Below the pieces are notes generated by a model. It was given only the letters and a program-made list of their open reading frames with translations. It was not told the origin of the DNA and searched no databases. Of a stretch of DNA of 5,673 nucleotides, positions 1 to 5,673 are shown one piece after another. Numbering within the stretch: position 1 is the first letter of the stretch; each line of letters begins with the position of its first letter. The position numbers and the translations under genes are program-made. Location of the stretch: the IMG/VR virus record IMGVR_UViG_2706794682_000006, one strand, 5' to 3'. This DNA comes from a virus (lineage: Duplodnaviria > Heunggongvirae > Uroviricota > Caudoviricetes).

Positions 1-2301
1 GACCGCCATAATGCCGTTGAGGTGAACTGGATTGACCCGGATAACGGCTGGGAGACGGCGACAGAGCTTGTGGAGGACACGCAGGCCATTGCCCGTTATG
101 GTCGTAACGTCACGAAGATGGATGCCTTTGGCTGTACCAGCCGGGGGCAGGCACACCGAGCCGGGCTGTGGCTGATTAAAACGGAGCTGCTGGAAACGCA
201 GACCGTGGACTTCAGCGTGGGTGCTGAAGGGCTTCGCCATGTACCGGGCGATGTCATTGAAATCTGCGATGATGACTATGCCGGTATCAGCACCGGCGGG
301 CGCGTGCTGGCGGTGAACAGCCAGAGCCGGACGCTGACGCTCGACCGTGAAATCACGCTGCCATCCTCCGGTACCACGCTGATAAGCCTGGTTGACGGAA
401 GTGGCAATCCGGTCAGCGTGGAGGTCCAGTCCGTCACCGACGGCGTGAAGGTAAAAGTGAGCCGTGTTCCTGACGGCGTTGCCGGATACAGCGTATGGGG
501 GCTGAAGTTGCCGACGTTGCGCCAGCGCCTGTTCCGCTGTGTGAGTATCCGTGAGAACGATGACGGCACGTATGCCATCACTGCCGTGCAGCATGTACCG
601 GAAAAAGAAGCCATCGTGGATAACGGGGCGCACTTTGACGGCGACCAGAGCGGCACGGTGAATGGTGTCACGCCGCCAGCGGTGCAGCACCTGACTGCCG
701 AAGTCACCGCAGACAGCGGGGAGTATCAGGTACTGGCCCGCTGGGACACACCGAAGGTGGTGAAGGGCGTGAGCTTCCTGCTCCGTCTGACCGTAACAGC
801 GGATGACGGCAGTGAGCGGCTGGTCAGCACGGCCCGGACGACGGAAACCACTTACCGCTTCACACAACTGGCGCTGGGGAACTACAGGCTGACAGTCCGG
901 GCAGTAAATGCGTGGGGGCAGCAGGGCGATCCGGCGTCGGTATCGTTCCGGATTGCCGCACCGGCAGCGCCGTCGCGGATTGAGCTGACGCCGGGCTATT
1001 TTCAGATAACCGCCACGCCGCATCTTGCCGTTTATGACCCGACGGTACAGTTTGAGTTCTGGTTCTCGGAAAAGCGGATTACCGATATCAGGCAGGTTGA
1101 AACCACAGCCCGCTATCTTGGCACGGCGCTGTACTGGATAGCCGCCAGTATCAATATCAAACCGGGCCATGATTATTATTTTTACGTTCGCAGTGTGAAC
1201 ACCGTTGGCAAATCGGCATTCGTGGAGGCTGTTGGTCAGCCGAGTGATGATGCATCCGGCTATCTGGATTTTTTCAAAGGCGAGATAGGGAAAACCCATC
1301 TGGCTCAGGAGCTGTGGACGCAGATTGATAACGGTCAGCTTGCGCCTGACCTGGCTGAAATCAGGACGTCCATTACGGATGTCAGCAATGAAATCACGCA
1401 GACCGTCAATAAGAAACTGGAAGACCAGAGTGCTGCAATTCAGCAGATACAGAAGGTTCAGGTTGATACAAATAATAACCTGAACAGCATGTGGGCTGTG
1501 AAGCTGCAGCAGATGCAGGACGGACGCCTTTATATCGCGGGTATTGGTGCCGGTATTGAGAACACCCCTGACGGCATGCAGAGTCAGGTGCTGCTGGCGG
1601 CGGACAGGATTGCGATGGTTAATCCTGCGAATGGCAACACAAAACCGATGTTTGTTGGTCAGGGCGATCAGATATTCATGAACGACGTGTTCCTGAAACG
1701 CCTGACGGCCCCCACCATTACCAGTGGTGGAAATCCACCGGCATTTTCCCTGACACCGGATGGGCGGCTGACGGCGAAAAATGCCGATATCAGCGGTAAC
1801 GTGAATGCGAACTCCGGGACGCTCAACAACGTCACGATTAACGAGAACTGTCGGGTTCTGGGAAAACTGTCCGCGAACCAGATTGAAGGCGATCTCGTTA
1901 AAACAGTGGGCAAAGCTTTCCCCCGGGACTCCCGTGCACCGGAACGGTGGCCATCAGGGACCATTACCGTCAGGGTTTATGACGATCAGCCGTTTGACCG
2001 GCAGATTGTTATTCCTGCGGTGGCATTCAGCGGCGCTAAACATGAGAGAGAGCATACTGATATTTACTCCTCATGCCGTCTGATAGTGCGGAAAAACGGT
2101 GCTGAAATTTATAACCGTACCGCGCTGGATAATACGCTGATTTACAGTGGCGTTATTGATATGCCTGCCGGTCACGGTCACATGACGCTGGAGTTTTCGG
2201 TGTCAGCATGGCTGGTAAATGACTGGTATCCCACAGCAAGTATCAGCGATTTGCTGGTTGTGGTGATGAAGAAAGCCACCGCAGGCATCAGTATCAGCTG
2301 A
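1..2301 (+). CDS. J: Tail tip / host-specificity protein J (central tail fibre), C-terminal ~766 codons; 5'-partial, the reading frame is open from base 1
   Basis: Frame 1 is open from position 1 to a TGA at 2299-2301; the GTG at 22 chosen by the ORF track is internal, not a real start. The translation has two tandem fibronectin-III-like segments (about 660-1250, e.g. ...[27 protein letters not shown]... and ...[23 protein letters not shown]...), which is typical of lambda-family J proteins. Position immediately upstream of lom and stf matches the lambda order J-lom-stf. Uniform GC-rich coding composition and no internal stops across 2.3 kb. Confidence 0.9.
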
Positions 2302-2318
2302 ATTTTATAACCCATATA

Positions 2319-2347
2319 CGGGCGCCAGAAATGGCGCCTTTTTTATT
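2319..2347 (+). terminator. Rho-independent terminator downstream of J
   Basis: Perfect 6-bp GC stem GGCGCC (2321-2326) / GGCGCC (2333-2338) with 6-nt loop AGAAAT, followed directly by TTTTTTATT (2339-2347). It begins 18 nt after the J stop codon. Confidence 0.75.
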
Positions 2348-2357
2348 GCAGAAAAGC

Positions 2358-2363
2358 GAGAGG
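2358..2363 (+). promoter_or_regulatory. Shine-Dalgarno sequence for lom (GAGAGG), 5 nt upstream of the ATG
   Basis: GAGAGG at 2358-2363, spacer TAATT, ATG at 2369. Confidence 0.7.
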
Positions 2364-2368
2364 TAATT

Positions 2369-2440
2369 ATGCGTAAAGTTTGTGCAGCCATTTTGTCCGC
2401 AGCCATCTGTCTGTCCGTATCCGGTGCGCCTGCATGGGCA
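2369..2440 (+). other. Predicted signal peptide of Lom (24 aa, cleavage after AWA)
   Basis: [24 protein letters not shown] followed by SEHQ; Lys/Arg n-region, hydrophobic h-region, AxA motif at -3/-1. Confidence 0.7.
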
Positions 2441-2968
2441 TCTGAACATCAGTCCACGCTGAGCGCGGGCTATCTTCATGCCTCGACGAACGTTCCCGGC
2501 AGCGATGATCTGAACGGGATTAACGTGAAATACCGTTATGAGTTTACGGACACACTGGGGCTGGTGACGTCATTCAGCTATGCAGGAGACAAGAATCGCC
2601 AGCTTACCCGTTACAGCGATACCCGCTGGCATGAAGATTCCGTGCGTAACCGCTGGTTCAGCGTGATGGCGGGGCCGTCTGTGCGCGTGAATGAATGGTT
2701 CAGCGCGTATGCGATGGCGGGTATGGCTTACAGCCGTGTGTCGACTTTCTCCGGGGATTATCTCCGCGTAACTGACAACAAGGGGAAAACGCACGACGTG
2801 CTGACCGGAAGTGATGACGGTCGCCACAGCAACACGTCTCTGGCGTGGGGAGCTGGCGTGCAGTTTAACCCGACCGAATCCGTGGCCATTGATATTGCTT
2901 ATGAAGGCTCCGGCAGTGGTGACTGGCGCACTGACGGTTTCATCGTGGGTGTCGGTTATAAATTCTGA
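2369..2968 (+). CDS. lom: Lom-like outer membrane protein (Ail/Lom/PagC/Rck/OmpX family 8-stranded beta-barrel); prophage 'moron' / lysogenic-conversion gene
   Basis: 199-aa ORF with a good RBS. The N-terminus [24 protein letters not shown] is a classic Sec signal peptide (basic n-region, hydrophobic core, A-x-A cleavage site). The protein ends in ...[24 protein letters not shown]; a terminal aromatic (Phe) beta-strand is the outer-membrane-barrel signature, and the motifs GINVKYRYE and SVMAGP match what I recall of lambda Lom and Ail-family proteins. It sits between J and stf as in lambda and is bracketed by terminators. Confidence 0.9.
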
Positions 2969-2994
2969 TTAGCCAGGTAACACAGTGTTATGAC

Positions 2995-3021
2995 AGCCCG
3001 CCGGTTCAGGCGGGCTTTTTT
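2995..3021 (+). terminator. Rho-independent terminator downstream of lom
   Basis: 8-bp stem AGCCCGCC (2995-3002) / GGCGGGCT (3009-3016) with loop GGTTCA, then a T run through 3021. It lies in the 64-nt lom-stf intergenic gap. Confidence 0.8.
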
Positions 3022-3032
3022 GTGGGGTGAAT

Positions 3033-5673
3033 ATGGCAGTAAAGATTTCAGGTGTACTGAAAGACGGCACAGGAAAACCGGTACAGAACTGCACAATCCA
3101 GCTGAAAGCAAAACGTAACAGCACCACGGTGGTGGTGAACACGCTGGCCTCAGAAAATCCGGATGAAGCCGGGCGTTACAGCATGGACGTTGAGTACGGG
3201 CAGTACAGCGTTATTCTGTTGGTGGAGGGATTCCCGCCGTCACATGCCGGGACCATCACCGTGTATGAAGATTCCCGACCCGGTACGCTGAATGATTTTC
3301 TCGGTGCCATGACGGAGGATGATGCCCGTCCGGAGGCTCTGCGCCGTTTTGAACTGATGGTGGAAGAGGTGGCGCGTAACGCGTCCGCGGTGGCACAGAA
3401 CACGGCAGCCGCGAAGAAGTCAGCCAGTGATGCCGGCACATCTGCCCGTGAGGCGGCAACCCATGCGACTGATGCTGCAGGCTCAGCGCGTGCAGCCAGC
3501 ACGTCAGCCGGACAGGCCGCGACTTCGGCTCAGGAGGCGTCTTCCAGCGCAGGAACGGCATCAACAAAGGCCACTGAAGCATCAAAAAGTGCTGCCGCTG
3601 CAGAGTCCTCAAAAAGCGCGGCGGCCACCAGTGCCGGTGCGGCGAAAACGTCAGAAACGAATGCTGCAGCGTCACAAAAATCAGCAGCCACTTCTGCATC
3701 CACTGCGACAACGAAAGCGTCAGAAGCCGCCACTTCAGCCAGAGATGCGGCGGCCTCCAAAGAGGCGGCAAAATCATCAGAAACGAACGCCTCCACAAGC
3801 GCCAGCAGTGCAGCCTCCTCGGCAACGGCGGCAGGAAATTCCGTGAAGGCGGCAAAAACGTCCGAGACGAATGCTAAGTCTTCTGAAACGGCAGCGGAAC
3901 AGAGCGCCTCAGCTGCGGCAGACTCTGAGACAGCAGCTGCATCATCGGCCCGTGAGGCGTCCATTAAGGCAGAGGAGGCAGCAGTCAGTGCCACCGCCGC
4001 CGGAAAATCGGCAGAAAGCGCCGCATCATCCGCTTCAACAGCCACAACGAAGGCTGGCGAAGCCACTGAACAGGCCAGCGCAGCAGCGAGGTCTGCTTCC
4101 GCAGCGAAGACATCCGAAACGAACGCGAAAGCGTCGGAAACAAGCGCAGAATCCTCAAAAACGGCTGCCGCATCGTCAGCCAGTTCGGCGGCGTCATCGG
4201 CATCATCGGCGTCTGCTTCAAAAGATGAGGCGACCAGACAAGCGTCAGCAGCGAAGAGCAGCGCCACGACGGCATCCACGAAGGCGACAGAGGCTGCTGG
4301 CAGTGCGACGGCGGCAGCTCAGAGCAAAAGTACGGCGGAATCCGCGGCAACGCGCGCCGAGACAGCAGCTAAACGGGCAGAGGATATTGCATCCGCCGTG
4401 GCGCTTGAGGATGCGAGCACGACGAAAAAGGGGATAGTACAGCTCAGCAGTGCGACCAACAGCACTTCCGAGTCACTGGCGGCAACGCCAAAGGCAGTAA
4501 AAGCAGCCTATGACAATGCAGAGAAACGTCTGCAGAAAGACCAGAACGGTGCTGATATCCCCGACAAGGGCCGCTTCCTGAATAACATTAATGTTTACAG
4601 CAAAGGTGAAGTGGATAAGAAAAAGGGGATGCGAAAATACACTTTCTCTGCTCCTGCAAATGCAGTAAGCGGTAAGTGGTATCCTATAGTCTTTCGCCGA
4701 TCTGGAGGCGGTACCGATGAATTAGCCTCACGAGTTGTGATAACTACTTATTCCTCAGCTGGCGGATACGCCATGAATAATTGTGAATTTAATGGGTTTG
4801 TTATGCCTGGCGGTTGGTCTGATCGCGGTTCATATGCGGCTGGTTTTTTCTCAATATATTCTACTGCTGAGCGAGCTATACACTCGATTATTTCAAGTGT
4901 GAAAGATGACGATTTGTGTAGTGTATTTTACGTTGAAGCCAGAGCATTTCCTATCAAGATATTTGCTGAGGAGGGCTTGAACGTAATTGTTCCAACTACT
5001 GACTATACCGTTGGTCAAGCCACCTATAAGTGGGGGGCCACAGATCCAGTAGCAGAAAGTACAAATACTCAAACCATTCTGGATTTTAAAAATGGACGTG
5101 GTTATTACTGCTCACATCAGTTTGTTTCAAGCCTTTCAGGAAATGCAGCAACAGCAACGAAATTAGCAAGTTCAATAAACATAGGTGGTGTATCCTTTGA
5201 TGGTTCAGCCGATATAGATTTGCCTGGTGTGAATACAAAAGGTAATCAAGACACTACCGGTAATGCAGCGACAGCGACCAAGTTGCAGACAGCATGTACT
5301 ATCAACGGCGTCTCGTTTGATGGTTCTAAAGATATTGAACTTAACCCACGGTCTATAGGCACGATCAACTCCACAACAATGTCTTTTAGTGGTGGTGCTG
5401 GATGGTTCAAGCTGGCAACGGTAACCATGCCGCAGGCGAGTTCTGTTGTTTCAATTACGTTGATTGGTGGGGCTGGATATAACGTCGGTTCACCTCAACA
5501 GGCAGGTATATCTGAACTTGTTTTGCGTGCAGGTAATGGTAATCCGAAGGGGATTACTGGTGCTTTATGGCAGCGCACATCGGCAGGGTTTACAAATTTT
5601 GCCTGGGTCAATACATCTGGTGATACTTACGATATTTACGTTGCAATCGGAAATTATGCGACTGGTGTAAATA
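3033..5673 (+). CDS. stf: Side tail fibre protein (Stf), N-terminal ~880 codons; 3'-partial (no stop before window end). Lambda-Stf-like N-terminal region joined to a divergent distal receptor-binding region
   Basis: ATG at 3033 is the first ATG after an in-frame TGA at 2991-2993 and is preceded by GGGG (3024-3027). Hand translation of frame 0 shows no stop through 5672. The N-terminus MAVKISGVLKDGTGKPVQNCTIQLKAKRNSTTVVVNT...GRYSMDVEYGQYSVIL...TITVYEDS matches my recollection of lambda Stf (orf-401) almost residue for residue, followed by a long Ala/Ser/Thr-rich region and ...KKGIVQLSSATNSTSESLAATPKAVK. The distal part carries two tail-fibre repeat units. It is absent from the ORF track only because that track needs a stop codon. 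Confidence 0.88.
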   Translation, partial: MAVKISGVLKDGTGKPVQNCTIQLKAKRNSTTVVVNTLASENPDEAGRYSMDVEYGQYSVILLVEGFPPSHAGTITVYEDSRPGTLNDFLGAMTEDDARPEALRRFELMVEEVARNASAVAQNTAAAKKSASDAGTSAREAATHATDAAGSARAASTSAGQAATSAQEASSSAGTASTKATEASKSAAAAESSKSAAATSAGAAKTSETNAAASQKSAATSASTATTKASEAATSARDAAASKEAAKSSETNASTSASSAASSATAAGNSVKAAKTSETNAKSSETAAEQSASAAADSETAAASSAREASIKAEEAAVSATAAGKSAESAASSASTATTKAGEATEQASAAARSASAAKTSETNAKASETSAESSKTAAASSASSAASSASSASASKDEATRQASAAKSSATTASTKATEAAGSATAAAQSKSTAESAATRAETAAKRAEDIASAVALEDASTTKKGIVQLSSATNSTSESLAATPKAVKAAYDNAEKRLQKDQNGADIPDKGRFLNNINVYSKGEVDKKKGMRKYTFSAPANAVSGKWYPIVFRRSGGGTDELASRVVITTYSSAGGYAMNNCEFNGFVMPGGWSDRGSYAAGFFSIYSTAERAIHSIISSVKDDDLCSVFYVEARAFPIKIFAEEGLNVIVPTTDYTVGQATYKWGATDPVAESTNTQTILDFKNGRGYYCSHQFVSSLSGNAATATKLASSINIGGVSFDGSADIDLPGVNTKGNQDTTGNAATATKLQTACTINGVSFDGSKDIELNPRSIGTINSTTMSFSGGAGWFKLATVTMPQASSVVSITLIGGAGYNVGSPQQAGISELVLRAGNGNPKGITGALWQRTSAGFTNFAWVNTSGDTYDIYVAIGNYATGVN
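3400..4430 (+). repeat. Low-complexity Ala/Ser/Thr/Lys/Glu-rich coding repeat region inside stf, with imperfect internal DNA repeats
   Basis: Recurrent peptide motifs K-T-S-E-T-N-A (nt 3649-3669, 3855-3875, 4108-4128; related S-S-E-T-N-A at 3775-3792) and S-A-S-T-A-T-T-K-A-(S/G)-E-A (3693-3728 and 4029-4064). The codons are dominated by GCN/TCN/ACN, which creates long stop-free runs in other frames and on the antisense strand. Confidence 0.8.
5139..5342 (+). repeat. Two copies of a phage tail-fibre repeat motif within stf (protein-level tandem repeat, units 40 codons apart)
   Basis: Unit 1 at 5139-5222 is GNAATATKLASSINIGGVSFDGSADIDL; unit 2 at 5259-5342 is GNAATATKLQTACTINGVSFDGSKDIEL. Both are in the stf frame. 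The motif GNAATA(T)KL...(R/C)TINGV.FDGS..I resembles what I recall as the 'phage tail fibre repeat' seen in T4 gp34-type and many enterobacterial prophage tail fibres. Codon usage differs between the two units, so the duplication is not recent. Confidence 0.75.

Follow-up and report, generated by a model that had tools for sequence, protein, structure and literature searches.

Lom belongs to the Ail/Lom/OmpX/PagC/Rck family of 8-stranded outer-membrane beta-barrels, and lom is a classic example of a prophage gene thought to benefit its host, with a role in adhesion and a family link to serum resistance. The lambda J-lom-stf layout is a textbook moron, and in this sense the feature described here is already known. 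Morons were reportedly defined by Juhala et al. in 2000 for phages HK97 and HK022. In a review, the definition of a moron includes a promoter of its own and often an atypical GC content (PMC3594210). Lambda expresses only a few of its genes in lysogens, and lom is one of them (PMC7067206, PMC1151598); a passage of PMC9836094 that cites Liu 2013 describes it as strongly expressed in the lytic cycle as well. In one lysogen array study lom was undetectable, and according to the same study little is known of the lom promoter (PMC2147009). Our search of the accessible literature found no mapped lom transcription start.

The window analyzed here is a stretch of 5,673 nucleotides from a virus of the Caudoviricetes (IMG/VR record IMGVR_UViG_2706794682_000006). 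It contains three co-oriented genes on the + strand, J, lom, and stf, in the same order as in lambda (J-lom-stf, with stf as orf-401; NC_001416, 18,903-19,650). The region is a lambda-type J-lom-stf segment of a lambdoid E. coli prophage. An earlier note on this DNA, made from the letters alone, had placed lom between the late tail genes J and stf, and the open reading frames and Pfam matches agreed with this. The J portion is the 3' two-thirds of the gene and matches Ig_J, Ig_J_second, Phage_Tail_Tip, and Ig_GpJ_C, while stf matches phage_tail_N (E 1e-71). Near-identical segments in E. coli chromosomes are annotated in RefSeq as gpJ, Ail/Lom family protein, and prophage tail fibre. Some match to the window occurred in 5067 of 5426 E. 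coli complete genomes, with a median of 3 places per genome, and the segment is also present in more than 200 lambdoid and Stx phage records. The window holds neither a Q gene nor a pR' promoter. An Rfam search at E<=1 returned sub-threshold noise only, and no tandem repeats were found at the DNA level in the Ala-rich part of stf. The features of the window are as follows.

1-2301, + strand: 3' part of J, the tail-tip host-specificity gene, from the ORF list and Pfam; open at the window start, stop codon TGA at 2299-2301.
2302-2319, + strand: spacer of the backbone between the J stop and the hairpin, ATTTTATAACCCATATAC, with the -10-like hexamer TATAAC at 2306-2311; also in lom-less phages.
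2320-2347, + strand: predicted intrinsic terminator distal to J, resident in the backbone; 8-bp stem, GAAA loop, T tract TTTTTTATT at 2339-2347.
2348-3020, + strand: lom indel of 673 nt, comprising leader, lom, 3' UTR, its own hairpin, and 5 T, from alignment to lom-less junctions; the edge is ambiguous by one T.
2348-2368, + strand: lom leader, GCAGAAAAGCGAGAGGTAATT, with the Shine-Dalgarno sequence GAGAGGT (2358-2364), read from the sequence.
2369-2968, + strand: lom, coding for a predicted precursor of an Ail/Lom-family 8-stranded outer-membrane beta-barrel of 199 aa (Pfam PF06316).
2995-3021, + strand: predicted intrinsic terminator belonging to lom; stem 2995-3002/3009-3016, loop GGTTCA, T run 3016-3021.
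3022-5673, + strand: backbone resumes with the Shine-Dalgarno region of stf, GTGGGGTGAAT, followed by the side tail fibre gene itself; ATG at 3033, open at the window end.

The comparison with lambda extends to the fine structure of the locus. Lambda also has a hairpin and T tract between the J stop and lom, and there too the T tract joins the leader with its GAGAGGT ribosome site in the same way. The two phages agree in all of the last 27 residues of Lom, and from this region through the 3' UTR and the terminator to the stf start their DNA identity is 92-96%. In contrast, identity is only 50-60% over a block of about 1 kb (about 1830-2880) that includes the receptor-binding end of J, the hairpin, and 85% of lom; the first part of the block, J from about 1830 to the stop, is a receptor-binding allele with 50-60% DNA identity to lambda. 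Since the divergent block ends within lom, the mosaic joint lies inside lom and not at the terminators. The two Lom proteins are 44% identical overall, with strongly divergent surface loops. The lambda upstream hairpin has another sequence, with a stem of 6 bp and -9.7 kcal/mol, compared with 8 bp and -15.7 kcal/mol in the window.

The lom product is a clear member of the Ail/Lom family. The ORF at 2369-2968 covers residues 1-199 of the 199-position Pfam profile Ail_Lom (PF06316) at E 1e-121, with a score of 404 bits against a cut-off of 23. Among PDB sequences, it matched lambda Lom (9wso_C) at 4.5e-50, and OmpX (1orm, 2m06) and Ail (3qra) at about 1e-17 to 1e-18. As stated in the earlier note, lom has a ribosome-binding site of its own and a signal peptide: GAGAGGT at 2358-2364 ends 4 nt before the ATG, and codons 2369-2440 code for MRK, a hydrophobic core, and a cleavage site between AWA and SE, read directly from the translation. 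The C-terminus (...GVGYKF) has an aromatic last residue, as in OMP barrels. Thus a full-length profile match, a signal peptide, and the C-terminal end are all shared with the Ail/Lom/OmpX/PagC/Rck family. Roles of this Lom in adhesion and serum resistance may be proposed by analogy with lambda Lom, Ail, and Rck.

Two intrinsic terminators had been proposed to flank lom, at 2319-2347 and 2995-3021, and folding and a strict scan placed them within 1 nt of these positions. The strict scan required a stem of 7 bp or more with 5 or more G-C pairs, and 5 or more T among the 6 positions that follow it; on both strands, it found only these 2 sites in the window. With 300 dinucleotide-preserving shuffles, the average was 0.033 strict sites per window, and no shuffle contained two. 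A loose scan found 8 sites where 6.1 were expected, so it is the quality and placement of the two sites, rather than the raw number, that beat chance. The upstream hairpin (2320-2327/2332-2339) has 8 bp, of which 6 are G-C, and a GAAA loop, followed by TTTTTATT to 2347. Its folding energy of -15.7 kcal/mol (z -3.3) was equalled by none of 200 shuffles. The downstream hairpin (2995-3002/3009-3016) also has 8 bp, 7 of them G-C, with the loop GGTTCA and a T run to 3021, and folds at about -18.2 kcal/mol (z -3.4), a value that likewise surpasses all or nearly all shuffles. Both fit the anatomy of intrinsic terminators, with a G+C-rich stem, a loop of 3-8 nt, and a U tract directly 3'. On the minus strand, the bases after either hairpin are not T-rich, suggesting that both would act on rightward transcripts only.

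The two hairpins were compared across 80 IMG/VR lom loci, lambda, and lom-less relatives. The upstream stem occurs in variants such as GGGCGCC/GGCGCC, GGGCGTC/GACGCC, and GGGCACC/GGTGCC. In 19 distinct variants, 98% of the cells pair, whereas pairing was only 32-61% in a control with the 3' partner slid by 1-3 columns. Two pairs showed compensatory changes (G-C to A-U and C-G to U-A, in either direction), although the sequences are closely related and the independent events therefore number a handful. In one locus (L075) the loop is flipped from GAAA to TTTC with the stem intact. The T tract that follows is invariant across the E. coli variants, and lambda and a Citrobacter prophage have different hairpins at this position. 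The downstream hairpin is nearly invariant in lom loci, and in lambda a C-to-U change leaves a G-U pair. Loci L093, L063, and L099 have another type of lom 3' end, in which a non-homologous hairpin, GCCCGTGGCGTCACTGCTGCGGGC, followed by T7, occupies the same position before stf, with a folding energy of -24 kcal/mol. In these comparisons the structure and the U tract, rather than the sequence, are conserved among relatives.

The earlier note had treated lom as a moron, and the presence or absence of the gene agreed with this. A chimeric query of the J end and the stf start was used to search for loci without lom. J and stf were found 58 nt apart, with no lom between them, in phages mEp460_4F5, Lambda_2G7a, and ev017, and lom-less J-stf junctions were also found in four E. 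coli chromosomes. Every lom-less junction reads J stop, ATTTTATAACCCAGATAC, GGGCGCCAGAAATGGCGCC, TTTTTTATT, and TGTGGAGTG(A/G)ATATG; that is, the upstream terminator of the window followed by the sequence found after its downstream T run. When 2348-3020 (673 nt) was deleted from the window, the junction aligned without gaps to four lom-less phage and E. coli sequences, and the window from 3021 on aligned to the sequence 3' of the resident T tract in the lom-less phages. In a spread sample of E. coli complete genomes, lom was present in 36 of 46 J-stf places and absent from 10, counts that are indicative only, with the best place taken per record.

These junctions assign the two terminators to different units. 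The same hairpin is found between J and stf with or without lom, and the upstream terminator is therefore a resident element of the J-stf backbone, separate from the lom unit. The downstream hairpin and its T run fall inside the indel. The proposal that lom is a terminator-insulated cassette thus held for the downstream side only: the upstream hairpin also stands in lom-less phages and the indel begins at 2348, after it. The lom unit is a 21-nt leader, the ORF, and its own terminator, docked directly after the resident T tract, and it restores the order of a terminator followed by the stf ribosome site. The leader is invariant in 80 of 80 IMG/VR lom loci and in close Escherichia and Shigella relatives, whether lom is intact or frameshifted. 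Lambda and Citrobacter have homologous leaders at the same junction. The lom-less junctions are identical across differing J and stf alleles, and the lom-bearing junctions likewise. This indicates that the two states are probably separated by a single indel event, which may have been either an insertion or a deletion.

It is possible, though rather doubtful in our view, that lom is ancestral to the J-stf backbone and that the lom-less state arose by secondary deletion, through illegitimate recombination between the two T tracts. The present anatomy would be unchanged by such a history. A deletion would be consistent with the T runs at both edges of the indel, which share 1-2 nt of microhomology, with the excess of lom-bearing over lom-less loci in the sample above, and with the similarity in composition between lom and its flanks. 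However, a crossover within two T6 runs would give CCTTTTTTGTGG, whereas the observed junction retains ATT+T. The uniformity of both kinds of junction points to a single event without favoring this direction, and lom is of a chromosomal OMP family (OmpX/Ail) and ends in its own terminator like captured host genes. A search of 185k species genomes found no non-phage donor of the lom cassette and no donor locus with a longer upstream region. It returned the same phage context in Escherichia, Shigella, and Citrobacter, together with distant homologues (28-32%) with unrelated flanks in Xenorhabdus and Proteus, and lambda contamination.

Compared with the morons of HK97 and HK022, lom is likewise an extra gene between two genes that are adjacent in related phages, and its 3' end carries a factor-independent terminator of its own. 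By analogy, its product would also act on the host cell rather than on the virion. The lom unit differs from morons in two respects. The added DNA contains no sigma-70 promoter, with 21 nt ahead of the ATG, and the GC content of lom is not atypical relative to its neighbors. The GC fraction was 0.52-0.58 in lom, compared with 0.46-0.56 at the end of J and 0.51-0.59 at the start of stf, so composition gave no sign of a foreign origin of lom. Since only 21 nt of the indel precede the ATG, the lom unit cannot contain a promoter.

The reported expression of lom in lambda lysogens implies that some promoter exists. The earlier note had seen no convincing sigma-70 pair upstream of lom, and consensus and PWM scans reproduced this. 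The sigma-70 consensus scan of the window gave no + strand match, and the PWM scan of the 270 nt upstream of lom gave nothing above about 5.9 bits. A PWM with spacer and TG terms, applied to the 400 nt before the ATG in the window, lambda, and five other alleles, gave weak matches, none of them conserved in position; a non-canonical or factor-dependent promoter would be missed by such scans. The distance between the upstream T tract and the ATG, given as about 20 nt, measured 21 nt, which is too short to accommodate a promoter. As had been argued from this spacing, a lysogenic start would have to sit at or upstream of the hairpin.

A dedicated lysogenic promoter overlapping the J 3' end or the spacer, for example with TATAAC at 2306-2311 as the -10 element, seems unlikely. 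In such an arrangement transcription would start at about 2318-2320, and the lom mRNA would begin with the hairpin, which would act as an attenuator or a 5' stabilizer. The hexamer had been pointed out as the nearest -10-like sequence; it is present in the spacer, at 2306-2311 and not at 2305-2310. It matches 5 of 6 positions of the -10 consensus and sits in a spacer common to several J alleles, lambda lysogens are reported to express lom (PMC7067206, PMC1151598), and lambda has TATTAT/TATAAA after its hairpin, 24-27 nt before the ATG. However, TATAAC lacks the key final T, a -35 element, and a TG extension, and phages without lom also have it, ahead of stf. Among relatives the hexamer is found as TAAAAC, CATAAC, or TTTAAC, and neither lambda nor Citrobacter has it. 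The lambda TATTAT is not matched in the window, which has TTTATT/TATTGC, and a transcript from 2318 would meet a strong terminator within 30 nt. The hexamer was rejected as the -10 element of lom, given its occurrence before stf in lom-less phages and its variability in relatives.

Other candidates were also rejected. A TTGAYA motif resembling a -35 element about 214 nt upstream recurs as coding sequence for the conserved peptide VIDMP and has no usable -10 element. A leaderless promoter, TTTATT-17-AATTAT, would have its -10 element over the ATG, and transcription would start inside lom. The 24B_1 small RNA of phi24B, described as downstream of lom (PMC4426718), has another genomic setting, does not occur in lambda, and is not relevant here. 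The last 130 or so codons of J comprise at least 4 alleles with 30-50% protein identity, all of them before the same spacer, so a promoter inside J could not move together with lom. For synonymous-site conservation to hint at an embedded element, the J 3' end offered too few comparable codons.

Taken together, the locus probably consists of a backbone terminator after J and a promoterless 673-nt lom unit with its own terminator, with late read-through by Q-modified polymerase and at most leaky expression in the lysogen. Following lambda biology, the Q-antiterminated late transcript would run through both hairpins during lytic growth and include lom, which would be translated from its own ribosome site, and Lom would be exported to the outer membrane. 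Unmodified polymerase arriving from J in the prophage would mostly be halted at 2339-2347 and the residual polymerase at 3016-3021, and stf would stay silent. If lom is expressed in the lysogen at all, this would then depend on weak starts, not conserved among alleles, at the hairpin or upstream of it, combined with leak through the terminator, and the level would likely be low and allele-dependent. Documented lysogenic expression is confined to lambda; for this allele it is an assumption carried over from there, and the weaker upstream hairpin of lambda (-9.7 vs -15.7 kcal/mol) means that the lambda result may not be simply transferable. It is very unlikely that the hairpins serve mainly in RNA stability or processing, by protecting the 3' ends of the J and lom message or giving rise to a small RNA from the J 3' UTR: their position inside an operon that Q-modified polymerase is believed to traverse (acting purely as terminators there would matter only in the prophage), their conserved structure, and a Citrobacter hairpin after lom that has no T run are in keeping with such a role, but the stems of both hairpins in the window are immediately followed by textbook U tracts, the upstream tract does not vary among the E. 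coli forms, the non-homologous replacement after lom again brings a T7 run, and the two roles are not mutually exclusive.

The refinement of the known lambda layout proposed here, a resident upstream terminator and a promoterless lom unit, is modest, and it is read from sequence comparisons. The general picture of lambdoid late-operon organization is unchanged. However, with the upstream terminator in the backbone and no promoter in the lom unit, lysogenic conversion by lom should not be assumed for every allele. The lom promoter, long unmapped, is a small gap that is directly testable.

The site directly after J may also matter beyond lom. Lambdoid prophage effector loci of EHEC use the same cargo hot spot. 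Tentatively, lom may be a promoterless passenger, captured or maintained behind the backbone terminator, whose expression in the prophage is set only by leak from fortuitous starts at the hypervariable receptor-binding end of J. Lysogenic Lom levels would then vary with hairpin strength and J allele, the main selected role of lom might be lytic instead of lysogenic conversion, and T tracts after J might be a preferred docking site for cargo such as lom and the EHEC effector loci. In phage PPompW_EH1992, the hairpin, the leader, and the beginning of lom are the same, with the effector genes espO and nleG after them. This phage differs from the window in that its lom is truncated after about 57 residues and type III effector cargo follows, whereas in the window lom is intact and stf comes next.

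Compared with lambda (L001, lambda 16600-22300), the window has one block, 1830-2880, where DNA identity is just 50-60%; the sequences flanking it are 80-96% identical to lambda. The block comprises the receptor-binding end of J, the hairpin upstream of lom and about 85% of lom. Its right-hand joint is located within lom at about 2880, and therefore the last 27 residues of Lom and the lom 3' UTR resemble those of lambda; the remainder of the protein is 44% identical to lambda Lom. The 2026 copy of the PDB includes a solved structure with lambda 'Outer membrane protein lom' (9wso chain C; 206 aa, two chains), and a literature search for a paper describing 9wso found none.

A change in composition was also observed within the stf ORF, which runs open past the window end. 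At 4500-4700 the AT skew collapses and GC content, initially about 0.61, drops to about 0.42-0.45. Because of these two shifts, our results suggest a mosaic joint at this position, connecting the Ala/Ser/Thr-rich shaft to a distal receptor-binding part of other origin. Many long ORFs on the minus strand and in other frames overlap the Ala-rich part of stf at 3176-4465, the longest reaching 249 aa, for example:

3530-4279, minus strand, long ORF over the Ala-rich part of stf

These ORFs look like by-products of biased composition. The antisense 'orf206b' annotated within orf-401 of lambda is the same phenomenon. No DNA tandem repeat was detected at 3176-4465.

The site following J is a cargo hot spot. 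In the EHEC prophage PPompW_EH1992 (LC567832.1, 2900-5400), the end of J, the hairpin, the leader and the start of lom are the same as in the window, but lom breaks off after about 57 residues and the type III effectors espO and nleG are encoded next. In addition, the lom allele of the window is frameshifted or fragmentary in several chromosomal copies, in Shigella flexneri (L103, L124) and E. coli (L118-L119). These damaged copies, seen as ORFs of 108 and 46 codons or as partial matches, are decaying prophage copies.

The hairpins flanking lom vary among the relatives. In the J-lom spacer of one compared locus (L075), the loop of the upstream hairpin is inverted from GAAA to TTTC and the stem is unchanged, which is a typical palindrome flip. 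In the lom-stf spacer of Citrobacter meridianamericanus (L101), the hairpin GCCCGC..GGCGGGC (-14.8 kcal/mol) is probably a poor terminator, since AUCUUAUGG takes the place of a U run after it; the T7 run is retained at the hairpin before lom in this locus. A further element lies between the lom stop and the lom terminator:

2978-2990, perfect 13-bp palindrome, TAACAC-A-GTGTTA

With so short a loop, this palindrome cannot form a hairpin in RNA; it may bind a protein or have no role. Lambda and nearly all loci examined carry it unchanged, in a 3' UTR so conserved throughout that this identity supports no inference.

Matches to lom were also found in contigs from unrelated taxa (L105-L115), including Neobacillus, Kitasatospora, Leeuwenhoekiella, Pseudomonas, Shewanella, Desulfosporosinus, and others. 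The nine contigs checked represent lambda DNA contamination of public assemblies: their lom gene shows zero mismatches to lambda lom, and three of the nine are ~48.4-48.5 kb, as long as the lambda genome. Where contig names state coverage, it is about 1-10x, mostly about 1-2.5x.

Follow-up and report, generated by a model that had tools for sequence, protein, structure and literature searches.

A lambda-type side tail fiber gene with an internal AT-rich cassette related to fibers of P1-like and 9g-like phages

The stf gene described here, from a lambda-like E. coli prophage, is probably a modular lambdoid gene that carries an internal cassette from the fiber pool of P1-like and 9g-like phages, gained by recombination in shared sequences. 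The stretch of viral DNA that was analyzed (5,673 nt; here, the window) contains the 3′ part of J (22 to 2301, identified by domain matches), lom (2369 to 2968, identified by an Ail/Lom match), and the first 880 codons of stf (3033 to 5673), which starts with an ATG at 3033 and is still open at the 3′ end of the window. All features given below lie on the + strand, as does the stf reading frame. Homologues of stf are annotated as side tail fiber genes in phage records, and the order J-lom-stf, with stf directly 3′ of J and lom, is repeated in homologous loci. A terminator-like hairpin (2995 to 3016; 8-bp stem, 7 of its pairs being G-C, and then a run of T) lies between lom and stf, outside the mosaic. 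Across ten loci with an identical Lom protein, the length of stf varied from 861 to 1133 aa.

The proximal part of stf is lambdoid. Residues 1 to 134 form an N-terminal phage_tail_N anchor (3033 to 3434; PF08400, E=1e-71), which is 98 to 100% identical to several lambdoid phages and prophages and 86 to 94% identical to lambda. The anchor leads into an Ala/Ser/Thr-rich shaft (3435 to 4406; A 0.37, S 0.23, T 0.13) that is lambdoid but internally patchy: positions 3933 to 4032 are 99% PhiR42_1-like and ~79% identical to other lambdoids in the identity table, and positions 3941 to 4245 are missing from lambda in the lambda tiling, the lambda Stf shaft having no counterpart of them. Tandem Repeats Finder reported no arrays in 3300 to 5673, so that the Ala/Ser-rich part is of low complexity and not a clean tandem repeat. 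When the two parts of stf were searched separately, the proximal part matched 235 lambdoid records (up to 96% identity), whereas the distal part matched only 20, from Nonagvirus HdSG1, P2-like, and P1-like phages. Adjacent segments of one gene are thus nearest to unrelated phage groups, supporting the modular exchange put forward in a preliminary description made from the sequence alone, which had anticipated different best matches for the two halves.

Base composition shifts in the same part of the gene. In 300-nt windows, GC is ~0.60 to 0.62 over 3200 to 4500 and 0.40 to 0.45 from 4500 onward. The maximum likelihood change point for GC at all positions of the stf reading frame fell at 4575 (0.592 to 0.432; LR 66, with none of 300 codon shuffles above 18.1). 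Amino acid content accounts for some of the GC excess on the proximal side: GC at codon position 2 is ~0.8 in the stretch where Ala, Ser, and Thr make up 37%, 23%, and 13%. This inflation of the contrast is what would speak for a reading without any exchange, in which composition changes from an Ala/Ser/Thr shaft to globular sequence and stf has diverged from lambda in place. However, GC3 is free of the amino acid effect and still drops (change point at 4632; 0.548 to 0.32; LR 44.7, the highest of 1000 permutations being 17.9), indicating that the compositional break is real. By segment, GC3 was 0.65 in J, 0.62 in lom, 0.62 in the stf N-terminal domain, 0.51 in the Ala/Ser-rich part, and 0.58 in the adapter that follows the shaft, compared to 0.31, 0.28, and 0.36 in module A, the repeats, and module B of the cassette, respectively. 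Divergence in place is also at odds with the 96 to 100% nucleotide identity of the distal part to a Nonagvirus and a P1-like plasmid, neither of which is related to the proximal part, and with the range of stf lengths at the identical-Lom loci (861 to 1133 aa). The tiling results contradict this reading, and we give it virtually no weight. The preliminary description had placed a coincident protein and composition break within 4480 to 4640; both breaks do lie there, the shift in GC and GC3 is significant against shuffled controls, and its hand counts of G+C (33/60 at 3541 to 3600, 33/60 at 4201 to 4260, 24/60 at 4861 to 4920, and 22/60 at 5041 to 5100) are exact.

Between the shaft and the AT-rich part lies a conserved adapter (4407 to 4592), which acts as the candidate exchange zone. 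It consists of a Phage_fiber_2 repeat (KKGIVQLSSATNSTSE.LAATPKAVK.AYD; ~4416 to 4538; PF03406, E=5e-22) and then LQKDQNGADIPDKGRFLNNIN, a segment that reads QNGADIP...RFLNNIN. Pfam found the repeat only when the adapter was scanned alone; the scan of the whole protein missed it. The adapter is common to P2 gpH, Mu S, P1 S, and Nonagvirus fibers, is homologous to Mu S residues 109 to 172 in PDB 5YVQ/8JU3, a stretch that covers the position of gix, and matches 25 PHROG tail fiber families. All of the break points (4501 to 4634) fall in this motif, conserved across phage groups. The lambda nucleotide match to the window stops at 4501, i.e., in ...AATPKAVK (residues 483 to 490, nt 4479 to 4502) at residue 490. 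PhiR42_1 and locus L011 depart at 4513 to 4514, locus L017 at 4567, 2H10 at 4591, and PhiR30_1 at 4634, and at 8 of the 10 loci with identical Lom the match ends at 4591. Joining from the other side, P2-like gpH matches from 4408 and HdSG1 from 4531. The protein strings quoted in the preliminary description are present in the stf translation, and its estimate that likeness to lambda extends to about 4500 agrees with the stop at 4501. A single crossover point does not hold, however, since the breaks form a ladder from 4501 to 4634. Likewise, "complete" divergence after that point is correct relative to lambda itself but not relative to the 2H10/StfR type, which is colinear through the adapter and a homologue of module A.

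The switch within the window, from lambdoid-like to cassette-like informative sites, maps to 4542 to 4558, the codons for Q-N-G-A-D-I. Over 4476 to 4549 the window is 2H10-like (1 mismatch), and a run of mismatches to 2H10 starts at 4550; relative to HdSG1, the last mismatch is at 4553 and the sequences are identical from 4554. Informative sites in the adapter alternate, changing from PhiR42_1-like to 2H10-like and on to HdSG1-identical, as would be expected after exchange within shared homology.

Judged from alignment to its relatives, the AT-rich piece lies inside the gene as a cassette of ~1.2 kb that extends from 4593 to about 5771 to 5800, with the right limit read in those relatives. The left edge is the first base of a gap-free match to Sv′ of a P1-like plasmid, and most lambdoid relatives diverge at this edge (last matching base, 4591). 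The first part (4593 to 5132) comprises a linker (VYSKGEVDKKKGMR) and module A (~4641 to 5132), a discrete beta-sandwich of ~165 aa. The second part (5133 to 5340) carries two GNAATATKL...(I/N)GGVSFDGS repeats, with motifs at 5139 to 5165 and 5259 to 5285; here the P1-like plasmid pS51_2 is 99 to 100% identical, identity to HdSG1 falls to 72 to 79%, and similarity to JL22 and P1 begins at 5223 to 5238. The third part (5341 to 5673) is module B (RSIGTINS...), which is cut by the end of the window and in relatives ends at the equivalent of ~5771 to 5800. Identity in module B is 94 to 97% to JL22 (P1-like), 84 to 99% to L011, and ~80% to pS51_2 after 5393. Overall, 4593 to 5673 aligns without gaps to 279 to 1359 of locus L022, from a P1-like plasmid, with 99 to 100% identity over 4693 to 5392. 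A second junction at ~5238, considered as a hard boundary between HdSG1-like and JL22-like sequence, was rejected, as pS51_2 is continuous across it at 99 to 100%; it appears to be a boundary for some comparators only. Of 5426 complete E. coli genomes, 120 contain a junction 1 probe over its full length and 25 contain a junction 2 probe, indicating that the junction is real and not an assembly artifact. GC at the loci of the nearest relatives of the distal part was 0.449 (HdSG1), 0.451 (JL22), and 0.446 (Sv′ reading frame of the P1-like plasmid). These contexts of ~45% GC fit a lower-GC donor pool, as had been suggested.

The closest relatives extend past the end of the window. Locus L019 has 0 mismatches to 4779 to 5673 (the last 895 nt), and in locus L001, a 97% relative, the fiber is 1152 aa long and runs ~270 codons beyond the window end; that of L019 is similar. 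In both, the AT-rich stretch ends about 100 to 130 nt past the window, and lambda-like sequence resumes at the equivalent of ~5794, encoding a Collar domain (PF07484) and then a T4 gp37-type needle tip (PDB 2XGF, E=4e-84). The tfa gene that follows is 94% identical to lambda tfa. The window ends inside module B, and its own stf probably continues as in L019, with the lambda-type tip seen in these relatives. The preliminary description took the AT-rich part to be the receptor-binding distal end of the fiber, acquired from another phage and setting host range. No lambda-like sequence follows the AT-rich part inside the 5673-nt window, and the distal part does differ from the proximal part in its relatives and in its lower GC, as that view would expect. 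Nevertheless, the stretch is internal in L019 and L001, whose fibers run on into the Collar domain, gp37-type tip, and lambda-like tfa, and modules A and B are internal in many fibers with differing tips (Collar/gp37 type, gp53-like, Gly-rich, gp37_C, and S74). We consider it very unlikely that the AT-rich part is the receptor-binding end.

Module A is carried as a single unit by 129 cluster representatives and is found in this form in 261 phage records. It had no match in Pfam or NCBIfam and no significant match to a solved structure, and NCBIfam gave no match for the full fiber or for pieces of the cassette; module A is thus a widespread fiber domain without a family model or structure. AlphaFold2 on module A alone, with a trimmed diverse alignment, gave a pLDDT of 88.6. 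A model of the whole 350-aa cassette built with close homologues reached a pLDDT of 54 and was dropped from fold matching. It is conceivable, but in our judgment doubtful, that module A and possibly module B represent an uncharacterized beta-sandwich family of the mid-fiber that provides a putative secondary, lectin-like binding site on the shaft. If so, the internal cassette, alongside the gp37-type tip, would help to set host range, and it would pass as one unit between lambdoid prophages, the invertible segments in P1-like plasmids, and virulent phages of the 9g-like, T5-like, and rV5-like kinds.

What is observed directly is where the modules begin and end, which donor groups they resemble, how composition shifts, and that the relatives have a lambda-type tip. 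To account for these observations, we propose that the cassette was brought in, and later re-patched, through recombination in short sequences common to the fiber genes of unrelated phages. The adapter (4501 to 4634) would be the left exchange zone and the start of the Collar tip the right boundary, and the donor pool would comprise fiber genes of P1-like phage-plasmids (Sv′ of the invertible region) and of 9g-like virulent phages, both at ~45% GC. Homologous recombination of the relaxed, Red/RecA type is the exchange route that we infer, along with the direction of transfer, from sequence comparison. Experiments have demonstrated homologous recombination of lambda with Rac and Qin across stf-tfa (PMC3945230), and mosaic exchange of tail fiber genes was described by Haggard-Ljungquist (1992) and Sandmeier (1994), as cited in PMC3945230.

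An invertase route has also been proposed for tail fiber exchange among unrelated phages (Sandmeier 1994, as represented in PMC3945230), by which a Din-family invertase (Cin/Gin/Pin type) would have made the junction at an Sc/Sv crossover site. By homology, the boundary of the Mu G segment (S nt 509) maps to 4588/4589 of the window, so that the commonest break (4591/4592) lies within ~3 nt of the equivalent of the Mu gix crossover, and 4592 to 4603 (TGTTTACAGCAA) equals the gix right half at 10/12 positions. The left half-site is lacking, however, and the window has no match to the consensus for 26-bp Din sites at ≤3 mismatches. Position 4592 is also a domain boundary (...|VYSK...), which P1-like Sv′ enters from a different upstream context; the boundary would recur because selection favors chimeras that can still fold. 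The cassette does lie within Sv′ of the invertible segment of pS51_2, with cixL and cixR intact, but cix is ~200 nt upstream of the cassette left edge, away from the edge itself. Similarly, a Pin-type invertase follows tfa in several lambdoid relatives, but in L001 and L019 tfa is succeeded by host genes, with no invertase after it and no alternative Sv′/U′ gene set in inverted orientation downstream. A search for inverted repeats found none that pairs the junction with the region after tfa. Finally, the breaks fall at no fewer than five different points, and the informative sites alternate in the adapter. Taken together, we regard an invertase as an unlikely maker of this junction and favor homologous recombination in the adapter. 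Site-specific recombination may still have acted in the deeper history of the cassette, given the break near gix and the invertase-controlled segment of P1-like plasmids.

The mosaicism of stf is of a known kind; tail fiber mosaicism is textbook knowledge, and no concept is changed. The practical value lies in mapping precisely where a lambda-type side tail fiber has been spliced in nature, at points that evidently leave it functional. Ur-lambda Stf is 774 aa long, has the chaperone Tfa, and is split into orf-401 and orf-314 in lambda PaPa. It is like the fiber in the window in its J-lom-stf-tfa locus, phage_tail_N anchor, Ala/Ser-rich shaft, and Phage_fiber_2 repeat ending in ...AATPKAVK, and it has the Collar and gp37-type tip and tfa in common with the window's relatives (87 to 94% nucleotide identity). 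In contrast, the short middle of lambda Stf (residues ~391 to 529; ...MDETNRKAPLDSP...VLEYLGAGENS) is replaced in the window by the ~400-aa cassette with modules A and B. Engineered lambda Stf chimeras are functional when fused at R393 (lambda-P2) or at S528 (lambda-K1F, -K5, and -KL106), and these two points bracket the lambda segment replaced by the natural cassette (PMC11338833). R393 lies 3 residues past the end of ...AATPKAVK (lambda residue 390), where the lambda match to the window stops, and S528 lies 2 residues ahead of the point where lambda matching resumes. The natural splice points, adapter residues ~483 to 520 and the start of the Collar tip, thus coincide with those used for retargeting in lambda-based delivery. 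However, the engineered chimeras swap everything downstream, including the tip, for retargeting, whereas the natural case swaps the middle and keeps a lambda-type tip, indicating that the middle of the fiber can be exchanged independently of the tip.

Fibers of the StfR/2H10 type, from E. coli lambdoid prophages and phages (2H10, mEp332, ev099, and PhiR30_1, with stfR annotated in many genomes), are 94 to 100% identical to the window up to 4591 to 4634. They remain colinear further, through the adapter, a module A homologue, a GNA.TATKL repeat, and, at 76% identity, a Collar/gp37-type tip. Their module A has 54 to 57% protein identity to that of the window (54% over 350 aligned columns for the 2H10/StfR type), and the middle domains differ. 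Several of these fibers precede a Pin-type invertase, unlike those of L001 and L019. Relative to the common StfR/2H10-type fibers, the cassette is a diverged allele within an equal architecture. The fiber of the Nonagvirus (9g-like) vB_EcoS_HdSG1 is like that of the window in having a phage_tail_N-type domain, the NGADIP adapter, and module A, with identity from 4554 and 96 to 100% over 4533 to 4932. Unlike the window, HdSG1 is a virulent siphovirus of 63 kb, its sequence upstream of 4531 is unrelated, and identity drops to 72 to 81% after ~5030.

In contrast to the P1 C segment and the Mu G segment, neither the window nor its close relatives carry an invertase, a cix/gix site, or an inverted alternative segment, and the N-terminal part of stf is lambdoid, unlike P1 Sc; an alternative Sv′/U′ set in inverted orientation is present in pS51_2, P1, and Mu. 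The cassette is partly present in the variable parts of JL22 and P1, and the Sv′ reading frame of pS51_2 carries all of it (93.7% identity overall). Near-identical fiber DNA, at 99 to 100% over 700 nt, is thus present both in a lambdoid prophage of the chromosome and in the invertible segment carried by a P1-like plasmid.

The open reading frame that begins with the ATG at nt 3033 and remains open to the end of the window (880 codons) was annotated as the side tail fiber gene stf in homologous phage records. Its start matched phage_tail_N (E = 1 × 10−71), and it lay downstream of a lambda-type J gene, of which the window holds the 3′ two-thirds (22 to 2301; domains Ig_J, Phage_Tail_Tip, and Ig_GpJ_C), and of a complete lom gene (2369 to 2968; Ail_Lom, E = 1 × 10−121). 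The anchor domain, locus, and Phage_fiber_2 repeat of a lambda-type side tail fiber were all found inside the window, the lambda-type tip and tfa in relatives only. The best full-length matches to the window were E. coli prophages (95 to 97% identity), none of them identical.

The preliminary description had reported a mosaic junction within stf; we confirmed the observation, and its interpretation was partly supported. All peptide strings quoted there were found (AATPKAVK is residues 483 to 490, nt 4479 to 4502), four hand G+C counts on 60-nt lines were exact, and a likelihood change-point analysis placed the drop in GC at nt 4575 (from 0.592 to 0.432; likelihood ratio [LR] 66, compared with at most 18 among 300 codon shuffles). 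The GC contrast is inflated, since the Ala/Ser/Thr-rich proximal shaft (37%, 23%, and 13%, respectively) lifts GC at codon position 2 to ∼0.8. Third-position GC (GC3), which is independent of this amino acid bias, fell from 0.55 to 0.32 with a change point at 4632 (LR 44.7 versus a maximum of 17.9 in 1,000 permutations). By segment, GC3 was 0.62 to 0.65 in J, lom, and the stf N-domain, 0.51 in the shaft, 0.58 in the adapter, and 0.31, 0.28, and 0.36 in the three successive distal pieces.

The two parts of stf also had different relatives, as expected from the modular exchange proposed earlier. Window 3033 to 4500 matched 235 phage records, essentially all lambdoid (identity up to 96%), whereas 4600 to 5673 matched only 20, none lambdoid: HdSG1 (Nonagvirus, a 9g-like virulent siphovirus) and P2-like and P1-like phages, the last including the invertible C-segments of P1 and P7. 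In blastn tiling, lambda covered 2841 to 3940 and 4246 to 4501, and the lambdoids PhiR42_1, 2H10, and PhiR30_1 extended to 4514, 4591, and 4634, respectively; HdSG1 covered 4531 to 5293, P2-like gpH 4408 to 5215, and the stf of P1-like JL22 5238 to 5673. A table of identity per 100 nt agreed with this tiling. Lambda lacks ∼300 nt of shaft (3941 to 4245), and a patch at 3933 to 4032 was 99% identical to PhiR42_1 and ∼79% identical to other lambdoids; therefore, the shaft has both length polymorphism and patchwise exchange.

The window ends inside stf, and the sequence beyond it was read from two E. coli prophages: L001 (97% identity; stf of 1,152 amino acids [aa], then tfa and host genes) and L019 (0 mismatches to window 4779 to 5673, 895 nt), in which an IS21-family element interrupts stf. 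In both prophages, low GC continued for about 100 to 130 nt past the window end, after which the sequence became lambda-like again (87 to 88% identity to lambda, 94 to 96% to other lambdoids); a short variable stretch followed, then an stf 3′ end and tfa 94% identical to lambda. The C-terminal part in these relatives carries a Collar domain (PF07484) and a homolog of the T4 gp37 needle tip (2XGF, E = 4 × 10−84), like lambda Stf. Because lambda-like sequence resumes beyond the low-GC stretch, the exchanged piece, as read through these relatives, is a mid-fiber cassette of ∼1.2 kb, from 4593 to about 5771 to 5800. In these relatives, the return to a lambda-like tip contradicts the earlier view of the AT-rich part as the receptor-binding end; judging from them, the likely receptor-binding tip and its chaperone are lambda-type. 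The L019 element (E. coli GCA_949765835.1; L019 6409 to 9048, ∼2.6 kb, IstB plus a Mu-transposase-like gene) is inserted within the cassette's module A, at window-equivalent 4779 to 4785, with a 7-bp target duplication (AATTGTG).

All break points fell within a conserved stretch, 4407 to 4640, encoding ...KKGIVQLSSATNSTSESLAATPKAVKAAYDNAEKRLQKDQNGADIPDKGRFLNNINVYSKGEVDKKKGMR. Its first part matches the Phage_fiber_2 repeat of Pfam (E = 5 × 10−22), and the stretch matched 25 PHROG tail fiber families and is homologous to residues 109 to 172 of Mu tail fiber protein S, whose structure is solved (5YVQ/8JU3). The point of departure was after ...AVK for lambda, 4513 to 4514 for PhiR42_1 and comparison locus L011, 4567 for locus L017, 4591 for 2H10 and for 8 of the 10 loci that share an identical Lom, and 4634 for PhiR30_1. 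Similarity to HdSG1 begins at 4531, and P2-like gpH runs colinear with the window from 4408 onward. The same end-point classes recurred in complete E. coli genomes. Thus, the interval of 4480 to 4640 proposed earlier covers the exchange zone well, but a single break near 4500 holds only for the comparison with lambda, whose nucleotide match does stop at 4501. Informative sites in the adapter alternated, being PhiR42_1-like at 4380 to 4486, 2H10-like at 4476 to 4549, and HdSG1 identical from 4554; the change from 2H10-like to HdSG1-identical sites places the window's own switch at ∼4542 to 4558 (QNGADI codons). A motif at the joint, ...Q(K/N)(D/N)(Q/R)NGADIP.K..F..N(I/L)..., occurs in two tandem copies in HdSG1 (locus L002, ∼3790 to 3990) and in Mu S (residues 150 to 203), where the first copy spans the gix crossover site. 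Being present in tandem, the motif is itself a repeat, through which exchange out of register could occur.

Four lines of evidence support recombination in shared sequence: the break points form a ladder, informative sites inside the adapter alternate, donor matches overlap at the junctions, and break points coincide with domain boundaries. Such a process would involve recombination inside short sequences common to fiber genes and then survival of those chimeras still able to fold. In experiments, lambda underwent homologous exchange with the Rac and Qin prophages across stf-tfa (PMC3945230). The main alternative is that a Din invertase made the junction; PMC3945230 cites Sandmeier 1994 for the view that such exchange probably drives the transfer of stf between unrelated phages. 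Consistent with this alternative, homology places the boundary of the Mu G segment at 4588/4589, which is 3 nt from the most frequent break point; window 4592 to 4603 agrees with the right half of gix at 10 of 12 positions; and P1-like plasmids carry the cassette in an invertible segment. However, the window contained no Din-type site at up to 3 mismatches, no left half-site, and no inverted repeat pairing with the junction; no invertase gene follows tfa in either L001 or L019; the cix site of the P1-like plasmid pS51_2 lies ∼200 nt upstream of the cassette edge; and the break points are several rather than single. None of the three defining features of an invertase-controlled invertible fiber segment was found for this locus, as read from the window, L001, and L019. 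We consider invertase involvement unlikely and homologous exchange the probable origin of the junction; the broader statement, that an internal cassette was exchanged at conserved adapters, is very probably correct.

The cassette consists of a short linker and module A (about 4593 to 5132), two GNAATATKL...SFDGS repeats (5133 to 5340), and module B (5341 onward). Module A is a discrete domain of ∼165 aa that occurred as one unit in 129 cluster representatives (full HMMER scan), at positions from residue 35 to ∼2000 in proteins of up to 2,682 aa. By tblastn, it was found in 261 phage records, among them Nonagvirus, P1, lambdoids, T5-like, rV5-like, and Aeromonas T4-like gp37 proteins. Searches of Pfam and NCBIfam gave no model for it. 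Its AlphaFold2 model (diverse trimmed alignment) was all-beta and confident (pLDDT 88.6, pTM 0.86); Foldseek found no relative among solved structures, and the predicted viral structures matching the model were all tail fibers. Cassette homologs pair with varied N termini (P2-type DUF3751 or phage_tail_N) and tips (Collar/gp37-type, gp53-like, Gly-rich, gp37_C, and S74). A more speculative and unlikely reading is that the mid-fiber domains themselves act as binding modules, in keeping with a weak fold resemblance to accessory beta-sandwich domains. The common 2H10/StfR-type lambdoid fiber is colinear with the window-type fiber through the adapter and a module A homolog (54% identity, 350 aligned columns), and colinearity returns at the tip (76%); compared with such fibers, the cassette is not foreign sequence but a divergent allele that has the same architecture. 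In L011, the adapter is joined straight to module B, without module A. The HdSG1 fiber (L002 2377 to 6094) is annotated as two coding sequences, 00041 and 00042, overlapping inside the module A-homologous region, and its tfa is also annotated as frameshifted; these splits may reflect frameshifts or sequencing errors in the record.

The 98-kb plasmid pS51_2 carries, in order, a Cin-like recombinase gene, a cixL identical to that of P1, a 609-aa Sv′-type variable fiber ORF (GC 44.6%, GC3 0.37), U′, and inverted U and S with cixR. Window 4593 to 5673 aligned to this ORF without gaps (93.7% overall; 99 to 100% over 4693 to 5392 and ∼80% beyond, where JL22 and L011 were closer). The HdSG1 and JL22 loci have a GC of ∼45%. 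The donor pool likely comprises fiber genes of P1-like phage-plasmids and of 9g-like virulent phages. Sequences related to the repeats and module B were plasmid borne at 218 of 242 places in E. coli. The exact combination at junction 1 (adapter/cassette) was present in 120 of 5,426 complete genomes and that at junction 2 (∼5238) in 25, indicating an allele that is real but in the minority.

This gene clearly exemplifies the classic mosaicism of tail fibers; the allele is new, but mosaic genes of this kind are well known, and the system is not of a new type. Mosaic tail fiber genes were reportedly described by Montag 1989, Haggard-Ljungquist 1992, and Sandmeier 1992/1994. These reports are cited as the mosaic fiber literature in PMC3945230. 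Engineered STF chimeras were fused at lambda R393 (lambda-P2) or at S528 (K1F, K5, and KL106) (PMC11338833). R393 is the R of AATPKAVKVVMDETNR and S528 the S of GAGENS, and lambda similarity to the window's relatives picks up again at ∼residue 530. The natural boundaries fall at these fusion points; thus, the cassette replaces the lambda segment between R393 and S528. The P1-like constant part ends, at cix, in sequence (...GRDILAKTSTLAVIQYLGL, then RELG) homologous to this middle segment of lambda Stf (...GRDILAKNSVADVLEYLGAGENS).

Elsewhere in the locus, two strong terminator-like hairpins flank lom at 2320 to 2339 (J/lom gap) and 2995 to 3016 (immediately before the start codon of stf), each with an 8-bp stem, 6 to 7 G-C pairs, and a following T run, suggesting that lom is a separate transcription unit. 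Among the 10 comparison loci, an identical 199-aa Lom precedes stf genes of 861, 987, 1,132, and 1,133 aa, with a Pin-type invertase after some and absent after others. Long ORFs overlap the Ala/Ser-rich shaft in other frames and on the opposite strand, spanning 3176 to 4437 (3530 to 4279, minus strand, 249 aa; 3256 to 3855, minus strand, 199 aa; 3871 to 4437, plus strand, 188 aa); their low-complexity translations suggest by-products of biased composition, not genes. The J gene shows mosaicism as well. Lambda, 2H10, and L001 matched 1 to 1318 at about 93 to 96% and had no match at ∼1319 to 1487, where PhiR42_1 was continuous; lambda identity was only 76% at 1488 to 1851, and the C-terminal receptor-binding part (1852 to 2301) had no lambda match. 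PhiR42_1 lacked 1923 to 2262, and GC within J fell from ∼0.62 to ∼0.50 near nt 1000.

Follow-up and report, generated by a model that had tools for sequence, protein, structure and literature searches.

In the window, by which we mean the whole 5,673-nucleotide stretch of viral DNA analysed here, a lambda-type J gene is represented by its 3' end (22-2301); lom (2369-2968) comes next and then, on the + strand, the 5' 880 codons of the side tail fibre gene stf (3033..5673), recognized from its translation, its PF08400 match and the gene order. The stf open reading frame opens at the ATG at 3033 and the window ends before it does. Residues 1-134 of the product match Pfam PF08400 (phage_tail_N) over the full profile (E 1.1e-71). 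The prophage of Escherichia coli TH9F11, whose DNA is 100% identical across positions 4620-5135, has a full stf of 1156 codons with tfa next and host genes after it, giving the order J-lom-stf-tfa (J and lom in the window, tfa from the matching prophage). Because of the PF08400 match and the tfa gene lying 3' in TH9F11, the reading frame at 3033 can be assigned to a lambdoid side tail fibre protein, Stf. Full-length Stf also matches PF07484 (Collar) at residues 926-973, and its C-terminal Collar/His-rich tip is about 70% identical to lambda orf-314.

The part of Stf that follows the N-terminal domain is built from successive, clearly distinguishable zones, all on the + strand. An Ala/Ser/Thr-rich low-complexity shaft (residues 135-455, 3435..4397), delimited by composition and by homology with lambda orf-401, is about 72% identical to the orf-401 shaft and would form, by homology, a coiled coil in the proximal part of the fibre; residues 102-393 of Ur-lambda Stf have been described as a coiled coil (PMC12617516). 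It is followed by a conserved linker (residues 456-529, 4398..4619; ALEDASTTKKGIVQLSS...AATPKAVK...NNINVYSKGEVD), whose 74 residues resemble the tail fibre protein S of phage Mu, with matches to PDB chains 5yvq and 8ju3 at residues 109-173 (E 1e-17 to 1e-19). A mosaic breakpoint falls in the 3' part of this linker, at about nucleotides 4575-4616, the place that matches the beginning of the hinge in Ur-lambda Stf. Then comes the subject of this study, an all-β domain of ~165 residues, hereafter the knob (Stf 530-699, 4620..5129), delimited by structure prediction, the envelope of a profile hidden Markov model (HMM), the family alignment and conservation. It contains four conserved motifs, (P/A)MNNC (4770-4784), GGWSDRG (4809-4829), ERAIHSI (4869-4889) and FYVEARAFP (4926-4952).

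Beyond the knob, two tail-fibre repeats of the form GNAATATKL...(I/V)NGVSFDGS can be read directly from the translation (5139..5342), the first at 5139-5222 (Stf 703-730) and the second at 5259-5342 (Stf 743-770). PF03406 is a precomputed annotation on fragments with GNAATATKL repeats; the Pfam scan did not call it on the Stf of the window or on full-length Stf. A second aromatic-rich module (Stf 771 to about 917), recognized by its composition (11% aromatics) and by a PHROG 6722/21552 match at residues 766-880, starts at 5343 and is cut by the end of the window at 5673. It is probably globular.

Composition and predicted fold of the knob

Translation of positions 4620-5135 on the + strand, in frame with stf, reproduces the peptide on which the original prediction was based; these positions encode Stf residues 530-701, and the 166-residue string quoted there corresponds to residues 535-700 (nucleotides 4635-5132). 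As described in that prediction, the segment lies between the low-complexity shaft and the tail-fibre repeats, is rich in aromatic residues (15.1% Phe, Trp and Tyr) and has three cysteines, at Stf 584, 629 and 693. The shaft at residues 135-455, by comparison, has 0% aromatics, 72.9% Ala, Ser and Thr, and no cysteine. This difference, together with the confident fold prediction given below, bears out the non-fibrous character proposed for the segment, and it goes far beyond chance since the segment represents a conserved family: profile searches recovered dozens of fibre proteins that carry it, with E values of 1e-26 to 1e-97. Against the domain HMM, Stf scores 224 bits (E 2.6e-70) over positions 2-167 with an envelope at residues 529-699, and the conserved domain, of about 163 match positions, is thus slightly shorter than 4620-5135. 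The location in the distal tail fibre that had been proposed holds in the sense that the knob marks the start of the distal half; in the protein itself it lies in the middle, at residues 530-700 of 1156.

A first AlphaFold2 monomer run, with a shallow alignment of 24 close sequences, gave a mediocre model with a pLDDT of 68. A second monomer run used an alignment, named A3, of 39 diverse relatives from a full-library profile search, trimmed to the domain and with Stf as its first row; it reached a pLDDT of 91.8 and a pTM of 0.89, with all five models at 91.0 or above. The second model consists of 13-14 antiparallel β-strands, with only short helical turns. Searched with Foldseek against predicted viral structures, it finds the same fold, with TM scores of 0.83-0.94 at 29-61% identity, in fibres of JenK1, Vibrio phage phi 3, Aeromonas phages pAh6-C and phiAS4, and Escherichia phage navn. 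Because the model is confident and the same fold is predicted for the viral homologues, the segment is best modelled as an independent globular β domain rather than as a continuation of a fibrous β-helix, in agreement with the proposal that it is probably globular with a fold of its own. Sequence, profile and fold searches returned no characterized shaft segment.

Outside the viral predictions, the knob has few points of reference. The Foldseek search of the model against the PDB gave nothing at E < 1e-3, no related PDB chain was found by sequence or profile for the segment and the 39-member family, and no Pfam or NCBIfam model covers the knob in Stf or in any of the 39 family members. Matches to antibody VH domains (E ≥ 0.02) were weak and were judged to be chance or a generic β-sandwich signal. 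We describe the predicted fold as a jelly-roll-like β-sandwich, without a close solved relative in these PDB searches.

A prism-like organization, in which the predicted fold would be an artefact and the segment really an intertwined trimeric β-prism like T4 gp34 P3-P5, could be argued from the use of monomer predictions only and from the pLDDT of 68 obtained with the shallow alignment. Given the confidence of the second model and the lack of similarity to gp34, we regard it as very unlikely.

Distribution, conservation and mosaic setting

Of the 5426 complete E. coli genomes, 115 have DNA matches to the knob, carried by chromosomes or by plasmids of ~100 kb; on one P1-like plasmid the knob is part of the variable fibre segment adjoining the invertase gene. 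At the protein level (tblastn), 261-270 phage records match. The carriers include lambdoid phages, Drexlerviridae, 9g-like siphoviruses (HdSG1 with a DNA identity of 93.6%), T5-like phages in their lateral fibres (HildyBeyeler and BF23), rV5-like phages in their fibres (MaxBurger and EmilHeitz among them) and T4-like phages of Aeromonas, Vibrio and Stenotrophomonas in gp36/gp37. There is one copy per protein, internal in every complete protein, and the N-terminal anchors and tips of these proteins are unrelated to one another. The knob was not found in lambda Stf, T5 pb1 or T4 gp34/36/37, and it is therefore an optional module. We found no database curation of the family, whether as a Pfam or NCBIfam model or as a solved structure, and no experiment on the domain in the literature. 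The Stf knob, with a full-length profile match of ~165 residues and all 11 invariant positions of the family, is a member of this tail-fibre module, which is widespread and uncurated.

The invariant positions in A3 are P12, P22, T43, N53, F57, G59, G65, G75, Y104, F110 and P111, and M52, C55, D68 and E84 are conserved at 90% or more. The most conserved block, residues 43-117 of the knob, includes the PMNNC and GGWSD loops, and the variable stretches are residues 28-42, 94-99 and 118-150. This pattern, found across several phage genera, is more in keeping with constraints acting on folding and on interfaces (subunit or stacking) than with a binding site adapted to particular hosts.

The relative named in the original prediction, in StfR of the E. 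coli K-12 Rac prophage (b1372), proved to be real and to lie at the same residue position as in Stf (StfR 530-698, 57% identity over 169 residues). The N-terminal 510 residues of the two proteins are at least 93% identical; identity drops to about 55% at Stf 511-540, near residue 515, averages 57% across the knob and is gone over residues 690-930. It returns to 97-100% over Stf 931-1020, where the Collar lies, and at the C-terminus. StfR has its own allele of the central cassette: a gp34-like element (StfR 706-775, similar to T4 gp34 1036-1105; PF21446) comes after its knob, whereas in Stf the GNAATATKL repeats occupy this place and the second module is another one. Residues 518-917 of Stf share 94.5% identity with the variable fibre protein of a P1-like plasmid (its residues 54-453), so that the knob opens an exchangeable cassette of ~400 residues, composed of the knob, the repeats and the second globular module. 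From the same alignment, this second module belongs to one cassette with the knob.

The Stf of Ur-lambda (PMC12617516) belongs to the same fibre family and has the same gene position, and it shares the collar domain, the proximal coiled coil, the AATPKAVK linker and the C-terminal Collar/His-rich tip. Lambda Stf (774 residues) is without the knob and the entire ~400-residue cassette, its distal part following directly after the hinge, which has been placed at residues 394-422 (PMC12617516). This hinge comes directly after the AATPKAVK..MDETNRK motif common to lambda and the present Stf, and in the alignment the cassette begins where Ur-lambda Stf has its hinge. The knob would thus lie just distal to the knee.

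Possible roles of the knob

Beyond the predicted fold, the family, its optional and always internal occurrence and the mosaic boundaries, all of which are shown here, the role that we consider most likely is structural, with an even chance of being right: an optional self-folding node at the start of the distal half-fibre. Each of the three chains would fold its ~165 residues into its own β-sandwich, and the trimer, if packed as we suppose, would carry a three-lobed knob on the shaft. The cassette would be set between the proximal part, made of the collar domain, the coiled coil and the Mu S-like linker or hinge, and the lambda-type Collar with its His-rich tip. Placed right after the presumed knee, the knob could switch the fibre from an α-helical coiled coil to a β-structured distal shaft, keep the three chains aligned with one another, and make the distal half-fibre longer and stiffer, with receptor specificity left mainly to the C-terminal tip and Tfa. 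Three points speak against such a role. The knob is not generally required, since assembly of lambda Stf, T5 pb1 and T4 gp34/36/37 proceeds in its absence; it moves together with the variable portion of the fibre that is concerned with host range, which fits binding equally well; and the conserved PMNNC and GGWSD loops could form a candidate ligand or ion site.

The main rival is a possible, though doubtful, accessory receptor-binding function, in which the knob would bind a glycan of the cell surface, such as O-antigen, LPS core or capsule, with low affinity. This additional, lateral contact would favour the reversible phase of adsorption, ahead of receptor engagement by the tip. It would account for a β-sandwich with variable loops that travels with a host-range cassette. 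The fold similarities, on the other hand, are all at the generic β-sandwich level, with no match of lectin grade and nothing from the PDB at E < 1e-3, and no conserved ligand site was found, the candidate residues W66, R69 and H88 being variable. Moreover, phages that belong to distinct genera and face distinct surface glycans have the best-conserved parts of the knob in common, and the knob is never at the fibre tip.

In a wider form, the knob would be a conserved portable second binding site, for a surface glycan or for a virion component, rather than a passive spacer, which we consider about equally doubtful. If this were true, cassette-bearing fibres would attach by two points or in two steps, and knob swaps would be an unrecognized route of host-range change in lambdoid, P1-like, T5-like, rV5-like, 9g-like and T4-like phages.

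An improbable alternative is that the knob serves as a docking platform for another fibre, an adhesin or a component of the baseplate, on the model of fibres that form branched networks. It is suggested by the presence of the knob in the lateral fibres of the Vequintavirinae MaxBurger and EmilHeitz, which build multi-fibre networks, and by RBPseg (PMC12143355), which places some mobile pseudo-domains of those fibres, possibly equivalent to the knob, at the region contacting other baseplate fibres. No partner is evident in TH9F11, where stf is followed only by tfa and host genes, or in P1-like elements, which have only S and U, and phages with a single fibre, such as the T5-like HildyBeyeler, carry the knob as well.

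Finally, the enzymatic (depolymerase or esterase) domain and the intramolecular chaperone raised in the original prediction, the latter taken here as removed after assembly, are the least probable readings: the family alignment A3 has no invariant polar or catalytic set, C55 and H88 each being substituted in several members so that neither a catalytic Cys nor a catalytic His is invariant, and a tailspike depolymerase or esterase is disfavoured by the antiparallel β model, the lack of an enzyme family match and the lack of an invariant nucleophile or base, while the chaperone disagrees with an always internal knob in fibres that either come with a Tfa of their own or end in a Peptidase_S74. A Peptidase_S74 chaperone was rejected for the knob itself, with no PF13884 match and about 455 residues following it, and in those relatives that possess an S74 domain it is a distinct C-terminal unit.

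The host range of a phage is determined by its tail fibres, and modified fibres, lambda Stf chimeras among them, are being developed for phage therapy and DNA delivery. The knob module is common and located at a natural recombination junction, and its boundaries (Stf 530-699) in an optional, self-folding unit offer a rational splice point for chimeric fibres and make the knob a clear target for structural and binding studies. As a globular fibre knob it belongs to a familiar class of elements, but its family is uncurated and uncharacterized; the finding is not surprising because globular shaft knobs have been known since the work on T4 fibres.

Comparison with known fibre systems

Globular knob domains that interrupt the fibre shaft are well known from T4 gp34, in which P5, the largest knob, has been proposed as the start site of folding and trimerization (PMC5537660). 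The P3-P5 domains of gp34 (PDB 4UXE family) are likewise β-stranded globular domains punctuating a trimeric shaft. They are β-prisms, to which each chain gives one sheet in a shared core, unlike the Stf knob, for which a separate sandwich per chain is predicted. Between the Stf knob and gp34 no similarity was detected in sequence, profile or fold (hhalign probability 0.4%), and PF21446 (Gp34_trimer) gave no match, either at E ≤ 1 for the segment and the Stf of the window or at E ≤ 0.001 for full-length Stf. One member of A3 scores with PF21446, at E 0.061 only. In StfR and P0040, the PF21446 match overlaps just the last ~40 residues of the knob; homology with the gp34 P domains, raised by this overlap, was rejected, as the real gp34 similarity is downstream of the knob and absent in Stf. 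Among the closest known systems are also the tailspike-like trimers of Pantoea WceF (6TGF) and of Acinetobacter phages (6C72, 8OQ0, 5W5P and 6E1R), with a jelly-roll β-sandwich after the β-helix.

A possible counterpart is D42 of RBPseg, an unannotated and abundant 'unique mobile domain' of BASEL phage fibres, described as of unknown function. It is present in fibres of T5-like phages (TC7) and of Vequintavirinae (TC12), as well as in a single fibre whose N-terminus is a carboxypeptidase-like coiled coil, and is supported by low-resolution cryo-EM in MaxBurger and EmilHeitz (PMC12143355). The knob occurs in the same groups of taxa: we located it at residues 592-769 of both MaxBurger bas54_0027, which has a C-terminal S74, and EmilHeitz bas49_0026, which has none, and these lateral fibres fit the descriptions of RBP_11 and RBP_10, respectively. 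Two copies of D42 are reported in TC12 fibres, where only one knob copy is detectable. From the published description and the taxa, on which this comparison is based, it is plausible that the knob and D42 are the same domain.

Cassette boundary and probable exchange

Relative to StfR, the side tail fibre protein of the E. coli K-12 Rac prophage, the lambdoid side tail fibre protein Stf (plus strand, from ATG 3033) shows an abrupt mosaic breakpoint at residues ~515–528 (window ~4575–4616): identity is at least 93% through residue 510 and ~55% beyond. The entire block formed by Stf residues 518–917 shares 94.5% identity with the variable fibre segment of a P1-like plasmid (L003, 4806–6650), a sequence relationship that implies an exchange of cassettes between phage-plasmids and lambdoid prophages. 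In the plasmid, an IS3-family transposase (L003, 6621–7850) breaks the 3' end of the variable fibre gene, which bears the knob, a ~165-aa predicted β-sandwich domain; this copy of the gene is therefore probably non-functional.

A second aromatic-rich module is found 3' of the repeats (Stf 771–880, window 5343–5673) and extends past the window to residue ~917. It contains 11% aromatics over residues 771–880, a region that matches PHROG 6722/21552 and, like the knob (Stf 530–699, window 4620–5129, plus strand), gives no Pfam match. This second module is probably globular, and it forms with the knob parts of one exchangeable cassette.

Knob limits and the shaft

The PF21446 (Gp34_trimer) match covers residues 663–762 of StfR and 614–726 of the knob-bearing relative P0040, overlapping the knob's C-terminal strands by ~40 residues in both proteins. 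At the BLAST level, homology to T4 gp34 starts only 3' of the knob (StfR 706–775 against gp34 1036–1105), and the boundary of the PF21446 model seems to take in part of another domain. In phage HdSG1, two annotated CDS divide the knob coding region (L001, 5001–5517), with HdSG1_00041 ending at 5426 and HdSG1_00042 starting at 5385, and tblastn recovers the knob only as two separate segments, which points to a frameshift or a sequencing error within the domain in this record.

The Ala/Ser/Thr-rich shaft is overlapped by several long ORFs in other frames or antisense (window 3176–4437, both strands), including one of 249 aa on the minus strand (3530–4279) and one of 188 aa on the plus strand (3871–4437). 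Their translations are of low complexity; rather than genes, these ORFs look like products of biased, repetitive codon content.

Other knob carriers

About 18 "Campylobacter phage" records of 135–143 kb, including MG065644, MG065674 and MG065646, carry an rV5-type fibre knob, the same as in Escherichia Vequintavirus phages, with 30–32% identity to the window knob and ~42% to that of the T5-like phage HildyBeyeler; the host labels of these records look doubtful. P0020, a predicted protein of 252 aa, fuses a ParB-like nuclease N-terminus (PF02195) to an StfR-type linker and a knob fragment, and was probably left behind by a deletion in a Rac-like cryptic prophage; its nuclease part may be compared with YnaK of the Rac prophage.

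Follow-up and report, generated by a model that had tools for sequence, protein, structure and literature searches.

Two units of a widespread 40-residue repeat in the side tail fibre gene of a lambda-like prophage

Introduction

Similarity among the fibres of lambda, P1, P2 and the T-even phages has long been known, and the 40-residue repeat described here, two units of which lie in a side tail fibre gene (stf), recurs in several of these systems. The closest relatives of this gene are the Stf proteins of E. coli prophages (the lambda Stf family, StfR of the K-12 Rac prophage, and WP_130548467.1 of strain TH9F11), which share with the window (the whole 5,673-nucleotide stretch of DNA analysed) the gene order J-lom-stf-tfa, and with its stf product a PF08400 N-terminus, an Ala/Ser-rich rod, a PF03406 unit, a collar domain, GxHxH boxes and the C-terminus …NIAFNYIVRLA. 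K-12 StfR differs in having a single, more divergent unit (GNALTATKLQTPRRVSGVEFDGSKDITL) and other middle domains, and O157-type Stf has three PF03406 units in place of the cassette at 4593-5353 and retains no more than half a unit.

The S fibre of P1-like phage-plasmids (for example pEc1077-100; phage phi456 gpS) carries the same block of domain A, unit 1, unit 2 and domain B (Table 1) at 96% DNA identity, and a further terminal-type unit (see below) at the start of its invertible Sv/Sv' segments, but its N-terminal (constant) part is a different one, its arrangement is Cin-invertible and its context is that of a myovirus. Near the N-terminus of T-even gp37 (RB14, T6), at aa 74-112, lies one terminal-type unit (GNAATATKLQTPRKINGISFDGSKDITL) that shares 83% identity with unit 2; unlike in the window, there is one copy only, and the remainder is unrelated to the window sequence. 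In phage L Dec, the C-terminal spike (6E3C residues ~98-134), which provides Dec trimerisation, corresponds to one unit of the terminal type, interrupted by a 7-residue insertion (NAETADKLSTARTITLTGAVTGSASFDGSANVTIE), a variant that also follows a canonical unit in the fibre fragment P0030; Dec differs in being a capsid decoration protein with a single C-terminal unit, and its spike structure comes from models only.

Genome organization

The gene order in the window is J-lom-stf, matching genomes are annotated alike, and in matching E. coli genomes the gpJ reading frame is annotated as phage tail tip protein J (Table 1). The best whole-window identity of any genome in the collections is 97.9%. 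The stf gene is a standard, already annotated side tail fibre gene of an E. coli lambda-like prophage, part of ordinary prophage biology, and its PF08400 match scores 239 bits against a cut-off of 26.6. The short minus-strand reading frames at 5086-5238 and 5246-5428 lie within a plus-strand gene that has strong support and were treated as mechanical artefacts, and an Rfam scan found no RNA families in the window.

Table 1. Features of the window, with positions in nucleotides of the analysed stretch
Feature	Position	Strand	Basis
gpJ tail-tip/host-specificity gene, 3' part	22-2301	+	ORF list; frame comes in from upstream
lom, Ail/Lom family outer-membrane beta-barrel gene	2369-2968	+	199-aa ORF; Ail/Lom annotation in L001 and other matches
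stf, side tail fibre gene	3033-5673	+	First 880 of 1156 codons; open frame runs off the window end
Prophage tail fibre N-terminal domain, stf aa 1-134	3033-3434	+	PF08400, E = 1.1e-71
PF03406 'Phage tail fibre repeat', single copy (DASTTKKGIVQLSSATNSTSESLAATPKAVKAAYDNAEKRL)	4416-4538	+	PF03406, E = 2e-22, sub-sequence scan
Low-GC (41-45%) cassette, domain A plus repeat array	4593-5353	+	GC drop, blastn breakpoints
Domain A, ~166 aa	about 4629-5126	+	Within the low-GC cassette
Repeat unit 1, complete 40-aa internal type (…INIGGVSFDGSADIDLPGVNTKGNQDTT)	5139-5258	+	77.8 bits, HMM positions 1-40; IGG and PGVN
Repeat unit 2, terminal type (…CTINGVSFDGSKDIEL)	5259-5342	+	64.0 bits; ING, without PGVN..GNQ tail
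Domain B, start (IGTINSTTMSFSGGAGWFKLATV…)	5354-5673	+	blastn starts, protein comparison

Because the collections lack the window's own genome, what lies downstream was deduced from genomes that match the window exactly over its last 1274 nt. That stretch (4400-5673) is identical in E. coli TH9F11, where the full stf encodes 1156 aa, and is 100% identical to the gene of WP_130548467.1. In these genomes the stf reading frame continues for a further 276 codons into a collar domain and a GxHxH tip region, and is followed directly by a PF02413 tail-fibre assembly gene, tfa (E = 3.5e-45 in TH9F11); the whole block of 3' stf and tfa is present in 22 records. In TH9F11 Stf, PF07484 lies at aa 926-973 and PF03335 at aa 1021-1034, both past the window end. 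Identification of the gene as a side tail fibre in the first-pass annotation is thus borne out, and neither a stop codon nor an unrelated gene immediately follows position 5673 in the identical genomes. The same annotation held that the receptor-binding tip and tfa probably lie just past the window; both do lie downstream, the tip from about 70 codons and tfa from about 830 nt beyond the window end, but another domain of ~150 aa separates the repeats from the collar and tip.

The repeat family and its subtypes

The two peptides on which the first-pass annotation rested are exactly as given: 5139-5222 encodes GNAATATKLASSINIGGVSFDGSADIDL and 5259-5342 encodes GNAATATKLQTACTINGVSFDGSKDIEL, 120 nt (40 codons) apart in the one stf frame. 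They had been read as 28-residue units. The 12 residues that link them, PGVNTKGNQDTT, are conserved too and belong to the repeat, and the true period is therefore a 40-residue head-to-tail unit, complete in unit 1 and without its tail in unit 2, which runs straight into the next domain. The annotation as a whole is largely right but in need of refinement.

The repeat consensus is GNAATATKLxTARTIGGVSFDGSANIxLPGVNxxGNQxTT, with four invariant residues (I15, G17, F20 and G22), all of which are present in both units. A profile, A1, was made from 42 sequences and matches unit 1 with E = 8.5e-26 and unit 2 with E = 1.7e-21, values to be read with the fact that the profile was built partly from both units. 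At E <= 1e-3 the family comprises 17,720 protein clusters with up to 15 units per protein, and the repeat is found in fibres of P1, T6/RB14 (gp37), P2-like, Pseudomonas, Acinetobacter and Shewanella phages and cyanophages. The unit pair is the strongest internal 28-residue match in Stf outside the Ala/Ser-rich region; chance similarity between the units is ruled out by this rank together with the profile scores and the family size. A search for homologues with a 68-residue query returned short fragments only and served for the consensus, not for architecture.

Two forms of the unit can be distinguished. The internal form reads I-G-G-V-x-F-D-G … L-P-G-V-N-x-x-G-N-Q-x-T-T, and the terminal or capping form begins I-N-G-V… and has no PGVN tail. 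In the 148 top representative proteins, 95% of internal units have G at position 16 and 47% of terminal units have N there, and a PGVN tail is carried by 84% of the internal units and 18% of the terminal ones. The window array agrees with these statistics in its 40-codon period, in the IGG and PGVN of unit 1 and in the ING of the tailless unit 2. The two copies are accordingly not mere drifted duplicates but position-specific subtypes kept across the family.

Coverage by protein family databases

The units have no match in Pfam, alone or together, even at E <= 10, contrary to the earlier expectation of a tail-fibre repeat family hit. Scans with Pfam and NCBIfam of the units, of the 351-aa distal part and of the whole protein returned no family for the repeat, and arrays with 10 copies likewise gave no Pfam match above threshold; PHROG tail-fibre families alone cover the units. 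Two Pfam families, PF03406 (Phage_fiber_2) and PF03335 (Phage_fiber), resemble the units in being short trimeric fibre-shaft repeats present in the same stf, but have other sequences and occupy other places, and the PF03406 match is a different motif from the 40-residue units. PF03406 is the alpha-beta unit of T4 gp34/gp12 type, whose structure has been described (PMC5537660). A full-length Pfam scan masked this genuine match, which is visible on a sub-sequence only and was probably hidden by the Ala/Ser-rich region. The 40-residue repeat is thus an abundant one without a Pfam or NCBIfam model, and pipelines and readers tend to call it PF03406 or PF03335. A literature search with the motif as text strings gave nothing relevant.

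Divergence of the two units

Units 1 and 2 are identical at 20 of 28 residues and at 52 of 84 nucleotides, with a longest exact in-register run of 11 nt. Random back-translation of both peptides gives 53.0±3.0 identical nucleotides (P(sim<=obs) = 0.44), and therefore no DNA homology is left beyond what the protein forces. The 20 conserved residues use different codons in 13 cases and the same codon in seven, where independent codon choice predicts 7.0, and the codon differences quoted as examples in the first-pass annotation are correct. Synonymous sites between the units are saturated (pS 0.85, dS undefined) and pN is 0.23, in keeping with the earlier proposal of an old duplication under purifying selection. 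Comparison of the DNA with itself also bore out the predicted absence of a nucleotide repeat, in that the 120-nt spacing is represented only by short pieces (26 nt at 81% and 32 nt at 75%), and other spacings give chance families at least as strong. Between genomes, orthologous units agree at 81-82 of 84 nt, and five other arrays and the three-unit E. coli alleles are as saturated as the pair described here. Judged from these comparisons, units 1 and 2 appear to be ancient duplicates now visible in protein sequence only, a clean case of repetition kept in a protein after the underlying DNA repeat has decayed completely.

Module boundaries

The GC content falls from ~60% to ~42% at the cassette, which is bounded by blastn breakpoints at 4591/4593 and 5354, is common to the S fibre of P1-like phage-plasmids and is missing from O157-type Stf. 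Homology with P1-like S spans 4593-6086. Homology to O157-type Stf begins at 5354, 12 nt past unit 2, and most sampled E. coli matches begin at the same point (query position 762); the domain B module shares 96-97% identity with the Stf of O157:H7 86-24, of SF-166 and of many further prophages. In homologues, domain A is followed by one, two or three units, the array length depending on the allele, and domain B is preceded by 0.5, two or three. The P1-like S and Sv' sequences are DNA-identical to the end of the terminal-type unit and diverge right after it.

The first-pass annotation held that such repeats mark the start of the receptor-proximal distal fibre, and the motif does stand at the beginning of variable distal parts in RB14 gp37 (aa 74-112) and where the Sv/Sv' segments of P1 start. 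The repeat coincides with points of module exchange because many unrelated fibres carry the motif at domain boundaries. The breakpoints at the array edge are a correlation with module exchange and not proof that the repeat promotes it. The internal and terminal signatures, together with the breakpoint right after the terminal unit, mark a natural module boundary that could guide the construction of chimeric fibres and host-range engineering.

Origin and role of the array

We consider it probable that the window carries, in the distal half of a lambda-like Stf, two units of a widespread 40-residue shaft repeat in tandem, and that the units are ancient paralogues. Purifying selection on the protein would hold the two paralogues; their codons are fully randomised, so that no DNA repeat is left. 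Here the array makes up the 3' margin of a cassette of P1 type that is spliced into a Stf of lambda type. Each unit is predicted to fold only in the trimer, giving a short intertwined beta-structured segment that would have the conserved I, V, F and L residues as its core and turn at the invariant glycines. The segment may serve as a node of trimerisation and as a rigid spacer that separates knob-like domains. The finding adds little to known biology.

Two alternatives concern the history of the pair. A comparatively recent local duplication, in which selection against unequal homologous recombination actively pushed the codons of the copies apart, is the strong form of the idea in the first-pass annotation and would fit the brevity of the longest run that the units share. 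Efficient RecA-dependent exchange in E. coli, as Shen & Huang reportedly found in 1986, needs roughly 23-27 bp, and an 11-nt run falls below this, which would leave the pair recombinationally inert. Other family members hold freshly amplified, DNA-identical units (118-119 of 120 nt in a JGI contig, 118 of 120 in a low-coverage ENA contig), so that arrays can amplify and unstable states exist. Codon sharing and nucleotide identity are at random expectation, however, not below it, and selection for codon avoidance is rejected for this reason; moreover, the units belong to subtypes shared with distant phages, so the split between them predates this fibre, and all other arrays tested are equally saturated. 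We therefore regard recent duplication as very improbable. Of the earlier suggestion that synonymous divergence suppresses recombination, the effect is plausible and there is no sign of selection for it. It is somewhat less improbable, though still unlikely, that the pair was assembled by recombination inside the motif, with domain A and the internal unit coming from one fibre and the terminal unit and domain B from another. The fibre genes are visibly mosaic at the array, the number of units next to domains A and B varies, and unit 2 is nearer to the terminal unit of other alleles (26 of 28 aa) than to unit 1. The breakpoint seen, however, is after unit 2 and not between the units, and the unbroken block in P1-like S argues that the pair has been passed on intact among all close relatives; such an assembly would in any case belong to deep history and is compatible with the ancient paralogy preferred here.

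A third alternative, that the repeats are themselves ligand-binding (to carbohydrate, for example) rather than shaft or connector elements, draws on the Dec study, whose authors speculate about carbohydrate binding by the C-terminal spike (PMC6449081). Phages of unrelated hosts, from E. coli through to Prochlorococcus, carry the repeat in extremely conserved form, where a specificity determinant would be expected to vary, and the variable domains flank the repeats on both sides, and we give this reading hardly any credence.

The predicted trimeric fold and spacer role are supported indirectly by Dec. A PDB profile search with the repeat gave two weak, motif-consistent matches, and the profile matches the Dec spike at 6E3C residues 98-132 (E = 1e-3), a weak match of 22 bits that includes the 7-residue insertion. 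The spike is unfolded in monomers, carries nearly all the contacts that stabilise the trimer, and is beta-sheet by CD and in an AlphaFold2 trimer model (PMC11398494; PMC6449081). Among experimental structures of usable resolution there is none of the repeat, the Dec spike being modelled only and PhiM1 gp47 described just as helical bundles, in a paper whose account leaves out the part of gp47 concerned. It is conceivable, although we hold it with some doubt, that the 40-residue unit is an autonomous, portable trimerisation bead, a beta-barrel like the Dec spike, and that its terminal ING variant is a near-universal adaptor by which any distal module could be coupled to any proximal one; if so, it would offer a splice point, recognisable in the sequence, for swaps of receptor-binding modules across lambda-like, P1, P2 and T-even phages and cyanophages.

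Searched against PDB sequences, the 371-aa distal part gave no meaningful match, that to a Qbeta A1 fusion being due to chance. An AlphaFold2 monomer model of aa 530-880, made with a 32-sequence alignment, is too poor to confirm a fold (mean pLDDT 51, pTM 0.38); it contains a weak beta-hairpin at I-x-I-G-G-V-S-F, no more than consistent with a beta-structured repeat.

Gene organization of the window

Gene order and the Stf N-terminus, a PF08400 'prophage tail fibre N-terminal' domain (Pfam scan, E = 1.1e-71), identify the window as the J-lom-stf end of the tail module of a lambda-like prophage. The best whole-window identity to complete E. coli genomes is 97.9%, and several of these, such as strain TH9F11, match the last 1274 nt (4400-5673) at 100%; an Rfam scan of the window returned no RNA family. 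A long Ala/Ser/Thr-rich stretch of stf has high GC content and a strong A-over-T skew, contains internal protein repeats (e.g. aa 273 versus aa 357, 20/28, recurring near 'KTSETNA'), and is overlain by spurious long ORFs, both on the minus strand and in alternative frames.

Coordinates of the features discussed (window positions unless a locus is named; positions beyond 5673 are window-equivalent)
Feature	Coordinates	Strand	Identity	Source
J, tail-tip gene, 3' 759 codons	22-2301	+		ORF list
lom	2369-2968	+		ORF list
stf, side tail fibre gene; long frame starting MAVKISGVLKDG…, 880 codons, no stop before window end	from 3033	+		ORF list
Ala/Ser/Thr-rich stretch (stf aa ~120-460)	~3390-4410			
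Spurious ORF over this stretch (example)	3530-4279	-		
PF03406 unit, DASTTKKGIVQLSSATNSTSESLAATPKAVKAAYD	4416-4538			sub-sequence scan
Domain A (stf aa 533-698)	4629-5126			
Repeat unit 1	5139-5258			
Repeat unit 2	5259-5342			
Domain B (aa 775-880)	5354-5673			
Lambda-type Stf (O157 86-24, SF-166, K-12 StfR)	3033-4513/4591		92-96%	blastn
Fibre S of ~100-kb P1-like phage-plasmids	4593-6086		96%	blastn
O157-type and SF-166 Stf	5354 onward		96-97%	blastn
K-12 StfR	5808 onward		96%	blastn
S and Sv' region compared, invertible fibre locus of plasmid pEc1077-100	3207-6818 and 9037-10557			
Ten-unit array, JGI contig Ga0645785_00532	501-3230			
Two-unit pair, ENA contig	2207-2446			
Prophage end, matching E. 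coli genome locus	11104-11918 (~6503-7317)			

A 40-residue repeat with internal and terminal types

The two-copy peptide repeat described in the first-pass annotation is present, and is a real but ordinary feature of an already-annotated prophage gene. The two similar 28-aa peptides lie 40 codons apart at exactly the positions noted there, share 20/28 residues and 52/84 nucleotides, and form the top internal 28-aa match in Stf when the Ala/Ser-rich rod is left out. Their motif is conserved with different codons, as had been observed, 13 of the 20 conserved residues differing in codon between the copies, and the longest exact in-register DNA run is 11 nt. The predicted absence of the repeat at the DNA level also holds, with self-comparison at 120-nt spacing giving just 26-32-nt fragments of 75-81% identity, not above chance families at other spacings.

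We redefined the repeat from protein fragments found with a 68-aa query. The 12 residues previously taken as a linker are themselves conserved among these fragments, and the true repeat is a 40-residue head-to-tail unit with the consensus GNAATATKLxTARTIGGVSFDGSANIxLPGVNxxGNQxTT, in which I15, G17, F20 and G22 are invariant. Among 148 top representative proteins the modal unit-to-unit spacing is 40 residues, and two types are distinguished: position 16 is G in 95% of internal units, versus N in 47% and G in 25% of terminal units, and the PGVN tail is found in 84% and 18%, respectively. In the window, units 1 (INIGGV…LPGVNTKGNQDTT) and 2 (CTINGV…DIEL, then NPRS…) are typical of the internal and the terminal type, respectively; because the copies match these types, their differences are mostly position-specific and predate the window fibre, rather than reflecting drift alone.

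Age of the duplication and scope for recombination

The interpretation as an old duplication kept by selection is supported. In the unit pair synonymous sites are saturated (Nei-Gojobori pS = 0.85, dS undefined; pN = 0.23), and the 52 identical nucleotides compare with 53.0±3.0 by random back-translation using local-module codon usage (P(sim<=obs) = 0.44). The units have no DNA homology beyond that forced by the protein, which is under purifying selection. Selection for codon divergence itself was considered and rejected, as shared codons at the 20 conserved residues are not in deficit (7 observed; 7.0 expected if codons were drawn independently at the gene's usage) and age alone suffices. Two-unit arrays of cyanophage P-TIM68, coliphage JenK1, Shewanella phage Spp001 and P1-like phi456 are just as saturated, and so are three-unit E. 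coli alleles, where units are 25/28 identical as protein and only 63-65/84 as DNA; same-position units across different genomes are 81-82/84 nt identical.

Efficient RecA-dependent exchange reportedly has a threshold of ~23-27 bp (Shen and Huang, 1986). With a longest shared run of 11 nt the window units therefore offer no substrate for efficient unequal exchange, and the array should be stable. The proposed suppression of recombination by synonymous divergence is a plausible by-product rather than an established adaptation, shared codons being at random expectation. Elsewhere, three units in the 127-kb contig Ga0645785_00532 are identical at 118-119/120 nt, and these near-identical copies, within an array with a super-period of 77 residues, indicate recent tandem amplification. 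Two units in the ENA contig are 118/120 identical, but at 1.1x coverage this may be an assembly artefact.

Distribution and named families

A profile of the 40-residue repeat, with both window units among its input, matches 17,720 clusters at E <= 1e-3 and 5,877 at <= 1e-10 (50% identity representatives), with up to 15 units per protein; yet Pfam and NCBIfam have no model covering it. The motif is present, within a phage collection, in P1, T-even gp37 (T6, RB14) and P2-like fibres, in Pseudomonas, Acinetobacter, Shewanella and Xanthomonas phages, and in cyanophages; its conservation across phages of unrelated hosts is extreme, whereas the flanking domains are variable.

A Pfam tail-fibre-repeat scan had been expected to match the units, but they have no Pfam or NCBIfam match at E <= 10; ten-copy proteins give nothing above the Pfam threshold, and multi-copy arrays only sub-threshold matches to DUF6948 (PF22253). 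As there is no model to match, that check fails on its own terms, and the tail-fibre identity still holds; PHROG tail-fibre families cover the units. The earlier interpretation is largely right, with five refinements: the unit length, the internal and terminal subtypes, the Pfam expectation, which was wrong, the position at a module junction, and the codon divergence, which carries no sign of having been selected.

The 'phage tail fibre repeat' families PF03406 and PF03335 are different motifs elsewhere in stf. PF03406, the counterpart of the alpha-beta repeat whose structure was solved in T4 gp34/gp12 (PMC5537660), matches upstream of domain A (E = 2e-22), but this unit is missing from a scan of the full 880-aa protein, presumably through HMMER composition-bias handling of the adjacent Ala/Ser-rich region, which calls for care when the domains of such fibres are annotated. 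PF03335 (GxHxH box) matches stf aa 1021-1034, past the window end. Domains A and B, ~150-170 aa each, flank the repeats and have no match in Pfam or by PDB sequence search; NCBI labels some homologues 'pyocin knob domain-containing', and the two domains may be secondary binding knobs.

Predicted fold and function

A search with the repeat profile hits Dec, the decoration protein of phage L, at its C-terminal spike (6E3C residues 98-132, E = 1e-3), which is a variant of the repeat with a 7-residue insertion; the same variant adjoins a canonical unit in the fibre fragment P0030. The Dec spike is unfolded in monomers, holds nearly all trimer-stabilising contacts, is needed for capsid binding, and is antiparallel beta with three strands per chain by CD and an AlphaFold2 trimer model (PMC11398494; PMC6449081). 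We infer that each unit would form a short beta segment intertwined in the trimer, serving to nucleate or lock trimerisation and to keep the knob-like domains apart; unit count would tune length, with the terminal variant capping the array and forming the transition to the domain that follows. An AF2 monomer model including domains A and B has a mean pLDDT of 51, too poor for use in fold assignment.

Module junctions and the region beyond the window

Pairwise blastn divides stf into segments of different affinity, in which a P1-type myovirus-plasmid fibre module is spliced into a lambda-type Stf. GC content drops abruptly near 4560-4600 from ~60% to ~42% (41-45% over ~4560-5400), and this low-GC stretch coincides with the P1-like cassette (4593-5353 and beyond). 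O157-type Stf lacks the cassette at 4593-5353 and instead has three PF03406 units and a half-unit (ARKVNGKALSSDITLTPKDIGT…) ahead of the same domain B. A spread sample of 5,596 matching records has most of its better hits starting exactly at window-equivalent 5354, 12 nt past unit 2. The number of units after domain A in close homologues is one, two or three, with two between domains A and B in the window and P1-like S versus three in homologous proteins P0059, P0061 and P0065. In the P1-like plasmid pEc1077-100, the alternative variable segments S and Sv' share ~144 near-identical nt (LSTANTWSARQTF… to …GVRFDGSADI) and split exactly at the end of the terminal-type unit. The breakpoint, the array variation and this split make the terminal unit repeatedly the last conserved element ahead of a variable module.

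The tip and tfa gene, expected downstream, are present in TH9F11, with tfa ~830 nt past the window end and an extra ~150-aa domain between repeats and tip. Stf runs 276 codons further, through the rest of domain B, a Collar domain (PF07484, aa 926-973) and GxHxH boxes to a C-terminus of …NIAFNYIVRLA; a 193-aa PF02413 tail-fibre assembly protein follows with overlapping stop and start, and then chromosomal potB. The complete 3' stf and assembly-gene block is found in 22 records. In the matching E. coli locus the prophage ends directly after tfa, beside potB of the potABCD operon, and has neither an invertase nor a second fibre cassette, unlike Rac (pinR) and the P1-like plasmids.
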